64,000 bases of DNA, taken from positions 1 through 64,000 of IMG/VR virus record IMGVR_UViG_3300035137_000026; one strand, given 5' to 3'. Each line of letters begins with the position of its first letter. Positions within the stretch are counted from its first letter, which is position 1. Below the pieces are notes generated by a model. The model did no database searches. It saw nothing but the letters and a program-made list of their open reading frames with translations, and was not told where the DNA came from. This DNA comes from a virus. Shown in pieces: positions 1-64,000 of this stretch. The position numbers and the translations under genes were made by a program.

Positions 1-16
1 ATTCATACACTGTCTT

Positions 17-692
17 CTAATGTAAATCGTCTACAAAACCACGCTTATATTTATCAAACTTCATCTTATTATTTGTACGGTGGTCTTTAACCTGATTATC
101 GAAGACACGTATGGTTCTAATCTTATCGCCCCTCATACCAGAACCAATCTGTCCTTTTCTCTTCTTGTTTTCCTTGTTTTGAAGCTCAGCTTCTTTGGCC
201 TCAAGTAGTTTTGCTTTTAGAAGAGAAAGTGCTGATTCTTTATTCTGATGCTGGCTTCTTTCTGATTCACAGCGAACAATTATGTCCCCATATTTTATTT
301 GGACGGCTGAATCAGTGACGTTTCGATGTTGTCCACCCGTACCTGATCCCCTGCATTTGGAGATCTCTAGCCTGCTGTGGTCTAATAATATTTCAGTGTT
401 AGTAGGTTCTCTTAGAACTGCAATTGTGATGGTGGATGTATGGCGCCGGCCTCGTCGTTCGGTGGGAGGTATACGCTGCCATCTATGTCCTCCAGCTTCA
501 TGTCTAAAGGCATCGTAGGCATCCTTACCTGTTACTTGAAAGCATATAAAACCCGGACGGGTCTCGAGAAGTAGGAGGCTAAAGCCCCCTCCGGTAACAG
601 TACCTAGAGTAGATAGCTAGCTGATCGTTGACGAGGAGCTTAGCATCCTCTCCACCTTCAGCTGCACGTAGTTCTACAATAATGTTAGACAT
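17..692 (-). CDS. Peptide chain release factor, RF1-like (lacks N-terminal domain 1), expressed through a programmed +1 frameshift; about 224 aa
   Basis: ORF0 692-579 reads MSNIIVELRAAEGGEDAKLLV...RRGL*. The +1 frame continues ...EAGGHRWQRIPPTERRGRRHTSTITIAV...SGTGGQHRNVTDSAV...ERSQHQNK...GSGMRGDKIRT...DHR to TAG at 19-17. PxT and GGQ motifs present; length 676 nt = 3n+1. Confidence 0.9.
578..592 (-). promoter_or_regulatory. +1 ribosomal frameshift signal GGAGG-GGG-CTT-TAG-C
   Basis: Internal SD-like GGAGG, 3-nt spacer, slippery CTT-T, stop codon, then C. Same layout as prfB CTT-TGA-C but with TAG. Confidence 0.82.
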
Positions 693-705
693 AATGTCCT
701 CCTTG

Positions 706-779
706 AGCCGGCGGCTGGATTCGAACCAGCGACCTGATGCTTACGAGGCAACTGCTCTAGCCTACTGAGCTACACCGGC
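706..779 (-). tRNA. tRNA-Thr(CGT)
   Basis: Cloverleaf GCCGGTG/CGCCGGC, loop CTCGTAA, T-loop TTCGAAT; no encoded CCA. Confidence 0.9.
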
Positions 780-795
780 CTAACAAGCTACTATT

Positions 796-2235
796 TTACT
801 TGTATATATCAGAGATATCAACAGTATCGTTTCTTGTGGCCATGTCGTATAGTATATCTATATTAGTGTGGCCAAACTCTATCTGGTAGTTGTATGCTTT
901 CTCAAGGATCGGACCAAACTTCACCCCAGGTTTCATGCCCCGCTCAATTAGGTGTCGTACCATAAGGATGGGCTTGATCTCTGAAGCTGGGCTGCCTAGT
1001 TCTCTATGGACTTCCATCGTTTTGATAAAGACTGGGTCCTCTTTGCCAAGTCTCTCTGCCTTTCTACCACGTCCATCACCGTCAGCAATAGAAACATAAG
1101 CAAGAATATTAAGAGGGCATACATTCTGCAGCCGTCTCCATGTAGCCCTTCGGGGACTGCTCTTCAATAATAGCCGGGGCCTCATGTGTACCTTGACTAT
1201 GGCACACACCTTATTTATTAGGTCCTGGTTTGTAGTTAGCCGCTTCATGAAGGCTCGAGCTAAAGGCTCGCCTTCCTTGTCGTGGTTAATGCTGGTAAGA
1301 TGGCCCTTCTCCTTATCGAATCTGGTGGCCACAGCCTTACCTACATCATGTAGGAGCATACCCCACATGAATGGTAGCCTCCACTCCTCAGGCAACTCAT
1401 CTCTGTATCTAGCAGCCTTGTCTACTACCATGAGGGTGTGAACCCAGGCATCGCCTTCAGGATGCCACTTCTCCCACTGCTTGCAGCCAATTAGGGTTTC
1501 TAGCTCGGGAAATAGTCTTATCATGCAGGGGTTGTCGTATATGTCCTCAGACTCTGTTCTGCCCATCTGCTTGAGGCCAATAGATGGCTGGTCTGCTAGC
1601 ATGAGGAGCTTGTTCATCTCACCTAGGATTACGTCTCCTGTGAGATGCTTTAGGCTCTCATGCATGCTACAGACTAGCCGGTGCAGTCCAATAGTCCAAG
1701 ACCTAGCCTTACGTGCCACTAGTTGGACAGCTCTGAATGCTCTGAGTGGGTCCTCTGTGAAGGTGGTTTTGTCTACTGGGTGTAACTTGCCAAAACGTAG
1801 GTTGTCCATTCCATCGAAGGGGTCAAGGAATATACCAGTCTCAATGTCATAAGAGATAGCATTGATCGTAAAGTCTCTTCGTCTGGCAGCCTCTTTGACT
1901 GACATATCAGGGACTAGCTCAATGTCAAAGTCTTTATGCTTAGGGCCTGTATGGTTGTCCCAGCGGGGCACAGAAAGCTCAATGTCTATGCCGTTGTGTA
2001 CAACCTTCACGACTCCAAACTTCTGACCGATGAGGTCTGCCTTACCGGCGATCTCTTCGGCTGATTCCAGAAGTTTTTGGTAGCTTAGGCCGAATACCTC
2101 AAGGTCCCAGTCCTTGATATCTCTGCCCTGGATGAGGTCTACCACGCCTCCACCTACTAGGTAGGCCTTCCCGCCTTGGTCTCTGATATCATAGACTAGG
2201 CTGAATACTTCCTCTGGTATATTATAAGCCGTCAT
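796..2235 (-). CDS. cca: CCA-adding tRNA nucleotidyltransferase with HD phosphatase domain
   Basis: YLVGGGVVD, DWDLEV, RRDFTINA, EDPLR, H...LLHDVGK, HD motifs; start MTAYN overlaps the upstream stop (ATGA). Confidence 0.92.
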   Translation of the reverse strand: MTAYNIPEEVFSLVYDIRDQGGKAYLVGGGVVDLIQGRDIKDWDLEVFGLSYQKLLESAEEIAGKADLIGQKFGVVKVVHNGIDIELSVPRWDNHTGPKHKDFDIELVPDMSVKEAARRRDFTINAISYDIETGIFLDPFDGMDNLRFGKLHPVDKTTFTEDPLRAFRAVQLVARKARSWTIGLHRLVCSMHESLKHLTGDVILGEMNKLLMLADQPSIGLKQMGRTESEDIYDNPCMIRLFPELETLIGCKQWEKWHPEGDAWVHTLMVVDKAARYRDELPEEWRLPFMWGMLLHDVGKAVATRFDKEKGHLTSINHDKEGEPLARAFMKRLTTNQDLINKVCAIVKVHMRPRLLLKSSPRRATWRRLQNVCPLNILAYVSIADGDGRGRKAERLGKEDPVFIKTMEVHRELGSPASEIKPILMVRHLIERGMKPGVKFGPILEKAYNYQIEFGHTNIDILYDMATRNDTVDISDIYK

Positions 2236-2468
2236 GTCCTCAGCTGGCTTCCGATAGCCTCGGTAACCTGGTTTACCTTGCGAGCATCTCCCCAAACAGT
2301 GACGGTAAATACGGTCATAATCAGGAAGTTGTCTTCCTTATACTCAATCTTGAGTATATTGGGGGATCTCTTAGGCTCATCTAGCCAGCTGTCCAGCATT
2401 TGCTTGGCCTTCTTGGCGGCCCAGATTGGCACGGTAAATTGGGTTTCTTTTCCTACTGGTGACTTCAT
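2232..2468 (-). CDS. hypothetical protein
   Basis: ORF translationally coupled to its neighbours. Confidence 0.6.
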   Translation of the reverse strand: MKSPVGKETQFTVPIWAAKKAKQMLDSWLDEPKRSPNILKIEYKEDNFLIMTVFTVTVWGDARKVNQVTEAIGSQLRT

Positions 2469-2698
2469 TTTAACTGGTCCTCAACTGCTGAGCAGGGGAC
2501 TCTACTCATTCCTATACCACTCTGGCTTACATTGGCAGTCTTTCTGCTTGCAACTATGGCAAAGCATAGACCTGTTCTGTGGTCCTGAGTGTAAGTAATC
2601 TTGCTGGCAAAGCTGGCAGCTTCTTCTTTGCCGAATTTGCTGGGGTTTATATCGCAGCTGGCTAAAAGTAATGTAGCTATTAGTAATACTTTCTTCAT
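2465..2698 (-). CDS. putative lipoprotein
   Basis: N-terminal MKKVLLIATLLLASC lipobox. Confidence 0.6.
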   Translation of the reverse strand: MKKVLLIATLLLASCDINPSKFGKEEAASFASKITYTQDHRTGLCFAIVASRKTANVSQSGIGMSRVPCSAVEDQLK

Positions 2699-3180
2699 TA
2701 TCCTCGCTCCATTGCAATGTTGTAGTTTTGGAATGCTGGGTCGTAGGTGACCTCTGCCTCTATGGGCAACCCTAGGCAGTTAGGATCGAAGGCTAGTGCT
2801 TGCTCCACAGAAGTGAACTCTATCTCTAGTAGCTCGATGTCAAGGCCATGGAAGTGATCCAGGTCAAACTTTAATCCGTCCTTAATCCAGGACGTCCTGC
2901 GTTTCCGGATTCCTCGAGACTCGTTGTGTTCAGCGATCTTATTGAATACCCATTCGGGGACTTCTGCTTTCCATTCGTGGCGAGAGAACTTACTCCTGGT
3001 GGCAGCCTTAAGGTTTACCATGAAGGTAGTTCTTACGCCGGGGATAGTGTCACGGCGCACACGGATGCTATTAGGGAGATAATACTGGATTATCTCGTGG
3101 TGATCGGGGCAGATGCCAAGCTCCTTGAGCTTGTGGCGGTCGATCTCCCATTTGAGTACAAACTTCCTTTCGATTTTCAT
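2698..3180 (-). CDS. CYTH-domain protein (triphosphatase/adenylate cyclase-like)
   Basis: IERKF start, IRVRR, FDLDHF, LLEIEF motifs. Confidence 0.8.
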   Translation of the reverse strand: MKIERKFVLKWEIDRHKLKELGICPDHHEIIQYYLPNSIRVRRDTIPGVRTTFMVNLKAATRSKFSRHEWKAEVPEWVFNKIAEHNESRGIRKRRTSWIKDGLKFDLDHFHGLDIELLEIEFTSVEQALAFDPNCLGLPIEAEVTYDPAFQNYNIAMERG

Positions 3181-3193
3181 ACTGTTCTCCTAG

Positions 3194-3280
3194 AGGAGGA
3201 GGAGAGATTCGAACTCTCGGGCCGGTTTCCCGACCACTCCCTTAGCAAGAGAGCACCTTAAACCACTCGGTCACTCCTTC
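3194..3280 (-). tRNA. tRNA-Ser(GCT)
   Basis: Long variable arm, loop TTGCTAA; A2-C71 mismatch, T discriminator. Confidence 0.85.
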
Positions 3281-3458
3281 AAATTTCCTTCCTTATCTGT
3301 TACAATCAGGAAGAGATTGTGTACCACAACTAGTGACCAAATGATGAAGTTGAATACTAACTTACTCTTTATAGCCTTTGGGTCTGCCTACTTGCAGAGA
3401 GTACAACAATAGTAGCCGCCAAGTATAAAGAATATTACACACAAACTGATGAGGATTA

Positions 3459-4013
3459 TCATAGATTACCTCGTAGCATCATGGTGTGAACATATGGATC
3501 CTTGCAAGCCAACATAATCTTACGGTTCACCCAGGCTGCATACTCCTTCTTCTCGTGGTTATTGCCGTCGCCCTTGGCTGTCTGTTGCTTATCCCTGCTA
3601 TAGATCCTTACTGCATATAAATGCAGTTGTGTGCATGAGGCTTTCATTGGATTGACTACACCTAGGAACCGGAACCTGTCTTCGGGGATGTTATATCCTC
3701 CTTCTTCCAGCAGCTCCATCTTAGCATGGTACCTAGGCTTACCAGTCTCACATGCTCCTGTGATGACAGATGCCTGGTGTAGCAAGTCCGTCATATGTGC
3801 TGGATTCAGCTCGAATCTTGACAGAAACTCTGGCTTAAAGGCAACGGGCATACCTGCTGCCTGCTCTGTCTCATGATCCCTCCTGAGACGGTAGGGTAAG
3901 ACAGCTACGGCCAGGTTATCCTTGGACTGCGATGGCTCACTAGCGTGGAACCATCCGTTAAGCTCTACGATTCTAAGCCAGCCTGTATCATGTAGGACTT
4001 TACGCTTTGGCAT
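3459..4013 (-). CDS. Nudix hydrolase (ADP-ribose pyrophosphatase-like)
   Basis: AVAVLPY and variant Nudix box GACETGKPRYHAKMELLEEGGY; probable start MPKRK. Confidence 0.7.
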   Translation of the reverse strand: MPKRKVLHDTGWLRIVELNGWFHASEPSQSKDNLAVAVLPYRLRRDHETEQAAGMPVAFKPEFLSRFELNPAHMTDLLHQASVITGACETGKPRYHAKMELLEEGGYNIPEDRFRFLGVVNPMKASCTQLHLYAVRIYSRDKQQTAKGDGNNHEKKEYAAWVNRKIMLACKDPYVHTMMLRGNL

Positions 4014-4425
4014 TGCAAACTGCCTCTCTGATGTCTGGATGTACCTGCCAGTCGGGCCAACCATTTCTCTTAAGTGCTCGTTGGATCCCGAGTGCTGTCT
4101 TAAGGTGCCGTGGGCTTCTCCAGTAGCAGTAGCTGCCTTGGTTCCCACGGGTGGGCTTGATTGTAACGGGCTCGTGCCCGTTATGGAACTGTGTAGCGGT
4201 AATGTCCACTATCCTGCCCTGGCACTTGATGTAGGCATGATTATTCGTGAGACAGTACGTTGGCTGTAGGCCAGCCCGCTCTAGCCTTTTGAACAACTCA
4301 TATGAGGCAAGCCCACACATTCCGGCAAGGGTCTCGCTGAACCCCATCCGGTGCTTTAGTCTGTATTTTTCAGCCCACTTTCTGGTATTGTCGGCAATAC
4401 GTTTTACTCTAAAGACTGGATCCAT
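4000..4425 (-). CDS. hypothetical protein, possible papain/transglutaminase-like fold
   Basis: GMCGLAS...HAY...IVDITATQF suggests a Cys-His-Asp triad. Confidence 0.4.
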   Translation of the reverse strand: MDPVFRVKRIADNTRKWAEKYRLKHRMGFSETLAGMCGLASYELFKRLERAGLQPTYCLTNNHAYIKCQGRIVDITATQFHNGHEPVTIKPTRGNQGSYCYWRSPRHLKTALGIQRALKRNGWPDWQVHPDIREAVCNAKA

Positions 4426-4444
4426 TACTTGTCCTTTACTTTAG

Positions 4445-4515
4445 CGGGGTAAATGAGAATCGAACTCGCCTTTCTGGATCGACAGTCCGGGGCCTTCCCA
4501 GATGACTACTACCTC
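4445..4515 (-). tRNA. tRNA-Asp(GTC), degenerate
   Basis: Loop CTGTCGA, G73; A-C mismatches in acceptor, anticodon and T stems. Confidence 0.75.
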
Positions 4516-4706
4516 ATACGGGCTAGTTCTCTTAATAATGCTGCTAGGTACTCCCTGCTTCTACTATCAGTTGGGATGATTGGCTGCTCAAAGTAGTTTG
4601 CAGCCTCGACTTCATGTGCTAGCTCCTTGGCAGCCTCCTCTATTGTTTTGTGTTTGGAGGCCCACAGGTTAAGTATACTCTCAATTTTAGTCTTGGATGG
4701 TGCCAA
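4509..4706 (-). CDS. hypothetical protein
   Basis: ORF track, co-oriented. Confidence 0.5.
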   Translation of the reverse strand: MAPSKTKIESILNLWASKHKTIEEAAKELAHEVEAANYFEQPIIPTDSRSREYLAALLRELARMR

Positions 4707-4898
4707 TGTACAAGCTCCCTAGATATCGGCGGCTGAGATTTCCCTGCATGTCTCGTATATCCAGTGCTTGGTCTCGTCTTCAGCAAGTTCCTCTGAAGCT
4801 GAGTCCAGTCCATATGTCACCGGGCATAGCTCGGAGTCTTCTACCCCACACCATTCACACTTCTTCCTTAGCATTGTTGTCCCCTTACTTCTATTCTG

Positions 4899-4970
4899 CT
4901 AAGGTAGGTGGATTTGAACCACCGATGCCGGATTCAGAGTCCGGTGCTCTGTCATGTGAGCTACGGCCCA
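4899..4970 (-). tRNA. tRNA-Gln(CTG) with poorly paired acceptor stem
   Basis: Perfect D, anticodon (CCGGA-CTCTGAA-TCCGG) and T arms; acceptor TGGGCCG/TACCTTA is mismatched. Confidence 0.75.
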
Positions 4971-5251
4971 ATAAACTCTTTCCTAAACCTGTTTATAGCA
5001 TCAATCTGTTTTTGATGCTCGGCTACCCACCCGTCTAGCATTTCATTTGTAACTAGCTGGCAATATGGAATGTCACATTCACTCTTGCCTCTACGCCTTT
5101 TCATGTTGCTTGTGCAAATCTGCTCAAGGACGGTAAGTCCGTTACTGGATAGGCCTGGTATAGTGTCTATCTTAGTAATACGGTGAAGGCCAGCCTTGTA
5201 CCCGGTTACGATGTCTCCGACCTGGAGGTCCTTGTAGTGTTTCATTCCCAA
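4961..5251 (-). CDS. hypothetical protein
   Basis: ORF track. Confidence 0.55.
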   Translation of the reverse strand: MGMKHYKDLQVGDIVTGYKAGLHRITKIDTIPGLSSNGLTVLEQICTSNMKRRRGKSECDIPYCQLVTNEMLDGWVAEHQKQIDAINRFRKEFIGP

Positions 5252-5478
5252 GCCTTAATCCTCTCTCTAAGCTTCTTGGATATGACAAACCATCGCCAGC
5301 CACTTAAAATATTACTCTGCTTTACTGCGGTACGGAGCGACTCTACCATATTCTCATGGTTGTGGGTGAATTTAGCACCTTCATCCACAAGAGCCCACGT
5401 CTCTGGCTGGGTAAGATACCTACCGAAGTGCTCATGGTGACGACTTACGGAGAGCCGATTGGAGTGTGCTTGCTACCG

Positions 5479-5847
5479 TTATGCCTTGGTATACATAGCA
5501 TGGATGTTCTTAAAGCTGGCGGTCCAGCTCCACTCATCTTGGATGAGATTTCTGAACTCTGTTTCTGTAAGGCCTATCTCTTCCTTAATCTCCCACTCAA
5601 ACATCTTGATATACCTGTCATAGTCATCCAGGTTATGGGCCGGGCGGTTGATCCTAACGTCTAACTCGAACTCTTCATCCTGTGGAGTTATTGTCAGCCT
5701 GGTAAGGTTTTCTTGCAGCTTGTCTATCATTGCTGACTTATAGCCTCCCAGTGCTTCGAGGTACTCTCTCTCATGGGCAGCACGGTTCTCTCTAAGAGCC
5801 TCAAGTAGCTTGTCCTTCTTAACCATAATTATTCTCTCGTTATACAT
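5479..5847 (-). CDS. hypothetical protein
   Basis: ORF track, coupled to the upstream gene. Confidence 0.65.
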   Translation of the reverse strand: MYNERIIMVKKDKLLEALRENRAAHEREYLEALGGYKSAMIDKLQENLTRLTITPQDEEFELDVRINRPAHNLDDYDRYIKMFEWEIKEEIGLTETEFRNLIQDEWSWTASFKNIHAMYTKA

Positions 5848-6082
5848 GGTGTTGTTCCTTCCCTAATGCCTTAAGTATACGTCCTATTGACTTCATAGAC
5901 ATAATGAATGTTGTTGCTTGCATGTTTGTACCTTTCTTGGATAACTGCTCAGCATCTCGTACAAAGTTAATAAACTTTATGAATGTAGAGTTGTCGCCGC
6001 CACCAAACGTGTCCAGTATCCGAACTAATGCGTCAGTAAGAGCGGCGTCTTCCATCTCTATGAACCTAGTATCAGAGTTCAT
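5840..6082 (-). CDS. hypothetical protein
   Basis: ORF track. Confidence 0.55.
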   Translation of the reverse strand: MNSDTRFIEMEDAALTDALVRILDTFGGGDNSTFIKFINFVRDAEQLSKKGTNMQATTFIMSMKSIGRILKALGKEQHHV

Positions 6083-6807
6083 TTAATGCCTGCTGATCGC
6101 ATAATATTGTGCTGCTCAGTAGTGCTCAGTGTCTTATAAGTGGCAGAGAGTGCTACATGAGCGAGTTCATGATAAGTCAGGCTGAGCGTGCGGCTCTCGC
6201 CTAGTATTGGGTTGAGTGATCCCCATTCCCATTCTATCTCACACCATTGGCTACGGGTAATACCTCTGCATCGTTGAACTATGTTGTGCCACACCCGCTT
6301 GATCGTGCCGGGTCTACAGAATGTTACGAACGTGATTGGCTGCCATGCTCCTCTTGATACTACAATCCCTTGCTTAAGTAGTGAGTTCCTGATCGAGTCA
6401 GTAACTGCAGTTGGTGGACACAAGAGCATACGCATCCAATGCTCAGCTGCTTGGGAGAGTGGAATTCTATCAAACCGGATTGCAATAGGAGCTTGGAACC
6501 ATACTACCTTGCGGAGCACTGTGCACCGCTGCCATAACTGTATGCCGCACCCAGCAAAGCAGATTATGGCAAGAGTAGAGGTAGTAACTAGGGAGATGGC
6601 TATGCCGGTATCTGTGTTCTGTGATGCATTGATTCCGATAAGCACAGCCAATACTATGGCTGTCAAGCCGGGAAGTATCCAGCCAAGGAAGCCCCACCGC
6701 CAGATCGGATAACGTTTACGTACTAAATCCTGGGCATGTGAGCGTGAGTCTGGCATGGATCTGCTCCTGGTGTGGTTTAATGATCCTGGCGGGATTTGAG
6801 CCCGCAA
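6079..6807 (-). CDS. hypothetical membrane protein
   Basis: Two hydrophobic segments near the N-terminus; start uncertain. Confidence 0.55.
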   Translation of the reverse strand: MRAQIPPGSLNHTRSRSMPDSRSHAQDLVRKRYPIWRWGFLGWILPGLTAIVLAVLIGINASQNTDTGIAISLVTTSTLAIICFAGCGIQLWQRCTVLRKVVWFQAPIAIRFDRIPLSQAAEHWMRMLLCPPTAVTDSIRNSLLKQGIVVSRGAWQPITFVTFCRPGTIKRVWHNIVQRCRGITRSQWCEIEWEWGSLNPILGESRTLSLTYHELAHVALSATYKTLSTTEQHNIMRSAGIK

Positions 6808-6826
6808 TTACAAGATTGAAAGCACT
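6781..6826 (-). pseudogene. tRNA 3'-half remnant (TTC loop)
   Basis: CTTTCAA..GCGGG-CTCAAAT-CCCGC-CAGGATC-A; no matching D arm or 5' acceptor strand. Confidence 0.45.
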
Positions 6827-6916
6827 GGTCTATTTTGCGTGGATTCCATGACGAAGGAGCTAGTCAGAGGCTAATCCAAAAGCATGTCTCCTATGCATAT
6901 GGCAGACTTTTTGTAT

Positions 6917-7345
6917 CTAGTACAGCCCTGGCTTCGACTGCATACTGCTTTCAGTGACCCGTGGGAGAATTAAACTCCCGCCTTCAGCATGAAGATTACC
7001 GTGAACTTCTCTGTGACAACTAGAACATAGTAGTATACATTTATCTAACTCTTTTCTTAACTTATCCATAAACTTGTATCGTCTAAATTTAGCAAAGTTA
7101 AAGTCCTTCTGTGTGGGATCTTTATGATGAAAGTCTAGTGCACCTGAGTATTTATCATATCCACATAGCTTGCAGCTTCTACCAAGGTATTCAATACACT
7201 GTTCCTTTAGCTTTCTGCGCCGTTCTGTTATGGCTAGGTTCTGGCAGTCTTTGCAGTAGGAGGCTTGCTCCTTACCTCTCTTGCCATTTCTATAATAGAA
7301 ATCCGATAATGGCTTAGTCTTTTTGCATCTTCCACATTGTTTCAT
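6917..7345 (-). CDS. HNH homing endonuclease
   Basis: CxxC...CxxC, CKLCGY, LDFHHKDP, CILLCSSCHREVH; C-terminus reads through a tRNA 3' half. Confidence 0.9.
   Translation of the reverse strand: MKQCGRCKKTKPLSDFYYRNGKRGKEQASYCKDCQNLAITERRRKLKEQCIEYLGRSCKLCGYDKYSGALDFHHKDPTQKDFNFAKFRRYKFMDKLRKELDKCILLCSSCHREVHGNLHAEGGSLILPRVTESSMQSKPGLY
6955..6994 (-). pseudogene. tRNA 3' half (Glu-like) inside the HNH C-terminus
   Basis: CTTCAT-GCTGA-AGGC-GGGAG-TTTAATT-CTCCC-ACGGGTC-A. Confidence 0.55.
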
Positions 7346-7369
7346 CTACTAAGTACATAATATCTTAGT

Positions 7370-7407
7370 GTTGAAATCAAGTGGCTTAGCCATTAGCCCA
7401 CGGGGCC
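7370..7407 (-). pseudogene. tRNA 5' half upstream of HNH
   Basis: GGCCCCG-TG-GGCTAATGGCTAAGCC-A-CTTGA-TTTCAAC, then loss of pairing. Confidence 0.6.
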
Positions 7408-7613
7408 ATTATCTTATTTAGTGCGATTTGCTATCTCTAATCTAATTTTCTTCTCTACTCCGTAGACAATATATATGTCGCCTATCTCTGGGATCTCTAC
7501 TTCATTAAGCCATTGAGTTACTTCTTCTTCTGTATTTTTAATGGTGGTCTCATGTTCGTTCATATCGAAGATAAAATACTTCTTTTCCATGACTGTCCTT
7601 CTGTATGGATTTG

Positions 7614-7686
7614 TGGCACCGACTGGAGTTGAACCAGTTACGCCCGCATTTTCAGTGCGGCGCTCTACCAGTTGAGCTACGGTGCC
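7614..7686 (-). tRNA. tRNA-Phe(GAA)
   Basis: Canonical cloverleaf, loop CTGAAAA. Confidence 0.95.
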
Positions 7687-8103
7687 AGGAAAGAACCATC
7701 ACGGCTTTCAGGTTCTTATGCTTCTTATTCTCACTAGCATTTTTGTGAGCTGTCCGAACGATTGCTAATCGTAGAAGCTAAAGAGAGTACTGGGTCATAG
7801 GTTATGTGAATGTCTTCTCTTGGGTGCGGCCGAAACCTACCAAGAGCGAGTGATACAACCAGATCTAGATTCCCACCTGTAAAACTATCCAGATCCCTTT
7901 CGTCTCTTGTCGGCTTGGGTGGGCTTAAACCACCAATCTCAGATTTTATCATACAATCATCGCAAAGATCAAGTACTTTTGTGCTATCTGCCACGGGAAT
8001 TCCGAGTTGGTCAAGGAGATCTTGCTTGAGTGTTATTGCTGCACTTTTCTTAGAGCTAGTACCAGAGGAACCGAATACTCTACCGCACAGATCGCAAGAA
8101 ATT

Positions 8104-8442
8104 TCAATCCTTGCTGGTATATTCTTTCTTGTCATCTTCTACCTCTTCAATCCCTAGTTCTTGTACGCTCAGGGCCTTGCGGCGAATCATCTCGAGGAAC
8201 TCCCCTGTCCTGCTCTGCTTTGCCACCCGAGCGCCCCGCGCCACGGCTAGTTTCTGGCGCTTCTGGAGCTTCCGGCCAGCCTCGAGGGTCACCTGGAAGC
8301 TCTTCTTGGCCTCATCTATATCAACACCCAGCTCGGCGAGCTTGGTGCGTACTTCCTCATCGCTTCCGTCGCTGATGTCGTTCAAATCAGCGAACATGCG
8401 CTCCAAAAAGGTCTTCTCCTTGTCTCGCGTAATCTTGCTCAT
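8104..8442 (-). CDS. hypothetical protein in a GC-rich patch
   Basis: ORF track; DEEVRTKLAELGVD helix. Confidence 0.55.
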   Translation of the reverse strand: MSKITRDKEKTFLERMFADLNDISDGSDEEVRTKLAELGVDIDEAKKSFQVTLEAGRKLQKRQKLAVARGARVAKQSRTGEFLEMIRRKALSVQELGIEEVEDDKKEYTSKD

Positions 8443-8693
8443 GCATCCCCTCCTATTGCCTCGTAGACCGCGTTCAGCAGGTCTGTAGGCAGATTACGCA
8501 GTATCGTCTCCAGTCTTTTTCGTGCTGCTCTATGTTGAGTCCTGGTGAGCCCCGTTGCGCTCAAGATGTCCCCTCGCTTTTCGTGTCCGTCCATATACGC
8601 CAACAACATCGACTCAACCTCTTCATCGTTCTTCTGGGTTGATTTTAGCATTGCATTTATAGCAAGACAAGAAACCATTAGAGGAGTAATCAA
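8439..8693 (-). CDS. C-terminal HTH fragment resembling sigma-factor region 4
   Basis: LLAYMDG.EKRGDILSATGLTRTQHRAARKRL resembles sigma r4 HTH; N-terminal part absent. Confidence 0.35.
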   Translation of the reverse strand: MITPLMVSCLAINAMLKSTQKNDEEVESMLLAYMDGHEKRGDILSATGLTRTQHRAARKRLETILRNLPTDLLNAVYEAIGGDA

Positions 8694-9604
8694 TGTTAGG
8701 ATTCCATTCGTGGAGTTTTACTATAATTCCTCCACACTTAGGATAGTATGACTCTTTTATATTTCCATCACTGTCTTGTATCTTAATTGTACCATCTAGT
8801 TATATATCATCTGGTGCCCACTTTTCTGGAACGTTAAAGACAGGATGTTTCTTGGCATTACCTAGAGCCATCTCAAGTGCTTTTATTATAGGGCTAGGTT
8901 CCTCGTGTCCACTGAAAGTTATTGGACATGAAGACATCGCCCAGGCCTGGATTGGTTCACTCGGGGTTGCGACCTCAAGCATCGGAGCGATTTCGCTCGG
9001 TGCCTCGGACCTGCAACCCCTTCCCGGTCAGATCTGACCGGGTGGATTGGAAAGAGCATGAAGCATCTCTGCTCGTGATTTTGGCTTGGGAGCAGCGCAG
9101 CGACTCAGGATGCGTTTCCATCCATTTCTGGCTTCCACTGCTTCGCCGAGGATATTCACCAGTTCGTCGTGGTCCACGCGGTCATCGGATTTGGGTACGT
9201 GATTCTCGGCATACTGGGCGTGGAGTCGTTTGCGGTCGGCGGGGCATTTAGATTGCTCCAGAATTCGGCCTTAGGCTTCACAGGCGTAGGCGAACTCCTC
9301 TCTTAGACTATAGAGAGTATATATCTTACCATTCTGCTCTATCTCTTCTTGTACTATACGATAGTTCCAGGTCATTGGTGTTCCACGCATTTCTTGGGGT
9401 GTCCGTTCTCGTCAAAGACTGGTGCCATACCCATATAGCCACGTTGTTGTCTCCATGATGTATAGGCAGAGACAATATATTCATGGCCTTCTATGCAAAC
9501 TATACCTATTGCATCTGGATCAGCAAGCACCTCTTCACTAAGTTTGTCTTTACTGGTTTTGCATCCTAATGTAATAGCAAGAAGGAGTATTAATAAATAT
9601 TGTA

Positions 9605-10726
9605 TTACATATCTTCCTCAAGGCGGAATCCAAGACCAACTGGGAACTCTGGAATTCCGTCCTTGCTTAGGCTTTGATACTTTACTGTAATCATCTTGCC
9701 CATGTGTTCTTCTGCTGTCTCGAACCACTTTCTCTTCTGTTGGAGTGTGCCCTTCGGGACTACGTCCACTGTCTGGTCTTCTCCTACCCTACAGACCCAG
9801 ATTACACAGTTCTCGAACTTACCTTCACCATCCTTAAACCCTATGATTTCATACTCAGCGTCCTGGAAGTCCTTGTACTTAAGTAGTGCCCTAGATCTAT
9901 TAGCTAGCTCATATGTTCCTTCGGGTAGGCGGATGATGGTCCCCTCGAATCCATTCTGCGTTGTACCAGAGTGGAACATCTCAAAGTCTTTGTAACTTAA
10001 GAGTGAGGTGGTGATGACCGATCTGAGTATGGTGCCATCTACATTAAGATGTGCAAGATGCTGGACTCTCTCCTGGAATGGCTGATCTAGCTTGTCGAGC
10101 ATGAATGTATCGTAGATCCAGAATTCTAGATCTTTGCTACAGTATCCTGTGTCTTCATATTCTTCTTTTCTGTGTTTCTTGACCAGGGCGTTGATGTCCT
10201 GTCTCATTAGCCTATGGATGTAGATCTCGCCGTCTAGTACTTGGCCTGGCAGGAGGACTGCCTCTAGTGCTTCAGATAGGTGGGCTACGTGGTATTCTTT
10301 GCCGCCTCGAGAGAGAAGCTGAACCTTGTCTCCATTCCAGCGGGCTAGACAACGTATCCCATCTAGCTTTGGTTGGGCATACACATGGCCATCCAGCATA
10401 TGCTCCCGCTTTGCTCTTGCCATCTTTGTCATGTCATGTGCTAGCATTGGGAGGAAGACTAGTTCATTCTCTGCCTCTTGGATGGACTCGAAGTATCCCT
10501 TGTCCTTCTTCTTGGTCCACATTGACTGGGCTGTCAGCTTAGCCTGCTCTTCAGGTGTAGTCTCATTCTTTTTTCCGATGCTTTTGCCTTTAGCAGTCTT
10601 GCTACTGGTCTGCATCTTGCCGTCTACTTTGCCATGTTCAGTAATGATTTCAGCGTCTTCGGTACGGAGCGACCACTGCTGGAAGCTGCCGTTCTTGTTC
10701 TTCTTATAGAGTGTAGGAAACTGCAT
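9605..10726 (-). CDS. lig: ATP-dependent DNA ligase with WGR-like N-terminus
   Basis: QPKLDGIRC, LDGEIY, EGTIIR, LLKYK, C-terminal OB fold (ITVKYQ...PEFP). Confidence 0.92.
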   Translation of the reverse strand: MQFPTLYKKNKNGSFQQWSLRTEDAEIITEHGKVDGKMQTSSKTAKGKSIGKKNETTPEEQAKLTAQSMWTKKKDKGYFESIQEAENELVFLPMLAHDMTKMARAKREHMLDGHVYAQPKLDGIRCLARWNGDKVQLLSRGGKEYHVAHLSEALEAVLLPGQVLDGEIYIHRLMRQDINALVKKHRKEEYEDTGYCSKDLEFWIYDTFMLDKLDQPFQERVQHLAHLNVDGTILRSVITTSLLSYKDFEMFHSGTTQNGFEGTIIRLPEGTYELANRSRALLKYKDFQDAEYEIIGFKDGEGKFENCVIWVCRVGEDQTVDVVPKGTLQQKRKWFETAEEHMGKMITVKYQSLSKDGIPEFPVGLGFRLEEDM

Positions 10727-11494
10727 TTATATCTCCTCAGTATGGACTATAGCGCCTCGTCTGTGCTCTGTTAGATAGCCTGGCTGATTGGACACTAGCT
10801 TAGTTTTGCTTAGCTCATGGGTCGCTGTCACATGGTCATGCCCGTATATCCATAACTTAGGACCATGGTCAATTACTAAGTTAGAAAGGTCAGAGTGGAA
10901 ACCATACTTTATACGGCTATACCTGTAGTGCGGTGAGCATGTTATAGATGACGGGCTGTGATGCGTGACTACTACGGTTTTGCCCTCGAACGGTTTCTTC
11001 AGCTCTTCCTCGAGCCAGTCACGACAGGCCTCAAATTCTGCATGGTAGTCTGTGTGGTTAAAGGTAACCAAGATTGGCCTCTTCTTCCTCATGGGCAAGC
11101 CTTTTACTCTTATCTTAACAAAGTCGTTAAGGCCATGCTGCACAGACATTGCATGCATAGGATTAGATAGGTCTGACCATAGTGTAGTACCTAGAAATCT
11201 GACCCCATCTATTATATGGGACTGCCTCTCTAGCAGTACAGCATCTGGCACTTTGGCTACCTGATTTCTATAATTCTCCCTTATGTCTGGAAATGTGTGC
11301 CCATAGTATTCATGGTTCCCCATGACATAGATGAACTTGGCCTTGCTACTAGCTCGAAGACAGAGTAGATAGCTTTTCAGAAGCTTAGGACACACATGAA
11401 TGTCGCCGGCTAGTATAAGAACGTCCACATCTGGAACTGGAATGATGTCGTCACACATCTCACAGTGTAAGTCACTTATATATCCTACTAGCAT
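10727..11494 (-). CDS. calcineurin-like metallophosphoesterase
   Basis: SDLH, LAGDI, GNHEYY, VVVTHH, WIYGHDH. Confidence 0.9.
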   Translation of the reverse strand: MLVGYISDLHCEMCDDIIPVPDVDVLILAGDIHVCPKLLKSYLLCLRASSKAKFIYVMGNHEYYGHTFPDIRENYRNQVAKVPDAVLLERQSHIIDGVRFLGTTLWSDLSNPMHAMSVQHGLNDFVKIRVKGLPMRKKRPILVTFNHTDYHAEFEACRDWLEEELKKPFEGKTVVVTHHSPSSITCSPHYRYSRIKYGFHSDLSNLVIDHGPKLWIYGHDHVTATHELSKTKLVSNQPGYLTEHRRGAIVHTEEI

Positions 11495-11629
11495 CCTGTC
11501 TCTCCTTCTTAAGGTACTCGGTGGCTTTGACTGGAGGATTACTACAGCTTTCACAGTACCAGTTGAACTGGTATCCGTCGAATTCTCCATGGAATGTGTT
11601 GCCGCTACATTTGAGGCATTCTGCGTTGC

Positions 11630-11830
11630 TCATACTTTGTGTTCCCGTAACTGGGTCTCTAATTCGGCTGCCCGTCGCCGGAGTTGACTTCCCTCAGACT
11701 TGTAAACCCGGCGGCCACATTCTATGCAGTAGTAAAGTCCAACAGCTGGTTCGCCGAGTTCGACGATCTTACAGCAGTCAGGACACCAACCAGTCCGTGG
11801 TGGCAATGTTTCTGTTTTGGTAGTGTTCAT
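11630..11830 (-). CDS. small Zn-finger protein
   Basis: CPDC...CIEC. Confidence 0.5.
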   Translation of the reverse strand: MNTTKTETLPPRTGWCPDCCKIVELGEPAVGLYYCIECGRRVYKSEGSQLRRRAAELETQLREHKV

Positions 11831-12198
11831 GCGATCTCCTTGACTAATGGGATATTCTTAAGCTCTTCTTTGATCCAACTCAGCTGTTGCTTGTGCCATG
11901 ACTCGTTCTTATTAGTAAGCGATACTTCACGCTCTATCTCTTCTATCCACTCTCGTTTTTGCTGTCTTCTCTGTGCTCTTAGCTGTGCTTGGATGGGTCT
12001 TTTGTAGTGCAGTCTCTTAGCAGGCTTAGGATGAGGAGTAATATTGCCGCTGCCGTCGATATAGTATAGCTCAGCCAACTGCTTGGCTATATCATCTTCG
12101 GCTTGCATGTATCTAGTCTTATTTTTGGGAGCCCACCTCATCTTGTGGGGTTTGCATATTTTGCAGCTACGCTTCTTAGTTTTATATATCTTGCCCAC
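11827..12198 (-). CDS. hypothetical basic protein
   Basis: ORF track; CKICKPHK motif. Confidence 0.5.
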   Translation of the reverse strand: MGKIYKTKKRSCKICKPHKMRWAPKNKTRYMQAEDDIAKQLAELYYIDGSGNITPHPKPAKRLHYKRPIQAQLRAQRRQQKREWIEEIEREVSLTNKNESWHKQQLSWIKEELKNIPLVKEIA

Positions 12199-12289
12199 TA
12201 TGGAGGTGCCTCCGAAAGTAATGTCTTGGGCTTATTATATCATCAAGTAGGATCAGAGGACCTTGATAGTACTAAGAGCCCAGGACCGG

Positions 12290-12374
12290 GAGCGGGATAT
12301 GGAGTCGAACCATCGCAATGTGTTAGACGTCTCCAGCTTATGAGACTGGCATGTTACCATTATACTATCTCGCT
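12290..12374 (-). tRNA. tRNA-Met(CAT) with long variable region
   Basis: Loop CTCATAA; 18-nt variable region; A5-C68 mismatch. Confidence 0.75.
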
Positions 12375-12376
12375 AG

Positions 12377-12449
12377 TACCAGGGGATGGATTCGAACCAT
12401 CGTATAGAGGTTTATGAGACCACTGCGTTAGCCTCTTCGCCACCCTGGC
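12377..12449 (-). tRNA. tRNA(CAT), Met or Ile2
   Basis: Cloverleaf GCCAGGG/CCCTGGT, loop CTCATAA. Confidence 0.85.
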
Positions 12450-13070
12450 TCAGCTGTTGATTATCTTCTCTGCTTCTCCTGCTGAGTATCTAGCCTTGAC
12501 TTGTGTTACCCATGCAGCAGTCTTTGCCTTAGCCATTACTAGTTTGTGCCTTGAACCTGCTTTGGCCACTATGCCTTCGAAGCTGGCACCTTCTAGTCTA
12601 CCCTCCCAGACCTGTTTTATTAACCCAGGATCATAATTCATAATACCTAAGTAATTAGGTACACCACCATACTGACGGAATAGTTGTAGGAATTCTGCTG
12701 GGCCTAAAATACCTTGTCTATGGGGTGCTACATCGATAAGGGTGAGATACTTCTCATCCTCTGGCTCGTGTAAGCCAGCAAACGAGTGCTTGCCCCAAAA
12801 CTCAAAGAAGCAGGTAGCCTCCTCATACTTCTGCTTTTGGAGTATCTTACTGATCTCCTTAAACCGGAGGTCTTGTGTCTTCATGACGGTAAAGACTTCA
12901 TGAAACACTGGGTCTGTGTGGTCCAAGAGCCTTCTGCGGGTGCCGAACTTATGTCACCCATTCTTCTTGGACCACTCCATTCTGATGTTGGAGCTATCTA
13001 TCTTCTTAAAGATGTGTGCCTTGAAATACGGTGCTCTGCCTGCTCCAGGTATGCTTGGGTATGACTTCAT
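12450..13070 (-). pseudogene. RNA-ligase-like nucleotidyltransferase interrupted by in-frame TGA (12954-12956)
   Basis: MKSYPSI...FKKIDSSNIRMEWSKKNG*HKFGTR...FEFWGKHSFAG...FEGIVAK; KxDG motif reads KIDS. Confidence 0.7.
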
Positions 13071-13072
13071 TT

Positions 13073-13678
13073 CTAAACCTTAATGTACATGTTTGGTACT
13101 TCATCTACAAGCCAGACACCATTTTCTGAGAGATAAAATCTATACCCGTTTTGTACCATTGGCAAGGTATTAATTTTTAGGACTACCGTTTGTCCTCCAT
13201 GCCGGCGACCAACCTCTTGTGCTGTCTCGAGGTCTGCTGATAGGTGAACATGGTGTCTCTTCATCTTGTTGAGGCCACCAGTCATCTTTATCTGCTTGAA
13301 TCTCTCCGCTGTTGTACCATGATATAGTACTGGAGGTGGCATCTTGTCCTCAAAGGTCATACCAACATCAATACTATGTCCTTGATTCGCACGAATCTTC
13401 CTCTTGTCATCATTATAGGAGAACCGTTGCTTGTTATTCTTTTCTACTACACGATCTAAATCGTTATGTGAGATGGCTAGGCCATACTTGGATAGTTGGT
13501 TGAGTAGTGTTTCCACATCTGCCCAGCCACCCTTCTCTAAAGTTATTCCTATCTTCTCAGGCTTGTGGCGTAGGAGAAGAGAGAGAAACTTACTTGTCCT
13601 TTTATCCTTATGAAACTGCTCAGACTTAACTTGCTTCTCATGTCTGTAGCGCTTCATATATTCTTCATTCAGATCCAT
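13073..13678 (-). CDS. kptA: RNA 2'-phosphotransferase (Tpt1/KptA)
   Basis: SKFLSLLLRH, KQRF, IRANQGHS, LYHGT, RHHVHLS, SENGVWL. Confidence 0.95.
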   Translation of the reverse strand: MDLNEEYMKRYRHEKQVKSEQFHKDKRTSKFLSLLLRHKPEKIGITLEKGGWADVETLLNQLSKYGLAISHNDLDRVVEKNNKQRFSYNDDKRKIRANQGHSIDVGMTFEDKMPPPVLYHGTTAERFKQIKMTGGLNKMKRHHVHLSADLETAQEVGRRHGGQTVVLKINTLPMVQNGYRFYLSENGVWLVDEVPNMYIKV

Positions 13679-13921
13679 CTTTGCTCTCTGATTCTGAAAA
13701 TAGGCTTTAGAGCCAATCTATAAGTGAGAATCTTTTCTTCCAGAATGGGCATATTTTAGGATATGCACGTCTCATTGTTGCACAATCGGCGTAGCTACCT
13801 AGGACATTGGTTTGTGCTTTGCATTGCATAAGGAGTGTCTACTCGACGCTACCTTTCCTACACTTACAATTTCCACATGAGTTTGTTTTCTATATCCATG
13901 GTAAAATCCTGAGAAAAATTT

Positions 13922-14462
13922 TTATTGATTTGGGTTTTGTAAGGCAGATTCTTTAAGTATCTTAAGGGACTTCACTATCTCATTGTTTGTATCTGCGTGT
14001 ATATAATCATTGCCGACAGTAACATGTACTTTTGGAAATAGTTTTCTACCTATTGTTTTTATTACTGTTTCTTTCCAAGAGATATTAACAACCCTTCTTC
14101 TAGGACCAATTGTAATGTGTCCAATTTCAGATGTTATTCTGAACTATGGTTTATCTAGGCAGCATGCTTCAGAGCAATATTCATTTGGAATTTCTTCTAT
14201 ATAGATTGGAGTGAGGCCAGCTTGGATAAATGACGACTTGAAAAAGACGAGATTTCTCTTTGTTCTCTTTAAATTGAGGATTTAATTTAACAGTTGCTTT
14301 TCGTAGTGCAGATGTAATGGAGTCTCTTGCTCTATTGAGTAAGCGATATAGGTCTGGGTCGTTCTTAATTGAATTATAATCTGGAGCATTAATTCATATT
14401 TTAACGCCATAAATGCCTGTGGTATCACTAGTCTCTGATTTTGTTGCTGTTGTGTATTCCAT
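13922..14462 (-). pseudogene. disrupted hypothetical gene (TGA 14394-96, T-run frameshift near 14240, TAG 14144-46)
   Basis: Protein-like translation across the lesions: ...PIYIEEIPNEYCSEACCLDKP*FRITSEIGHITIG... Confidence 0.6.
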
Positions 14463-14474
14463 TGATTTTCCTTA

Positions 14475-14549
14475 AGCCTCTAGCCGGACTCGAATCGAGC
14501 ACCTCGTGGTTGGAAGCCACGCATGCTAGCCATTAAACACCATAGAGGC
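14475..14549 (-). tRNA. tRNA-Gly(TCC)
   Basis: Loop CTTCCAA; T stem imperfect (A53). Confidence 0.8.
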
Positions 14550-14552
14550 AAA

Positions 14553-14664
14553 AGAGATGTTGGGTTGAATTGGCAACCATATCCATATACAGACATGAAC
14601 TTACCACAACCCCCGGGTCGACAAGGACTCTCGTCCAAGCTGTATCGCTGCGGGGAACATCTCT
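14553..14664 (-). ncRNA. 112-nt structured RNA, three-way junction
   Basis: Terminal 9-bp AGAGATGTT/AACATCTCT; CCCCG/CGGGG arm with GGAC-GAGA-GTCC; TGGTAA/TTGCCA and CATGTC/GATATG arm. Confidence 0.6.
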
Positions 14665-14666
14665 AG

Positions 14667-14776
14667 TACTCCAGACAGGATTTGATATCTGCAATATAGA
14701 GACACAACAAAGTTACTCTACCACTTAGAAAGCCTTAATAAGACAATGTGCTGCGTCTAACTTCCGCCACTGGAGT
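14667..14776 (-). ncRNA. tRNA-like RNA with 40-nt anticodon loop
   Basis: ACTCCAG/CTGGAGT acceptor, Leu-type D arm, GCACA/TGTGT stem, T arm. Confidence 0.7.
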
Positions 14777-14784
14777 ATAAATAA

Positions 14785-15066
14785 CTAGTAGTGTGCTATT
14801 ACGCCAAATACTCTAACGGTCTCTAAAAGCATCTCCAGTTTTTCGTTCCTACACACTTGAACTGGATTAAGTCTATGGCTTAGCCCATGAACATTGCATA
14901 TCTGCATTACTTTTAGAATTGTACTTGTTTTTCCCGTAAGTAGTTACTACTAGGGTGTTGTAGTGGCTCCCGTTCGCTTTTCATAGATTAGCTATGCCTC
15001 TTACTATCACTAACTACTTTCGTAACTCTTTAAAGGATGGCCGCTTCTAAGTCCACCTCCTACTAG
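14785..15066 (-). ncRNA. 23S rRNA GTPase-associated-centre (H42-H44) mimic with 220-nt insert
   Basis: CTAGTAGGAGGTGGACTTAGAAGCGGCCATCCTTTAAAGAGT-[220 nt]-GCGTAATAGCACACTACTAG matches 23S positions about 1051-1108 as recalled. Confidence 0.8.
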
Positions 15067-15070
15067 ATTG

Positions 15071-15197
15071 TACGGGTGGCAGGATTTGAACCTGCACGGT
15101 AGCTTGGTAATCACTCGTAAAGAGCGGACTCGAACTGCTAGAGCTACCTAACTCCTGCCACATACCAAGTTGTGTTTAACCATTCCACCACACCCGT
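15071..15197 (-). ncRNA. tRNA-like RNA with about 55-nt insert in the anticodon arm
   Basis: ACGGGTG/CACCCGT acceptor, Leu-type D arm, CTTGGTA/TACCAAG stem, GCAGG-TTCAAAT-CCTGC T arm. Confidence 0.75.
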
Positions 15198-15206
15198 ATA
15201 ATAAAC

Positions 15207-15296
15207 GAGCTAGCACGTCTGACTAGAGAGGCCACCCCCGTACCAGACTGTATCCAAATTTGTGACCCGGTTAAAGGTAAGATTAGATGCTAGCTC
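15207..15296 (-). ncRNA. structured RNA, motif copy A
   Basis: GAGCTAGCA/TGCTAGCTC closing stem; CAGTCTGGTA...CTAGTCAGACG. Confidence 0.5.
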
Positions 15297-15368
15297 AATG
15301 GGCATATTTATCTTGAGGGTTCCCTCTTGCACGTGCACTCAATTCCCTGCCCAGGGTGTTGATAAGTT

Positions 15369-15426
15369 AACTGGTGCGTCTGACTAGTCGACTTTTACCA
15401 GACTGCAGTCCACCTGGGCACCAGTT
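15369..15426 (-). ncRNA. structured RNA, motif copy B
   Basis: AACTGGTGC/GCACCAGTT closing stem; same CAGTCTGGTA...CTAGTCAGACG motif. Confidence 0.5.
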
Positions 15427-15428
15427 TA

Positions 15429-15501
15429 TGGGCGGTGAGAGACTCGAACTCTTGCTGTCTGCCTTGTAAGGGCAGCATTTTAGCCACTAAATTAACCACC
15501 C
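15429..15501 (-). tRNA. tRNA-Val(TAC)
   Basis: CTGCC-CTTACAA-GGCAG anticodon arm. Confidence 0.85.
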
Positions 15502-15635
15502 TTTCCCAGAGATAGATTTACTTCTTAAGCTTCTGGCGTGCTCTTCTCCTGCGATTCCTAATAGTGTTACTTTTACCTTGCCGGCCTCCATCGGGGGCTG
15601 CGGCCCCGTTTCGGCTAAGCAACCCATTCACGGCA

Positions 15636-16349
15636 TCAATCACCATTGGGACCACCGAATACGATTTCACCGTATGGGGTGTCGACCATCGCCCAGCCGA
15701 GTTCGTTCGGCCCGGTCGGTATAGCCACGGCCAGCCCGTGCAGGTATGCATCACGGAGCCCGCGGGACAAGATATTCTCAGGAAAATCAACCCACCCTCT
15801 CCGCGATGCATAATACACCGTGAGGGCGGACCTGGCGGACCAGGCGGACCTGGCGTCCGAAAACTTTTTCAGTTTCCACTCCAACTCGCGGGCCGTCAGG
15901 GCCTCGCGTAAACCCTCCTCCACGGCTGCCGCGTCATGGATCGGTCGCCCGAGTGCTGTGTGCCACGCGAGCTGCTCATCGACTAGCTCTTCAGAAAGAT
16001 CTCCCGCGCGAAAAACATTCCGCGTCAGATCCTCTATTGACGATCGTAAATCTGCGATCTCTCTCGTGACCACCCATGTCGCCGCACGGAGTTTGTTTCC
16101 GCGCTCAACAACCCCGTGACGTGGTGCCTCGACGGCAAATAGCCTCGAGGGCCAACCGTCCGGCCACAGCCCTGCGATGCGCAACGCATCGGACGCATGC
16201 GCGCATGCATTCCAACCTGCACCGCACTCTGCATCGCCACTATCTACCGGCACTACTGGCAGCTGGTACGGCGTGATCCCATCCCAGACTGGCCGCCCTC
16301 TCTGGATCGGTGATCGCAGATCATGCGTGAATACTTTGTGAGCTTTCAT
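15636..16349 (-). CDS. GC-rich hypothetical protein with short SAR repeats
   Basis: ORF track; local GC clearly above the flanks; GGCGGACC repeats near 15825-15856. Confidence 0.6.
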   Translation of the reverse strand: MKAHKVFTHDLRSPIQRGRPVWDGITPYQLPVVPVDSGDAECGAGWNACAHASDALRIAGLWPDGWPSRLFAVEAPRHGVVERGNKLRAATWVVTREIADLRSSIEDLTRNVFRAGDLSEELVDEQLAWHTALGRPIHDAAAVEEGLREALTARELEWKLKKFSDARSAWSARSALTVYYASRRGWVDFPENILSRGLRDAYLHGLAVAIPTGPNELGWAMVDTPYGEIVFGGPNGD

Positions 16350-16373
16350 TCCTGTTTAATTAACCTCATTCTA

Positions 16374-16712
16374 TTACTTCTTACAGTCTGTTGTCTTCAT
16401 GGATACTCCACCATATTCATCGTAATTTTCACCTGTTGCTAGTAACGTTGGAGTTTGACTGGGCCACTCAAGCCATAGATGAGTAATTCTACAGACAACT
16501 GGATCCTCACTCTCTACGTAAGGAGACCAGACTTCATCTCCTACTTTCAACACTTTACCATTATGGTCTTTGAATAGAAGAGCTTTATCACCTTTTAGTT
16601 GCTGGAGTTCTAGCTCTAGCTCTTTGATCCGTTGTTCTTTATTTCTATTCATTTGTGTTCCTGCTAAAAGTTGAACTCGTTTCTTTGGGATTGAAAGCCC
16701 TAGTCTGTCCAC
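16374..16712 (-). CDS. hypothetical protein
   Basis: ORF track. Confidence 0.5.
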   Translation of the reverse strand: MDRLGLSIPKKRVQLLAGTQMNRNKEQRIKELELELQQLKGDKALLFKDHNGKVLKVGDEVWSPYVESEDPVVCRITHLWLEWPSQTPTLLATGENYDEYGGVSMKTTDCKK

Positions 16713-16787
16713 ACAGTCACGCTCTCATGTATTTCTGCGTGGCAGTTACACATAGTATCTATCAAGCCTTCCATTGAGCTACAGGAG

Positions 16788-17240
16788 CTAAAGTCCTAGT
16801 TGTCTTGTAATCCTCTCTAGCTCCTCTAGGCCGGAGAGGTTTCTAATAGCATCCTCGAATCCCTCTGGCAGATTCAATTTGAACCCTTTGTCTAGCATGG
16901 CTCTCAGTGTGCTAATGAGGTTGTTGCCTATGCCTGACTCTTCGAAGACCGTAGTCTTTTCTGCATCATTGAGAGTTCCATCATTATGCTGGATGAGTAA
17001 CTCTATCCAGAGTTTGGCAAACTCTTCTGATGAGAGGCCCAGTGGTCCGGCTCCGAAGGTCATGGTTTTGCCCTGTGCCTCTAGCTTCACAGCCACGCCA
17101 GTTTTGCCTTCTTTATCTATGCACTGGACTACATAGATATCCTCGTAGTCAAAGCCTATCTTGCCTAGGAAGTAGTGTATGGCCAAGACTTCCCTTGCTG
17201 TTCTCTCGGCTGACTCTATTGGTGTTAGCTCCTTTGGCAT
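16788..17240 (-). CDS. hypothetical protein
   Basis: ORF track. Confidence 0.65.
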   Translation of the reverse strand: MPKELTPIESAERTAREVLAIHYFLGKIGFDYEDIYVVQCIDKEGKTGVAVKLEAQGKTMTFGAGPLGLSSEEFAKLWIELLIQHNDGTLNDAEKTTVFEESGIGNNLISTLRAMLDKGFKLNLPEGFEDAIRNLSGLEELERITRQLGL

Positions 17241-17555
17241 CTAGAACCTCGACACGCTGGGAGTATCCTGTGGATTTCCGGGACCGGGATCTTTTACCTT
17301 GGCTTTGTCGTTCTGGAGTTTGCCTTCTACTACCTTTTGTAGTTTCGGCGATGGATTGCCGGTTACCATAACTCTTGTGATGTCGAAGTACTGGGAGTCC
17401 TGAATTTTCCCATCCTTGTCTAGCTTGGTGGGCCTAATATCTACTTGGTCGCATCCTGTTAGCTACTCGAGCTTGCAGCATATAATGCCCTTAAAACCTG
17501 TCACTACATCATATGCTAGTGCGCCCATTGGAAAGTCGTCTAGCTTTGTGCCCAT
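17241..17555 (-). pseudogene. hypothetical gene with in-frame TAG at codon 31 (17463-65)
   Basis: MGTKL...DVVTGFKGIICCKLE*LTGCDQVDIRP...; the frame stays open to a TAG abutting the next ATG. Confidence 0.6.
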
Positions 17556-17580
17556 CTTGTACTTTACCTTTCTTTGCTAG

Positions 17581-17654
17581 CAGGAGCAGCAGAATTTGAA
17601 CCTGCAACACCCGGATTTGGAATCCGGTGCTCTACCAATTCGAGCTATACTCCT
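17581..17654 (-). tRNA. tRNA-Trp(CCA)
   Basis: CCGGA-TTCCAAA-TCCGG, G73. Confidence 0.92.
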
Positions 17655-17658
17655 AAAT

Positions 17659-17783
17659 GGGGAAGCAAGGACTTGTTGCGCCGATTATGAGTACAGGGCC
17701 TTGCATAATGCGACTCTGTCGGCATTGCCTGCTTATACCAACCCTGATGAGCAGGTTGCTTATTATTTCCACCTTGCTACCCC
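17659..17783 (-). ncRNA. 125-nt structured RNA with probable pseudoknot
   Basis: GGGGTAGCAAGG/CCTTGCTTCCCC closing stem; CCTGCT/AGCAGG hairpin whose loop CAGGGT pairs with GCCCTG. Confidence 0.6.
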
Positions 17784-17806
17784 TTAAGGGACTGATCAGG
17801 TCTCGA

Positions 17807-17879
17807 AGCATCCAATGAGATTTAAACTCATGTTTCCAGTGTGGCAAGCCAGCGCACTAACCAACTGTGCTATAGATAC
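17807..17879 (-). tRNA. tRNA-Gly(GCC), degenerate
   Basis: Loop TTGCCAC; weak anticodon stem, T-loop TTTAAAT. Confidence 0.65.
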
Positions 17880-18199
17880 TAAAACCTGGAGATCGTTGTG
17901 TTGTAATATAGAGCACATGATCTTGGGCGTCCCATGGCTGCCAGGTCAACCATACCGCCTTATTTTCCACTCTGCCTGGCGGCAAGCACAGAGTGTCCCT
18001 AGGGAGGGCTAAAAGTTATCCGACTGGATATAGCTGGTAATAAAGTGAGCTGGTTTCATAACCTGTAGGTCATACTGATTTCCTCTATTGGCAATGACGT
18101 AGTCTCCTCGTGAGATAGGAGTGCTACCATCAATAGTATAATTGCCGTCAGAAGCCTTAGTCGGTCCTTTGCTAATAGATAGAGCTTCTTGTTGTGTCG

Positions 18200-18523
18200 T
18201 TAGCTGGGATGTGAGTCAATCCATGCTGAGTCATCCAGACGCATAGCAAAAACTTTGTTTCCTTGCTGTGTCTCTAGCAGACGAAGAGTTTTTTCCTCTT
18301 CATCAGTTCTGTTAGGTTTCTTTCTCAGATCGAAAAGCTGCTTGGATACGTAGCATTGGGCCTGGCCAGCATGCTGAGCCATGGCGAAGATCTGTCTCAT
18401 GTCTGTTGCGTTAATATTCTTACTCATTCTATTTGGATCAAAGGCTAGATATACAGTTTTGTGCCCACCATAGTGTGTATTATTTGGTACTCTTATTTCT
18501 CTTGTGAATCTAGCTAAACGCAT
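18200..18523 (-). CDS. hypothetical protein
   Basis: ORF track. Confidence 0.55.
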   Translation of the reverse strand: MRLARFTREIRVPNNTHYGGHKTVYLAFDPNRMSKNINATDMRQIFAMAQHAGQAQCYVSKQLFDLRKKPNRTDEEEKTLRLLETQQGNKVFAMRLDDSAWIDSHPS

Positions 18524-18545
18524 TACTCGGATGCTCCATTAGGTT

Positions 18546-18776
18546 TTAATCTGTGATATTAGTTGGTCGTAAGATGAGCCAGTCTCCAACAATAGCTGTG
18601 CTGTTTATTCCCTCTGCACGGTGTCCACAGTTCCGACACCAATCTGTCTTTGCTGGATTTTCTTTGCTTCTTTCCGCTGGATCCACATACTGAAGACATG
18701 AATAACAAAAGTGACCGCCGATAAGACTTCCGAATTTGCTTGTGTCACCGTAATGATGTTGTTTGGCACTGTTCAT
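18546..18776 (-). CDS. small Zn-binding protein
   Basis: CYSC...CRNC. Confidence 0.5.
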   Translation of the reverse strand: MNSAKQHHYGDTSKFGSLIGGHFCYSCLQYVDPAERSKENPAKTDWCRNCGHRAEGINSTAIVGDWLILRPTNITD

Positions 18777-18799
18777 TATTCTTCTTATACTATAAGTTA

Positions 18800-18884
18800 T
18801 GGGGCAGGGTGGACTTGAACCACCAGGACCACTAGGGCCACGGGTTTACAGCCCGTTCTGCTACCAATTACAGGTTACTGCCCC
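18800..18884 (-). tRNA. tRNA-Tyr(GTA)
   Basis: ACGGG-CTGTAAA-CCCGT, long variable arm. Confidence 0.92.
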
Positions 18885-19195
18885 TACTCTACCTTTATTA
18901 CTTTACCAAAAATATTTCTTCTACTTGTCCAGCTATTGATGCGTCCTCGATTGCTACCGATTTGGAATCTATCTTTGGTTACCTTAAGTATTTTATGTAG
19001 GTAATGTTTTCCGTTAACTTTGTAGAGTACTGCGTCACCAATAGACAGCGAGGTTATGTTTGTCACAGGGACCACTGTTACTAGATCACGATGGTTGATC
19101 ATTCCGGTCATACTAGTGCCACTTGGGCGAAACTTTACAACCTCGCCGTTCTTCAGTTGTTCTATTTGTTGCTTAAACATGTTTTCAAAGAGCAA
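18884..19195 (-). CDS. S24/S26 peptidase-like protein
   Basis: GTSM, GDAVLY...YLHKI, IFGKVI. Confidence 0.6.
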   Translation of the reverse strand: MLFENMFKQQIEQLKNGEVVKFRPSGTSMTGMINHRDLVTVVPVTNITSLSIGDAVLYKVNGKHYLHKILKVTKDRFQIGSNRGRINSWTSRRNIFGKVIKVE

Positions 19196-19234
19196 GTCTT
19201 TATAATAGACACAGTTCTATCGAAGATGCAAGAT

Positions 19235-19639
19235 CTATTTGTCTCGGTTAGGTCTACGTTTAACTACTCTAACTAAGGTTGCTTTTGTCGCGACGACGGA
19301 AGATAGCTTACAGAAGTCTCCGATGGCGACAATGTCCTCTGGCTGTATTTCAACTTCCCATACTTTTCCTGAGGGTCCTATTGCATTTTTTCTGTCATTG
19401 AAAGCATGGTCTTTGTTTAAGAAGAAGTGAAATCCCTTTTCTACTTCTTGAAGGATTCTCTCATGGTTACTTATCTTGGTGCTTATTCTATTAGATTTAT
19501 TCTCTCCTACTTCCCATTTTGAATGCAGATACAATGATCTCATATTATCTAGCAAAATTTTATAGGCCCTGATAGGTTTCGTTCTATTTTTAAGTCGCCT
19601 TGTTGCCTTAACATAGTCATCTTTTAGTACTAAACACAT
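19235..19639 (-). CDS. hypothetical protein
   Basis: ORF track. Confidence 0.6.
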   Translation of the reverse strand: MCLVLKDDYVKATRRLKNRTKPIRAYKILLDNMRSLYLHSKWEVGENKSNRISTKISNHERILQEVEKGFHFFLNKDHAFNDRKNAIGPSGKVWEVEIQPEDIVAIGDFCKLSSVVATKATLVRVVKRRPNRDK

Positions 19640-19641
19640 CT

Positions 19642-20160
19642 TTATCTCCCGGCAAAAAATCCTATTAATACTCCACCAGCTAGCGCAACTATTCCTACGC
19701 TGCCTGACACAAATATAATCTTTAGTGTATTTTTTCTCTTTAGCTTTGGGATCTCTTTTCTCTCCTGGTTAAAGAGATCATATGCATGGTCCCTATCTTC
19801 CTTAAGATCGGCAATATTGTCATCCTTCAGGTTGAGGCGAAGTTGACAGCCCTCTAAGCGTACTTCGAAGGCAGCCTCTAGCTCTGACTCGGCTATATAG
19901 TTGTCGGCCCAGAGGGTGTAGCCTGTGAAGATCTTTAACAGGGTGCCATATCCTTCGATTGTAAACGCAAACAGGGTAGTACCCTGGCGGCTAATCTCCA
20001 GAGGTTTAGGCATCTCTAGGTCTAGTGGTGGTATCTTGAGGCTTAGCTCTTCTTTGGCTGGTGACATTAAGTTCTGAGCGGATGCGTTCAAGCTCGCTAG
20101 TGTTATTAGCAGCAACGGCAGCATTAATGCGGTTAACAGTCTTGGCAGCTTCTTGCTCAT
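19642..20160 (-). CDS. exported protein with C-terminal TM helix
   Basis: Signal peptide, coiled coil, C-terminal hydrophobic helix; overlaps the upstream ORF. Confidence 0.6.
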   Translation of the reverse strand: MSKKLPRLLTALMLPLLLITLASLNASAQNLMSPAKEELSLKIPPLDLEMPKPLEISRQGTTLFAFTIEGYGTLLKIFTGYTLWADNYIAESELEAAFEVRLEGCQLRLNLKDDNIADLKEDRDHAYDLFNQERKEIPKLKRKNTLKIIFVSGSVGIVALAGGVLIGFFAGR

Positions 20161-20449
20161 GAGCTTCTATCTCTTCCTGGAGTCCCTTCTGGGTCTCTAC
20201 CAGTTGTTTGTCTCTCTTCTCGAGTAACTTATCAGTCTTCTCTCTCTTCTCAATCTGGCGGTCGACATAGTCTCGGTGATGCTTGACAGTACCCTCAAAC
20301 TTCTTAGAGTCAGACTTGGGTACAAACATAAACAGAACTAAAAGTACAATGCCAACTACTAGGGGTAGGAATAGAAGTGCTTTCTGCCACCATTTGAGGG
20401 CCTTAAACTTATTCCATAGGATCTTTAGGCGTTTCACCAGCTTCACCAA
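20006..20449 (-). CDS. N-anchored coiled-coil membrane protein (spanin-like?)
   Basis: One N-terminal TM helix followed by coiled coil. Confidence 0.5.
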   Translation of the reverse strand: MVKLVKRLKILWNKFKALKWWQKALLFLPLVVGIVLLVLFMFVPKSDSKKFEGTVKHHRDYVDRQIEKREKTDKLLEKRDKQLVETQKGLQEEIEAHEQEAAKTVNRINAAVAANNTSELERIRSELNVTSQRRAKPQDTTTRPRDA

Positions 20450-20693
20450 TTCCCTTCAGTGTGGTAACACCCCCGATGAACTTATCTATGTCGCCTTGCT
20501 TACCAATATAGCTGACAGCAAGGAATGCAATGGCAAAGATGCCAATGCACATAAAGAGGGCAATGGCCCAACCGAAGACCTGTGTCTTGAGGGCAAAGAT
20601 TAGGACACTTGCCAGAACAAGCAAGGCAAAGAAGAATGCAATAAACTTCTTTGATTTCAATGGGGTTTTATTGAGTAGTGACATACACAACAT
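20409..20693 (-). CDS. two-TM membrane protein (holin-like?)
   Basis: Two hydrophobic helices and a charged tail. Confidence 0.45.
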   Translation of the reverse strand: MLCMSLLNKTPLKSKKFIAFFFALLVLASVLIFALKTQVFGWAIALFMCIGIFAIAFLAVSYIGKQGDIDKFIGGVTTLKGIGEAGETPKDPME

Positions 20694-20734
20694 CTCCTGT
20701 CTATATAGTACGATAGAAGGTATTGGTGATGCAA

Positions 20735-21064
20735 CTACAGGTACTGGATGTCCTGCTCTGACCTGGCGTCCATACCCGCTTTGTGCGCCCAGCCAAAGAA
20801 GATGAATTCCCCGTCTTCTAAGTCGAGGCAGCTGGCTGGCTCATCAACCGATCTAACACTCTCAAGCTCGAGTTGTTCTCTTGCCCAATCAAATGGATTT
20901 TTCTCTTTCACAGGAAATCTCACCATTCTGTATGCTGCCTTGTCTGCTATAGTTCCAGTTTTTCCGCTGACACTATGATCTGCTTGTGCCTGGCATACAG
21001 CTCTGTGGAATGCGTGGTCTGCATTATTACCGCATTCACTTACGATAAACGAAACTAAGCCCAT
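20735..21064 (-). CDS. phage hypothetical protein
   Basis: ORF track; GKTGTIADK...CLDL..GEFIFFGWA pattern. Confidence 0.55.
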   Translation of the reverse strand: MGLVSFIVSECGNNADHAFHRAVCQAQADHSVSGKTGTIADKAAYRMVRFPVKEKNPFDWAREQLELESVRSVDEPASCLDLEDGEFIFFGWAHKAGMDARSEQDIQYL

Positions 21065-21199
21065 ACGAAACTCCCGGCTTACGTCACCTCTGTGAGGCAG
21101 CTCGAAATACAGCTAAATTGCAAAATTTGTACAAAAACCAAAAATCTGCAAATCTGCGCAAAAATTTCTTCCGATTTCGGCCTATATAGGAAATTTTGC

Positions 21200-21508
21200 T
21201 CAATCTAGCTTAATTGGCCCATTTCCCTCTTCAGCAGCCATTTCTGGCGTTATGAATGTAATGATAGTTTTGCGGGATTTATCGTATATGGCGATTGCGG
21301 TAATTCCGCTGGTTTTGACTTCAAAAACGGAAACACGATTTGACTGTTTTTCGATGAATTTGGCTCTTCCGCTCTGAATTTGTCTTACCAGCTCATCGTA
21401 TTCATGATTTGTGAGTTCTTTGGGGAATCTTTGTGCAAACCGGCGTATAGCATGCCTTCTTTCTGCTTTGGTTTTGCTACGCTGTCTAAAGAGGTTCCAC
21501 CTGTGCAT
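21200..21508 (-). CDS. hypothetical protein
   Basis: Start MHRWNL just downstream of tRNA-Leu. Confidence 0.55.
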   Translation of the reverse strand: MHRWNLFRQRSKTKAERRHAIRRFAQRFPKELTNHEYDELVRQIQSGRAKFIEKQSNRVSVFEVKTSGITAIAIYDKSRKTIITFITPEMAAEEGNGPIKLD

Positions 21509-21523
21509 CGCCCTGCCTTCCTG

Positions 21524-21607
21524 TAGCCGGAGAGGGAATCGAACCCTCATGCCCTTGCGGGCACCAAGTTTTAAGTCTGGCGTGTATACCAGTTCCACCA
21601 TCCGGCC
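21524..21607 (-). tRNA. tRNA-Leu(TAA)
   Basis: Loop CTTAAAA, variable arm GCCC-GCAA-GGGC. Confidence 0.92.
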
Positions 21608-21610
21608 AAA

Positions 21611-22264
21611 TTATGTAGCTACTTGTTCCTCCTCTTCGGAGGTGCCACTTTGGTCAGCTATTACTGACAGCCGCTTCGGCGATATTATATCGTCGTCTTG
21701 AACCAGACGACCGCTGACTAAGCTACTAAGATGCAACCCCCACAATCGATCCCGACCGATTTGGCCCGCTAGCTTGTCAGAGAGCTTTTGGGGAATTTTG
21801 CCTACACAGCAGGGCATCATAACAAGCATTTCGGCTTTGGTGGTACTATACAGTTTTGCGATCCTCTCGGCTAGCCCCTGGCATGCATGGACTGCTGTAA
21901 GGATTACAGGCCCGTCTATCTGGTCAATGGATTTGCTAATACTCTTGTCGTATATATCGTGGTGTAGGTACGTAAACCTTCTAACTTCGTGCCACGGCCT
22001 GCTTCTGGGTCTCTTGTCAATGGCGTAGTTCCACTTCGATGGCAGCATAAATGCTGAAATCAGGGGAACTAAGGCATTTCCCGAGCAAAGGTCTATGACA
22101 GTGTAATCCATCGGTCGCTTAAGCAGCTTTGGTTTGATCCGGCGAATTACAGACATGGCCTCACTGATTTCTTTGGTAAATTTGTTTACAGGATGTGCAA
22201 CTTTAATAACATCAGCTGCACATCGGAATGATAGGAATTGGTCGATATATCTCAAGTGGGACAT
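21611..22264 (-). CDS. class I SAM-dependent methyltransferase (possibly RNA)
   Basis: VIDLCSGN, AVHACQGL, MPCC motifs. Confidence 0.75.
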   Translation of the reverse strand: MSHLRYIDQFLSFRCAADVIKVAHPVNKFTKEISEAMSVIRRIKPKLLKRPMDYTVIDLCSGNALVPLISAFMLPSKWNYAIDKRPRSRPWHEVRRFTYLHHDIYDKSISKSIDQIDGPVILTAVHACQGLAERIAKLYSTTKAEMLVMMPCCVGKIPQKLSDKLAGQIGRDRLWGLHLSSLVSGRLVQDDDIISPKRLSVIADQSGTSEEEEQVAT

Positions 22265-22362
22265 ACTATCTGCTTTCTGTATTTAGCAGGATGCTCAATA
22301 CTGCTACTGTAACTGCTACTAGAGCAATCCGGAGTTTCTGTACATTGGCGGCGGCTCCAAAG

Positions 22363-22416
22363 CCACGTGAGCAGTTTAGGCATTGAGGATGGCTGCTTCT
22401 AAGCCAACCTCCTGGT
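22363..22416 (-). ncRNA. second 23S rRNA H43-like element
   Basis: ACCAGGAGGTTGGCTTAGAAGCAGCCATCC followed by a diverged H44 (TGCCTAAACTGCTCACGTGG). Confidence 0.7.
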
Positions 22417-22424
22417 TGTCTTAG

Positions 22425-22508
22425 TGCGACCGGAGAGATTCAAACTCTCAAGCCAATAAGGGCACTAGGTTCTAAGCCTAGTGTGTATACCAGCTCCACT
22501 ACGGTCGC
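22425..22508 (-). tRNA. tRNA-Leu(TAG)
   Basis: CTAGG-CTTAGAA-CCTAG, long variable arm. Confidence 0.92.
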
Positions 22509-22749
22509 TTATTTGCCGTAAAGCTCTAGTACTTGGCTCTTACATTTGGAAATAGACTGAGAGATTACGCATTTATTAAAGTAGGTCTTGCATTCTATAG
22601 GCTTTGCTTCATGTACTTGATAATAGCTGCTTCCCTATTCAGCCTAAAAGTACGTAGGGTGTTGAATGTAAGGATACAGACTCCTATTATTATGGCTAAC
22701 TAAACAAAGACATAGATGATTATTGTTGACCTTGTCATCTTTGCTTTTG

Positions 22750-22820
22750 TAGGCCCGCTCGGAATCGAACCGAGACCACCGATTTATGAGAACGGCGCTC
22801 GACCGTCGAGCCACGGGCCT
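22750..22820 (-). tRNA. tRNA(CAT), probably Ile2 or Met
   Basis: AGGCCCG/CGGGCCT, loop CTCATAA. Confidence 0.88.
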
Positions 22821-23007
22821 ATCTCTTATCGTTGTATTTCCAGACCTGAGGGTTGTTCTTAAGGTTAAATTTGTAGAGGATGCCGCCACACATTGGGCAG
22901 AAATGCTCTAGCATCTTAGGAGGCTCATCATCAAAGAGATCCTCTTCCTCATAAGGGCAATCCTCATTATCACACTTAAAATTCACTAGCTTCATTGTGG
23001 GCACCAT
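22819..23007 (-). CDS. Zn-ribbon protein (FmdB-like)
   Basis: FKCDNEDC...CPMCGG. Confidence 0.5.
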   Translation of the reverse strand: MVPTMKLVNFKCDNEDCPYEEEDLFDDEPPKMLEHFCPMCGGILYKFNLKNNPQVWKYNDKR

Positions 23008-23402
23008 TGAGTATCAACAATGTAGATGTTGCCTTTGGTATCCTTCCGTAGGTTTTTGTCCCACAGGTCCCACAGTATATGACCTTTGAGTCTTTTCCTC
23101 AAGACTTTTGCATCCCTGTGGTCTGCTTTAATTGGGATATATCGCTTTAGTAGGCCCTTGGTCTTCTTAAGATGACCATCCTTCCAATACTCTACGTCTA
23201 CTACCTTGAGAACTGGGAGGCAGAGTTCGTGCTTACTGCTGCCCGTGATCTCATCTCTAATTATATATTCTTGATCCCACTCAGCATGGAAGACTTTAAC
23301 TACCCTGCGAGGTGAAATCCTATAGACGGTACCGAATGATCCGACTCCGATTATTTGTCGTGCTTTTAGACGAATAGGTTTTGGCATGGTTACATACTTC
23401 AT
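22992..23402 (-). CDS. minimal protein-kinase-like protein
   Basis: GVGSFGTVY, VVKVF, DE, DLWDKN, IYIVD. Confidence 0.65.
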   Translation of the reverse strand: MKYVTMPKPIRLKARQIIGVGSFGTVYRISPRRVVKVFHAEWDQEYIIRDEITGSSKHELCLPVLKVVDVEYWKDGHLKKTKGLLKRYIPIKADHRDAKVLRKRLKGHILWDLWDKNLRKDTKGNIYIVDTQWCPQ

Positions 23403-23734
23403 TGTTCATTCTCTTCCGGTACTGTTTCGATTACGATACCTAGTTTATCTGCAATAGTCTGACAATTAGGGCAAGGGTCTATGGGTCTTAGTGCTCCGCC
23501 GGCTCCAATGCGGCAAATCAGGATACGGACGATTCCTTTCTTGCGGGCGTCCTTCATGACCAAGGCTTCGGCATGCTCGCTCCCACCGTGCCTATTGAAC
23601 CTAGGCCTGTTGGTACTAGTAGCAACACATACACCAGCTTTATTAAAGCCTAGGGCGGCCACCCTCAATTTGCATATGGACTGCTCAGCCTTTTTCTTAA
23701 TCCTATCTATAGTCCTGCTATCTAGGTTCCCCAT
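23399..23734 (-). CDS. Zn-dependent deaminase (CDA/TadA fold)
   Basis: HAE and PCPNC motifs. Confidence 0.8.
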   Translation of the reverse strand: MGNLDSRTIDRIKKKAEQSICKLRVAALGFNKAGVCVATSTNRPRFNRHGGSEHAEALVMKDARKKGIVRILICRIGAGGALRPIDPCPNCQTIADKLGIVIETVPEENEQ

Positions 23735-24045
23735 TGGTTATAATATCCTTGATCTGCTCTTCCGAGATTGGTGTAAAATACAGCACTCTGACATCTACTC
23801 CGACATCGATTACGAATATTCCGTTTTTAGCCTACATAAGTTGAAGAGGTTGCTGTGCTGATGGCCACAGATTAAAACCTGTCCGGAATGGAGCACATTG
23901 GATAGTGTTGGATCGTGAGCTACCATCCAGCCGTTAAGTAGAAATGTAGCCGGCTAGTGAACTGAGGCAATGCCGATATGGCCATAGTCAATAGGTAGCA
24001 TGCAGTCATGGTTGCCGATGATCAAGTGTTTCTCACCGTGAAGCT
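23735..24045 (-). pseudogene. truncated metallophosphoesterase
   Basis: LIIGNHD...H*(23954)...HDP...CGHQH, frameshift, DVGVD; N-terminus missing. Confidence 0.6.
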
Positions 24046-24482
24046 GAAGTTCAAGTCATCTTTGCAGAGGATGGACAGCTTCTCTGTCTTCTTCATGTCC
24101 TGCTTCTCGACTAAGATTAGCCTGCTTATTAGTCCGACTCAGTGCTTACTTAGCTAGAGAACCTCTCCCGTGAAGCCACTGGGCTCCATGATTATGCCGA
24201 CGTAGCTTGGCTGGACATACTCGCCACATCCTAATCTGAGTCTTTTTGCTTTCCGAGGCGCTTCTCTATTGCCTGCTGCGATGGAGTTTCCCACTCTTCG
24301 GCTTCTGCCTCAAGCTCTTCTTTGGTCGGGGTATCAGGTCCAGCCATGGTGGTCTGGTAGGCTCCATCCTCCTTAGCCAGTGTGGTGTAGTGGCTTAAAC
24401 CTTGGCTTCCGCTGGAACTCTTCTGAGCTAATAACTTGGATAGTTTTGTAGATTGACCAACCGATGAGAAGCATGAAGAGTA

Positions 24483-24857
24483 TCAGTCCCAGCCACATTG
24501 TCCAGAAGTGGGCGCTACCGATAACCAGCGGCCCATCGAGGCTGTTCTCTTGCCCCAAACTTCTGTCCTCCCTTCATGACGACCATACCCATATCTAAGC
24601 ACAACCGTGTACACAACCTTATCAGTTTTCAAATCGCAAATCCTGAAGTCGTCGTACAGCTCCCCACCCAAAGGACAGTTATTTTTGAAGAACACGTACT
24701 GCTTCTCTGGATTGACCTTCGGAGAGCCCACCACCTCCTTCACCAATCCAAACAACACCTTGATCTTTTCTCTCAACTCCGAATCCCTACAAAACCAATC
24801 CCAAAATGGCTCGTACACCCCTTCATAGTAGAACTCTCCGGCATCGAAGGCCCTCAA
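24483..24857 (-). CDS. hypothetical protein
   Basis: ORF track. Confidence 0.55.
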   Translation of the reverse strand: MRAFDAGEFYYEGVYEPFWDWFCRDSELREKIKVLFGLVKEVVGSPKVNPEKQYVFFKNNCPLGGELYDDFRICDLKTDKVVYTVVLRYGYGRHEGRTEVWGKRTASMGRWLSVAPTSGQCGWD

Positions 24858-24915
24858 CTACTCAATCAAATCCCGTTTCTTTTTCATCATTTTCTCCTTT
24901 GGTCCTTGGACCCCG

Positions 24916-25158
24916 TTAAAAAATGTTCCTGCTGACTACTGACCGAACCGTATCAGTCAACTCCCTACAGGATAGTTCCTCTTCTGTATGCTTCCCTCCA
25001 CATCGACACCCTAACCTATGAGCCCTGGTCCCCATCTTCTTCTCTACCCCAACCAACAACCTGACCAAGTGCCCATTCTCCATCTCTAACCTCTTTATCT
25101 TTTCCTTCTGAGTTTCCATTGTCTTCCTCCTTCCCATTGCTTTACTACTACAATACAC
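24916..25158 (-). CDS. hypothetical protein
   Basis: ORF track. Confidence 0.45.
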   Translation of the reverse strand: MYCSSKAMGRRKTMETQKEKIKRLEMENGHLVRLLVGVEKKMGTRAHRLGCRCGGKHTEEELSCRELTDTVRSVVSRNIF

Positions 25159-25173
25159 AATATCTGGATACAG

Positions 25174-25246
25174 TACTCCCAGAAGGACTCAAACCTCCAG
25201 TCCATGGTTCGTAGCCGTGTGTCTTATTCGGTTTGGCTATGAGAGC
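25174..25246 (-). tRNA. tRNA-Arg(ACG)
   Basis: Loop CTACGAA; C-A mismatch in the anticodon stem. Confidence 0.8.
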
Positions 25247-25251
25247 TTATC

Positions 25252-26616
25252 TTACTGAGTGACGAGAAATGCGCCTACTGAGTCGGTGACCCAATTACCA
25301 GAAGCTGGATATGAGTGTGTGGCTGCATTTGTATTAAATCTAACGTCTGCTGTTGTGCCAGTTAGGCCCATGGAGGTCTCTCTTGTCACCGCACTACCTG
25401 CATATATATTCATAACATATGTAACGTTTGATGAGTTTCCATCTACGTTACCAAAGGTAACCTGGTTGGCTGGACCGATACTAAATGCAATTAGTGCGGC
25501 CTCTACATATGTGACGGATATGCTAAGGCAGGCAGCGTCGTCGGATGTTATACATCTCTTGCCTGCACAGTCAAAGTACATCCCTCCCATTGCAAATTTA
25601 CTTGCGCTACCTACGTAGATGCCCTCGTTATTTACTGGGTCTACAACATGGCAGCCTTCCATGTAAAGGCTTTCTTTTGCGACTGCGTAGACCGAGGGTG
25701 CGCCAATAATGGATGTATAATACAGTAGGAACCTCTCGGCTGTTATCTTCTGTGTAACAATTCCACAGCCTTCCCAATCGACTAGCCATCCAGTGGCATC
25801 GACTGATCCAGCTGGGATACCGTTGGCATATCCTAGGAGTTGTCCTCCCTGGCCATGTACTTTAACATCAAATATGCTTCCCATATGTCGTACGGTTGGT
25901 TTGTTACCACCAACACGGAAAGTTTTACTGTCACCGCCGGTGAACTTGATCCCAAAGAATCCGTATGGTGATAGTGTTCTGCCGCCATATACATCTAAAG
26001 AGCTGCTGATAGCAATCTCTGCACCTGGTTCTACTATCTTAAATGTGTCACCATCTGTCGGTGTTGCTAGTCCCCAGTTAGCAATTCGTATCATGGTGGC
26101 GGTATTACTTAGAATGCCTGTAATCATTCCGGCTCTTGAGCCGGTCAAGAACTGTATAAACTTTCCTTGGAAGTCGTTTGGTGTCAGACCTCCACCTGAT
26201 ACTATAATCTCTCCAACAAAGTATGCCACAACAATACTAAATCCACCACTAGCGATGGTATATGGACCAGCGTCATAGTCTGCCATGGCTGCTGAGCCAT
26301 CATAATGCAGGTAGCCCTGTACATCAAAGTTGATTATATCTGGCTGGTCATATGTTCCCGCTGCTAGGTGGATATGGACGATGTGATCTGGTGCAATTTC
26401 ATGTGGAATTACACTATGTGCTTTGTTTAGAGTAGCATATGGTGACCCTTCGGACCCATCGCCTATTTCATCACTACCAGATGGAGATACATAGATCTCC
26501 ATGTTTGATGTTGTAGACCCGTAGATATCCGAGATAAATGGATCATTATGGTAGTCAAGACGGCCTGTAAATGGATTATATTTATATGGCATTATTGGAC
26601 TTCTCCAGCAGGCCAC
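25252..26616 (-). CDS. right-handed beta-helix (pectin-lyase-like) protein, tail-spike/depolymerase-like
   Basis: IYVSPSGSDEIGDGSEGSPYAT...IHLAAGTY; beta-rich body. Confidence 0.7.
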   Translation of the reverse strand: MACWRSPIMPYKYNPFTGRLDYHNDPFISDIYGSTTSNMEIYVSPSGSDEIGDGSEGSPYATLNKAHSVIPHEIAPDHIVHIHLAAGTYDQPDIINFDVQGYLHYDGSAAMADYDAGPYTIASGGFSIVVAYFVGEIIVSGGGLTPNDFQGKFIQFLTGSRAGMITGILSNTATMIRIANWGLATPTDGDTFKIVEPGAEIAISSSLDVYGGRTLSPYGFFGIKFTGGDSKTFRVGGNKPTVRHMGSIFDVKVHGQGGQLLGYANGIPAGSVDATGWLVDWEGCGIVTQKITAERFLLYYTSIIGAPSVYAVAKESLYMEGCHVVDPVNNEGIYVGSASKFAMGGMYFDCAGKRCITSDDAACLSISVTYVEAALIAFSIGPANQVTFGNVDGNSSNVTYVMNIYAGSAVTRETSMGLTGTTADVRFNTNAATHSYPASGNWVTDSVGAFLVTQ

Positions 26617-26664
26617 TAACTTGTGCTAGTGGAGTCTAGTCCAATACTACCAGATCTGGTGTTT

Positions 26665-26946
26665 CTACTCTACATTTGGACACTGCTCTAGGTGGAAGAG
26701 TAGTATCTGGTTGTTAGCAAGTTTGCGGAATAATGAGAATGTTGTTGGGTGGAACAGAAAGTATTCTGCATACTTAACCTCGTTATCTACGAAAAGGGCT
26801 ATGTCATTGAGAAGGCATATTTCCGATTTGGAAGTCCACCAGGCTTCTTCTCTAAACCAATGGTTGCCATTCTTCTCAACCTTGGTCGGTTTATGGCCTG
26901 TCTCAATGAGGTAGGACACAACCCCCACGACTTTGTTGTAATGCAC
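26665..26946 (-). CDS. hypothetical protein
   Basis: ORF track. Confidence 0.5.
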   Translation of the reverse strand: MHYNKVVGVVSYLIETGHKPTKVEKNGNHWFREEAWWTSKSEICLLNDIALFVDNEVKYAEYFLFHPTTFSLFRKLANNQILLFHLEQCPNVE

Positions 26947-27171
26947 ACCTTTTTAAAATCCTAGGCTTTGCAACTCTCCTATGACCTGTTCGGTTGGTAG
27001 GCCTGAGATTATCCAGACTTCATCTCCATTCTTTCTGATCTTCTCAAAGAGGGTCTTGAATCGTTCTGGCTCGGCATCGACTGTTCCGTGGAGGTTGTAT
27101 CCTATTCTGACTATATTAGTCTTGATTGTGGTCGTCATCACGGTATGTCTCGGCTGCGTCGATAGCGCCGT

Positions 27172-27963
27172 CTAGGTCTCTGCTGGTCCAGCAAGTGGGT
27201 TTCCTGTAGCAACAGCTTCTTTCTGGTTGATTATGTTGATGCCTTGTCGGATTGTTTCCTTATCGTCTCCATTCAGAGTAAGGGACTCCTTTATCTTCTG
27301 GCGGGCTAGGTCCCATTCTTCTGTATCACATGCAGCCTGAGCTTCGTTCATGGCCTTAACGGCGATACCTTTGTTCTTGAACTTCTTCTGGAGGCTGCCG
27401 AACATCACATTAAGTACACGCTGAGGAACTTCCGGGGCTAGCAGAAGAATCCGGGACTTAATAATATTCTCTACGGCCTCCTTCACCATGTTTTGTGCGG
27501 ACTCCCACATCATGGTTGGGACGGGTATTGTGGCTGTCCACTTGGTCATATCTCGTAGTCTGAGGCCTATAAGGCCTGCCGCTATGTAATTGTCCCATTT
27601 ATCAGTGGGGGCCTTAATAGCGTAGCAGGACCGACACATGTAGAAGCCTTCTGGGGCTCCATCTTGTTTGTCCAGCTTCATGATGGCATAGGCGATGTCG
27701 AACCCGTCGTCAAGTCTGAGCTTGCCGCTGAGGATGTTGGCCCGGTTCTTTTTATAGAATAGGGCTCCCTCATCGATCAGCTTGCGGAATGCCTGGCGTT
27801 TCTTATGGCGTTCCTTGCGTTTCTGCTTGCAAATGGCTGCCTGTGTGTCCTGCTTGGCCTTACGGGCTTTGTACTTCGCTGTGCTGGCGAGGATTCTCGC
27901 TTTGACCTCTTCCAGCTTGTCCTCCGGCACCCCCGCCGGAACTACTACGTCTTGCTCTGACAT
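27172..27963 (-). CDS. hypothetical protein
   Basis: ORF track; GC-rich 5' part. Confidence 0.65.
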   Translation of the reverse strand: MSEQDVVVPAGVPEDKLEEVKARILASTAKYKARKAKQDTQAAICKQKRKERHKKRQAFRKLIDEGALFYKKNRANILSGKLRLDDGFDIAYAIMKLDKQDGAPEGFYMCRSCYAIKAPTDKWDNYIAAGLIGLRLRDMTKWTATIPVPTMMWESAQNMVKEAVENIIKSRILLLAPEVPQRVLNVMFGSLQKKFKNKGIAVKAMNEAQAACDTEEWDLARQKIKESLTLNGDDKETIRQGINIINQKEAVATGNPLAGPAET

Positions 27964-27978
27964 GATGTCCTCTGTTAG

Positions 27979-28245
27979 TTAGCTAAGGATTCCCTGCATG
28001 GTTGCCTTGGCAATCCAGTCTCCGTACTCCTCAAGAAGCATTTCATATAGCTTCTCGTCGCTGATGTTGTTGATGTTCTTGATTTGGATGAAGCTGGCGT
28101 TGTCTACTTGATGTCTGGGCATATCATCCAGCTTCTCCAGGAAGCTCATTTGAGCAGAACCAACACCTACAAACTTCCAGAGGATGTTGTATTCTGCTGC
28201 CTGTGTGATGGCTCTTTCGGCCTCGGGCTTGTCGAAGTTATCACC
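27979..28245 (-). pseudogene. C-terminal fragment of a TerF-type vWA protein
   Basis: ILWKFVGVG...FLEKLDD...VDNASF...DEKLYEMLLEEY.DW; no start codon. Confidence 0.55.
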
Positions 28246-28274
28246 GTTAACTTGATGAGTTTATTGGGGTCCAT

Positions 28275-28394
28275 TCAGTCAATCTCCTGTGGATTGACGA
28301 TTGGTTGCTCTGCAACATAACGGGTGCCAGCCCCTAGAATTGAACCAAGGCCTCTCCGGTATACGTGGATAGCCGTTACTATCTTCGGCCTGAC
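28275..28394 (-). ncRNA. possible YrlA-like Y RNA with T arm
   Basis: TCAGGCCGA...CGGCTATC; CCTTGG-TTCAATT-CTAGG; 3' TTGACTGA. Confidence 0.4.
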
Positions 28395-28450
28395 GGCAAG
28401 TTGCTGGGTAACGATGTTTTAGTGTGCTGTCATTACACTAAGCTGGTAGA

Positions 28451-28553
28451 GACCATGGCAAGTTTTGAGGTTGGAGTCACACGTTTTTGGCACGTGCAGC
28501 CGTCTTTTGTTCAAAATACAAATGATAACCCAACTACTCTTCGGCCATTGGTC
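28451..28553 (-). ncRNA. Y RNA (Y5)
   Basis: GACCAATGGCCGA..GGGTTATC ... AACTTGCCATGGTC. Confidence 0.8.
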
Positions 28554-28560
28554 ATAAATT

Positions 28561-28638
28561 ATCGGGATAAGTTATCCTACAAGGGACATGGTTTCAAACT
28601 TCAAGTTTGATGATAACCCTCGTAGGTTCGACCCCGAT
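28561..28638 (-). ncRNA. Y RNA (Y4)
   Basis: ATCGGGGTCGA..GGGTTATC ... CCCTTGTAGG..AACTTATCCCGAT. Confidence 0.8.
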
Positions 28639-28644
28639 GAATTT

Positions 28645-28872
28645 TTATTTCTTGCTTTCTCCTGCGACGATTTCGCTTACCTTGGAGACTGTTGCTGCAT
28701 CAGTCTATGTTCTGAGGGCACTCTGTGCCATCTTAGAGACCTTCTGGTTCGCAGCCTGCACAAACTTCTCTGCCTGTTCGAGGCGGGCTCTTAGGTTGTG
28801 CATCTGGTCCTTGAGGCTCTTAATCTTAGTGTCCTGGATGGATACCTCTGCCTTGTAGGACTTCTTATCCAT
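28645..28872 (-). pseudogene. coiled-coil ORF with in-frame TAG (28705-07)
   Basis: MDKKS...ALRT*TDAATVSKVSEIV. Confidence 0.45.
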
Positions 28873-29029
28873 AGCTTTGCCAATGTTAGTACTCTGCTAT
28901 GCCTTCTCCTTGGCTATAGTCACTGTGTTGTGGATTCTTATAGGGACACCCGATCTTACAACGGTAACCTTTAGCTATTGGCCTAGCGGCAAGTTGGACC
29001 AAAGGCATTAATCCTACGGTCCCAGATTG

Positions 29030-29304
29030 TTATTGGACAAGTTATTAAACAAAGGGTATTTCAGCATCTATAATTCTTTGATGCCTAGTCCTGATTCATC
29101 TCGGATACCTATGAGCTGTCAGAACATACTCTATAGGTCCCAGCCACTATAAATTTTCTACGAAGACTGTCCTGTGACCTGATAGTCTCCTCACCAGTTT
29201 GGTACAAACTTCGAACAGTTGCAGTTGATATTTTGTGGCGCTGGCGGACCACCGACCCGTTATCATCAGTAATGTAAGATAACCCTTCCTCGTCGGCCCA
29301 ACAA
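29030..29304 (-). ncRNA. long Y RNA (Y3, about 275 nt)
   Basis: TTGTTGGGCCGA..GGGTTATC ... ACCCTT..AACTTGTCCAATAA. Confidence 0.7.
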
Positions 29305-29311
29305 ATTTGAA

Positions 29312-29380
29312 TTGCAGACAAGTTAACTCTCGCCAGGGGGAAATCTTAAAAGGATAACCCTAGCAGATTTCGGCCTGCAA
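29312..29380 (-). ncRNA. Y RNA (Y2)
   Basis: TTGCAGGCCGA..GCTAGGGTTATC ... CCCTGGC..AACTTGTCTGCAA. Confidence 0.82.
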
Positions 29381-29389
29381 ATATTTTAA

Positions 29390-29485
29390 CCCAGACAAGT
29401 TATGGATGTGGAAGATGTTAGGGGCGGCTACTAACCGCTTCCCAGCATAGATGATAGCTGATAATCCACTTTCCTTCGGCCTGGA
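29390..29485 (-). ncRNA. Y RNA (Y1)
   Basis: TCCAGGCCGAAGGAAAGTGGATTATC ... AACTTGTCTGGG. Confidence 0.82.
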
Positions 29486-29554
29486 TTTTTTCTTACTAAG
29501 TTATCAAAGAGCCTTTAACTTCTAACTCAGACTTGTTAGCTTGTCAATGACTAG

Positions 29555-31195
29555 CTAGATACGAGCACTAACAAAATCGCTGATGATGTTAGGTGTCGCC
29601 GAGTCAAAGCCTGCGATGTCCATTGAGTTTGCATCCTGAGGATCACAAACTGTGTAGTGTGTTGCTGTGGTTGCACAAACAACCAGCTTGGAGTCAATTC
29701 CTATCTTCTGACGGTACTGCTCCAATGCCACACACGGATGGACACGGCCACTATGGGTATCGTTGTCTGTGTAGATTACGAACCCATCGGCCTGGATCTT
29801 ATTCTTCATGGCCCAAAGCATCGGCATGGCACAATTTGTACCACCCCAACCGGTGCTGTTAGCCTTATGCATGGCCTGCTTTAAGGTATCCTTCCGACTG
29901 ATTTTCAGGTCCTTGAACTGGTGCGTGAAGCCCATTGTGTAGCAGTCATGCTTCTCGGTACGTGCTGTTACCATAGACATTGCACATGCAACCATGCGTG
30001 GGGTTAGGCCACTGATGCCCATCACACCGCCACCTAGGCTGCTTCCCATAGATGGTGATACGTCTAGACCGAGAATCATTCTCTTGCCTGTTGGTTCTAC
30101 GTTCCCGAAGGATGTGTAGAATGCATCGTCTAGGGCATCTAGAATGGAGCGTACTGGTTTCCAGCTTAGACTGCCTCTAAGGCCATGACCCTCTTCATAT
30201 TGCTTGAGAGCAATGAGTACCGAGATTGGGTGGATTCTGGAATGCTGGATTGCCTCCTCATTCCCGAGCTTTTGGCAGACCATGCGGGCAGCTGAGCTGT
30301 TCTGCTTAAGCAGCCCAATGCTAGTCATCTTACCCAAGTTCCGCACCATAGCCATTATTGGCATACCCTCGAGCATAGCTTCCCAGACATTTGCACTGTT
30401 CAGCATCTTAGTTGGTACAACCTCACGTGGTAGGTTGTTAGCCTTGATTAGCTCAATGGCTTTCTTCTCACTAGCATTCTTGATTGCATTGCATGCCTTC
30501 AGGAATGGCGGGAGGATAAGTCCCTTATACTTATGGTTCCTGTCAGCTACGTTGCCTTCCTTGTCGGGGCGTACATCACCACAAACCCATTCGTAGATGG
30601 CCTCATGCTTAGCTGATTCTGGAACTACGTGAGCCTTGCGGAGAGCATCTCTTGCGCTCCAGCCTTCACGCTGCTTGTACTTTGCAACCTGGTAAGCTAG
30701 CTTCTCGGCTGGCTTCTTGTTAAACCAGTTTGCCACGGCGTTACGCATGTTTGTACCCCAACCACCACCTAGACTCTTACGGAACTCTAGGAACTGGTAG
30801 AGGTGCGTACCAATGCGGCACACCTTATGCAAGTTGGCGAATGCAGCCTTCCTGGTCTTCAGGTCTGGGCTGCAGCTTGCCATTGCTAGTACGTATACTG
30901 CCTGGTCATTCTTAGGAGCCCGACCATTGGTGGAGATCTCTACGACCTCATTGACCACTCTGACTCCGTCTTCTTTGAGGCAAGCCTCGACGTTTGTCAG
31001 GTTCTTTGTGGTAAGCTTACGCTCATTCACGTAGTAGGTCCCGCCTTCGGAACCTAGGATCAGGAACCTACGAAGCCTGTTCCACCTGTCTACTGAGAAG
31101 ACGTAGGCACCTTCAGAGTTTTTGATCTGACTGTCTCTCAGCTTTTCATGCTGGGGGACTCTCGTTTTGTCTGTCGCTCTCTTAAGGTAACTCAT
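29555..31195 (-). CDS. rsr: Ro60/TROVE RNA-binding protein with vWA domain
   Basis: RLRRFLILGSEGGTYY, RIGTHLYQF, KYKQREGWS.RD.LR..H, DVSPSM MIDAS, GGTNCA, YTDNDT. Confidence 0.95.
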   Translation of the reverse strand: MSYLKRATDKTRVPQHEKLRDSQIKNSEGAYVFSVDRWNRLRRFLILGSEGGTYYVNERKLTTKNLTNVEACLKEDGVRVVNEVVEISTNGRAPKNDQAVYVLAMASCSPDLKTRKAAFANLHKVCRIGTHLYQFLEFRKSLGGGWGTNMRNAVANWFNKKPAEKLAYQVAKYKQREGWSARDALRKAHVVPESAKHEAIYEWVCGDVRPDKEGNVADRNHKYKGLILPPFLKACNAIKNASEKKAIELIKANNLPREVVPTKMLNSANVWEAMLEGMPIMAMVRNLGKMTSIGLLKQNSSAARMVCQKLGNEEAIQHSRIHPISVLIALKQYEEGHGLRGSLSWKPVRSILDALDDAFYTSFGNVEPTGKRMILGLDVSPSMGSSLGGGVMGISGLTPRMVACAMSMVTARTEKHDCYTMGFTHQFKDLKISRKDTLKQAMHKANSTGWGGTNCAMPMLWAMKNKIQADGFVIYTDNDTHSGRVHPCVALEQYRQKIGIDSKLVVCATTATHYTVCDPQDANSMDIAGFDSATPNIISDFVSARI

Positions 31196-31387
31196 TGCTC
31201 TTACTCCTTGCTCGGCCCGATTAAGGCAAACTAGCTTTTCTGCTATCTCTATTATGGCCTAGATGAAAACCGTTACAGAACAAGCACTTATAGCTACTAT
31301 AATAATAGCCGGTCTTCTCCTGCATTTTTGCAGCCGATCTCTTAGCTGTCTTCTTGCTACCGTAGGCAACCTTCGGTTTACCATTTG

Positions 31388-31469
31388 AGCACCCGGTGGG
31401 ACTCGAACCCACGAAGCCTTTCGGCGAGGGATTAAAAGTCCCTTGATCTTGCCGCTGATCGACGGGTGC
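31388..31469 (-). tRNA. tRNA-Lys(TTT) with long variable arm
   Basis: AGGGA-CTTTTAA-TCCCT; variable arm GCC-GAAA-GGC. Confidence 0.9.
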
Positions 31470-31688
31470 TAGTTACCTAGCTTGTAATCCGCCCTATTTC
31501 TTGTATTTGGAGCCTAGTAATGTCAGAATGACATCGTGTGCTTGGTTGGTATTGAAACCATGCAGGCAGAGTTCACGCCGAAGACTCCCTAGCATTCGAG
31601 CATAGAACTCAATGCCTGTCTCACAGACATGGAGTACTTTCTCGATCAATGCTAGCTTCAAGAGTTCCATGGTATTCTCCTTCTTGTT

Positions 31689-31886
31689 TTAGTCCATTTG
31701 GACCAAAATCTCCTGCGCAATTGGATGTGTACCATGGAATGAGTTGGTATTGCAAGCTAAAATTTCACTTTTACACTCAGGGCACTCGAATTTATCCCCT
31801 GCATAACAGTGGCTTTCTCCCCAGCGGGCTATCATGCCAGTCTTCTTACAGACCATCTCCTGTTTACATTTCACGCAAATATACAA
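31689..31886 (-). CDS. small Zn-finger protein
   Basis: CVKC...CPEC. Confidence 0.55.
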   Translation of the reverse strand: MYICVKCKQEMVCKKTGMIARWGESHCYAGDKFECPECKSEILACNTNSFHGTHPIAQEILVQMD

Positions 31887-32181
31887 CTTAGGACCTCCTA
31901 CTACTATAGCACAGAAGTACTATTAGAGAAATCACAGAAAATTTTTAGGGGAATTAGTGACTAGGAAGGACCTACTCGTAGGGGATTTGGCCGGCGATGG
32001 CGGCAATCAGGTTATCGGTCTTGCTGTTAATACCACCGTCTAGTCTGTCTGGAGTAGGCTCTGCTTGTATAGTCCTTTTACTACGCAAACCAGACCTTTG
32101 GTCTTGTCTTTGTGGAATGTGGATTCATTCGGAGCTAGAGCTAATTCAGCCTTTCGTGCATGCTCATTCATAATCTTCTCC

Positions 32182-32424
32182 TTATCTTTCTTTGGTTCTC
32201 CAGGCCTCCCACCTAGATTGAGCTTGGTCTGACTCGTAGCCAGATGGTTCGTTGTTCATTCTTGCTTCATATCTATCTGTCTCTGCTTCTCCTCGGGCGT
32301 CCAGCATCTCATCTAGCTCATCATCGTCTAGCTCTTCGCACTGGCAGCCCTCGCAGAGGTGGTAGCTATCTCCACACCTGCTACAGGTTCCTCTGGCGTC
32401 TGCTGGGTGGGGTTCTCTGAACAT
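32182..32424 (-). CDS. hypothetical protein
   Basis: ORF track; CSRC...CEGC. Confidence 0.5.
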   Translation of the reverse strand: MFREPHPADARGTCSRCGDSYHLCEGCQCEELDDDELDEMLDARGEAETDRYEARMNNEPSGYESDQAQSRWEAWRTKER

Positions 32425-32449
32425 TTCTTCTTCTTCGGGCGAATATCCT

Positions 32450-32671
32450 CTATGTGGCTACTGGTAGCAAGGTCTCATTGTCCTTACCTCCAAAGAGTCT
32501 CTTCCATATGCAAGTAAGGAGTGACTTCTTACGGAGGATTGGTTGCTTGGTGGCTATTAGTCTATCAGTAGCGGCATGATCTGTTGTCCCCTAGTCGGCT
32601 AGGTGCTCAATCATCCTATGAGCACTTTTGGTGCAGGTCTCATCCATCTGTTGGTCTGTTAATGTATACAT
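32450..32671 (-). pseudogene. small ORF with in-frame TAG (32591-93)
   Basis: RBS and ATG; frame open on both sides of the TAG. Confidence 0.4.
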
Positions 32672-32685
32672 ATAGTATCTCCTTG

Positions 32686-32731
32686 AGTCGGCGGCCGGAA
32701 TTGAACCGGAATCTCAGAATTATTGTATTCT
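32686..32731 (-). pseudogene. tRNA 3'-half remnant (Thr-like)
   Basis: CCGG-TTCAATT-CCGG-CCGCCGAC-T followed by CAAGGAG, as after the Thr tRNA at 706. Confidence 0.45.
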
Positions 32732-32899
32732 TGTGCTGCCAAAGATAGATCGGTGTAGTAATTCTAGTGGCCAAGTCCACCATGGGACATAGAGTTCGGT
32801 AATATAATTATTTGCCTTAGCTCTAAGCCACCACTTACATAAAATCTTTGGTCATCCTTTGCCTATAATATAGTTGTTACCCATTTATTATCCTTCTAG

Positions 32900-32972
32900 A
32901 GTCTGTGACTGGATTTGAACCAGTGTCCATCTTGATTTGCAATCAAGTGCCTTGCCGCTCGGCCACACAGAC
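32900..32972 (-). tRNA. tRNA-Cys(GCA)
   Basis: CTTGA-TTGCAAA-TCAAG, U73. Confidence 0.93.
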
Positions 32973-33416
32973 TTGATATCTATGTGTATTTTGCTCTTTG
33001 GCAGTTACTTTCCTGTGACAGTTTGCACATAGGCAGATGCATTTGTTTATCTCTTTCTCGATTATATACCACGATTTTCGGCTGCTAATTATTTCACTAA
33101 TATTCCCCACTTTAGTGTTAGGGTCTATATGGTGAAAGTCTAGAACTAATGGATTAGTTTCTCCGCATTGAGCGCAAGGATTATGTTTAAAGAGCTGTAG
33201 TAGTTGTCGTTGTACATATAGAAGGTATTTGTGTCTGTTAGATTTAGCTCTCTTAATATACTTTGTACGATTCTTTTCGTAGTGTTGTTTGTAGGTCTTC
33301 TTGCGTAATTGCTTATAGCAGTTCTTACAGTATGAGCTACGTCTAATACCCTTTTGTTTCCAGAAAAACTCAGTTTCTGGTTTTACTTGATTGCATTTTG
33401 TACACTGTTTGTCCAT
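32943..33416 (-). CDS. HNH homing endonuclease
   Basis: CTKC...CKNC, CAQCGE, LDFHHID, CLCANCHR; stop lies inside tRNA-Cys. Confidence 0.9.
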   Translation of the reverse strand: MDKQCTKCNQVKPETEFFWKQKGIRRSSYCKNCYKQLRKKTYKQHYEKNRTKYIKRAKSNRHKYLLYVQRQLLQLFKHNPCAQCGETNPLVLDFHHIDPNTKVGNISEIISSRKSWYIIEKEINKCICLCANCHRKVTAKEQNTHRYQVCVAERQGT

Positions 33417-33472
33417 ATGCTAATTTTAGCGATATGGACTGCAAATAGCAAATCAGTTTTGGATCTGCTCAG

Positions 33473-34033
33473 CTATGCCGACGGGTAAAGTTTGTGTTCT
33501 AGAATATATTTGAATACCTCGGGAGCCAGTAGTCTACTTATTTGTTCAATGGTAAGTGCGCTGTTTATTAGCTGTCGGACCTCCGTTGAACTGGCATCAT
33601 GCTGGTGCTGAATTATTTCTCCTGGTGGGTCTTCCACTCCTGGCCGGGTAACCCAAATTGGTGGAGCTAAACTAAGTACTTCCTCTGAAGTTTTCCAATC
33701 CTTCATTTTCCAATAGTTATCAGCTCCTAGTATAAGATTGAACTCCTTGCCCTGGTTGCCAGCCTTGAGGTACTTTAAGATTTCTACTGAGTAGGTGGAC
33801 TTGATTTCAGCTTCAGCTGTGGAGACGAGCATTTGTGGGTTCTCTTTGATCATTAAATAGCACATGGCTGCACGGTGATGGAATGAGGTGGGTTCTTTAC
33901 CGAAGGCATGTTTCCAGCATGGAAGGAACCAAACTGCATCGACAAGCTTTCGGCCAAGGACTGCTTCTGCAATCGCATAGTGTCCTAGATGTGGAGGATC
34001 GAAGGTTCCGCCGAGAATTCCTACCTTTGTCAT
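33473..34033 (-). CDS. nadD: nicotinate-nucleotide adenylyltransferase
   Basis: GGTFDPPHLGH, ILGADN, SSTEVR. Confidence 0.92.
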   Translation of the reverse strand: MTKVGILGGTFDPPHLGHYAIAEAVLGRKLVDAVWFLPCWKHAFGKEPTSFHHRAAMCYLMIKENPQMLVSTAEAEIKSTYSVEILKYLKAGNQGKEFNLILGADNYWKMKDWKTSEEVLSLAPPIWVTRPGVEDPPGEIIQHQHDASSTEVRQLINSALTIEQISRLLAPEVFKYILEHKLYPSA

Positions 34034-34046
34034 CGATTACTCCTTA

Positions 34047-34817
34047 TTATACCCTTAAGTAGTGAGGGATGCCAAGGTTCTTATGTCTATTGGCTGTGAT
34101 TAGCTTCTCGATGTATATGCGTGTTTTGGAATTATCGGTTGAGCCGCTTTCTATTACCTTGAGCCACCTATCAATCTCGTCGTATGTTATTCCGAGTTCG
34201 TTCTCGTCTGTTTGTCCAAGCCAGAGGCCTGCTGAGGGAGCCTTCTCTATTACGAATTGTGGTAGCTCAAGGATTTTAGCCATCTCGAAGACTTCTGTCT
34301 TATAGAATCCCATGATGGGCTCTATGTCACAGCCACCATCTCCAAACTTGGTGGCATATCCTAGCAAGGCCTCTGTCTTGTTGGTCGTGCCGGCTACGAG
34401 TCCATTGCATTGCCCGGCTGCTGCGTATAGAGTTAGCATGCGGAATCTTGCTTTGGTGTTTGCAGGCATTAGAGCATTTAGGTCTTCAAGTGCTCCTATA
34501 GCGTGACCGAGGCAGGCAATATCTTCTCGATAATCAGCCCACCAAGAGTTGAAGGTATTTTCGAGATCCATGGTAAAGGTCCGGATGCCTAGGCAGCTTC
34601 CAATGCTTTCTGCATCTATGGCATCTTGTAACTGGGAGTAACACGGCATAATAAGGCCAATGACATTGAGTGGCCCTAGCGCCTCTGCGCAGATTCTTGC
34701 TGTCAGGGCTGAATCAATGCCACCAGAGAGGCCGACGACGGCTTTAGTCATTCCTGCTGTTAGGAAGTATTTCTTTGTCCACTGGACTACTTTCTGTATT
34801 TCTTTTCTTAAGCTCAT
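34047..34817 (-). CDS. nadE: NH3-dependent NAD+ synthetase
   Basis: VGLSGGIDSA, NTKARFRM, GTTNKTE..LGY.TKFGDG, PSAGLW.GQTDE.ELG. Confidence 0.95.
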   Translation of the reverse strand: MSLRKEIQKVVQWTKKYFLTAGMTKAVVGLSGGIDSALTARICAEALGPLNVIGLIMPCYSQLQDAIDAESIGSCLGIRTFTMDLENTFNSWWADYREDIACLGHAIGALEDLNALMPANTKARFRMLTLYAAAGQCNGLVAGTTNKTEALLGYATKFGDGGCDIEPIMGFYKTEVFEMAKILELPQFVIEKAPSAGLWLGQTDENELGITYDEIDRWLKVIESGSTDNSKTRIYIEKLITANRHKNLGIPHYLRV

Positions 34818-35076
34818 TCTTCATTTCGCTTTCTACGCTATTGAAAGCGTCCTTAATTGTGGTCTCTACGGTTCCAGCCATTGAGTCTAGGATAAAGTTC
34901 CAGTTATGGACAAAGACTGGATCAGAGTCATTCTCTACTGGTAGTCTGTTTCCTTTGAGTTGAGTGCAGACGAGCTGCATGCCGTCAAATAGGCCTTGAA
35001 GATACAGAGCGATCTGGTCGTGACTGAAACCTTGGCCTGACAGCTTCCTTAGGAGATTCGCAATGATTTCTTGCAT
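34744..35076 (-). CDS. hypothetical protein
   Basis: ORF track. Confidence 0.5.
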   Translation of the reverse strand: MQEIIANLLRKLSGQGFSHDQIALYLQGLFDGMQLVCTQLKGNRLPVENDSDPVFVHNWNFILDSMAGTVETTIKDAFNSVESEMKNELKKRNTESSPVDKEILPNSRND

Positions 35077-36245
35077 AGTGCTATCTCTTCTTCTGTGCCA
35101 GTATGCTTGCCTTCAGTATCAGATAGCTTAACAACAGGTAGCCACTTACTCTCTCCATATGGCTTGCAATGGCTCATCTTAATAACCATATTAAGTGGCT
35201 TAACGCCTTTAATGTCATTGGTAAGGTTGGTGCCAATGCCAAATGAGCACTTGATCCCTATGTTATCACATTCTTTCTTGAGTTTTGTGGCTACTAGTGG
35301 GCTCAGACTGTCTGAGAATACAATTGTTTTGGATTCAGGGCTGATTCCTAGCTCTATATAATGGTCTTTGACTCTGTGTGCAAAGGCGAATGGGTCGCCT
35401 GAGTCATGCCGTACACCGTCGAATAGCTTGGCGTACTTGGAGCCAAATACCCTAAAGAATGACCTGCTGGTGAATGTATCAGGTAAGGTAATTCCTAGGT
35501 TTCCGTGATATACGTCAACCCAGTGCTTGAGTGCCATATGGTTTGCTTCTTGGTATCCGTACTTGGCTCCATGAAACATGAACCATTCATGTGCCTGCGT
35601 TCCAATAGGTTTGGTAGCATATTCTTGAGCTAGGTGTAGGTTGCTGGTGCCAACAAAGTTGTCTGGTGCAGTAATGGAGTGAACATGCACAATACCGGCA
35701 TGGTGTTTGGCTGAGAACCTCCTGCGAGTGCCAAAGTCAGCATATGCTATGCCAGCCTTGGTAAGATCTTGTGCCTTCATTGCGGTACGGACCACTGCTT
35801 CTTGGATTGAATCTTCATCTGCTTTGGCTGTCATCCTGAAGTACAGCTCGGAGATGACTGCCATCAGCTTCACTTCCCATAGAATTGTGCGGTACCATGG
35901 ACCTTTGATCATAACCCACAATCTACCATCTGGCATGCAGGTGGCGTTCACATCTTTGTAGTTGTATTGATAACCTCTCAGGAAATCGATGAAAACTGGG
36001 GTTAGGAACGGGCAGGCTACTTGAAGCCAAGCTGCCTCATCATATGTGAGGTGCAAGTCTCCCATCATCTCTATCTCTTCCTTTAGCCGGTTAATAAACC
36101 CTTTTGGGAATTTTGTGTTCCCCCTATTGGTAAAGTTATAAATAGCTTGAGCATGTGGATAGCACTGGCATACAGCTTGGCACATGGTCAGCTTGTAGAG
36201 GTCGTCATCCAGCATGCTTTTAATGATTGGAGTGGCCGAGCCCAT
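35049..36245 (-). CDS. pncB: nicotinate phosphoribosyltransferase
   Basis: DDDLYKLTM, DFGTRRRFS, GTSN, GTQAHEW, GVRHDSGDP, FGIGTNL, VKLSD..GK. Confidence 0.95.
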   Translation of the reverse strand: MGSATPIIKSMLDDDLYKLTMCQAVCQCYPHAQAIYNFTNRGNTKFPKGFINRLKEEIEMMGDLHLTYDEAAWLQVACPFLTPVFIDFLRGYQYNYKDVNATCMPDGRLWVMIKGPWYRTILWEVKLMAVISELYFRMTAKADEDSIQEAVVRTAMKAQDLTKAGIAYADFGTRRRFSAKHHAGIVHVHSITAPDNFVGTSNLHLAQEYATKPIGTQAHEWFMFHGAKYGYQEANHMALKHWVDVYHGNLGITLPDTFTSRSFFRVFGSKYAKLFDGVRHDSGDPFAFAHRVKDHYIELGISPESKTIVFSDSLSPLVATKLKKECDNIGIKCSFGIGTNLTNDIKGVKPLNMVIKMSHCKPYGESKWLPVVKLSDTEGKHTGTEEEIALCKKSLRIS

Positions 36246-36436
36246 TCTTTCCTCCTAGTCGGCGAAGATGTTAAAAGTTGCCTTGCAAATATCGCCGATG
36301 ATTGGTGCTTTGAATGCAGTGCACAGAATAAGGACTACTGCTACAATTCCTATGATCCGCTATATCATGTCTACCTCTTCGTCGTAATCTTATATGTCTT
36401 GTTATCCTTAGTAAATATGAGCTGTGCTCTGTCCGC

Positions 36437-36688
36437 CTAGAGCTGCATGTCGTGGCTAAGGTTCGGGTCTCGGATTTTCTTTATCTCAATGGGATAGATC
36501 TCTGATAAGTCTTGTGAGGCAAGGGCATTCATCTCATTGAGGTCTACTACTAAGATGCCGGCCGTGTGGATATCTATTATGCACTGCTGGAGGCTCTGGG
36601 CTATAGTTAGCACTGTAAGTTTGTTGTGTTGTTTGAAGGCTTTTGAGAACAGTTGGCAGAATACATGAGTGTTCTTAACGTGCCTCAT
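36437..36688 (-). CDS. hypothetical protein
   Basis: ORF track. Confidence 0.45.
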   Translation of the reverse strand: MRHVKNTHVFCQLFSKAFKQHNKLTVLTIAQSLQQCIIDIHTAGILVVDLNEMNALASQDLSEIYPIEIKKIRDPNLSHDMQL

Positions 36689-36966
36689 GCTATAGCCAAC
36701 AGGTTTTCTGCTCTTGAGGATTATGTCTTCCTGAGAACGGCCTTCATCCTTCTTTGGACGAATGCTCCTTTGTAATTCTTGAAGCTCATCAGCTCCTGAA
36801 TCACTACCAGTGCGGGTATAGGCTCGCCACAGCTGTCTACGAATGATGATATACCGTTAGAGAATACTGTAGCTAGGACTGTGGGCTTCATGGTGTTGAG
36901 GAAGTATGAGTCTTCAAGCATTCTGCTGTTTTCTGTTATGCTGTTTGGTCGTTGAGCTTGGGCATA

Positions 36967-37773
36967 TTACACCAGTACTTTCGTGGTTGTGGACAGCTTC
37001 ATCCCCTTGGCTGTCATTTCTTTAATGAAGTCGTCTTGGAGGTTCTCGAAGCCTTGGACTGGAGAAGTCCCGTCAGCCAAGAGAACCAGCTTCTCGATCA
37101 CCTTGGGGTCGCTGAATCCATCAGCGACATCCCTTACGGTGTTGGCTAGGCAATGAGAGCCGGCCTCTCCTGCGATGAGGACCATGTCGGTCTTCTCGAG
37201 AGTCTGGATGAGCCTGGTGTTCAGCTGTGTTGTAGGGTCGTTGGGATCTGGCACTTCTGCCTTGACGCCGCTGTAGTGTTCGGTGAAGATATTGCTGCCC
37301 TTGGAGACGAAATCGATGGTTTTGAACTTTTTGTCGGCCCACTTGTTGAGTGCGTCCAGCACTTCAGGAACCACGGTGGCTCCAGGGCTGCCAATGAGAC
37401 AGTGGGGAGGCCAGATGCACAGTGGGTACCGCCCACTTGCTTCCAGAGCCTCAGTATAAGCTATCATCCTGGGTGTCAGGTCTGGCTGGGTGGTGTACCA
37501 GACGGCATTTTTGATGTCGTTGGATGTGATGATGGTGAAGGGGTCGGGCTGCTGGCTGCTGGCATTCTTCCACATGGCAGGGTGCGCAACGTCGATCAGG
37601 TGGTGCTGGTCCAACGTGACGTGGATATCTTCTAGCTTGCCCCCTAGCCTAGCGATCATGTCTGCTATCCGGAGCATGTCATTCTCTGCCCCTGTGACGT
37701 AAAGATTGCCTTGTGGGTTACAGAAGTCATGCTGCGGATCGATCAGCAGCAGGTGTACTTTGGCGAATGACAT
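36967..37773 (-). CDS. pncA: nicotinamidase (isochorismatase family)
   Basis: IDPQHDF, TLDQH, WPPHC, KG..., GEAGSHC. Confidence 0.88.
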   Translation of the reverse strand: MSFAKVHLLLIDPQHDFCNPQGNLYVTGAENDMLRIADMIARLGGKLEDIHVTLDQHHLIDVAHPAMWKNASSQQPDPFTIITSNDIKNAVWYTTQPDLTPRMIAYTEALEASGRYPLCIWPPHCLIGSPGATVVPEVLDALNKWADKKFKTIDFVSKGSNIFTEHYSGVKAEVPDPNDPTTQLNTRLIQTLEKTDMVLIAGEAGSHCLANTVRDVADGFSDPKVIEKLVLLADGTSPVQGFENLQDDFIKEMTAKGMKLSTTTKVLV

Positions 37774-37782
37774 TTCTTTCTC

Positions 37783-39162
37783 TTATTTTGCTTTCATATT
37801 CATGATTGGTTTTATCTGCTCAACCAGCCCGACTGTTGGAATAATAGCTTGCTGGATCTCTTCTGGGTTTTTGTATGCTTCCGGCGCTTCATCCAGTGGG
37901 ATGGCTGAGGTATAGATGCCGTTCATTGCTTTCTCGGCATCTTCTTGCTTTAGTATCTGCTTAGCTTTGGTGCGGCTCATAGCTCTACCAGCACCATGCG
38001 GAGCCGAGAAGTTCCAGGACTTTTCTGCCCATCCTGTACAGATCCAAGTACCGTCCTTCATATTGAACGGAATGATGACTTTCTCTCTGTAGGCAGCAAC
38101 GGCCCCCTTTCGGATTATGAGGTCCTTTGGGCTAATGTAGTTATGTACTGTCTCTACCTGCTCAAGTATTGATCTGCTAACCCTTTCGGTTGCAAGAAGT
38201 CTTGGTCTTAGCCTGTTCTGAACTGCTGGCTTAGGAACAATGTTGCTCAGGACATCCTGCATAATGGCAGCTCTGTTATGGGTAGCATAGCACTGGGCAA
38301 ATGCCATGTCGTATAAATAGTCATACATAGCCTTGCCCATAAGTGGTTCCAAGCCCTTCTGGCTAATGCCGCTAGTGATTCCAAGCTGTGCTCGTAGCTC
38401 TTGGATCTTCCTCTGGGTGTCTTTGGGTGATGTAGTCTTCTTGATTTGCTCAATCTGCTGCTGGTAGTTACCTTCCGTTGACTGCTTCTGCATTGCGGCG
38501 GCGAGTCTTTGGTGGTATTCGCAGACATTTTTGCCTAGCTGTCTTGAGCCGCTATGAACTATTACCCATAGAAGATCTTCGTTGGTTGATGAGATCCCTA
38601 TCTCGATGAAGTGATTCCCACCACCAAGAGTGCCAATTCCATTGAGTGCTCTTTGGAAGTCCTGTCCTATCTTGGCGCAAAGTGCTTGAAACCAAGTATG
38701 GTTGATCCTAGGTGGTTTTGGAGTGCTTGTACCAAACTTTTCACGCAACCTAATCCACAGTTGGTCCAAGCTTGATTGTGCCTCGGTGTAGAACTTGTGA
38801 CCGTCTTCGAGAGCATAGGTTCCGGTTGTATGATAATGTACTTCGAAACCGAATGGGATTCTGTCTCTGATTTGTTTATCTAGAGCGGCTAGATCCATGC
38901 CCTTCGGCTTCTGTATCTGGATACCGAGCATTCCACAGCCGATATCTACTCCAACCACGTTGGGGATAACCATCTCTGTCAGTGGCATAGTGAATCCAAT
39001 TACGGATCCTTTGCCAGTGTGGCAGTCTGGCATAATTCTGACTGGCTCAGTGAATGCCGGGTGGTTAAGCATGGTATAGATCTGACTAATACACTCTTGC
39101 TCTACATTCTCTTGCTTGGCAAAAATAATTGCCTTTGAGTATCGTCCCTGGATCTCGAACAT
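37783..39162 (-). CDS. rtcB: RtcB RNA ligase
   Basis: MPDCHTG, GVDIGCG, GTLGGGNHFIE, HSGSR, HNY, RKGA, PHGAGR, DEAPEAYK. Confidence 0.95.
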   Translation of the reverse strand: MFEIQGRYSKAIIFAKQENVEQECISQIYTMLNHPAFTEPVRIMPDCHTGKGSVIGFTMPLTEMVIPNVVGVDIGCGMLGIQIQKPKGMDLAALDKQIRDRIPFGFEVHYHTTGTYALEDGHKFYTEAQSSLDQLWIRLREKFGTSTPKPPRINHTWFQALCAKIGQDFQRALNGIGTLGGGNHFIEIGISSTNEDLLWVIVHSGSRQLGKNVCEYHQRLAAAMQKQSTEGNYQQQIEQIKKTTSPKDTQRKIQELRAQLGITSGISQKGLEPLMGKAMYDYLYDMAFAQCYATHNRAAIMQDVLSNIVPKPAVQNRLRPRLLATERVSRSILEQVETVHNYISPKDLIIRKGAVAAYREKVIIPFNMKDGTWICTGWAEKSWNFSAPHGAGRAMSRTKAKQILKQEDAEKAMNGIYTSAIPLDEAPEAYKNPEEIQQAIIPTVGLVEQIKPIMNMKAK

Positions 39163-39182
39163 TGCTTTATATCTCAACAGAG

Positions 39183-40028
39183 CTAAAACTCGAAGGCTGG
39201 TGGTAATGGTTCTGCGCCCTCGAAGATACACTCTACCCGGTTAGGGATACTAGTTAGCTTAGGAAACACGACCATCTCAACATCAGTTCGTTCGATTGTC
39301 ATGTTGGGGTTCTTTCGTGCATAGTGTTTGGGTGGAAGTTGTTCTATCTCTTCAGCTATGAATGGTCTTTTCCTCTTGACTCTCCTGAAGTAGGAGCCTC
39401 TCTTCTCCTGTGGAGAGTAATGGTTCCAGTTAATCCCATATTTTTGGAAGAGCATTTCCTGAAGCTCTGGTGTCTGCTTCCCTTGCATCTCCTGATGGGA
39501 GAACTTGCTTTGTGCCACTGCTAGGATGCTGTTTCTGGTGGCATCCAGCTCCCTCCAGATTAGACAGTTTACAGCCTCTGTGAGTGATGGTACCTGAAAT
39601 ACACGGCAATCGAAGGTAGCTGGCGGCTTGTGGAAGAATAGCTGTGCACGTTCGTTCATATCTGCTTTAACAGTTTTCTGTACTTCTATATTGAAGTAGG
39701 CTGTGCACATGCTTGCTAGCACACTATTCATCTTCTGGAGCTTGCCATCGAAGAAGATTTGGCTCTCTATATCGTCGCTGTAGAATATAAGGGTGATTTC
39801 ATCAGATTGGGTGTATCCAATAACAGCGCATGTCTCTTGTACGAGTCTCTTTGTGGTGATCTGCATCATCTCCATGAACTTGCTATCGAATGGGCGGTCT
39901 AGGCCTTTAGTCCATGTGTGGAATGCTCTCCCGTCGAGGCGGGCAATTATAGGCAGAAGTGGAATTGCTTTCATTGCCCAGTTCTTCTCGTAGAGCTTTA
40001 TTCTATCGCTAAGTGTTATCTTATCCAT
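39183..40028 (-). CDS. Thg1-like tRNA-His guanylyltransferase / 3'-5' polymerase
   Basis: RLDGRAFH, YTQSDEI, FFDGK..K, FDCR, WRELDATRNSI. Confidence 0.93.
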   Translation of the reverse strand: MDKITLSDRIKLYEKNWAMKAIPLLPIIARLDGRAFHTWTKGLDRPFDSKFMEMMQITTKRLVQETCAVIGYTQSDEITLIFYSDDIESQIFFDGKLQKMNSVLASMCTAYFNIEVQKTVKADMNERAQLFFHKPPATFDCRVFQVPSLTEAVNCLIWRELDATRNSILAVAQSKFSHQEMQGKQTPELQEMLFQKYGINWNHYSPQEKRGSYFRRVKRKRPFIAEEIEQLPPKHYARKNPNMTIERTDVEMVVFPKLTSIPNRVECIFEGAEPLPPAFEF

Positions 40029-40226
40029 TTGATTTATCTTTGCAGGTGTGTTGGGTTGCATCTTCTTCGAATAGTCGCCAGACTGGTCTATATCTACTAC
40101 CAATATTTCTCCAGTGTGGTGCGGTTTGCTGGCAGTGCCGGCATGTCTTAGTTCCGTTGGGGCCATATAGCATTTCTTCTATCATGCTGTTGTCATTTAT
40201 TCAGTCGGCCATATCTTCTATTGGAG

Positions 40227-40721
40227 TTACCTCCAACTGGTGTCGCCCTCTAGGGTATAGACGACAACCTCTACATCTTGGGCAAGGAGGGTTTCTTTGA
40301 TAAGGCCCTCTATGACCTGCCATGTGCCGCCTGCTAGCCCGCAACCAATACGGGGAATATGTACACTGGCTTCTTGTTGCTTAGCATGTGTGGCTAGCTT
40401 GTTAAGGCACTGGCGGACCCTGTCGTATCTGATTGGAGGGATGTTTCCGTAGGGCTTGGTGTCGTGTTGTCCGATCATGTTGCAGACGTAAGTGTCGTCC
40501 TCAACCTGGACAAGTTGTGTCATGCCGAGAGTAAAATCTGGCATGTCATCTGCACCTTTTGCCCAGTGGCGATAACTCTTCTCGGGAAGCTCCCACTTGT
40601 TTGAAAGGGCAACCACGAAGCCACGACCCCATCTGCCTTTGTTGTTGCAGATGTGTGCAATAATTTTGTTTCCGTCGCCTTGTGGCTCGAGAGTATCACC
40701 TGTTACGTACTTGATCGTCAT
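40227..40721 (-). CDS. macrodomain protein (Appr-1-p processing / ADP-ribosyl hydrolase)
   Basis: GD, HICNN.G.WG.GF, PRIGCGLAGG.W. Confidence 0.9.
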   Translation of the reverse strand: MTIKYVTGDTLEPQGDGNKIIAHICNNKGRWGRGFVVALSNKWELPEKSYRHWAKGADDMPDFTLGMTQLVQVEDDTYVCNMIGQHDTKPYGNIPPIRYDRVRQCLNKLATHAKQQEASVHIPRIGCGLAGGTWQVIEGLIKETLLAQDVEVVVYTLEGDTSWR

Positions 40722-42028
40722 TAACTGATCTCTTCTGGGTCGACGTATTCGTCGTTATTCTTAGCAATACCTTCTAGCTCACAGAACCAGAAGCTCTTAT
40801 ATTTGTAGTGAGTCTCTACATTAGGAGCTTCTACTCTGAGAACGATACCTTCTCTGATATGGTCAGTATCGAGTAGAGAATTCCCTTGGGATAGTTCCTC
40901 ACATAGTTCTAGTAACTTACTACTATCACCATCATAAATGAATGGTTCTTTAATCTGTGGAACTGTGTCTAGTCCTAGCTCTCTACAACGTGTAACCATC
41001 TGTGTCCATGGTAATTCAGTTACCTCTCTACCTGGACCAGTTCTGGTGATTCTGTAGACTGCAATCTTGTATGTTCCTGGGTCGCAACCATATTTGTACA
41101 CCATCTTGGTTCCATACTTCTTCTTGAGTTTGGAGTCTTTGATGTTGTGCGCACCCATAATCAGGGCACCATCTTCAGAGTACCCTACAATTTCGTAGTA
41201 TAGGGTTTCTCCATCTTGAAGTCCTATATCCCTGATTTTATTATGGATAGTTGCTCTGAATTGTTTACCAGAGTAGTATCCTCCGTCGTCCACTTGTTTA
41301 GGGTCCAGGACCACACGTCGGGAACCAGTGACGTACTTGTACTCGCTGGTCTTAAATTTCTCTCCAAATATTTTATTCCAGGTTCTCTTGAACCAACCGA
41401 GTTCCTTAACCTGACGAAGCTTTCCTGTGCGTGCAGAAGTACCATGTATCTTCTCAGAGATTGAGAGTATTGCTCCAGCTGGGATGAGGTCTACCATCAT
41501 CCTAAGCTTCTGTGTATTGAAGTGCTCACGGAAGTCTGGGAATGATTCCTTTAGGATTCTCTTTGAGCTGCGGCGATCCTTATTTGTCCCACTCCCCATC
41601 ATCTTTCTAGTAGCTGGGGTGTAGTACTTATTACAGATTGGCTTACCATTTAGCTCATCGATTAGGTCACCTTTGGTGAGCCTCTCTATATCAAAGCCAG
41701 TCCACTTGAGCATCTTTAAAGGAACCCAGTAGCCCATAGACATTTCTTTACGAAACCTTTGTGCTCTCACACGTCGGTTGTCATCAAAGAATCCAGCCTT
41801 AGCTTCTGGGTTGGCATTTAGGTGTGTGTGCCTATGTAAGTTATTTCGCTGGCACATCTCCAAGCTTAGCTGTCCGTCTTCAGGAAAGAAGATGCCTAGC
41901 GTGCCTTCTACTATATCTGTAGAGATGATAACTTGATGCCCAGCGGCAGTACCCAGCATAAGCCTATCGGCATTAGAGTGAGATCTTATGTTCACGATAG
42001 GTGTAATAATTGCTTTATAGTTACTCAT
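40721..42028 (-). CDS. RNA ligase, DRB0094/Rnl2-like, with N-terminal OB domain
   Basis: HSNADRL, EKIHGTS, YYEIVG, REGIVLR, YKYK. Confidence 0.85.
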   Translation of the reverse strand: MSNYKAIITPIVNIRSHSNADRLMLGTAAGHQVIISTDIVEGTLGIFFPEDGQLSLEMCQRNNLHRHTHLNANPEAKAGFFDDNRRVRAQRFRKEMSMGYWVPLKMLKWTGFDIERLTKGDLIDELNGKPICNKYYTPATRKMMGSGTNKDRRSSKRILKESFPDFREHFNTQKLRMMVDLIPAGAILSISEKIHGTSARTGKLRQVKELGWFKRTWNKIFGEKFKTSEYKYVTGSRRVVLDPKQVDDGGYYSGKQFRATIHNKIRDIGLQDGETLYYEIVGYSEDGALIMGAHNIKDSKLKKKYGTKMVYKYGCDPGTYKIAVYRITRTGPGREVTELPWTQMVTRCRELGLDTVPQIKEPFIYDGDSSKLLELCEELSQGNSLLDTDHIREGIVLRVEAPNVETHYKYKSFWFCELEGIAKNNDEYVDPEEIS

Positions 42029-42073
42029 CTGTAAGTACCTCTAGTAGTTATTAGATCTTGCCATACGAACCTC

Positions 42074-42364
42074 TTAGTCTTCTACTGGCATCCACTTTCT
42101 AATGGTGACCTCTTTTTCTTCTACCTCTACGATTTCACTATCGTATTGGTACTCATAGTCCGTGAAGTAACTTCCTGATCTACTGGCCGATACTTTCCAG
42201 CAAGTACCATCTGCGTCTCTGAAAATTTTGGTACCAAATGAGTATTTTCCCTCATCAGTGAAACCGATATCCTTGACTAATTTATAATCAGAATGCTCTT
42301 CGTCAAAGATGCTTTCTACTTCTTCTTCTGTAAGTTTCTTCTTCATTCTATTGCTCCTTGGCAC
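42074..42364 (-). CDS. hypothetical protein
   Basis: ORF track. Confidence 0.6.
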   Translation of the reverse strand: MPRSNRMKKKLTEEEVESIFDEEHSDYKLVKDIGFTDEGKYSFGTKIFRDADGTCWKVSASRSGSYFTDYEYQYDSEIVEVEEKEVTIRKWMPVED

Positions 42365-42444
42365 ATCCGGCAGGACTCGAACCTGCAGTGCTTTTCAGCG
42401 CCGGATTAGAAGTCCGGTGGGTTATCCGGTTACCCTACGGATGC
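42359..42444 (-). tRNA. tRNA-Arg(TCT) with long variable arm, CCA encoded
   Basis: CCGGA-CTTCTAA-TCCGG; variable arm GCT-GAAA-AGC. Confidence 0.92.
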
Positions 42445-42768
42445 ATTATCTGATTACTTTGATCTGTGAGCTTTCTCTTTCTTTACATTTCCTCCAGCTT
42501 CAAACTTGTCTGTATTGATGTCGAACTTTAGTTCTACTTTTGGATCAGACATTCTGTCCTCTATGTGATGTAAGCATATCTAACAGATTCATCTTGCTAG
42601 GTAACTCGAATAGGTCCCAGTTACCAGACACCTTACAGGTGGCAAGAAACATACCAGTGTTTCTGTCTTAGAATAAGTATAGATGCATCACTTACCTAAT
42701 ATCTTTCCTAAGCATGGTATACAGAAATACCAACTATGCCATTTACCTTCAAAGATTGCTTTATCTAC

Positions 42769-43119
42769 TCATGCTTTTTCTCCAGGATGGATTAAATGTC
42801 TTACCTTTCCTATCTTAGAGAGATGACGGATATGATTCTTCTTTACTCTTACAATGCGACTAGACTTTAGCCTTAGGTCTGTATCATAGTCGCCATCAAA
42901 CAGATCTACTGTCAGTAGGTCTTTATAGTATTCGAGTTTTAGCTCTCTGGATTCCTTGTTAACTTTATACCAGCTATTATCTTCATATGCTCTTTCAGCC
43001 AGTTCTGCATAAGGAGCTAGCCTTTTACGAACATATGGCTCATGTATCATAAGGGTATGTTCTGGAGGAATTCCATGAATATATGTGAAGAGTTCTCTTA
43101 TCAGGTTGGTAAAGCTCAT
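42769..43119 (-). CDS. hypothetical protein
   Basis: Start MSFTN just 3' of the tmRNA. Confidence 0.5.
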   Translation of the reverse strand: MSFTNLIRELFTYIHGIPPEHTLMIHEPYVRKRLAPYAELAERAYEDNSWYKVNKESRELKLEYYKDLLTVDLFDGDYDTDLRLKSSRIVRVKKNHIRHLSKIGKVRHLIHPGEKA

Positions 43120-43129
43120 TATCTTACCT

Positions 43130-43478
43130 TGGTGGACCCATGTGGCATCGAACCGCAGTCCAAACACTATCCATGTATAGATCGTTACATGCTTAGTCTA
43201 CTCTATCCAACCATCTACCAGTGGATATCATAAATGGAGGTTTTGTCTTTTGTGTTTCGCCGCTGATATAAAGACAAACTCTGGCGGCTAGTTACATTAA
43301 ATTGCGCCTCGTCCAAATATGTAATCTCATTGGATTTGGCGGCTAGTTTGCTTACGCAGTGGCTAGCATAGGTTGTACATCGTTGCCGATTGTACTTTGG
43401 TTACTTTCTAATCTGGTACAACCATCCAGGGCATGCACTATAAGCTTCATTAGTACCCGTCGAAGCTATGTCAAGCCC
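43130..43478 (-). ncRNA. ssrA: tmRNA; tag (A)GNDVQPMLATA at 43352-43387
   Basis: 5' GGGCTTGACATAGCTTCGACGG; 3' GGTTCGATGCCACATGGGTCCACCA; G3-U70; tag ORF. Confidence 0.92.
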
Positions 43479-43479
43479 A

Positions 43480-43773
43480 TTATTGGTGTACTTTGACCAA
43501 CCTTAGATCATTATCATGTTCTACCCTATCGTGCAACGTTTTTACGTTTTGGAATAGTTGCCGAAGGTGTTCCATGCAGTGTTTCGCCCATTTGTCTGAC
43601 TCGGAGAGATATTTGTCTTCTGTGTTTGGGATAGGCTGTGGATACATATTCAAACTACTCTGGGCACTAATGATTTCACACATTATGCCTTGGAGAGCAG
43701 TTGCTAAGGTATCATCCTTATTTATTGTTAGCGGCTTTGACATTACTATTCTTTCCCATTGACTTTTAGCCAT
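43480..43773 (-). CDS. hypothetical protein
   Basis: ORF track. Confidence 0.55.
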   Translation of the reverse strand: MAKSQWERIVMSKPLTINKDDTLATALQGIMCEIISAQSSLNMYPQPIPNTEDKYLSESDKWAKHCMEHLRQLFQNVKTLHDRVEHDNDLRLVKVHQ

Positions 43774-43868
43774 ATCTCAGCATTACTAGGAATGGGCGTA
43801 ACTCCTTGTTTCCTCAGGCGAAACTCCCATCCTTTGCCACTAGCACATCTAAGTGGATAATGGTGTGG

Positions 43869-44153
43869 CTACTTGTCTTCTAGAACCTTTGGGATTATGT
43901 ATACTGTGATGTCTTTTCCATGCTTCTCCCATGTTCTGAACTCGAACTTGATGGTATTCTGGCGGCTATTCAGATTAGTCGTGGTACATCCGTGGGCGAT
44001 TCCATTGCTGTAGAGTATGGCTCCACCACCAAGGAGGGGATCGCCATAATTATTTCGCATGTGGAGCTAACCGCAAATGTAGTCATTGTTGGCTGTTGTA
44101 GTCAAGCTAACTGTTGATAATACCAACAGAATTGTGGCAATTGTTCTCTTCAT
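43869..44153 (-). pseudogene. exported protein gene with in-frame TAG (44067-69)
   Basis: MKRTIATILLVLSTVSLTT signal peptide...CG*LHMRNN. Confidence 0.5.
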
Positions 44154-44681
44154 GGTGTCTTCTGTTTTGTGGGAAATATTACCCTGTTTTTCCCACAAGA
44201 CTGTGGGAAGGGTAAAGGTGCTGGTTTTTGTCCCTAACACGTTCCCTGGTCATCTTTGGAGGGTGGCCGAGTGGAAAGCACCCTGTGACCTGTATGGGGG
44301 TTGTTAACCTCACCGTCCGTGCTCCGCAACTGGATTTGCTAGGGTCGCTAGGATAAACCAGCAAACCTAATTAGTCTGCAGTTTTAGGTCGTACAGTGGA
44401 CCGGGAGCAACACCAGAATGGTAATATGGCCCTCTACCATGGCAGCTATTTAGCGTCAGCTCCGAGACATGGAGGAATAGGCCTGCCCTTAGAGTACTGT
44501 GTGTTGTGCTCCAGGCTTGTCAGTGTGTCAGGATTCCATTACTCTTCTAAGGTCCCAAACCAACGGCGGACCAACGTGAGAAGAGGTAAGATCCTGAATG
44601 GGTTAGCGTATTCCTCCGTCTGTGAATCTGTTCTTAACCATGTATTCCGACCTATGTGGTCTTATGAACTAGCAGACAGAT

Positions 44682-44756
44682 TGAAAGGGGTTGGATTTGA
44701 ACCAACGTTTCCGGGCATCACACCGTGGGTGTCTTAGGCCGCTAGATGACCCTTTC
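44682..44756 (-). tRNA. degenerate tRNA (His-like, GTG in a disordered anticodon arm)
   Basis: GAAAGGG/CCCTTTC acceptor, intact D and T arms. Confidence 0.55.
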
Positions 44757-44868
44757 AGTTAGGCCAGTTTGACCCCTGACCCAAGGGTTCTCCAAGGAGT
44801 TGGTGGGATGGCTGGGGGCAAGCCGTTTGTCTCCCACTAACTAGAAACATTCTAGTTATAACTAATAA

Positions 44869-45639
44869 CTAATAGTACTCTCCGTCTTCATTGGAGTTGT
44901 GGAAGTACCTATCCTCTAGGTTAAGGTCATCTATAAGTCCGGTGGTCTCGCTTAACTGCAACATTGCCTCTGTAATAAATTTGGTCGTGGCTTCATGGTT
45001 CGGTTCTACTATATATTCTTCTGGTTCAGGTTTATCTGTCCATGTTCTGACTATGACTGGCCAGAATGTATTGTTTGCGAGTCCTTCTTGAGTCTTCTTG
45101 ACTGTTACTTCTCTCCCTTGTGCTTTCCTTAGGTGTGGGACTAGCACACATTTTGGTGTAAGCTTGGCTACAACTGCGTAGCCCGAGCTGAGGTCGTACC
45201 TCCTCTTACCAATGCTGTATGATACGCCAGTTACTAGGACATCTTCGCCTTCTACGTCATCGGCTGGGTGTCCCTGTATCCAGGGGAACCATTTTTTACC
45301 CTTTGGTAGGTATTCTTTACCTTTACAGATAGCACTGACGGGCAGTGATCTGCCTGGGGTTACTTTCCTATCCTTCAGGAAGATACTAATCTCCATTGGT
45401 AGCCTCCTCGTATGTCCTGAGGGTTGGTATTTCTGTGTGTCCGAGCTGCCAGATAATCCGGCCGCACTGTTCACATTCCAGCCCCAGCAACCCTTTACCA
45501 GGGATGTGGGCTCCGCTCTGGTTACTGCCTGACTGCGTAATCTCGTACCATTTGAGTTTGCCAATGGCTTGAGCTGGTATTGCCTGTACATGTAGTGCTG
45601 GTACTCTCTTGGCCTCGTCGGCTGAAAGGCACTTGACAT
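44869..45639 (-). CDS. hypothetical protein (true start probably near 45400)
   Basis: ORF track. Confidence 0.55.
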   Translation of the reverse strand: MSSAFQPTRPREYQHYMYRQYQLKPLANSNGTRLRSQAVTRAEPTSLVKGCWGWNVNSAAGLSGSSDTQKYQPSGHTRRLPMEISIFLKDRKVTPGRSLPVSAICKGKEYLPKGKKWFPWIQGHPADDVEGEDVLVTGVSYSIGKRRYDLSSGYAVVAKLTPKCVLVPHLRKAQGREVTVKKTQEGLANNTFWPVIVRTWTDKPEPEEYIVEPNHEATTKFITEAMLQLSETTGLIDDLNLEDRYFHNSNEDGEYY

Positions 45640-47539
45640 GAGTACATGGCAGTGAGGCCTCGATGTTAGTTTCCCTAGAGCTTGTAACCTGCTCTCGGAG
45701 CTGCTCGTACAGGACCTCTCGTCCGAGCAAATGACGCCTAAGCCTTGCGCAGCTTTTGCTCCATCTGGCTTCGTCAGTTATGGAGATTCTGTCTATCAGG
45801 CTAGGGTGGAAGTCGAAAGTCTTGACGAACCTCCACTTGGGAACCAGTTCACCACTCTTATCCCGGAAGAAGCCTCCATCCTTATGCATTGTATAGCGTG
45901 GTGGGTCGTATAGCCTAGCTTCACGCTTCCACTTACGATGTTGCGCCCATGCCATATAGGCCTTCAGGTCGTAGAGGTTATCAATACGGCTGAAGTGCTT
46001 AGCCAGTAGGTCAAGTACCTTGCGGCGCTCTTCGCTAGACTCCCGATTCAGCTTGAGCCTAGCTTTGATGATGTCTACCATCTTATAGATGGAGTCCCAT
46101 TGCTTCTTAGTCAGGAATTCTTCGGTGAATGCCTGCGCTCTGCGTTGTAGCCATATGCTATCTTTGTGTGAGCTGAAGTGGCTGACTACCTGACCATTGT
46201 TGTTGCGCTCGCCAAGGTTGACTTTCTTTCGTCGGTCGAACCATACCCAGACGGCTATTCGTAGCTGTTCTTCGTCTCCCTTCTTATTTTCTCTCCACTC
46301 ACGGATAAATTCTTCTCGGGCGATACTCAGAGCTGAACGGTGAATAACATCTCCGGTTTTGCGGTCAATATGGTCATTAATAGACCAGTTAGCCCACAAT
46401 ACTTTGTCCGAATGGTACATGCCACGAATCTTGCCGAGGAATCCACCAGAACGGCTACGCTGGCCTGTCATTGGGTCAGTAATCCAGGGTCCATAGAGGT
46501 CCCGTTCACTATCACAGCTTGCTGCTTCGCCAAGTAGCTGGTAGAAAAACTCTACCCTGTTTTCTGCTGCTACTTCTGTGTTGAACACTTCTGGCAACCT
46601 AATGCCTTTGTGGATTCTCCTTGGCTGTGAGTAGCCATAGCCACAGTATGGTGAATTTATACATGTGGTTATGTTGCGCCCGACCTCTCGGTCTAGAGCT
46701 TGTTCATATTGAAGCGTTAGTAGTGTCTGCTCTTGGTCAGTTGTAGCTTTGCTAATTAGCTCCCTGAATGTGTCAGTGATAGTTCTGATAGCGGCTTTGG
46801 TCTCGTCGTCTAGCTCTGGCAGTACTGTTGCTGTTGTGCGGGGGTCGTACCGCATTACGACCTCATCGTCGGACTGTTGAAAAGCTGTCTCAGTGTCATC
46901 GTCAGTGTATTCGTCACCCAGGACTGGGTTCTCAGAGCCGCTGGCTACTGCCGAGACGTCGGTTTCTACTCTAGTAGCAAATGGGCTGTGGTATACGTTG
47001 TGGTCTTGGCCTTTGCTATCGTAGGCGATAGCTCCGAGGATGTCGCTGACTCTCTCGGACTCTGTTTCTGGTAATACTATTCCCAGGGCTTCGAGATACA
47101 ATCTGCTGGCAGATGGCCTCTCGTTGAAAGTCTCTATATCGGCCTCTGATCTATCCGAGCCCCACTCGTTGTATTCGTAGACTTGCGTGATTGGGTCAAC
47201 AACGGCGAATAGTGCAGAATTGCTACGGTTAATGAACCATTTATCTGGATCGCCGAGGACGAACTTCAATGACTGTGGAAGCTCGTCTGTTTTGGTGCGG
47301 GCATCGCCGTAGATAATCTCGTCGTTTGCTTCCTGTAGGAGCATAAGCTCAGGAGTGTATGACCTCCTGTCGCCAGCTACATGTTCTGGTGGGGTTTTTG
47401 TCTTGGTTATATGCCAAGCTTTAACATCTTCTGGCGATGCTTCTACTCTCAGCCAGCCATGACGAGTCCAGACCAGCTTGGATGGCTGAGATGCCTTATG
47501 ACGGTTTCGTGCTCCATTGGAGATAGAATGCCTGTTCAT
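45386..47539 (-). CDS. large hypothetical protein (717 aa)
   Basis: Long ORF with no motif recognised. Confidence 0.75.
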   Translation of the reverse strand: MNRHSISNGARNRHKASQPSKLVWTRHGWLRVEASPEDVKAWHITKTKTPPEHVAGDRRSYTPELMLLQEANDEIIYGDARTKTDELPQSLKFVLGDPDKWFINRSNSALFAVVDPITQVYEYNEWGSDRSEADIETFNERPSASRLYLEALGIVLPETESERVSDILGAIAYDSKGQDHNVYHSPFATRVETDVSAVASGSENPVLGDEYTDDDTETAFQQSDDEVVMRYDPRTTATVLPELDDETKAAIRTITDTFRELISKATTDQEQTLLTLQYEQALDREVGRNITTCINSPYCGYGYSQPRRIHKGIRLPEVFNTEVAAENRVEFFYQLLGEAASCDSERDLYGPWITDPMTGQRSRSGGFLGKIRGMYHSDKVLWANWSINDHIDRKTGDVIHRSALSIAREEFIREWRENKKGDEEQLRIAVWVWFDRRKKVNLGERNNNGQVVSHFSSHKDSIWLQRRAQAFTEEFLTKKQWDSIYKMVDIIKARLKLNRESSEERRKVLDLLAKHFSRIDNLYDLKAYMAWAQHRKWKREARLYDPPRYTMHKDGGFFRDKSGELVPKWRFVKTFDFHPSLIDRISITDEARWSKSCARLRRHLLGREVLYEQLREQVTSSRETNIEASLPCTHVKCLSADEAKRVPALHVQAIPAQAIGKLKWYEITQSGSNQSGAHIPGKGLLGLECEQCGRIIWQLGHTEIPTLRTYEEATNGD

Positions 47540-47737
47540 ATGCCCTCCTTACTTACAGGCTAACAGCTGCTACTTTAGATTGAAGTAGAATGCAACAATT
47601 AAGCAAAATACTCTATCTGCATATCAGCTGTGTGTTGGTGTTCTGATTATATTACTCCTTTCAGTGGGAAAGGCATCCCGACCGGCTCTCGGGTGGGTTT
47701 GAGAGCCGGCCAGGACACCCATTGGGGGAGATGGGAA

Positions 47738-48379
47738 CTACTGGTTAAAGTCGGCCTCGTTGGGATCGAGGCTCTCGGGGGCCTCGTTGTTACTTGCAAG
47801 CTCGTCGACTTTTGTACGGTCGATGATTTCCCTGACGGGTCCGTATGGCTCCTGCTGGGTAGCGAGATGGGCGAGGATGCCGTCTTTGATGGCCGCCCCG
47901 GTTTCGTCGCTGATGACTGAGCCGTTGACTTCTACCTTGGCGTCCTTCATGAGGCTCACAAGTCGGTCGATCTGGCGGTCGATGGGGGAATCCATGAACG
48001 TCAGTTCTCTCATGTAGACCTTGGTGTTGGCATACAACACCTGCTCGCCTTGGCTGTTCTTGCCAACGCTCGGCTGATGGGTCAGGCGGCCGTCGACCTG
48101 AACCAGACGTCCGGGGGCCAAGCTCTGGAAGAGTTTCAGCCCTCTGTCGTTTTCGGGAAGAATAACCTGGACGATTTCCCTGGGCCGTTGTTCACGCCCA
48201 GTGGCTGGGTTGAACTTGGGCTCCTTGGTAGTATCCTCGCATAGCATGGAGAACCGGATGAAGGGGACACGCTTGCGCTCCATCTGTCCGTTCTGTCGGT
48301 TGCGGCGTTCTTTCCAGTCCCATGTTATCATGGGCTTCATTCCGCCGTTGCCGATGATTCCTTGCACAGTAGTTTGCAT
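47738..48379 (-). CDS. SSB-like OB-fold protein
   Basis: GRLVQVDGRL...YANTKVYMRELTFMD; acidic C-terminal tail. Confidence 0.55.
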   Translation of the reverse strand: MQTTVQGIIGNGGMKPMITWDWKERRNRQNGQMERKRVPFIRFSMLCEDTTKEPKFNPATGREQRPREIVQVILPENDRGLKLFQSLAPGRLVQVDGRLTHQPSVGKNSQGEQVLYANTKVYMRELTFMDSPIDRQIDRLVSLMKDAKVEVNGSVISDETGAAIKDGILAHLATQQEPYGPVREIIDRTKVDELASNNEAPESLDPNEADFNQ

Positions 48380-48466
48380 TTCTTACTCCTTGGGCGTAAA
48401 GCCACTCTGTTACCGGTTTATTCAAGGAGGATGGTGGTAACATTCACCCTCCTATTGAGATTCGCC

Positions 48467-50887
48467 TTAAACCCTTACAACTAATAATAGAAGTATTTCT
48501 TGGGATAATGTTTTCTTTCCTTTTTCTGTTTTTTCCTCTCTAGCAGTAGTATGATCATGACGCTGATGGCTATTGGCCAGGCAACTGTTGTGAGGATAAA
48601 TGCAGGGGGCTTGAATCCGAGTGGTCTCTTTCCTCCTTCTGTGATGAGAACTATGAGTAATAGAGTCATGATGCATCCGCATTCGAGCCATATTATAGTA
48701 ATTATCTCAGTCATTTGTTGTTCCTGCCTTCTTTACGCCATGCTCAGCATAGATTACAGTGAGCATGAGGGCTTCGTCCAAGTTAACTAATGCCAGCGTG
48801 CCGAAGACGATTGCTGCCCACAGCATGATTGGAAAGTCCATGCCTGCGATGAATAGTCCTGCTGGGATGCCCAGGGCGAATATCCAAACGGCTGAGGATA
48901 GCTGTGTGCTGTCGTATTTTCCATCTTTCTTGGCACGGATGCCAAAGAGCCGAGCCATGATGGTGACAATGCCCTTAGTGGCATTTGATAGCCGGCTGAT
49001 GCCATGCTTGAAGAATTTAACTATACGTTGCATTGGCTGCCTCCTTGGATGTCTGTGCTGACAGCACGGCAAACCAGATGAGTGCGGGGACAGCAAAGAT
49101 GAGGAACACGATAGGACTTAGTGTGTTGAATGCGAGTGCTATACCACCACCAAGGTAGTAGCAACTGACCACTGTTCCAACAAGTGGTAGTGCTTCTGGA
49201 TGGTGGGTGGCCCGCTTGAATAAGCTTTTAATCTTTGTCCACAGCTTCTTCATTGCCTCCTCCCTCCTTGCTGTCCAGTGGTTTGCAGTCGGGACAGATC
49301 AGCCTGCCATTGACCTCCTTTAACTCGGTATCGATCTGTCCACAGCTGAAGCAATGCTTGTCCTTGACTTCGTTGAATTCGGCGTCAATGGCATCAGGGT
49401 CAGTTGTGGCTGGAATGTCTCTGGTGGCGGCGAATGCACCGTATGGGATGGCTACCATACCGATGACAATAAGTACTACAAACATAGCAATGACCGCCAG
49501 TCCGGTTCCTACGATGCTACCCACCGTCCTTACGGCAATTCCGGTGCCTTTGGTTGCACGGCTCATTACGCCTGAGCACAGGCGCCTCAAGCCAGACCAT
49601 ATACGACCGAGTTGGTTTAACAGTCTCTTCATGTCTTCTCCTTTATCTCCTCTATCTCTTTGTTGAACAATCTCTTGTGCTCCTCTTCTAATAGTCTGGC
49701 GCACGTCTTGTAATACTTCATGGGACGTCATTTACTGAAGCTAATGTAGACCCTTACGTCTCGGAATATCTTAGTATTCTTTTGGTGAGTCTTCTGTTAC
49801 ACAGTGGGCACTGCATTAGTCTTCTTCTTCGGTAAGTTTGTCGTAGCAGTCCTTACAGATAAGCTCCAGCAGGTTGTCTGGGTCCTCGTAGTGTGGACTG
49901 TAGTCACTGTCTATGTAGTTGTCGCAACGCTGGCAGTAAAACATACTCACTGGTTTTCCTCCCTAATCTACCACCAGCCTGAGTATCTCGCTTAGGATGG
50001 TTCTGAGGTTCAGGTCGTCTAGCTGGTGGATGGCCTTGCGGATATTGTTTATCTTGACAATCCGTATGGCCTGTTGGAACGAGCAGCCCCGTTCTTGGAC
50101 TATCTTCTTGGCTTCCTCTAGGTTTAGGGTCCTTGGGTCAGGGGTAGGTTCTATGCGACCAAGGGTGAAGTCTTCTTTATCCTGGGGCATTTAGCTCTCC
50201 TTCGCAGATATTCTTTCCAATCTCTTGGTAGCCTATTGGTGCATGCCTTTCGCAATATACCAATGGGCTGCCGGGGTTTGCCTCGTGTGTGGCTGCCCTG
50301 CGGCAATCCCACTTTGTGCAGTAGCATTGGAGCTTCTTGCCTACTGTTGGGAGATGCTTGAGCTTTGCTAGCTCGTCGGCTATGGTTTGCGTTACTGGGG
50401 TGGCGAAGTCCCTCTTGGTTCTGAGTCTTTCTACCTTCTCTGGTAGGGACTCTTCCTTTGTCCTGCTGAGCATTGTTTAGCTCCGGGTGTCTGGTTTGTT
50501 ACTCTCTTAATATCTTGCCCTTGCTGCAATGGCTCTGATTCTTACGATATTCATAGCCTCGTTGTGCTGTTCAGTCCAGCTCATAGTGTGCCTACCGCTG
50601 TGCCACTCGGCAGCAAGGTCAGCACGTACCTGATCATAGAGCAGTCTGGCCCGACCGCCTCCACCCCAGTCGGTGGAGCGACCCTCATACTTGGGTAGCT
50701 GGTCTGCCATGAGGTCGTTGCGGTCGGATTTGACGGATTCTTGTAGGTCGACGACTTGGTCGGGGTCACATAGGTTGTATGAGTCTCCATTAGCATGGAG
50801 CATGAAGGGCTTCTCTGGAATGGCAGCCCCGTACTCGTCCTCTTGTTCAGTATCCTCGAGAATGTCTTGGGCTGCCTCCAGGTCCAT
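48467..50887 (-). other. cluster of small, mostly membrane or orphan ORFs
   Basis: ORFs 48481-48714, 48707-49096, 49017-49253, 49228-49731, 49963-50190, 50177-50473, 50507-50887. Confidence 0.5.
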
Positions 50888-50902
50888 TAGGTCCTCCTTC
50901 CA

Positions 50903-51397
50903 TTACTCGCATTCGTCGTCTGCATCAGGAATGACGATACACCCGCCGCCTCCATCAGTGCAGTCGGACTCAGTGTAGTCTTCTTCGCAGTAGGCATCGC
51001 CATACTCGTCGACTTCGCACCATATGCCACCATAGATTTTGATGACTGTATCTGAGATGCACTCATCGTCTGGCATCTTACAGGTGACGCCGTCACACGG
51101 GTCGTGACATGCATCGTCGCCGGGTAGGATGACACAGCCCCAGTCACACTCCTCTAGTGTCTGGTCATAGATGCATTCTCCATCTATGCAGTTGTATGTC
51201 TCGTGGTAGATGATTAGTGTGTCCTCGTTCACGCAGTAATCGTTGGGTGAACTATCGCAGACACCATTGTCCAAACAGTCAGTATCTGGTTCGGGGCTGG
51301 CGTCTCCTAGGTCGGTATCGTTGCTGAAGTGTGGGGTGGGGTCCTCTGCACATGCCGCTATAGCCAGCACCATTGAAGCGATTGTCAGGTATTTCAT
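50903..51397 (-). CDS. cysteine-rich acidic lipoprotein
   Basis: Lipobox AIAAC; repeated Cys motifs (DPCDGVTC). Confidence 0.7.
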   Translation of the reverse strand: MKYLTIASMVLAIAACAEDPTPHFSNDTDLGDASPEPDTDCLDNGVCDSSPNDYCVNEDTLIIYHETYNCIDGECIYDQTLEECDWGCVILPGDDACHDPCDGVTCKMPDDECISDTVIKIYGGIWCEVDEYGDAYCEEDYTESDCTDGGGGCIVIPDADDECE

Positions 51398-52229
51398 TGT
51401 ATCTTTCTCCTTAGTTAGGATAAGCAGATATCAGATCGCACAGTACCTGCCATCCGTCGGGTCCGTATTCTTTCTCTGAACTACGGAACCATGTCTCGTG
51501 CAGGATTCGGTGTATCTCACCGTCCTGTTTGTTTCTGCATGCTTGGTGGAAGTCTGCCTCTGCGTCTGGGTAGAACTCCTGGATACAGCCGGCTAGCCTG
51601 TTTTCGAAGGTCAACAACATTTCCCACCACTCGCCAATATTCATGCTTTCACTCCTGCCTGTTGTTCAATATCACTGAAGATATCATAGTTTGGATTCTT
51701 GGCTCTCTCTTCAGCCGACGGAGTCTTCTTCCTTGAATGCCAGCTGAAGAGCTTCTTAACTGCATGGAGGCCAATACTCAAGCCAACACCAGAGATGGCA
51801 GATGTCAGCAGTATAATGATGGCTGTGAGTAGTGTCTTGCCTCCTGCAAACAGAACGAATGAGATGAGTTCCATGGGCTTACTCCTGGTCTAGTGGGCCG
51901 TGCAATTTGAATGCCCTAGCCAAATCCAACTTATTGACTTCATGCTCTGAGTTGGTGTTGTTGTCCTTGTTGCAGTAGATGTCGTTATGAGTAAGGATCC
52001 TGACTGGTTGTCCATTGACGTTTAGGGTTTTCGGTTCCATTGTTCCTCCTTGTCTGTAGGCCAATAGCCAGTCTCTTGTAGCTGTTTTACTTCCTCGTCG
52101 AGCCACTCGTCGGCTGACATGGTATGTCCACAGTGGCCGCAAGCGATGTGCTTTCCGTCTGGCCACTTGTATGTGACTTTGCCTTTATTCTTCTCGGCAC
52201 ACGACTTGCAGCCACAGAGGTGGCCACCC

Positions 52230-52610
52230 TCACACTTTGGGCAATGCATCACTTACCTTCTCGCCGATGATGATGACTTCGGTCTGGTCGTCGAGCAGTT
52301 TCTTGTACTGTTTCTCCCAGCGTGGCTTGAGTACCTTCTTAGTGAAGACTACTCCCATGCTGAGGCCGATGCCGGTTACAACGTTGTAGATCATCATGCC
52401 GATGCCTGTGATGGTGGTAAGCCCCACCCAACCGCCAGTCACCAGCATGATTGTGACGACCACGTCCAGAGGTCCGAGGGTCTTGCACATGAGCAACCTT
52501 GGGCTCCAGGGCCGGCCGAAGAAGGTACTCATGAGCGGAACGTAGTTGATGAGCCAGCATACTGCGAAGGCTCCTCCGAATCCTACCAGCAGAAGTGATG
52601 TAATACTCAT
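52230..52610 (-). CDS. membrane protein
   Basis: Three hydrophobic segments. Confidence 0.55.
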   Translation of the reverse strand: MSITSLLLVGFGGAFAVCWLINYVPLMSTFFGRPWSPRLLMCKTLGPLDVVVTIMLVTGGWVGLTTITGIGMMIYNVVTGIGLSMGVVFTKKVLKPRWEKQYKKLLDDQTEVIIIGEKVSDALPKV

Positions 52611-52613
52611 AGC

Positions 52614-53201
52614 TTACTTCCCTACATGTATTTCGGTACATGCACCTTCTTCGATGATTTCTCTGTGCCATGGATTGAAGAATGTCTCGTCTATGAAGTC
52701 GAGCTTGCCTTCTTCATCCAGTTTGTATTCCTCGCCTTCGATTATGAGGTGAGTGGGAACTCCTTCCTTGTAGTAGTAATAACACTGAGCGTCGATGGCA
52801 GTCCTATCCGCCATACGGCTCAGCATGAACATGAGCGCCAGCCCACCAATGATGGACCAGATGGTGATGAACCATAGTATCTGGTAGATTGGATTAGGCT
52901 TGGGTTTTATGACAGCAGTGGTGTAGGTATATGTAATCTCTGCCACCACGTCGATGTTGTGCTCTTTGAGGTGTTCGGGTGTAGCCAGCTCTGCGATCTT
53001 AATCTTGGGAACGCCGAGGAGCTGGTCTTCCTTCTTGACCTGATAGGCATAGCGCTTGGGCTTGGCCTTCATGTCCTCGAGGGTTGCTCTGGTCTGTGTC
53101 GGCGGAGCGGAGATGATTGAATCATTCATCCTCACGTCGTCATAGACCTTGATTATCCGGATGCCATGTTTCTTTCCCTTAAAGAAATCTGTGAGGGACA
53201 C
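52614..53201 (-). CDS. membrane protein
   Basis: One TM segment. Confidence 0.55.
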   Translation of the reverse strand: MSLTDFFKGKKHGIRIIKVYDDVRMNDSIISAPPTQTRATLEDMKAKPKRYAYQVKKEDQLLGVPKIKIAELATPEHLKEHNIDVVAEITYTYTTAVIKPKPNPIYQILWFITIWSIIGGLALMFMLSRMADRTAIDAQCYYYYKEGVPTHLIIEGEEYKLDEEGKLDFIDETFFNPWHREIIEEGACTEIHVGK

Positions 53202-53215
53202 GGTGTCTTCCGTTT

Positions 53216-54238
53216 CTACAGCTCCCTTAGCGGCACATGGAGTTTCACTAGAGCTGTGCAGTGATTCCAGGTATGAGCTGTGCCACTCTCCTTCTTTGGC
53301 TTGTCACCATCACCCCATGTAAAGGCAAGCAGGGCCTCTGCATCTCTAGCAATCTTTAGGTCTCTTGGCTTGAAACCCGGGGTGACCACTGCTTCAGCCC
53401 CCTGGGCAATGGCTTTGTTGAGACCGTTAATTGTTGATAGGCTGTTCTTACCCATAGCCATGCCGAACTCTTGGTGGTACTTGTTGGTGGCTCGGGCTGT
53501 GGAAGTGGAGCCAACGTATCCACCTTCGTCCAGCGGCGCAGGCAGGTGCAGCCTCAGCTGGTGTGCTCTGCTAGCTAGGTATAGGCTGACTGCTAAGTGG
53601 TCTGACCATGCAGCGCCACCGCTAACTAGCCGGAAATCTTGTGGATTTAGCTGGAGCTTGTTGATATACCCTTGGGCATATCTATACATGTCACCGTATA
53701 GTGTCTTGCTCATCTCGTTGCCATCGACGCCACGTCCGGCGGTGCCGATGATACCGAAGTTCAGGCCGTCGAGTTTGGCTTTAATGGTTGCTCGTGCTTC
53801 CTCTGTAGACAGTGCGGACTGTTGCTGTGTAGCGTGCCTCCTGAGGTACATATTCCTGAATTCGATGACTCGCTTGGGATCCGTCTCTCTTTCCTTAGCT
53901 CGGGCACGAAGTGTCATCTCATCCGGTACATGTAACTCAATGGTTGTCACGTCAGTCCATTGCGAGAGGATGCGGTTGATGGTGGTGTTAGTGCCTGACT
54001 CTACGAATGCTGTGAGATTCTTTTTGTTACAGTCCTCCAGAAATGCTGTGAGGGCATTGGGGATTTTGCGTTTAACGACCTCCCATTTGTCCCAGTCCAT
54101 CTGGTTGTTGACGATACATCCATATTCCTTGTAGAACTCTAGGACATCCCAGTAGTCGATGTCTGACCTATCCAGGAATGGCTGTATTATGTAGGTCTTG
54201 CCACTACACTGTGTACCTTTGATGTGAAGAATCTTCAT
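53216..54238 (-). CDS. P-loop kinase fused to a SLOG (DprA/YspA-like) domain
   Basis: GTQCSGKT; GIIGTAGR...VSGGAAWSD...RD..IA...SGTAHTW. Confidence 0.6.
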   Translation of the reverse strand: MKILHIKGTQCSGKTYIIQPFLDRSDIDYWDVLEFYKEYGCIVNNQMDWDKWEVVKRKIPNALTAFLEDCNKKNLTAFVESGTNTTINRILSQWTDVTTIELHVPDEMTLRARAKERETDPKRVIEFRNMYLRRHATQQQSALSTEEARATIKAKLDGLNFGIIGTAGRGVDGNEMSKTLYGDMYRYAQGYINKLQLNPQDFRLVSGGAAWSDHLAVSLYLASRAHQLRLHLPAPLDEGGYVGSTSTARATNKYHQEFGMAMGKNSLSTINGLNKAIAQGAEAVVTPGFKPRDLKIARDAEALLAFTWGDGDKPKKESGTAHTWNHCTALVKLHVPLREL

Positions 54239-55440
54239 AGCGGGGCTCCTTAGATGTCTTCTCTGTTGCTACTGGGGATACACGCTTGCCTGAGAACCAG
54301 ACCTGCTCTGCTCCTTGCAATATCTCTGATGGCTTGGGCCTGGGCCTCGAGGTTATCTGCGGCCTCTAGTAGGTCAGCTCTGTCTGCTGCTTCTTTGAGG
54401 CACAGGCTGACCTGATCTATCTCCTCGGCGATTTGTTCACCGAGTTTGATGCTAGCCATCAGCTCAAGGTACTTAGGTCTGATGGACTTGAAGAAGCTAG
54501 CCGCTTTTCGGATGCCTGCTTGGGCGGAGTTGACGAGTTGGCTCGCCTTGCTTCCCTGACTGGGAGTTGCTGGCTTCGACTCTTGCTTCTTCCTCTTTTT
54601 GTTCTTGGCTTTCCTCCGCTTTCTGCTTCCTTGGCGTGTCACTATCCCCTCGCTTTCTGGCGATTTCATTTGCCTGTTGTAGGAACTCCTCGTCAGTGAT
54701 GTCATCACTGTACAAAATGAGGTGATGTGTGTCTGTTGAGCCTTTCCAGTCACCTGACTGCTTGCAGAGTGCTGCCAGGTAACGGTAGGCTTGGGGTTTG
54801 TCCGTGAACATTGTGTTCCTCTCTAGTGGACTATTTGTCCTTTCTTCTATTGTGTGGCTGTGTTCATGTGGTAATTATGCCACATGAGGTCGATTTCGTT
54901 GGCTATTTTGAGTGCTTGGCCTATGGCATGCAGCTTGATGCTGGCTAGGTTGACGATGGTATGGGTTGGGTCCATCTCTTGTATTTCCATTGCCTTGGCC
55001 ATGACTTCAAGGTCATCCTCTATCTGAAGTATGAGGATGCTGTATGTCCTTTCGCCTGCTGCGGTCTTAAAACTTGGGGCAATAGCTTTCTTGTCTGTCT
55101 GCTTCGGCATGGCGTCTCAACTCCTCGTTCTTCGCTCGCTGGGCATCCTCAGCCACTCCTAGAGGGCAGTACCTTGTGCATTCGGGGCACATGTTCTTGC
55201 GTTCTAGGAATGCCTTAACTAGGAAGCCCGGTATTTTGTGAAAACAGTGTGGACACTTCATTTCCACCCTCCATCTCACAGAAATGTACACATTTCCGGG
55301 ATACCTCGGATAGCACTACCATTAAATAGTTGAAATAACTATAGAAGGCGGTACTACCTAGAGGTATTCTAGATGTATTGAAGTACATTCTGGTTGTGGT
55401 TTTTTGTGTTTACGTGTAGAAGAGAATATCTGAGGTCTGG

Positions 55441-55974
55441 CTAGGCAGCTGTTTGCTTGTGGAATCTCTTCATGGCAGAGCCAATGCCGGCTACACGGAC
55501 TGGGGTTTTGGGGGCGATGTCGCTGACTTTCTTGTTGGCTTTCTCGGTGACGACGTATAGGCTGCCATCACGGATACACCCCATTAGTTTGAGGGTGTAG
55601 AAGTCCTTGCCTTGAGTAAATCCTCCCGTACGAAGACGGACGATGACTCCGTCGCCTCTGCGCTGGCGGTATGCCCAAGCATCCAGAGTGACGATAACAT
55701 CGTCCTCCTTCAGTTCCTCGGCGGGCAACTCACCACTCCATGTGTAGGCCACCTTATCCAGGCGGCTATCACTATGGAGGTACTTACGTGGGATTGAGGT
55801 GTAGAGTTCTGCTGGCTTGGGTACGTCTTCCATGTACAGGTCCATGAGATTAGCTGATTCTTTATTATCTGACATGGCTTCTGCCTTTCTGTTGACTTCC
55901 GGCCAACGGTTGAATCCAATGAAATACATAAACTGTTGCTCATGTGTATTAGTCCTCCTCTTCCTCCTCTTCAT
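55441..55974 (-). CDS. hypothetical protein
   Basis: ORF track. Confidence 0.55.
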   Translation of the reverse strand: MKRRKRRTNTHEQQFMYFIGFNRWPEVNRKAEAMSDNKESANLMDLYMEDVPKPAELYTSIPRKYLHSDSRLDKVAYTWSGELPAEELKEDDVIVTLDAWAYRQRRGDGVIVRLRTGGFTQGKDFYTLKLMGCIRDGSLYVVTEKANKKVSDIAPKTPVRVAGIGSAMKRFHKQTAA

Positions 55975-56500
55975 TCCCCCATGGCGCAGCTACCAACCAT
56001 GCCGCCGCCAGCTCGATGTACTGGCGATACTCCACGATCTGGGCCGCAGAATATCCATACTTTCGTCCTACTCCGCGATGATGTTCGCGCCACCACGCGA
56101 CGGGATGTTTTTCGCATCCGATCGCCAGCTCGACACGACTACAGGTGGTCAGCTGGTGCGCGGTCCCGCGAATCTGTAGAGGAGATACGCCCCAATAGTC
56201 GCCGGAGACCCTGGCGTCGTCGGTGACCCTGGCGTTGTCGGTGATACAAGCGTCGCCGGAGATCCTGGCGGAGCCGGTGACCCTGGCGGAGCCACAGACA
56301 CAGGCGGAGCCGGAGTGACTCAAATTTTCCTCTGACTCAATCCACCCACCGAGATCGCCAGCGGTAATCCCATGGAGATCTATGTCACGTAGATACTGCA
56401 CGCGATGCAGAGTGTGACCACGTTTGGTCATTTCGCCGGTCAGTCTGTATTTCGGCTGACTCGATTCTCCATTTCTCAATTTTTGTGGTGTGGCTGTCAT
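55949..56500 (-). CDS. left-handed beta-helix hexapeptide-repeat protein
   Basis: AGDLGGWIE.EENLS; GSARVT/GSARIS/DNARVT/DDARVS repeats; GC-rich. Confidence 0.75.
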   Translation of the reverse strand: MTATPQKLRNGESSQPKYRLTGEMTKRGHTLHRVQYLRDIDLHGITAGDLGGWIESEENLSHSGSACVCGSARVTGSARISGDACITDNARVTDDARVSGDYWGVSPLQIRGTAHQLTTCSRVELAIGCEKHPVAWWREHHRGVGRKYGYSAAQIVEYRQYIELAAAWLVAAPWGNEEEEEED

Positions 56501-57036
56501 CTTCTTTGCCTCTCGTTGTGGGCTTTCATCCACCTCTCGACCTCGTGCTTAATGTCTTTGTGTGGTGCTTGGTCGCATGGGCCTTGGAGCTGTGCTATTT
56601 GCAGCTGCCCGTTGCTGGAGTTATACACCTCCAGTATTCCTTGGTACTTATCCTTACGTACTCTGTTCTTGAAACTGGCGCTCACTTTCTTTCACTCCCA
56701 TGCTCCAGCCATGGTTATCTCCATGTGAGCTGTAGAAGGCTATTGCAGGATGCCAAAGCCTTCACATTCTGTGCATGGTGTACCGTCTATCTCCTGACAA
56801 CTACCTTTGCACTTGGGGCAGAGACCATCTTTGAGGTTCTGCTGTTCTGTTTCAATGATGTCACGGCAGTCGTCACATACTGCGGCTGGTCCCGTTGTAT
56901 GGGTCTGACAATACTTGCACTGACTCATGTCTCCTCCTTTTCTGCAAGAAATTGCAGATTATCTGCCTTACAAGGGCTTAGTAGGTAGGATATTTCGGGT
57001 TGGCCGTTAAGAAAGTAATGGCCACCCCGTATACCT

Positions 57037-57492
57037 CTAGGTACTCATCGACTCTGACTTGCAACTGTAGTTACCATTACAGTATTTATTGAGTGCAGCT
57101 GTATACTCCTTGAGTGTCCAGCTCTTGGGGATTTGGCTTGGCATGCGGTGGTGTACAGTCAGTTCTCGTTGTGTTTTGGCTGGGCGGGTCAATATCTTTA
57201 ATTGCCCACTCTCCTCGTTGATGAGACATCCAATTCTACTTGAACTGAATGTATGTGTTGAGCCATCGTATCTACGATGCTCAGTGAACTGGCTTGTGTG
57301 GATGGCTGCTACCTTCCACTTGTCTGGTGGCCACTGCTCTGGGAGAGACTTGCTCCTGTTGCGAGCACCATCTGTCCTGGCAAAGCCATCCCAGTACTTG
57401 TCCTCCTTTGCTCCAGCAATATACCTACAAGGTATCTTAGAGCCATTGGGAGTGAAGTTCTTTTGTCCCTCCAGCTTCAGTGAACCACACAT
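57037..57492 (-). CDS. SRAP/HMCES-like protein
   Basis: N-terminal MCG and HHRMP motif. Confidence 0.5.
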   Translation of the reverse strand: MCGSLKLEGQKNFTPNGSKIPCRYIAGAKEDKYWDGFARTDGARNRSKSLPEQWPPDKWKVAAIHTSQFTEHRRYDGSTHTFSSSRIGCLINEESGQLKILTRPAKTQRELTVHHRMPSQIPKSWTLKEYTAALNKYCNGNYSCKSESMST

Positions 57493-58278
57493 GGCTTACC
57501 TCGCTGTAACAGTAGGTGGGCTGCCTTGATTCGCTGATACTTAATTGGGTTGGCTCTTAACCTTCTCATGACTCGGGCAATCCTCAGCTCGGCACACAGC
57601 TGTGTCAGCCTTGCTGCCAGTCGTGCATTGGTCATTGTCTACCTCCTACCTGTTACTTGCGGCATCTGCTGCTTCCTTTATCTTCTGGCTGACAAGTCCC
57701 ATGTCCTCTTCCGTGAAGTAGGTGATCATTGTATGTTTCTCCTATTTATTGGTAGAATGCTCTCGGTGGCTCCTCCTGAGAGTAGTACTCCACCTTGTCT
57801 GTGACGGCCTGGGTGATGAAGTTAATGAGCCATTCCTCCTCTTCATTAGGGCTATAGTAGCCATCGGGCATGACCTTGGCTGCCATTGCCATCAGTTTAG
57901 TGATCCATTCTTCTCTATTCATGACTTCTCCTTTCTAGCAGAATGCTAACAATACACTTACCAGTGTGAGGTATGCTGATGATACACCAGCCAGTACCAT
58001 AACTTGGATAAGGTACTTTCTATCTTCGGGTGTCCACATCTTAGCCTCCTGTCTGATGGCTCAACTGCCTAAGATAGGCCATCATCTGTATGATAGCCTA
58101 GGTTTAGGGAGTGGAACTGGCAGGTTAGTGGACTTTATCTATTATATCTAGGTAAGCAGCTTTATGTCTTGCTACTCTGAACATCTTGCGTCTCTCGGTG
58201 CTTCCTGGAGCGGGGTACAACACGCATACTTCAGCCCACCAGGACCTATGTCCAGGCGCTTCTTGATGTCGTTCATGA

Positions 58279-58695
58279 CTATTCCTCCAGTCCGGGGATG
58301 GAGACACGCAGCCTCTTGCCAGTGGCCTTGTCAATGATGATGAGGTACTTGTTGGTCTCGTGGTCGGCATACATGACCTCCACGTTGGTACCGATACCCG
58401 TTCCCATGTGGTAGCTGTCGTGCCAGTACGGGTTGCTGTCCTTGAGGAAGTCGGACATGGCCAACACCTTGAAACCGTTGACCTCTTTGCCGTAGTACCG
58501 CTCGATGTTGCCAGCCTCCAGCTGGTTGAACAGGTCATCGTCACCAAAGACGAACTCGGTGTTGTCATCCAGCCGGCGACAACCATACAGGCCCTCTCCG
58601 ATGTAGCCTGCTATGAACGTTGTCCCCTCGGGCAGGTCACATACCTTGTTACCTGCACTGTTCTCGACACCCTGGAAACCATTTTCACATATCAC
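58279..58695 (-). CDS. hypothetical protein
   Basis: ORF track; C-ending codon bias. Confidence 0.6.
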   Translation of the reverse strand: MICENGFQGVENSAGNKVCDLPEGTTFIAGYIGEGLYGCRRLDDNTEFVFGDDDLFNQLEAGNIERYYGKEVNGFKVLAMSDFLKDSNPYWHDSYHMGTGIGTNVEVMYADHETNKYLIIIDKATGKRLRVSIPGLEE

Positions 58696-59110
58696 AATGT
58701 AGCAACTTATTGCTTTCTCCTTCTATGTTGCTAGTTCTCCTGGCCTGTATCCAGGACTACTGAGGGTTGAATATATGGACCAGGTAGGGCGATGAATTTT
58801 GATTCACAGATCTCTTTAGGAGATGAGAATCATTCATGATTCAGCCTTACGTCATACCATGCCTCACAGTTAGAGGTATAGGGTATATATAGGGGATAGA
58901 CCTAGTTGAAGATGACAATATGTACTCCTTAGTGACTTGAAGGCGTGATTCTTGCGTAAGCAAGAAGCATGCCTTCAAGCGAGGGAGGGCCGAAGGCCCG
59001 ACCGAGAGCTAGAAGTGACGAAGTTAGATGAAGTTTGAGTCGAAGACGGTAGATTCCCCCGTCCGGAGCAATAAGTTAGATAGAAGTACCGTACGAAGAC
59101 GGCGAAAGTA

Positions 59111-59947
59111 TTAGAGTTCTTCTAATGTAGGCACCCACATAGTGGGATCTGCTTCTTGTGCTTCCATGATAGAGTAGAATGTATCTTCTACATCCTGGTG
59201 GTTGTGGCTGGCGATATATCTGGCCTGGTCCATCAGGTCTATGGCTGCCTCCATAGAGAAGCTCATATCACCACAGTAGCGATCCTCATACGAGGCCACC
59301 TTGGTGTGATTAACATGGTTGTGATTCCGCAGATTTGTGAGAGTGGAGTGCCAATCTCCCTTGGGGCAGCGCTTAGCCAGTCTGTAGCATACAGCCAGAC
59401 CACACTGGATATAGTAGTACCAGCTGATAGTCTTGCTAGCGTGCATATCCTCAAGGACATCCATGGCTATGGCCAGCTCAGGGAGAGACATTCTGTCAAT
59501 GTACATCTCAAGATAGTTGTACATGGCCGCTCCAGGGGAGAGCGTATCACAGGCATCCTCTTCCTCAGCGAGGTAGGCCATATCCACAGAGTGGCAGTAC
59601 TCTTCCAGTTCCGCCTTAAGGCGAATGCCTCTCTGTATAGCACGATCTGCCTTTTTACTAGACAGATACTTACCATCACGGTAGTAGTTCTTTAGGCAGA
59701 ACTCCCTCAGTTCATCCAGCTCATCCAGCTGGTCCTGTATATCGGTCTCTGCATCTACCAGGGCAAGAGGCACTTCCCTATTGTAGAACCAGCCGAATAT
59801 GTCACCACAGGAGGAGCCGTCCACCAGGACCTGCTCGAACTCACGCTCTTGCAGGGTGGGCCATTCCTCATCCTCTACTACAGTCAGCCCATGTACTTCC
59901 TGCTCACACAGGGGGAGTACAATGTTGTTCCTTGTCTTGATAGTCAT
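59111..59947 (-). CDS. hypothetical protein
   Basis: ORF track. Confidence 0.65.
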   Translation of the reverse strand: MTIKTRNNIVLPLCEQEVHGLTVVEDEEWPTLQEREFEQVLVDGSSCGDIFGWFYNREVPLALVDAETDIQDQLDELDELREFCLKNYYRDGKYLSSKKADRAIQRGIRLKAELEEYCHSVDMAYLAEEEDACDTLSPGAAMYNYLEMYIDRMSLPELAIAMDVLEDMHASKTISWYYYIQCGLAVCYRLAKRCPKGDWHSTLTNLRNHNHVNHTKVASYEDRYCGDMSFSMEAAIDLMDQARYIASHNHQDVEDTFYSIMEAQEADPTMWVPTLEEL

Positions 59948-59992
59948 TGTGATCTACCTTTCTGCCCCAGATGTGGGGCTTGCTATATAGGA

Positions 59993-60412
59993 TTACCTAC
60001 ACTGGGCCATAGGCACACTGGCCTTGCCCCTCTCTACGAACATGGCCATACAGGCTACCATGGTAGGTATACCAGGCTTTACGTCATGCTGTACTGGATA
60101 GGTAGGTGCATCATGTTGTTGGGTGTAGGTGATAGGCTTACCCATGGGTGCGGGTGCCTTCTTCTTAGGCAGGGCGCTACATACCCTACCCTCTACCTGC
60201 TTGGCAGTACTAGCCTTCTCTACTACTGCCTCTACCATAGGCTTGTTCTTCTGCTTGACTACACTACTAGCCAAGCTAATACGACCATCTACTACCTCAT
60301 CCATGGTATGCTTACTACCACACATACCCATGATCTTAGCCTCTGCTACACTGGTAGCTTCTGTGTACTTAGATACTACATGGTTGAGAATACTCTTGAT
60401 GTTGATCTTCAT
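59993..60412 (-). CDS. hypothetical protein
   Basis: ORF track. Confidence 0.5.
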   Translation of the reverse strand: MKINIKSILNHVVSKYTEATSVAEAKIMGMCGSKHTMDEVVDGRISLASSVVKQKNKPMVEAVVEKASTAKQVEGRVCSALPKKKAPAPMGKPITYTQQHDAPTYPVQHDVKPGIPTMVACMAMFVERGKASVPMAQCR

Positions 60413-61345
60413 TGTTCTTTCCTTTCTCTTGTTGATGATTACTCGTCCAAGTGAACCATCTTGAATGCAGAGATAGAACGAATACGGTCTACCTCATCTG
60501 CTTTGAAGTGTAGGGCATCAATTGCCTGACCGATCTCATCTTCGCTAGGAAGACTAGCGTTGATAATCTCATCGATCCAGCTCATGATTTCTTCTTGTTT
60601 TTGCCTTGACATGGCAATGTCCTTTCTGGGGATGAACCCCTTTGTTCCATAGAAGACCCGTGGGCTCCGAAAGATTAGTGGGACTCCTACTCATCATTAT
60701 CATTACTAGGTATCCAGCTATTTTTTCTTGATTCGTTTCCATATAGGAATCTTTATATCTCGGGCAGGTATATGTCATACTTTTATAAGGCGCACATCTA
60801 AAAAATATTTTTTATCGGAGGAGTTGATATATATGATTTTTAAAGGTGGAGTAATTGTCTATGGTAGAGTAGGGGAGGTTCTAGTGTCGGTATTCCTGCT
60901 CGAGCGGCGACAACACAATACAGTATGACAATCTACATTAATGCTACCAGTGGCGATGACACTACTGGAAACTAGCAGGGCCATATACTACTGTCAACAC
61001 AGCCACCACTAACACCTACTTCACTCGTGAGACGGATACGATATTGCCTTATGTGATGCAGGTATTTTACAAGACAAAGCAACAGCTTGAAGCCATGGGG
61101 ATTAACATCAGGAAGCGCCCGTTACGAGTTGCCAAGCCAAATCCATTTCCAGCAAACGATTACGGATGCACACCTCCTGCTGACTGGAATGGCTAAGATC
61201 TTGAGTTTTTAGATATGCGAACCAGAGTACAAAATCACAACAAAATTTTTCTTAATTTGTCTATATAAAGACGAATACGATATTGTGCTATACTTGTAGT
61301 CATAACGGGCACAAAAATCCGTCTATACTACAGGAGGTTCAAAAT

Positions 61346-61729
61346 ATGGGAAATAGCGGCAAACAATCTATGCATTCTTCAATCCCCCGACAGACATCTG
61401 CATCCATTGCAGTTGACAGAGCCTTGTACAAGAGATTGTCGGATTGGCCTAAAGTTCTAGCAGTCTTTCTAACCATCGTTGGTATGGCTGTAGGTATGGC
61501 GGTATGGGCAAGTAACTCTCATGCAGAAATAAAAGGCTGGACAGCCGAACAGGACTATGTTACAAAGACAGAGTTGAAAGAGACAATGAAGGAACAGTAT
61601 GTTCCTCTACATGAGTTTACGAAGGTAAAGCAGAGTCTAGAAGATTTGAAGGAAGACTCAAGGCAGATCGAAAAGAAGCTTGACAAAGTTCTCGACAAGC
61701 TAAGCGAGATCAAGCGATACAGGAAATAG
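61346..61729 (+). CDS. TM plus coiled-coil protein
   Basis: RBS GGAGG; one TM helix; first plus-strand gene. Confidence 0.65.
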   Translation: MGNSGKQSMHSSIPRQTSASIAVDRALYKRLSDWPKVLAVFLTIVGMAVGMAVWASNSHAEIKGWTAEQDYVTKTELKETMKEQYVPLHEFTKVKQSLEDLKEDSRQIEKKLDKVLDKLSEIKRYRK

Positions 61730-61731
61730 CC

Positions 61732-62019
61732 GTGACAACAGACCGCACCATGATGAACCTTTCTCAGTTCCGAGACAATCTAAGACAACTACTCAATCCT
61801 GAAGTCCTGAGACATATGGCTGACTTCTTAGAGGCCACAGGCTCGCAGGATGACAATAATATGCTAGCCCGCTACAAGTGGTTCTGTGAGAACGGAGAGA
61901 ACGGTCCTGACTGTAGGTATGCAGTAATGGCCAAGGAGTTCTTTCTTCGGGACCAGGCAAGCGATGCTGCCAAAGCCTTAAACTGGCTCTACCACAATTG
62001 GTCAAAACATTACGAATAA
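61732..62019 (+). CDS. hypothetical protein
   Basis: ORF track. Confidence 0.6.
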   Translation: MTTDRTMMNLSQFRDNLRQLLNPEVLRHMADFLEATGSQDDNNMLARYKWFCENGENGPDCRYAVMAKEFFLRDQASDAAKALNWLYHNWSKHYE

Positions 62020-62033
62020 CACAGGAGTTTTAC

Positions 62034-62429
62034 ATGAAGGACATTAAAGTCATTGAGGAGTGGATTCTGGTCAAGCCTGAAGAAGAGGGTGAAAAGATCA
62101 CCAAGGGAGGTATTGTTATCCCAGAGAAGGCTAATAAGCCCCAAGTGAAGCGAGCCCAGGTTATTCAGATTAGTGATGATGTGCCTCGGCTTCTGAGAGA
62201 AGAAAAGGGACCTGATGCTAAGATGGAGTATGGTGTTGGTGACACAGTACTCTTCTATGGCAAGACGGGTATTCCTATCGAAGAAGGCAAAGATAAGTAC
62301 ATGTTCCTGAAATGGGACGGTATGTTGGCTATTAGTCTGGTTCCAGTCGATGAGCCGCATATGTTAATCCCAATCTCAGACGAGATAGACGATTTGCGTC
62401 CACCGGAGGAAGAGGATGAAGAGGATTAG
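62034..62429 (+). CDS. groES: co-chaperonin GroES-like
   Basis: ILVKP..E..TKGGIVIP...VGDTVLF. Confidence 0.88.
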   Translation: MKDIKVIEEWILVKPEEEGEKITKGGIVIPEKANKPQVKRAQVIQISDDVPRLLREEKGPDAKMEYGVGDTVLFYGKTGIPIEEGKDKYMFLKWDGMLAISLVPVDEPHMLIPISDEIDDLRPPEEEDEED

Positions 62430-62835
62430 AATCGATCCCATGGAGTATCCCTTGAAGAAGGGGGAGTTGTGGTGGATAGTTCATCCGAACGTTGCCACAG
62501 CTGAGTTCCGTGTACCTCATGGTGGAATTACGCTCTGCACGAAAGATTTTCTTACCTTTAGGCAGAATGTAGTTTACTCTGTTGTGGGGGCTGACAATCA
62601 CAATGGTTGGGTGACAGTAGTTGAGGATGGCAATCTGTATGATATGCCACAGTACTTGTTTGCCAGGTACTTTGATGCTGAAGCATTCGTGGTTGGGATT
62701 ATGGATCAGGTCGAGTTTGAAAAGGCCAAGCCGTTCAATTATAGATCTACCATTCCTGGAAAACCTAAGGAAATGGAAGTCTTCACGGACGGGCCAGTGA
62801 AACAGTCTACGACTACTTTGGGAGATGATAGTTAA
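62416..62835 (+). CDS. hypothetical protein
   Basis: ORF track. Confidence 0.6.
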   Translation: MKRIRIDPMEYPLKKGELWWIVHPNVATAEFRVPHGGITLCTKDFLTFRQNVVYSVVGADNHNGWVTVVEDGNLYDMPQYLFARYFDAEAFVVGIMDQVEFEKAKPFNYRSTIPGKPKEMEVFTDGPVKQSTTTLGDDS

Positions 62836-63656
62836 TGGGCGGTAAAGGTTCAGGTACACCGAAAGCTGCATTATTGAAGCTAGACGGTACACAGATTGAT
62901 AAGTATGGCCAGGTAAGCCAGTCTACCTTCTTTGAATTCCTTGATACTCCTGTGGAGCAGATGAGGAATCTAGAGAAGACGATGACTCCAGAGCAGGCCC
63001 TTAAGTTCCGCAATCATATTAACAGGATGGGTGTTGGAACCTCAGCAATCATGCCTATGCTCTGTGGTGGCAAGAAGTGTCCTATGAAGCTGTGTCCTTT
63101 CCACGAGGGTAGCGGCGGGTATCCGATAGGTGATCCGTGTCCTCTCGAGGCCAATCTTATTGCCAACTGGACAAAGAGCTATATCGAGGATTTATCTGTA
63201 GATATTGAGAGCCGTTCTGAGATGATCTTGGTGAATAAACTGGTAGAGTGTGACATAATTGATATGAGAGCCAATATTGGTCTTGGAGCCGACGAAGAAG
63301 GCTGGACCTTACTGAAGGTTGATATTACTGTCAGCGACAAGGGAACCGCCGAGATGACGAATGCTCATCCACTTCTTGAAGTAAAGGATAGAGTACAGCG
63401 ATCAAGGGAAAGAGTTCTTGAGTCATTAGCTGCTACACGTAAAGAGAAGTACAAGCGTGCTGCGGCTCTCAAGAAGCGTGAGGACGAGGATATTGGTACT
63501 CACTTCGACAACCTTAAAAAAGCCCTTGGTGTGGCCAGTAGTAGAGCTAAGGGAGCCTCTATCGAGCAGCTCAAGGCTGATGCCGATAAGATGACCAAAG
63601 AAGATAAAGAAAAGAATATTGAGGATGCTGACTGGACCACCGAAGAAGAATTGTAG
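62835..63656 (+). CDS. hypothetical protein (possibly packaging-related)
   Basis: ORF track; C..C..C..C cluster and coiled coil. Confidence 0.65.
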   Translation: MGGKGSGTPKAALLKLDGTQIDKYGQVSQSTFFEFLDTPVEQMRNLEKTMTPEQALKFRNHINRMGVGTSAIMPMLCGGKKCPMKLCPFHEGSGGYPIGDPCPLEANLIANWTKSYIEDLSVDIESRSEMILVNKLVECDIIDMRANIGLGADEEGWTLLKVDITVSDKGTAEMTNAHPLLEVKDRVQRSRERVLESLAATRKEKYKRAAALKKREDEDIGTHFDNLKKALGVASSRAKGASIEQLKADADKMTKEDKEKNIEDADWTTEEEL

Positions 63657-63666
63657 GTGATCCCTT

Positions 63667-64000
63667 GTGGCTATTTCACAACTGGAGGAAAAACTTCTAG
63701 AGAAAGACTATCTTCGCTGGCAGGCTAGAGAAATTGAAGCCGGCCGGATGAAGCGACCTCCAGCCCCTCCCTATGACCCTTCTAAGAAGTACGTATCTCC
63801 TCTATTAGAGTCCAACCGTAGAAAGCTTGGAGTTCCCCTCGAGGAATTACAGGATGAACTTGACCAAATTAGGCGTGCTAGATCCACGGGTCAAACTGTC
63901 GATTATAGTAAAGCACTTCGGGTGGGCGATGAAATTGCTCGGCTAAAGCAGCAAGAGGCAGACATGGCCTGGGCTCTTCGAGAGCAGGCAGAATATGAAG
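63667..64000 (+). CDS. partial ORF running off the window
   Basis: GTG start; frame open to the end of the window. Confidence 0.5.
   Translation, partial: MAISQLEEKLLEKDYLRWQAREIEAGRMKRPPAPPYDPSKKYVSPLLESNRRKLGVPLEELQDELDQIRRARSTGQTVDYSKALRVGDEIARLKQQEADMAWALREQAEYE

Follow-up and report, generated by a model that had tools for sequence, protein, structure and literature searches.

The gene at the left edge of the DNA examined here (the window, a 64-kb stretch of a wetland phage record) probably codes for a class-I release factor of a third kind, an RF1-type protein without domain 1 that would be made through a UAG-responsive programmed +1 frameshift. Judged by sequence comparison, it belongs to an undescribed family of release-factor paralogues carrying a variant of the prfB-type recoding signal. 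The prfB frameshift is a textbook case of translational autoregulation, and to our knowledge such a switch is known in bacteria for RF2 only. Craigen and Caskey reportedly showed in 1986 that the prfB cassette works by such a +1 shift, and Curran and Yarus are said to have used amber versions of the prfB site experimentally in 1988. A preliminary description of this DNA had noted that no RF1 frameshift was described; our search of the literature likewise found no published frameshifted release factor that was RF1-type or from a phage. Newly examined here is whether the identity of the stop follows phylogeny, decoding residues or stop usage. Also new are a rooted tree on which the frameshift is a derived trait, the presence of the gene together with the classic prfB cassette in the same genomes, and a fold comparison with PrfH.

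Gene structure and proposed mechanism

The gene lies on the minus strand at 692..17, and its parts, unless otherwise indicated, were read from the sequence of that strand. The ATG start codon (692..690) stands 5 nt downstream of a ribosome-binding site, AAGGAGG (704..698), which is adjoined by the 3' end of a tRNA-Thr(CGU) gene predicted by ARAGORN (705..779, minus strand). The frame-0 segment (579..692) consists of the ATG and 36 further codons followed by TAG; it matches positions 100-134 of the PCRF profile, and its product includes the alpha5-tip motif AEGGEDAK as well as helix alpha5 of release-factor domain 2. These 37 codons close with CGG AGG GGG CTT TAG C, which contains the frameshift cassette GGAGG-GGG-CTT-TAG-C (578..592), with the same geometry as in 166 relatives. 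Its elements are an internal Shine-Dalgarno-like GGAGG (592..588), a GGG spacer (587..585), CTT as the P-site shift codon (584..582), the frame-0 stop TAG (581..579) and the C after the stop (578).

The +1-frame segment comprises 187 codons (20..580), from AGC at 580..578 to a last codon at 22..20, and is followed by the final stop of the full-length product, TAG (17..19). The frame is already open upstream of the site. The segment encodes what remains of domain 2, including QRIPPTE, then domain 3 with its GGQ and domain 4 with the switch loop, and a C-terminal tail reading GSGMRGDKIRT...DHR. With the site read as one four-base step, the joined protein (P0001) is 224 aa long. No ATG, GTG or TTG occurs in the +1 frame between 614 and 137, and this frame is therefore not initiable separately. 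The preliminary description had reported a 37-codon ORF ending in a prfB-style gate of Shine-Dalgarno sequence, three-base spacer, CUU, stop and C, and a +1 frame with the three motifs named above; every one of these elements is present exactly as it stated.

The terminal repeat of the phage record (window 1-108; record G000 197623-197730) covers the 3' end of the gene, and past the record junction tRNA-Asn, tRNA-Pro and tRNA-His genes are found 3' of it. Because tRNAs flank it on both sides across this junction, the release-factor gene sits inside an array of 21 phage tRNAs.

The arrangement of these elements suggests how the gate would operate. A ribosome in frame 0 would arrive at CUU-UAG-C with peptidyl-tRNA-Leu on CUU, GGAGG three bases upstream would pair with the anti-Shine-Dalgarno sequence of 16S rRNA, and UAG-C would be decoded slowly. 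If a UAG-reading factor acted first, a 37-residue peptide would be released; if none came in time, the tRNA would re-pair on UUU and translation would run through ...RRGL-SLLLLETR... to yield the 224-residue factor. Output would rise when UAG termination capacity was short and fall when host RF1, and probably also the phage factor, was plentiful, so that amber and ochre termination capacity would be kept adequate during infection without over-production of the factor. We infer both the slip itself and its response to RF1, and likewise the release activity of the factor.

Conservation of the frameshift cassette

Relatives were gathered as DNA from viral contigs, bacterial and archaeal genomes and metagenome contigs, the frames of the N- and C-terminal parts of each relative were compared by tblastn, and identical genes were removed. 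The +1 split fell at the same codon in 166 non-redundant relatives from the three collections. The last frame-0 sense codon was CTT in every one of them, followed at the same codon by T plus a stop, again in all 166. This stop was TGA in 112 genes, TAG in 51 and TAA in 3, and the base after it was C in 126, G in 33, A in 4 and T in 3. An exact GGAGG stood 3 nt upstream in 90 relatives, and 113 had it with at most one mismatch. Conservation of SD-NNN-CTT-TAG in homologues, which had been proposed as a check, thus held throughout for CTT and in many genes for GGAGG, but TAG was kept in fewer than a third. The nearest relatives (L222, L224, L225, L240, P0002 and P0003) all retain CTT TAG C, the amber sites of P0002 and P0003 being deduced from called +1-frame proteins and from the metagenome contigs. 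Relatives that are in frame read R-x-G-(L/F/W)-(D/E) at the site, spelled with other codons and without GGAGG.

Each half of the gene is conserved as protein in its own frame among relatives 36-57% identical, and residues 11-18, the AEGGEDAK of the frame-0 part, are invariant in 17 relatives. It is hardly credible, then, that the gene is broken, that a homopolymer (GGGGG or TTT) was misassembled, or that TAG is read as an amino acid, even though the site does contain short homopolymers, the removal of one T gives the same protein in frame, and an in-frame TGA, probably decoded as Trp, is found in some relatives. The run from which the record probably derives has also been assembled by Logan, and that assembly gives an identical stretch, without an indel, at a k-mer depth of 43; this is weak and not independent support, as it comes from the same sample. 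That run was the only one in which the locus was located, and no RNA run contained it. Taken together, the preservation of CTT-T-stop at the exact codon in 166 independent genes, the conservation of both halves and the second assembly exclude an indel artefact or a pseudogene. As for recoding, reading TAG as sense would leave the ribosome in frame 0, which past the TAG is junk without release-factor sequence and reaches its next stop 17 codons on.

The phage uses the standard genetic code. Its record (197,730 bp, 46% GC) has 235 called genes, of which 106 (45%) end in TAA, 87 (~37%) in TAG and 42 (~18%) in TGA; none of the 21 phage tRNAs is a suppressor, and long ORFs merge under no stop reassignment. 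These three observations indicate that TAG is not sense in this phage. Stops readable by RF1 end 82% of the phage genes, and the usage is unusually TAG-rich and TGA-poor for a genome of 46% GC.

Two other arrangements were seen among the in-frame relatives. Some (L020:5001-5675, L021:5001-5678 and members of the peat-metagenome set L226-L247) have an in-frame stop at the exact shift codon, in sites such as TAT TAG ATG, CTA TGA CTG and CTC TGA ATG, which suggests that the gate exists there in a form that works by read-through or recoding. A low-GC phage subclade (L007, L011, L012, L014-L016, L079, L080, L085, L291, L294, L295 and L297) is in frame and has TGA for a conserved Trp at the codon immediately preceding the shift position; these are likely phages in which TGA encodes Trp, so that the release-factor gene itself would depend on TGA suppression.

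An RF1-type factor without domain 1

In Pfam, the joined protein matches positions 100-194 of the 194-position PCRF profile and the RF-1 domain. Among NCBIfam models it scores highest against RF1 (217 bits), ahead of RF2 (151 bits) and PrfH (69.5 bits), with ArfB also below RF1, and all four matches fall under the equivalog cut-offs. For the RF1 models TIGR00019 and NF001859 the scores are 217 bits against a cut-off of 400 and 213 against 423, and the RF1 match covers only positions 104 to 323-333 of a 347-position profile. No segment encoding domain 1, and no second release-factor gene, was found anywhere in the 197,730-bp record. The earlier observation that domain 1 is missing was therefore upheld, both by the start of the Pfam match and by the search of the whole genome.

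The best matches to solved structures were the RF1 proteins of Thermotoga, Thermus and E. coli. In the alignment to solved RF1, Gly13 corresponds to Gly116, Gln72 to Gln181, Pro75-Pro-Thr77 to the PxT motif and Thr85 to Thr194, and the GGQ and switch loop also align; QRIPPTE, RHTS and GGQ align to RF1 of both T. thermophilus and T. maritima. The PxT, Gln181, Thr194 and GGQ columns are invariant or nearly so across the short family. This bears out the assignment of the protein to the RF1 type in the preliminary description.

The alpha5-tip Glu of RF1 and RF2 contacts the first base of the stop codon. The one systematic difference from RF1 in the decoding-residue alignment lies here, with Asp16 (window 645-647, minus strand) in place of the Glu and Asp in 164 of 166 family members. 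The third PxT residue, residue 77 in the window's protein, also varies: among 123 frameshifted relatives it is T in 78, N in 36, S in 6 and G in 3, so that Thr is replaced in 45 of these 123 members as against 1 of 43 in-frame ones (relatives L001-L179). Such replacements may alter stop-codon specificity.

A fold was predicted for P0007, an in-frame relative found in nature that is 60% identical, from an alignment of 41 relatives. The model has a pLDDT of 89.9 and superimposes on ribosome-bound RF1 with a TM of 0.89-0.92 and an rmsd of 1.8-2.4 A; RF2 is matched slightly less well, and for PrfH (9mor) the TM is 0.65.

The absence of domain 1 is shared with PrfH, and the preliminary description had suggested a PrfH-like rescue factor working with RtcB. 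Such a factor would act on damaged ribosomes independently of the stop codon. The phage does encode RtcB (37792..39084) together with an RNA-repair and tRNA-maintenance set close to the release-factor gene, comprising a CCA-adding enzyme with an HD domain (796..2295), an ATP-dependent ligase (9605..10726), a metallophosphoesterase (10727..11590) and Tpt1 2'-phosphotransferase (13073..13678), and the Asp at the alpha5 tip and the variable third PxT residue of the relatives are non-canonical. We nonetheless consider a rescue role very improbable. The PrfH match is far under the cut-off of its model (TIGR03072, 166.65 bits) and well behind RF1, the modelled fold is much closer to RF1 than to PrfH, and the full RF1 decoding set is present. 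The RtcB gene lies 37 kb from the release-factor gene, no neighbouring gene recurs across 177 loci, and the copies in Myxococcota sit among unrelated housekeeping genes. A CYTH protein also belongs to the RNA-repair set at window 796-13678.

Identity of the shift-site stop

TGA is the RF2-specific stop, and an RF1-type factor should not read it. The TGA members of the family (112 of 166) keep the RF1-type decoding residues, and since TGA, which an RF1-type factor would leave unread, makes up 67% of the family, self-feedback is not its conserved rationale. The preliminary description had argued that the stop in the shift site matches the factor's own specificity and that the gene is hence a UAG-sensing feedback loop. 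For this gene and its closest relatives, in which TAG is kept, the match holds and the loop is plausible; as a general statement about the family neither part stood.

A rival account grants that the frameshift is real and proposes for it a role other than sensing the factor's own activity: it would report termination stress in general, or in most members cross-regulation by RF2 activity, or would do no more than fix a low yield, the TAG of this gene being one of two nearly interchangeable stops. We think this rather unlikely, but much of the family-wide evidence is in its favour, beginning with the distribution of stops itself. Stop identity has almost no phylogenetic signal, with at least 27 changes on the tree among 123 frameshifted rows as compared with a mean of 30.6 (range 25-34) for shuffled labels. 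The sole protein column that separates the stop classes is residue 38 (D/E from GAN, S from AGY), and it does so because the overlapping codon forces the residue; the third PxT residue is not significantly associated with the shift-site stop (p=0.085). At the bacterial loci the ratio of TGA to TAG at the site is 47:21, close to that of neighbouring genes, and TAA alone is depleted; the relation of the shift-site stop to neighbouring stop usage is a non-significant trend. The motifs of prfB are, by contrast, 98.6% TGA, with no TAG in 8,164 genomes (PMC12421855).

Stop usage in phages was sampled from ~80 kb of each of nine large phages, 40 kb of one more (G005) and the whole of the window's phage. 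The fraction TAG/(TAG+TGA) was 0.14-0.65 in six genomes of the TAG class and 0.21-0.39 in five of the TGA class, so that the relation between shift-site stop and genome stop usage across these 11 phages is a trend only (p=0.18). In one phage of the TAG class 81% of the genes end in TGA, which again suits an interchangeable stop.

Against such interchangeability, the slip necessarily competes with whatever factor reads UAG, and feedback would consequently be automatic in TAG members if their product is an active RF1-type factor. TAG is moreover stable in the window's own subclade, and no other of the 11 phages sampled has as large a share of TAG as the window's phage (TAA 45%, TAG 36-37%, TGA 18-19%). 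Because the sensed stop is one that an RF1-type factor reads, RF1-type feedback would be expected in this phage, and a UAG-responsive gate remains our preferred reading of the gene. Across the family, the gate is best understood as conserved for sensing slow termination at stops other than UAA, and a self-matching stop, as far as these comparisons indicate, is not the organising principle.

Distribution and origin of the family

The gene occurs in large phages, but to call it a phage gene, as the preliminary description did, is too narrow. Of 78 classified loci in the genome collection 70 are frameshifted, and most of the matches there come from Myxococcota chromosomes, where the neighbours are ordinary genes such as a glycosyltransferase, a DUF1569 protein and a GDSL lipase. 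Complete chromosomes that carry it include those of Archangium gephyra (CTT TAG C) and Minicystis rosea (CTT TGA C). In both genomes, and in that of a Nannocystaceae isolate, the gene is accompanied by a canonical prfA scoring above the cut-off and by a prfB bearing the classic SD-CAT-CTT-TGA-C site (L306:1476-1500, L307:1476-1500 and L308:1452-1476). With canonical prfA and prfB both present in the three genomes checked, the short factor is a third paralogue, and these high-GC genomes hold two frameshift-gated release-factor genes whose cassettes occupy non-homologous positions.

A FastTree phylogeny of 166 members (123 frameshifted) was rooted with RF1 and RF2 of the same three genomes. The short family formed one clade (support 88) whose earliest branches are in-frame genes, and all frameshifted genes fell in one nested clade of 136 (support 72) that also includes 13 in-frame genes. 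The topology suggests that the frameshift arose once, in a lineage already without domain 1, and reverted several times; support at the deep nodes is modest.

The shift site coincides with the conserved ERRG(W/F/L) motif at the end of helix alpha5 in domain 2, which as ERRG(W/F/Y) is common to all class-I factors. The codons of this motif can spell CGG AGG GGN and those of the following L-D can spell CTT GAC, and in-frame relatives read R-R-G-L-D/E at the site. One inserted T in such an in-frame motif yields the whole cassette, which argues for convergence over transfer from prfB. Of the two possibilities raised in the preliminary description, a convergent or a transplanted mechanism, the mechanism looks convergent, and transplantation is not favoured.

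A broader and more tentative proposal, to which we would give somewhat less than an even chance, is that the short RF1-type proteins form a stand-by termination system defined by a stop at one fixed codon of their mRNA, which would be bypassed by a +1 slip in the 166 frameshifted genes and apparently by read-through of an in-frame UAG or UGA in the relatives with a stop at the shift codon (L020, L021 and the peat set L226-L247). In such a system a cell would produce the factor only when its termination at the stop in question was failing, large phages could secure their own termination when host release factors are limiting or attacked, and the UAG form described here would be the first natural RF1-type autoregulatory frameshift.

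Annotation and comparison with known systems

The family is poorly visible in current annotation. PHROGs places it under 'unknown function', relatives in GenBank phages were found only as unannotated metagenomic huge-phage sequences, and database proteins with a query coverage of ~81-86% have their starts within the +1 frame. Gene callers evidently split or truncate these frameshifted genes.

The short factor resembles PrfH (RF-H) in its length of ~200-225 residues, the lack of domain 1 and the GGQ, and differs in that it keeps the stop-reading residues of RF1 and is not adjacent to RtcB. Stop-recoded phages likewise supply their own class-I release factors, with RF1 in the TGA-recoded Jade phages and RF2 in TAG-recoded Lak and Agate; the preprint reporting these makes no mention of a frameshift or a missing domain 1 (Borges et al., 10.1101/2021.08.26.457843). 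Such recoded phages are probably also the setting of the in-frame family members with TGA at positions of Trp, whereas the window's phage has a standard code and no suppressor tRNA.

With RF1 (prfA) the short factor shares the PCRF and RF-1 domains, Gly116, Gln181, PxT, Thr194, GGQ and the switch loop, and a fold with a TM of about 0.9 (P0007 model). It differs from RF1 in lacking domain 1 (~100 N-terminal residues) and scoring under the equivalog cut-offs, in having Asp for the alpha5-tip Glu and in its shorter domain 2 loops. Bacterial prfA also lacks a programmed frameshift, which a 2025 survey in mBio of more than 12,000 bacterial genomes considered unlikely or did not find in this gene (PMC12421855).

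The closest parallel is with prfB, which has the same GGAGG, 3-nt spacer, CUU in the P site and stop followed by C, the same +1 direction in a class-I release-factor gene, and the same implied logic of a slip at slow termination. The position differs, as the site of the short factor is codon 38, at the end of helix alpha5 in domain 2, and that of prfB is codon ~26, in domain 1. The short factor is of the RF1 type (PPT) where RF2 has SPF, its stop is UAG here and UGA, UAG or rarely UAA in the family where that of prfB is nearly always TGA, and the rooted tree suggests that it originated independently, within the short family. A cassette of this design would thus have had a second origin, at another position and in a paralogue of the RF1 type; in the family of that paralogue it tolerates UGA, UAG and rarely UAA and has spread through large phages and myxobacterial chromosomes. 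These genes offer natural material for asking what a sensor stop measures, whether the factor's own activity, that of another factor or termination stress, and what a release factor can do without domain 1.

Follow-up and report, generated by a model that had tools for sequence, protein, structure and literature searches.

A non-coding RNA in a phage tRNA array resembles the uL11-binding GTPase centre of 23S rRNA and belongs to a large family of phage RNAs

Why does a piece of 23S rRNA stand, split in two, among the tRNA genes of a phage, and is it a scrap of host rRNA, an interrupted gene or an RNA in its own right? The window analyzed here, a stretch of 64,000 nucleotides, comprises the first 64 kb of a complete virus record of 197,730 bp with direct terminal repeats, which derives from a wetland metagenome assembly. 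All of its 18–20 tRNA genes and its tmRNA gene are located on the minus strand. A 282-nt non-coding RNA element sits inside this tRNA array between two tRNA-like genes and on the same strand as all tRNAs. The original prediction had described it as a non-coding structural copy of the uL11-binding GTPase centre (GAC), and both its sequence and the conservation of its fold bear this description out. The coordinates of the element, of the parts of its insert and of its immediate neighbors are collected in Table 1.

Table 1. Features of the element and of the adjoining tRNA-like genes (positions in the window)
Feature	Position	Strand	Remark
Closing helix, 5' strand CTAGTAG (H42 stub, including G1055)	15060-15066	-	7 bp with 14785-14791
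GAC 5' half, 23S positions 1056-1090	15025-15059	-	H43 hairpin, 1082-1086 turn, H44 5' strand ending GAGU
Inserted arm, 220 nt, XacN1-type class	14805-15024	-	Class alignment and consensus fold
Arm base helix, 5' strand UAC	15022-15024	-	Pairs with GUA 14809-14811; classmates UGC/GCA (compensatory)
Class helix, 5' strand ACGG	14934-14937	-	Pairs with CCGU 14816-14819; columns 142-145/323-326; compensatory in 2/7
Conserved purine-rich loop GGAAAAACAAGUACAAU	14918-14933	-	Precedes the 10-bp helix
Class 10-bp helix, 5' strand UCUAAAAGUA	14908-14917	-	Pairs with 14822-14831; columns 164-173/311-320
Small class hairpin GGGCUAAGCC (GGGC...GCC)	14877-14886	-	Columns 226-236
UUUG linker, arm to G1091	14805-14808	-	Family comparison
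GAC 3' half, 23S positions 1091-1103, GCGTAATAGCACA	14792-14804	-	H44 hairpin loop GCGUAAUAGC, family signature A1101
Closing helix, 3' strand CTACTAG (C1104 and UACUAG)	14785-14791	-	Exact complement of the first seven bases
Upstream tRNA-like gene	15071-15197	-	Rfam tRNA 41.6 bits and fold; ends 4 nt before the element
Downstream tRNA-like RNA	14664-14776	-	Starts 8 nt after the element; 7-bp acceptor-type helix and T-arm-like hairpin

The two halves of the element align with 23S positions 1051–1090 and 1091–1108 as had been proposed. A 27-nt rRNA-type pattern for the 5' side, allowing 3 mismatches at most, has one match in the window where 100 shuffles predict 0.00, and the rRNA 3' 14-mer with up to 1 mismatch likewise has one match with 0.01 expected from shuffles; the match to rRNA is therefore not due to chance. 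The equivalents of A1067 (15048, within UUAGAAGC of the 35-nt 5' half) and A1095 (14800), both claimed to be retained, are present, and the H44 loop is of the GUAAUA type. The closing helix, said to be fully rewritten yet paired, forms 7 bp in this copy and covaries across the family described below. Compared with a true enterobacterial 23S rRNA (locus L062) the element differs at 1058/1080, a compensated pair, and at 1061, 1063, 1073, 1089, 1090 and 1101. The H43 pairs 1057-1081, 1058-1080, 1059-1079, 1062-1076 and 1064-1074 all form, with G-C at 1058-1080, and 1082-1086 is U-A. Two changes are unusual for the family: G1063A, which leaves an A·C mismatch with C1075, and A1073G, which results in U1065·G1073. 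Because the 1063-1075 pair is otherwise invariant, the window copy may be a weakened member. The single-sequence fold of the element (z = -1.0) is uninformative alone.

The covariance model of the complete LSU rRNA (RF02541) gave no match at the gathering score in the window, and genome-wide it returned only a 63-nt local match with 31.9 bits compared to a cut-off of 50. A second, contiguous GAC-like element is located at 22364-22426 on the minus strand, directly after a tRNA-Leu gene. It matches positions 1082–1155 of RF02541 with 31.9 bits (E 4e-9) and contains a perfect H43 half, GGUUGGCUUAGAAGCAGCCAUCC; its H44 is non-canonical, being replaced by CAAUGCCUAAACUGCUCAC, and the rRNA-type GCUCAC is kept. 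No relatives of this second element were found in viral contigs.

A search of other phages, suggested with the original prediction, revealed a large family. We scanned viral contigs with a 24-nt pattern of the 5' half that placed no constraint on the downstream sequence and obtained 75 matches, 74 of which are stand-alone phage elements; the remaining one (L062) is true 23S rRNA. The split architecture with an inserted arm was present in every element with sufficient downstream sequence (72–73 loci). A pattern of the 3' half containing GCACAC, which true rRNA with its GCUCAC does not match, hit at least 120 viral stretches. The 5' half was found upstream in 61 of 102 new viral matches to this pattern, compared to 1 of the 120 bacterial and archaeal matches listed; these are mostly chance matches, the one exception (L284) being a real element. 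After removal of duplicates 94 distinct members remained, with inserts of 45–338 nt (median 141). All are built alike: the closing helix, which covaries, is combined with the H43 half, an arm whose 4-bp base also covaries, the UUUG linker and GCGUAAYAGCACAC. We define the family by the closing helix, GGANGUNGGCUUAGAAGCAGCCAUCNUUUAAAGAGU, the arm with its paired base, UUUG and this last motif with A1101, all of which are found in the window copy. Carrier genomes range from 92 to 536 kb, 26 of them, including this phage, being at least 90% complete; each of the 47 others carries one element, and this phage carries two.

A blastn search of GenBank phages with the 1.3-kb element region found nothing. 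With a family member as query, blastn located the element in cultured phages, unannotated in the records examined: Cronobacter phage GAP32, Serratia phage BF, six Erwinia pEa_SNUABM phages, Kaldavass, Aeromonas phage 4_4572, Xanthomonas phages XacN1 and XbC2, and Pseudomonas phages pf16, Astolliot, UNO-G1W1 and Milchi. In pf16 the element fills the gap between tRNA-Asn and tRNA-Pro. When the rRNA covariance model was applied to relatives, matches were confined to the GAC domain (L018: 31.4 bits, model positions 1084–1153). The record of Paenibacillus phage Pd_22F (L307, MZ092003.1, ~83.9–84.0 kb) contains a true contiguous 23S segment near its end, also unannotated, which most likely stems from host DNA or from a join made in assembly and is not a family member. 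We conclude that the element belongs to a large phage RNA family of which we found no description.

The structure of the family is under selection. We assessed covariation in an alignment of 50 sequences, using the rRNA-derived structure together with the base helix of the arm and 500 shuffles for comparison. Paired cells made up 96.9% compared to 74.4% in the shuffles, and the covariation score reached 0.597 compared to 0.148, a value attained by 0 of 500 shuffles; with the partners slid out of register it dropped to 0.05–0.15. Changes on both sides were observed at 13 of 19 pairs. The closing helix (1051-1055/1104-1108) is 97.6% paired with such changes at all five of its pairs, its sequence being free, and the H43 stem pairs are 99–100% paired across the family. 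The two pairs of the core with the highest mutual information are 1058-1080, for which all four Watson-Crick types occur (UA 35, GC 32, AU 12, CG 6), and 1082-1086 (UA 62, CG 19, AU 4 of 94; mutual information 0.79).

Conservation was evaluated on members that had not been ascertained by the half in question. Positions 1091–1095 and 1098–1104 are conserved in 42–44 of the 44 members ascertained by the 5' half only, and A1101 in 43 of 44. With the same precaution A1067 is kept in 43 of 48 and A1095 in 42 of 44 members, and G1071, C1072, G1091-C1100 and C1092-G1099 are nearly invariant among members ascertained by the other half only. The linker reads UUUG in 33 and UUUA in 6 of the 44 members found via the 5' half alone. 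The family is distinguished from rRNA by GAGU at 1087–1090 (G1089, U1090), by A1101 and by the UUUG linker. Phages of enterobacteria, whose own 23S rRNA reads AAAGAAAGCG...GCUCAC, also keep G1089, U1090, A1101 and UUUG; the members therefore share ancestry and were not repeatedly re-copied from their hosts.

The insert had been predicted to be structured, and covarying helices were indeed detected at the level of arm classes. The first 4 nt of the arm pair with the 4 nt preceding the linker in 89, 87, 79 and 66 of the 94 members, compared to 38–58 in shuffles, and in the covariation alignment this base helix is 90.5% paired with double changes at 4 of 4 pairs. Since the ends of the arm pair with each other, the insert is a helical arm and H44 becomes a three-way junction. 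The arm of the window clusters with those of L008/L024, L009, L057, L155, L300 and phage XacN1. In its 10-bp helix (Table 1), which is also present in the single-sequence MFE fold, 3–4 of 7 sequences are changed on both sides at six pairs. Beyond the base helix nothing is common to the different classes, which are unrelated. The largest of them, with 23 members, shares a CACCCCGNAAACGGUAAGG module; its conserved 3' module, CACCCCG-NAAA-CGGUAAGG, is located about 15 nt before the UUUG linker and contains a tetraloop hairpin with a covarying stem. Members of this class include L003, L005, L007, L023, L030, L037 (phage pf16), L039, L050, L058 and L069. A second inserted hairpin is present in the 3' strand of H43, after A1077, in L086:818-975:-, L134:1057-1175:-, L302:3151-3424:- and L303:10316-10641:+, so the module tolerates expansion at two sites. 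Comparison of the arms with a true rRNA operon (L062, both strands) gave only scattered 10–15-nt matches with E values of 0.02–1; mimics of the sarcin-ricin loop or of other rRNA parts are thus absent from the arms.

U1090 presumably corresponds to the bulge seen in crystal structures below the G1091-C1100 and C1092-G1099 pairs, where 1072 forms a triple with 1092-1099. If 1090 is bulged in the phage RNA as well, the hairpin with the A1095 loop would remain closed despite the arm. One member (L027) has a compensatory U1092-A1099 pair, which fits such a closed hairpin. The family also represents a natural experiment on the much-studied GAC fold, indicating at which positions changes are tolerated and that H44 accepts a large arm between 1090 and 1091.

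We also analyzed the genomic surroundings of the elements. At 62 of the 94 loci tRNA genes are located within 2.5 kb, and all 340 of them are co-oriented with the element. A tRNA ends less than 30 nt upstream at 24 loci and starts less than 30 nt downstream at 27 loci. This close, co-oriented arrangement fits co-transcription with the tRNAs and release by tRNA-processing enzymes. A scan for promoters and terminators remained at chance level. In the metatranscriptome search an identical 151-nt contig at 15258-15408 was the sole piece of the region in an RNA library; it falls into a 230-nt non-coding gap (15198-15428, minus strand) between tRNA-Val and the upstream tRNA-like gene. The other matches were 35-nt pieces with 2–3 differences, which represent true rRNA from other organisms. 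None of these contigs covered the element, so that the lack of spliced joints among them carries no weight.

The anticodon region of the upstream tRNA-like gene is enlarged by about 52 nucleotides, among them a T-arm-like GCAGUUCGAGUCCGC. Its downstream counterpart was called neither by ARAGORN nor by Rfam. Given the nearby genes for Ro60, RtcB and Tpt1, these two RNAs could be Y-RNA-like molecules or intron-bearing tRNAs. Genes for RNA repair and quality control are interleaved with the tRNA array, all on the minus strand (796-2295, 9605-11590, 13073-13678, 29555-31195, 35049-36245, 37783-39231, 40721-42028 and 43130-43478). The set comprises a CCA-adding enzyme (PolyA_pol head and HD), an ATP-dependent ligase, a metallophosphoesterase, the RNA 2'-phosphotransferase Tpt1/KptA, Ro60 (TROVE and vWA), NAPRTase, RtcB, a second RNA ligase and tmRNA. 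Tpt1 lies 1.1 kb downstream of the element; among the relatives of the same arm class that were checked, L024 and L300 also have Tpt1. In XacN1 (L306, AP018399.1, 150.2–150.6 kb) the gene immediately upstream of the element is annotated as 2'-5' RNA ligase.

We consider it slightly more likely than not that the element is a processed, trans-acting imitation of the GAC, which would bind uL11 of the host, divert factors or toxins that target this site, or do both. A stable RNA of about 282 nt would be transcribed with the tRNA array, and the enzymes processing the neighboring tRNA-like genes would release it. Its two ends would fold into the three-dimensional GAC module, consisting of the H42 stub, H43 with A1067, the 1082-1086 turn and the H44 hairpin with A1095; the arm would leave H44 between U1090 and G1091 via the 4-bp helix and UUUG, giving rise to the three-way junction. 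Such an RNA would imitate the stalk base in trans and be neither a part of the ribosome nor an intron. The isolated 58-nt RNA of 23S positions 1051–1108 folds alone, its tertiary structure depending on Mg2+/NH4+, and binds uL11 and thiostrepton at nanomolar concentrations and EF-G weakly. Host uL11 would be the most likely direct ligand of the phage RNA. Since 0 of 48 carrier genomes encode uL11, any uL11 partner would be that of the host. Binding of uL10, which had also been proposed, is unlikely, since all that remains of H42 is a short stub whose sequence varies.

Two modes of action can be envisaged for a trans-acting imitation of the GAC. RelA activation requires uL11, which is one of the ribosomal proteins that can be exchanged. 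The free RNA, or an RNA-uL11 particle, might draw exchangeable uL11 off ribosomes and blunt uL11-dependent RelA activation. Alternatively, the RNA might serve as bait for proteins directed at the site, for instance the translation GTPases or toxins that attack the GAC, such as Tre23, which ADP-ribosylates H44. Tre23, a secreted bacterial toxin, ADP-ribosylates H44 of 23S rRNA at nucleotides 1095–1098 and blocks EF-G (PMC8661411), which makes the GAC a proven target in bacterial conflicts. The decoy reading of the original prediction, comprising uL11 titration, damping of RelA and the absorption of rRNA-directed attacks, is plausible. However, most uL11 is bound in ribosomes, and the RNA would have to be very abundant to act as a stoichiometric sponge. 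A plain decoy also has no obvious need for an arm that is always present yet variable between classes. The arm may therefore carry the real function; it may stabilize the RNA, exclude some ligands or add a second function. A more specific scenario, which we put forward tentatively and regard as rather less probable, is that large phages of many lineages combine the stalk-base replica with host uL11 to form an off-ribosome particle intercepting a Tre23-like immune effector or the RelA alarm, the variable arm tuning its ligands. If true, this would constitute a new class of counter-defense, namely decoys of rRNA functional centres.

The main rival reading, which appears unlikely to us, is a different division of labor, in which the GAC module is a mere handle that recruits uL11 or docks like the stalk base and the arm is the working part. 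The arm would then present a site to which a protein of the phage or the host binds, or make contact with tRNA, tmRNA or enzymes of RNA repair. Such a role would agree with the arm being obligatory, no arm-less phage copy having been found, with the class-level covariation and conserved loops of the arms, including the module common to 23 members, and with the presence of Tpt1, RtcB, two ligases, Ro60, the CCA-adding enzyme and tmRNA around the element of this phage. The wide range of arm lengths and the unlikeness of the classes argue against one common arm function, and no partner gene is conserved: an all-against-all comparison of 2,213 ORFs within 5 kb of the 94 elements yielded no linked protein, the best cluster occurring at 8 of 94 loci. 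Tpt1 is encoded in 3 of 47 and RtcB in 10 of 48 large carrier genomes, plain tallies that imply no enrichment; the two enzymes are not general companions of the element.

It is improbable that the element is a cis-acting structured spacer of tRNA operons, in which a stable rRNA fold is reused for processing, insulation or stability and no translation ligand is involved. The strict co-orientation with tRNAs and their close abutment would be expected of a spacer, but about a third of the members are located away from tRNAs, and a genome with dozens of tRNAs usually has a single copy of the element. A spacer would likewise have no need for the near-invariant A1067 and A1095 loops and the bases of rRNA tertiary contacts that are kept across very different phages.

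The original prediction had noted boundaries reminiscent of a group I intron: the insert follows a U, ends in G and can form a UAC-GAAA-GUA hairpin. All three features are present, but the hairpin is peculiar to this copy, and the relatives use a long-range helix instead. A self-splicing (group I-like) or protein-spliced intron, whose removal would leave a contiguous mini-domain of about 62 nt, is very improbable. rRNA introns exist in nature and this phage encodes RtcB and other RNA ligases. Nevertheless, no group I or group II model matched positions 14300-15600 at E<=10 or six other members at E<=1, and the inserts of some relatives (45–62 nt) are too short for a ribozyme core. The insert ends pair mutually, covary and are followed by the conserved, unpaired UUUG, which corresponds neither to P1/P10 nor to a bulge-helix-bulge; none of the insert starts (UACG, GGGA, AGAG, UGCG) is complementary to the GCGU on the 3' side. 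There is no insert-less allele among the 74 stand-alone phage elements and RtcB is absent from 38 of 48 carriers. We therefore rejected both a group I and a bulge-helix-bulge intron.

The family data already refute the idea that the element is a neutral, captured scrap of host rRNA or an assembly artefact. Contaminating pieces of rRNA do occur in phage records, as L062 and Pd_22F illustrate, but here the flanks are phage tRNA genes instead of rRNA, the region is spanned by a single 11.9-kb contig in a DNA run (which may itself be the source of the assembly), and the same architecture recurs, with compensatory changes and with signatures unlike host rRNA, at 94 distinct phage loci as well as in cultured phages.

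Returning to the trans-acting imitation of the GAC, binding of uL11 or diversion of factors or toxins would amount to a new viral way of manipulating or protecting translation and would hint at undiscovered host attacks on the GAC. As the element is present in cultured phages of tractable hosts (Pseudomonas putida phage pf16, XacN1, GAP32, BF and 4_4572), the question is directly testable.

The original prediction knew of no described phage RNA of this kind, and neither Rfam 15 nor the literature we searched offered one. Rfam was scanned at the gathering threshold over the whole window, at E<=10 over 14300-15600 and at E<=1 over six relatives, which returned only tRNAs, tmRNA and sub-threshold LSU matches; no family fitted, the GOLLD, ROOL and group I models proposed for this check included. 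No description of a phage RNA mimicking the GAC was found in the literature searched. The translation-related genes and RNAs known from phages include tRNAs, tmRNA and a few ribosomal proteins, and decoy RNAs are known as well; to our knowledge no faithful copy of a functional centre of rRNA that is under selection has been described. A survey of structured RNAs in phages reports no rRNA-like candidate (PMC10690425), and the genome paper of XacN1 makes no mention of 23S rRNA.

Group I introns in LSU rRNA genes resemble the phage arm in that they are inserted into a conserved rRNA helix, after a U and ending in G. In contrast to them, the arm has no catalytic core, can be as short as 45 nt, has paired ends and lacks intron-less alleles, and its "exons" are not an rRNA gene. 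Other phage or bacterial non-coding RNAs, often found beside tRNAs, are the tRNA-like Y RNAs such as the Ro60-bound YrlA, GOLLD, ROOL and the pseudo-ToxI decoy of phage PhiTE, and some such RNAs of phages are reported to work through mimicry or as decoys (PMC4201824, PMC3475682). None of them imitates a functional centre of rRNA. The covariance models of Y RNA, GOLLD and ROOL did not match here, and the closing helix has no conserved Ro60-type site. Leaders of ribosomal protein operons (the L10 leader, RF00557, and others) are likewise RNAs that imitate a protein-binding site of rRNA off the ribosome. They are cis-regulatory 5' UTRs of cellular genes with a loose likeness to rRNA, whereas the phage element is a near-exact copy; it is not upstream of any conserved gene and no leader model matched.

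The closest counterpart is the bacterial 23S GAC itself, comprising the top of H42, H43 and H44 (E. coli 1051–1108), which is the minimal uL11- and thiostrepton-binding RNA. Both have the same secondary structure and nearly the same sequence, with covarying 1058-1080 and 1082-1086, the juxtapositions U1060·U1078 and G1056·A1103, and A1067 and A1095. They also share G1071, C1072, G1091-C1100 and C1092-G1099, which we take to form the tertiary triples. Unlike the 23S GAC, the phage element is free-standing in a tRNA array, its H42 is a short helix of free sequence, A1101 replaces U, positions 1096 and 1097 vary, and an obligatory arm of 45–338 nt followed by UUUG is set between 1090 and 1091.

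What the first reader, a model, noticed from the sequence alone, without database searches (positions are those of the whole stretch)
28275..29485. Tandem array of five to six Y RNAs downstream of phage Ro60
Seen: five units share 5' GGYCGA-N7-10-GGRTTATC and 3' AACTTR(T/C)C. Each is closed by a different 6-9-bp terminal helix with a bulged C. Y4 shows a compensatory C-G to T-A change, and the upper stems differ but pair. Known: this bulged helix is the Ro60 binding site, and the 5' motif closely resembles vertebrate Y RNAs (GGUCCGA...GUGGGUUAUC, recalled). Described bacterial and phage loci usually carry only one or a few Y RNAs. Inference: one Ro60 ring with a family of interchangeable RNA adaptors, each tethering a different partner (nuclease, ligase or tRNA substrate).
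Basis: partly seen in the sequence, partly recalled or inferred. Interest (0 to 1): 0.9.

Follow-up and report, generated by a model that had tools for sequence, protein, structure and literature searches.

The report
Phage Ro60 gene with Y-RNA array
Just downstream of its Ro60 gene, a 198-kb wetland phage encodes seven small RNAs that all carry the Ro60-docking helix, one of them built like a tRNA; the locus is real, but such arrays prove common beside Ro60 genes, so it is a good example, not a rarity.

Summary
On the minus strand, right after a full-length Ro60 gene (29555-31195), lie five canonical Y-RNA modules: 29389-29486, 29312-29380, 29031-29303, 28561-28638 and 28452-28551. A covariance model built from two of them plus seven units from unrelated phages finds exactly these five in 64 kb, including the three held out. 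Across 55 family members the bulged-C helix and upper stem covary strongly.

In these the docking helix is closed by a tetraloop. The second sits where the anticodon arm of a tRNA-shaped RNA would be (28322-28447). That makes it YrlA in native tRNA order, a layout also present in four other Ro60 loci I inspected.

The claim of rarity fails. Arrays of three to six such modules flank Ro60 in many uncultured phages and bacterial MAGs. This scan has already reported such arrays, and tRNA-order Y RNAs, on other DNA.

No unit reaches the Rfam thresholds for Y_RNA, YrlA or Deinococcus_Y_RNA. A wetland metatranscriptome holds contigs over the array, which is only weak evidence of expression. Ro60 binding and the idea of a different partner per RNA remain untested. 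I class it as a new variant of a known kind, of moderate interest.

The parts
29555..31195 (-). Ro60 (Rsr) gene, 546 aa
   Evidence: Pfam TROVE 2.4e-49 and vWA_Ro60 3e-56. PHROG 850 RNA-binding protein 6.5e-82. Full-length match to Ro60 chains 9nen/1yvp (E about 1e-129) and Rsr 2nvo (4e-123).
29389..29486 (-). Y1, canonical Y module, 98 nt: AUCCAGGC[C]GA ... GGAUUAUC ... AUAACUU GUCUGGGU
   Evidence: R2 54.8 bits (a training member). R1, seeded on Y5 only, finds it at E 8e-4. Rfam Y_RNA scores 15.4 bits, below its cut-off. Fold.
29312..29380 (-). Y2, minimal Y module, 69 nt: UUGCAGGC[C]GA ... GGGUUAUC ... UAACUU GUCUGCAA
   Evidence: R2 56.2 bits (a training member). R1 E 2e-4. Fold z -2.4.
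29031..29303 (-). Y3, long Y module, 273 nt, with a multi-hairpin insert of about 200 nt: UGUUGGGC[C]GA ... GGGUUAUC ... AAUAACUU GUCCAAUA
   Evidence: Held out of training. R2 25.7 bits, E 1e-4, full model span. The MFE closes the same helix. An RNA-library contig at 29027-29306 nearly coincides with it. No Rfam family matches inside it.
28943..29023 (-). Yx4, hairpin-capped Ro module (core 28963-29005: CCUUUGG-UCCAAC-UUGCC-GCUA-GGC[C]AA-UAG-CUAAAGG-UUACC), possibly closed by GGGAC/GUCCC
   Evidence: R3 52 bits, but it is one of the two sequences R3 was trained on. The fold of the core shows the 7-bp upper stem and 3-bp cap. The fold of the whole element is ambiguous, z -0.06. There is no comparative support for its flanks.
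28705..28872 (-). 55-codon ORF (predicted coiled coil) that interrupts the array. Whether it is a real gene is unknown.
   Evidence: ORF list. Only sub-threshold coiled-coil Pfam matches. No PHROG match. No tblastn match in any fetched locus.
28561..28638 (-). GGGUUAUC ... AUAACUU AUCCCGAU, with the C-G to U-A swap beside the bulge
   Evidence: Held out of R2 training. 52.6 bits, E 4.6e-12. Fold z -4.6.
28452..28551 (-). Y6, 100 nt: CCAAUGGC[C]GA ... GGGUUAUC ... AAAACUU GCCAUGGU
   Evidence: Held out of training. R2 30.7 bits, E 4.5e-6. Fold.
28322..28447 (-). Yx7, tRNA-shaped Y RNA. Acceptor 28447-28441 / 28332-28326; D arm 28438-28422; capped Ro module 28414-28368 (UCGUUAC-CCAGCAAC-UUGCC-GUCA-GGC[C]GA-AGAUA-GUAACGG-CUAUC); T arm 28349-28333 (CUUGG-UUCAAUU-CUAGG); then A-CCC.
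   Evidence: Coordinates. It aligns in register with five tRNA-shaped Y RNAs of other Ro60 loci, and RNAalifold recovers the acceptor, D and T stems. R3 61 bits, but it is a training member. Against: the Rfam tRNA model gives no hit, the MFE does not form the T arm, z -0.06, position 1:72 is an A.C mismatch, and the D loop lacks GG.
28278..28316 (-). Two short hairpins after the last RNA (GUUGC-AGA-GCAAC and GUCAAUC-CACAGGA-GAUUGAC), with no U tract
   Evidence: Read from the sequence. The scan calls no terminator on this strand.
27982..28260 (-). 5'-truncated remnant of a vWA-TerF-like gene that abuts the array
   Evidence: The read-through translation matches PF10138 positions 113-200 of 200, E 2.3e-26. 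A stop codon lies directly upstream, and the first ATG is at 28149.

Best explanation
This is the non-coding half of a phage Ro60 ribonucleoprotein locus.

The seven RNAs are packed 4-8 nt apart, apart from the stretch around the 55-codon ORF. They are most likely cut from one minus-strand transcript that also carries Ro60, as tRNA arrays are processed. This step is inferred.

Each RNA presents the same docking element for the Ro60 ring. That element has a helix ending in GGC/GCC, a bulged C, a G-U and an A-U pair, an asymmetric internal loop ending in AAC on the 3' side, and an upper stem followed by UUAUC. The element itself is shown by sequence and covariation. Its binding to Ro60 is inferred from the Xenopus, Deinococcus and Thermus-phage systems.

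The RNAs differ only in what is attached to that element. Five have open ends at the docking helix and carry 12 to about 200 nt of unrelated apical structure. Two have the docking helix capped by a tetraloop. One of these two is a whole tRNA-like body with free acceptor ends, that is, YrlA in native tRNA order.

By analogy with Y RNA-PNPase tethering, the attached parts probably recruit or gate other factors, which would make Ro60 a multi-purpose RNA surveillance or repair platform. RtcB, a Thg1-like enzyme, an RNA ligase, a tmRNA gene and about 20 tRNA genes lie on the same strand within 15 kb. This last step is speculative.
For: - Ro60 is intact and full length.
- The motifs occur only in this stretch of the 198-kb genome, and all on the Ro60 strand.
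- CM R2 finds all five units, three of them held out, with no other hit in 64 kb at E <= 10.
- R2 is specific to Ro60 loci: 55 hits in 215 kb of 20 mostly Ro60-bearing sources, against 2 hits in 887 kb of 100 loci fetched by the motif pattern, none of which matched Ro60 by tblastn.
- Covariation over 55 members: 93% of cells paired against 69.5% in shuffles, 14 of 16 pairs changed on both sides, and slid controls at or below 48%.
- The bulged C is kept in 54 of 55 members, and UUAYC in 54-55 of 55.
- The motifs match published Y-RNA hallmarks, GNCGAAN0-1G and YUAY (PMC4201824).
- tRNA-shaped analogues occur in L127, L001, L120 (two) and L022. Two of these pass the Rfam tRNA cut-off with about 53-nt inserts.
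- RNA-repair genes lie nearby.
- A metatranscriptome from a different study holds contigs over 28524-29494.
Against: - There is no direct evidence of transcription ends, processing or Ro60 binding.
- The RNA library is held only as contigs and could contain DNA. The tool itself warns that depth cannot rank genes.
- No unit reaches an Rfam gathering score for Y_RNA, YrlA or Deinococcus_Y_RNA.
- Folding z-scores are weak for most units.
- The two capped modules rest on two paralogous examples plus distant analogues. Yx4 has an ambiguous fold, and Yx7 fails the tRNA model.
- The A6 alignment was fitted to the model's structure, which inflates the pairing counts.
- Promoter-like sites are not above chance, and no terminator was found on this strand. 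The transcription unit is therefore inferred.
Confidence: 0.8

Rival explanations
1. The RNAs are real Ro60 ligands, but they are redundant copies rather than distinct adaptors. Several copies simply raise the dose of a gate or decoy that occupies Ro60, or that soaks up a host Rsr or PNPase. On this view the differing apical parts are neutral drift.
For: The docking element is the only conserved part. No apical domain matches an Rfam family, and Y3 has no match in E. coli genomes. Array sizes vary freely from 1 to 6 between loci, as expected for easy duplication and loss. The Y2 apex is only about 12 nt, too small for an obvious second binding site.
Against: One member carries a complete tRNA-like body, and the same design recurs in unrelated loci. 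That argues for selection on the cargo. Published Y RNAs do tether PNPase through the non-Ro end (PMC4201824; PMC12135203).
Confidence: 0.3
2. Some units are decayed duplicates that are no longer functional, in particular Yx4 and perhaps the long Y3. The two 'capped' modules would then be only the junctions of truncated neighbouring units, not designed hairpins.
For: In other arrays the R3 model also lights up ordinary junctions between adjacent units (L076, L069, L117). The folds of Yx4 and Yx7 are no better than shuffles. The array abuts a truncated gene remnant, which is a sign of past rearrangement.
Against: Both capped modules have 7-bp upper stems at exactly the canonical positions, made of different sequences (CCUUUGG/CUAAAGG and UCGUUAC/GUAACGG). 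Neither half has a matching partner strand elsewhere in the array (read from the sequence). Intact tRNA-shaped analogues with capped helices exist in four other loci.
Confidence: 0.2
3. The repeats are not Ro60 ligands at all. They would be processing or punctuation signals, or intergenic repeats, of a long operon transcript that happen to sit next to Ro60.
For: The units are tightly spaced like tRNA punctuation. No binding data exist.
Against: The module is found almost only beside Ro60 genes, across unrelated phages and bacteria. It carries the motif contacted by Ro60 in the solved Xenopus complex, as summarised in PMC4201824. It occurs nowhere else in this tRNA-rich 198-kb genome.
Confidence: 0.04

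Closest known systems
Bacterial and phage Y RNAs of the YrlA/YrlB type with Rsr (Chen et al. 2014, PMC4201824; Rfam RF02553)
   Same: Encoded within 2 kb of Ro60 on the same strand. GNCGAA motif near the 5' end and YUAY about 22 nt in. Several RNAs per locus, processed from one precursor in M. smegmatis. One member carries tRNA-like D and T arms and an acceptor-like stem.
   Different: Here both strands of the docking helix are conserved, whereas in YrlA only the 5' strand is recognisable. None of the units reaches the RF02553 score. The tRNA-like member has native tRNA order with free acceptor ends and a loop-capped docking helix, whereas YrlA has a closed acceptor loop and its ends at the docking helix. 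The locus holds seven RNAs rather than two.
Metazoan Y RNAs (Rfam RF00019) and D. radiodurans Yrn1/Yrn2 (RF01053)
   Same: The terminal helix is formed by the 5' and 3' ends, with a bulged C followed by GA paired to UU. The sequence reads GGxCGA...G(U/G)GGUUAUC on the 5' side and ACUUG on the 3' side. An upper stem follows, then a variable loop. Yrn1 likewise keeps both strands of the helix (PMC4201824).
   Different: Only Y1 aligns to RF00019, at 15.4 bits against a cut-off of 38. None aligns to RF01053. There is no 3' oligo-U or La site. The genes are tandem and co-oriented with Ro60 rather than separate pol III genes.
Thermus phage phiLo Ro60 with Yrl1 and Yrl2 (PMC12135203)
   Same: A phage-encoded Ro60 with adjacent Y-like RNAs that carry the CGAA motif in a stem-bulge-stem. 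In that system, binding and a ternary complex with host PNPase were shown experimentally.
   Different: There, two RNAs lie upstream of the gene. Here, seven lie downstream. No tRNA-shaped member is reported there. I made no sequence comparison with it.
Mycobacteriophage cluster C (Catera, Bxz1-like) Ro locus
   Same: Three tandem units lie upstream of the Ro-like gene: small, YrlA-type, small. They carry AGGC[C]GA-N9-10-CGGUUAYC. The phage is large and tRNA-rich with a tmRNA.
   Different: The 3' strand reads CCAUGUCU rather than AACUUGYC. The tRNA-like member is of the classical permuted YrlA order. Ro60 is 38% identical.
tRNA-order Y RNAs and Ro60-linked RNA arrays noted earlier by this scan on other DNA (e1-5753165, e1-5466585, e1-5790182, e1-5935525)
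   Same: A whole tRNA body with the Ro60-docking helix as a closed anticodon-side arm, and arrays of four to ten handle-bearing RNAs beside Ro60-type genes.
   Different: Those are AI notes on other genomes. Here I re-derived the class independently from L127, L001, L120 and L022. The window's own member is the most degenerate of the set.

Membership tests
Y RNA (functional class: small RNA bound by Ro60) | Encoded close to a Ro60 gene on the same strand (bacterial and phage members) | tested here: met
   The array starts 69 nt after the Ro60 stop codon, and all units are on the minus strand.
Y RNA (functional class: small RNA bound by Ro60) | Conserved docking element: helix with a bulged C, and the GGUCCGA/GNCGAA motif on the 5' strand | tested here: met
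   All seven modules have G(G/N)C[C](G/A)A. The helices covary. The bulged C is kept in 54 of 55 family members.
Y RNA (functional class: small RNA bound by Ro60) | Physically bound by Ro60 | not testable with these tools
   This needs RIP or EMSA. No RNA-protein prediction tool is available here.
Y RNA (functional class: small RNA bound by Ro60) | Expressed as discrete small RNAs | tested here: inconclusive
   Contigs of a metatranscriptomic run cover 28524-29494, and one nearly matches Y3. Contigs give no ends, and DNA carry-over cannot be excluded.
Rfam Y_RNA RF00019 | Covariance-model score at or above the gathering cut-off (38 bits) | tested here: not met
   Only Y1 aligns, at 15.4 bits and E 8.2 across the whole library. 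The other units give no hit at E <= 10.
Rfam YrlA RF02553 | Covariance-model score at or above the gathering cut-off (69 bits) | tested here: not met
   The best hit in the whole genome is 13.8 bits, at a tRNA-Lys gene and not in the array. Nothing appears in the array at E <= 10. The model also misses the Catera locus at its gathering score, so it is a narrow test.
Rfam YrlA RF02553 | tRNA-like domain in the order T arm, closed acceptor-like stem-loop, D arm, with the RNA ends at the Ro-binding stem | tested here: not met
   Yx7 has the order acceptor 5' strand, D arm, capped Ro module, V region, T arm, acceptor 3' strand. The five canonical units show no T or D arm, and there is no Rfam tRNA hit.
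Rfam Deinococcus_Y_RNA RF01053 | Covariance-model score at or above the gathering cut-off (80 bits) | tested here: not met
   No hit at E <= 10 in 28100-29700.
tRNA-order (native-topology) Y RNA, as seen in L127, L001, L120 and L022 | 7-bp acceptor stem with free ends, D arm and T arm in tRNA order | tested here: inconclusive
   Yx7 aligns in register, and RNAalifold recovers all three stems across the six sequences. Against this, Yx7 has an A.C mismatch at 1:72 and a D loop without GG. It gets no Rfam tRNA hit, whereas L127 and L022 pass at 39.7 and 43.3 bits.
tRNA-order (native-topology) Y RNA, as seen in L127, L001, L120 and L022 | Ro-docking helix, closed by a short loop, in place of the anticodon arm | tested here: met
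   UUGCC-GUCA-GGC[C]GA is flanked by the 7-bp stem UCGUUAC/GUAACGG and then CUAUC. The layout matches L127, L001 and L120b.

The most novel reading that the evidence does not exclude
The seven RNAs are functionally distinct adaptors for one Ro60 ring. [quoted passage not shown] That would couple Ro60 to the phage's own tRNA-repair enzymes (RtcB, Thg1-like, RNA ligase) or to tRNA-binding host factors. The locus would then be a programmable RNA surveillance and repair hub used against host anticodon nucleases.
Probability: 0.15. Interest if true: 0.8.

Novelty: new variant of a known kind. Interest (0 to 1): 0.45.

Why it matters
Ro60 and its Y RNAs are conserved from bacteria to humans, where Ro60 is a major autoantigen. 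What the variable half of a Y RNA does is still known for only one partner, PNPase.

This locus puts seven RNAs with one docking element and seven different cargoes next to a single Ro60, inside an RNA-repair and tRNA-supply island. One cargo is a whole tRNA-like body. That makes it a compact natural system for asking whether cargo identity directs Ro60 to different substrates or enzymes.

The wider result is that a single model finds such arrays almost only beside Ro60 genes, in many phages and bacteria, while the Rfam Y-RNA families miss them. Y-RNA multiplicity therefore appears to be the rule and is under-annotated. For this particular window the finding is an instance of that pattern, not an exception.

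Tried and rejected
- **Simple helix descriptors.** X6-CGA...ACUU-X6', and a looser 7-bp version, were no more frequent than in shuffled sequence (15 hits against 14-27). I dropped them in favour of covariance models.
- **MAFFT alignment of whole units.** It put the 5' strands out of register. I seeded a model from one unit and let Infernal align the rest.
- **ARAGORN.** At low stringency with introns allowed it produced only implausible calls in the array.
- **L128, L129 and L130.** These contain the capped-module motif exactly. L128 and L130 carry the same GC-rich, coding-like sequence. L129 lies in coding-looking DNA of a 38-kb phage without Ro60. I treated all three as chance.
- **Similarity of Yx7 to the phage's own tRNAs.** It is not above shuffled controls.
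- **DNA similarity searches.** The array gave no match in cultured phages in near or distant mode, and Y3 gave none in E. coli genomes.
- **Promoter and terminator scan.** Nothing above chance on the minus strand.
- **Close relatives.** Scans with those proteins did not recover their contigs. The metagenome and IMG/VR scans gave Ro60 relatives of at most 46% identity. Orthologous arrays could therefore not be compared.
- **Metatranscriptome gaps.** Parts of the region without cover in run X2, including most of Ro60, are not evidence of silence.
Full report
**Setting**

The window is the first 64 kb of a 197,730-bp IMG/VR virus record with direct terminal repeats. Almost everything in the window is on the minus strand: 18-20 tRNA genes, a tmRNA gene at 43130-43478, and the protein genes.

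The ORF at 29555-31195 (minus strand) is a full-length Ro60.
- Pfam gives TROVE at 2.4e-49 and vWA_Ro60 at 3e-56.
- It matches human and Xenopus Ro60 chains end to end at about 1e-129, and D. radiodurans Rsr at 4e-123.
- In cultured phages the nearest relatives are about 40% identical: Sinorhizobium phage Phosso, cluster C mycobacteriophages and Gordonia phages. In all, 354 phage records hold a homologue.

Upstream on the same strand lie RtcB (37783-39231), a Thg1-like enzyme (39183-40166), an RNA ligase (40721-42028) and NAD-salvage genes.

**The observation**

Read on the minus strand, the motif GG[CT]C[GA]A-N5-14-GGNT[TA]A[TC]C occurs five times in the entire genome. All five are between 28524 and 29481. 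Each is followed, 40-250 nt later, by AACUU and a strand complementary to the 7-9 nt that precede the motif.

Unconstrained folding of each unit gives the same architecture:
- a terminal helix;
- an unpaired C, then GA;
- an asymmetric internal loop;
- an upper stem that ends just before UUAUC.

The terminal helices all differ:
- AUCCAGGC / GUCUGGGU
- UUGCAGGC / GUCUGCAA
- UGUUGGGC / GUCCAAUA
- AUCGGGGU / AUCCCGAU
- CCAAUGGC / GCCAUGGU

Folding energies alone are not persuasive, with z between -0.8 and -4.6.

**An objective test**

I seeded a covariance model on one unit. I used it to collect nine clear members, two from the window and seven from unrelated phage contigs, and rebuilt the model as R2.

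- On the whole window, both strands, at E <= 10, R2 returns exactly five hits: 29312-29380, 29389-29486, 28561-28638, 28452-28551 and 29031-29303.
- The last three had not been used for training. They score 52.6, 30.7 and 25.7 bits. The 273-nt unit is aligned end to end across an insert of about 200 nt.
- In 100 loci (887 kb) fetched by the motif pattern, none of which matched Ro60 by tblastn, R2 finds two hits, both in one locus.
- In 215 kb of 20 mostly Ro60-bearing sources it finds 55 hits.

On the 55-member alignment:
- 93% of cells pair, against 69.5% in shuffles.
- 14 of 16 pairs show changes on both sides.
- The covariation score is 0.661 against 0.219.
- Sliding the partner columns drops pairing to 48% or less.

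The caveat is that this alignment was fitted to the model. The bulged C is present in 54 of 55 members, and UUAYC in 54-55 of 55.

At 28963-29005 and 28368-28414 the 3' motif precedes the 5' motif:
- ...CAACUUGCC-GCUA-GGC[C]AA...
- ...CAACUUGCC-GUCA-GGC[C]GA...

In both, a 7-bp stem forms between the flanks, at exactly the positions of the canonical upper stem, and is followed by UUACC or CUAUC. The two stems have different sequences: CCUUUGG/CUAAAGG and UCGUUAC/GUAACGG. These are docking modules whose terminal helix is reduced to 3 bp and capped by a tetraloop.

I considered that they might be only junctions of neighbouring truncated units. A model of the capped form does light up ordinary junctions in other arrays. 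However, neither half has a partner strand elsewhere in the array.

More telling, other Ro60 loci contain intact RNAs of this design. L127 1375-1485, L001 3662-3772, L120 6192-6322 and 6343-6485, and L022 1066-1190 are complete cloverleaves. Each has a 7-bp acceptor stem, U8, a D arm, a UUCGA-type T arm and a discriminator. In each, the anticodon arm is replaced by a loop-capped docking helix. Two of them pass the Rfam tRNA cut-off with an insert of about 53 nt.

The flanks of the window's second capped module align in register with these five, and RNAalifold recovers the acceptor, D and T stems for all six sequences. I therefore read 28322-28447 as a tRNA-order Y RNA.

It is the weakest member of that set:
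- an A.C mismatch at position 1:72;
- no GG in the D loop;
- no Rfam tRNA hit;
- a minimum-energy fold that does not form the T arm.

The first capped module (about 28943-29023) has only a possible 5-bp closing helix and an ambiguous fold.

**Comparison with what is known**

Chen et al. 2014 (PMC4201824) defined bacterial and phage Y RNAs by these features:
- a GNCGAAN0-1G motif near the 5' end;
- a YUAY about 22 nt in;
- location within a few kb of Ro60 on the same strand;
- in YrlA, a tRNA-like domain in the order T arm, closed acceptor-like loop, D arm.

They note that in Salmonella and M. smegmatis only the 5' strand of the docking helix is recognisable, while Deinococcus and animal Y RNAs keep both strands. 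The present family keeps both strands, and in that respect looks more animal-like. Rfam Y_RNA aligns Y1 in the expected register, but at only 15.4 bits.

Wang et al. 2018 (bioRxiv 10.1101/312249) describe YrlA as resembling a circularly permuted tRNA with a closed acceptor loop. They speculate that some YrlA RNAs might be processed to look more like tRNA. M. smegmatis YrlA is in fact cut there by RNase P and receives CCA. The tRNA-order RNAs seen here are encoded in that form directly. I found no description of them in the papers I could search. That search covers only the held library.

None of the units reaches the Rfam cut-offs for Y_RNA, YrlA or Deinococcus_Y_RNA. The YrlA model is narrow, since it also misses the Catera locus at its gathering score.

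**How unusual is the array**

It is not unusual. R2 counts per locus:

| Locus | Modules |
|---|---|
| L126 | 6, in tandem, upstream of Ro60 |
| L022, L073, L079 | 5 each |
| L069, L117, L120 | 4 each |
| L031, L076, L124 | 3 each |
| L144 (Odyssella MAG) | 6 |
| L138 (Chthonomonadaceae MAG) | 5 |
| L139 (MAG) | 4 |

The cultured mycobacteriophage Catera has three tandem units upstream of its Ro-like gene. Earlier notes of this scan report the same on other DNA: arrays of four to ten, and tRNA-order Y RNAs. I used those notes only as leads. With seven modules the window is at the upper end of what I counted here, but it is not an outlier.

**Expression**

One metatranscriptomic run from a wetland, from a different study than the probable source sample, holds 45% of the sampled words of 28200-31200. 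Its contigs cover 28524-29056, 29027-29306 and 29300-29494, which is essentially the array. One contig nearly coincides with the 273-nt unit. Ro60 itself is covered only at 30404-30753.

These are contigs, not reads. They show presence in an RNA library, not ends, strand or level, and DNA carry-over is possible. I count this as a weak hint.

**Mechanism**

- Shown: seven modules with a conserved, covarying docking element, next to an intact Ro60, inside an RNA-repair and tRNA island.
- Inferred from characterised systems (Xenopus, Deinococcus, Salmonella, Thermus phage phiLo; PMC4201824, PMC12135203): the element binds the outer face of the Ro60 ring, and the variable end recruits or gates other factors such as PNPase.
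- Inferred from the 4-8-nt spacing and the absence of promoter or terminator signals: the RNAs are cut from one transcript together with Ro60.
- Speculative: each RNA brings a different partner, and the tRNA-order member links Ro60 to tRNA-processing or repair enzymes. The phage's own tRNA genes do not encode CCA, so the ACCC after the Yx7 acceptor stem says little either way.

**Limits**

There is therefore no orthologous comparison of individual units. The status of Yx4, of the 55-codon ORF at 28705-28872 and of the long insert in Y3 stays open.

**Verdict**

The Y-RNA reading is well supported. The rarity claim is not supported. The adaptor model is untested. I class the locus as a new variant of a known kind, with interest 0.45.

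Noticed in passing
window 15071-15197 (-): A 127-nt tRNA-like gene scores 41.6 bits on the Rfam tRNA model. It has a 52-nt insert in the anticodon region and a long variable region. ARAGORN misses it. It holds no Ro-docking motif. Fold z -2.5.
   Followed up: partly
window 27982-28260 (-): A 5'-truncated vWA-TerF-like gene remnant lies directly after the last RNA of the array. It matches PF10138 positions 113-200 of 200 at E 2e-26, with a stop codon just upstream. This suggests the array end was created by a rearrangement. No N-terminal part exists elsewhere in the genome.
   Followed up: partly
window 28705-28872 (-): A 55-codon ORF with a predicted coiled coil sits in the middle of the RNA array. 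It has no family match and no homologue in any fetched locus. Whether it is a real gene is unknown.
   Followed up: partly
L120 6486-6616: A canonical open-ended Y module encloses a complete 72-nt tRNA-like sequence (Rfam tRNA 37.9 bits at 6513-6584). This is a third way of joining a tRNA body to the docking helix, found in the same locus as two tRNA-order Y RNAs.
   Followed up: no
L127 1616-1744: An RNA upstream of a phage Ro60 gene aligns to Rfam Deinococcus_Y_RNA at 32.4 bits, below the cut-off of 80. It lies next to a tRNA-order Y RNA and a small canonical unit.
   Followed up: no
L131 (Mycobacterium phage Catera) 2566-2911: Three tandem Y-type units lie upstream of the Ro-like gene: small, YrlA type with T and D arms, small. 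The Rfam YrlA model does not reach its gathering score on this locus.
   Followed up: partly
L144, L138, L139 (bacterial MAG contigs): The same docking module occurs in arrays of 6, 5 and 4 upstream of Ro60 in Odyssella, Chthonomonadaceae and another Odyssella MAG. The multi-RNA layout is therefore not specific to phages.
   Followed up: partly
L068 8433-8636: Two tandem Y modules (51 and 30 bits) lie in a 23-kb viral contig whose fetched stretch shows no Ro60. The gene may lie outside the stretch.
   Followed up: no
window 29306 (run X2, contig over 29027-29306): The RNA-library contig that matches the long unit Y3 carries 30 further letters unlike the window beyond 29306. The cause is unknown; it could be a strain variant, a chimera or a processed form.
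   Followed up: no
window 33473-42028 (-): NAD-salvage genes (NMNAT-like, NadE, NAPRTase, an isochorismatase-like protein) sit next to RtcB, a Thg1-like enzyme and an RNA ligase on the Ro60 strand. Earlier notes of this scan already describe this island.
   Followed up: partly
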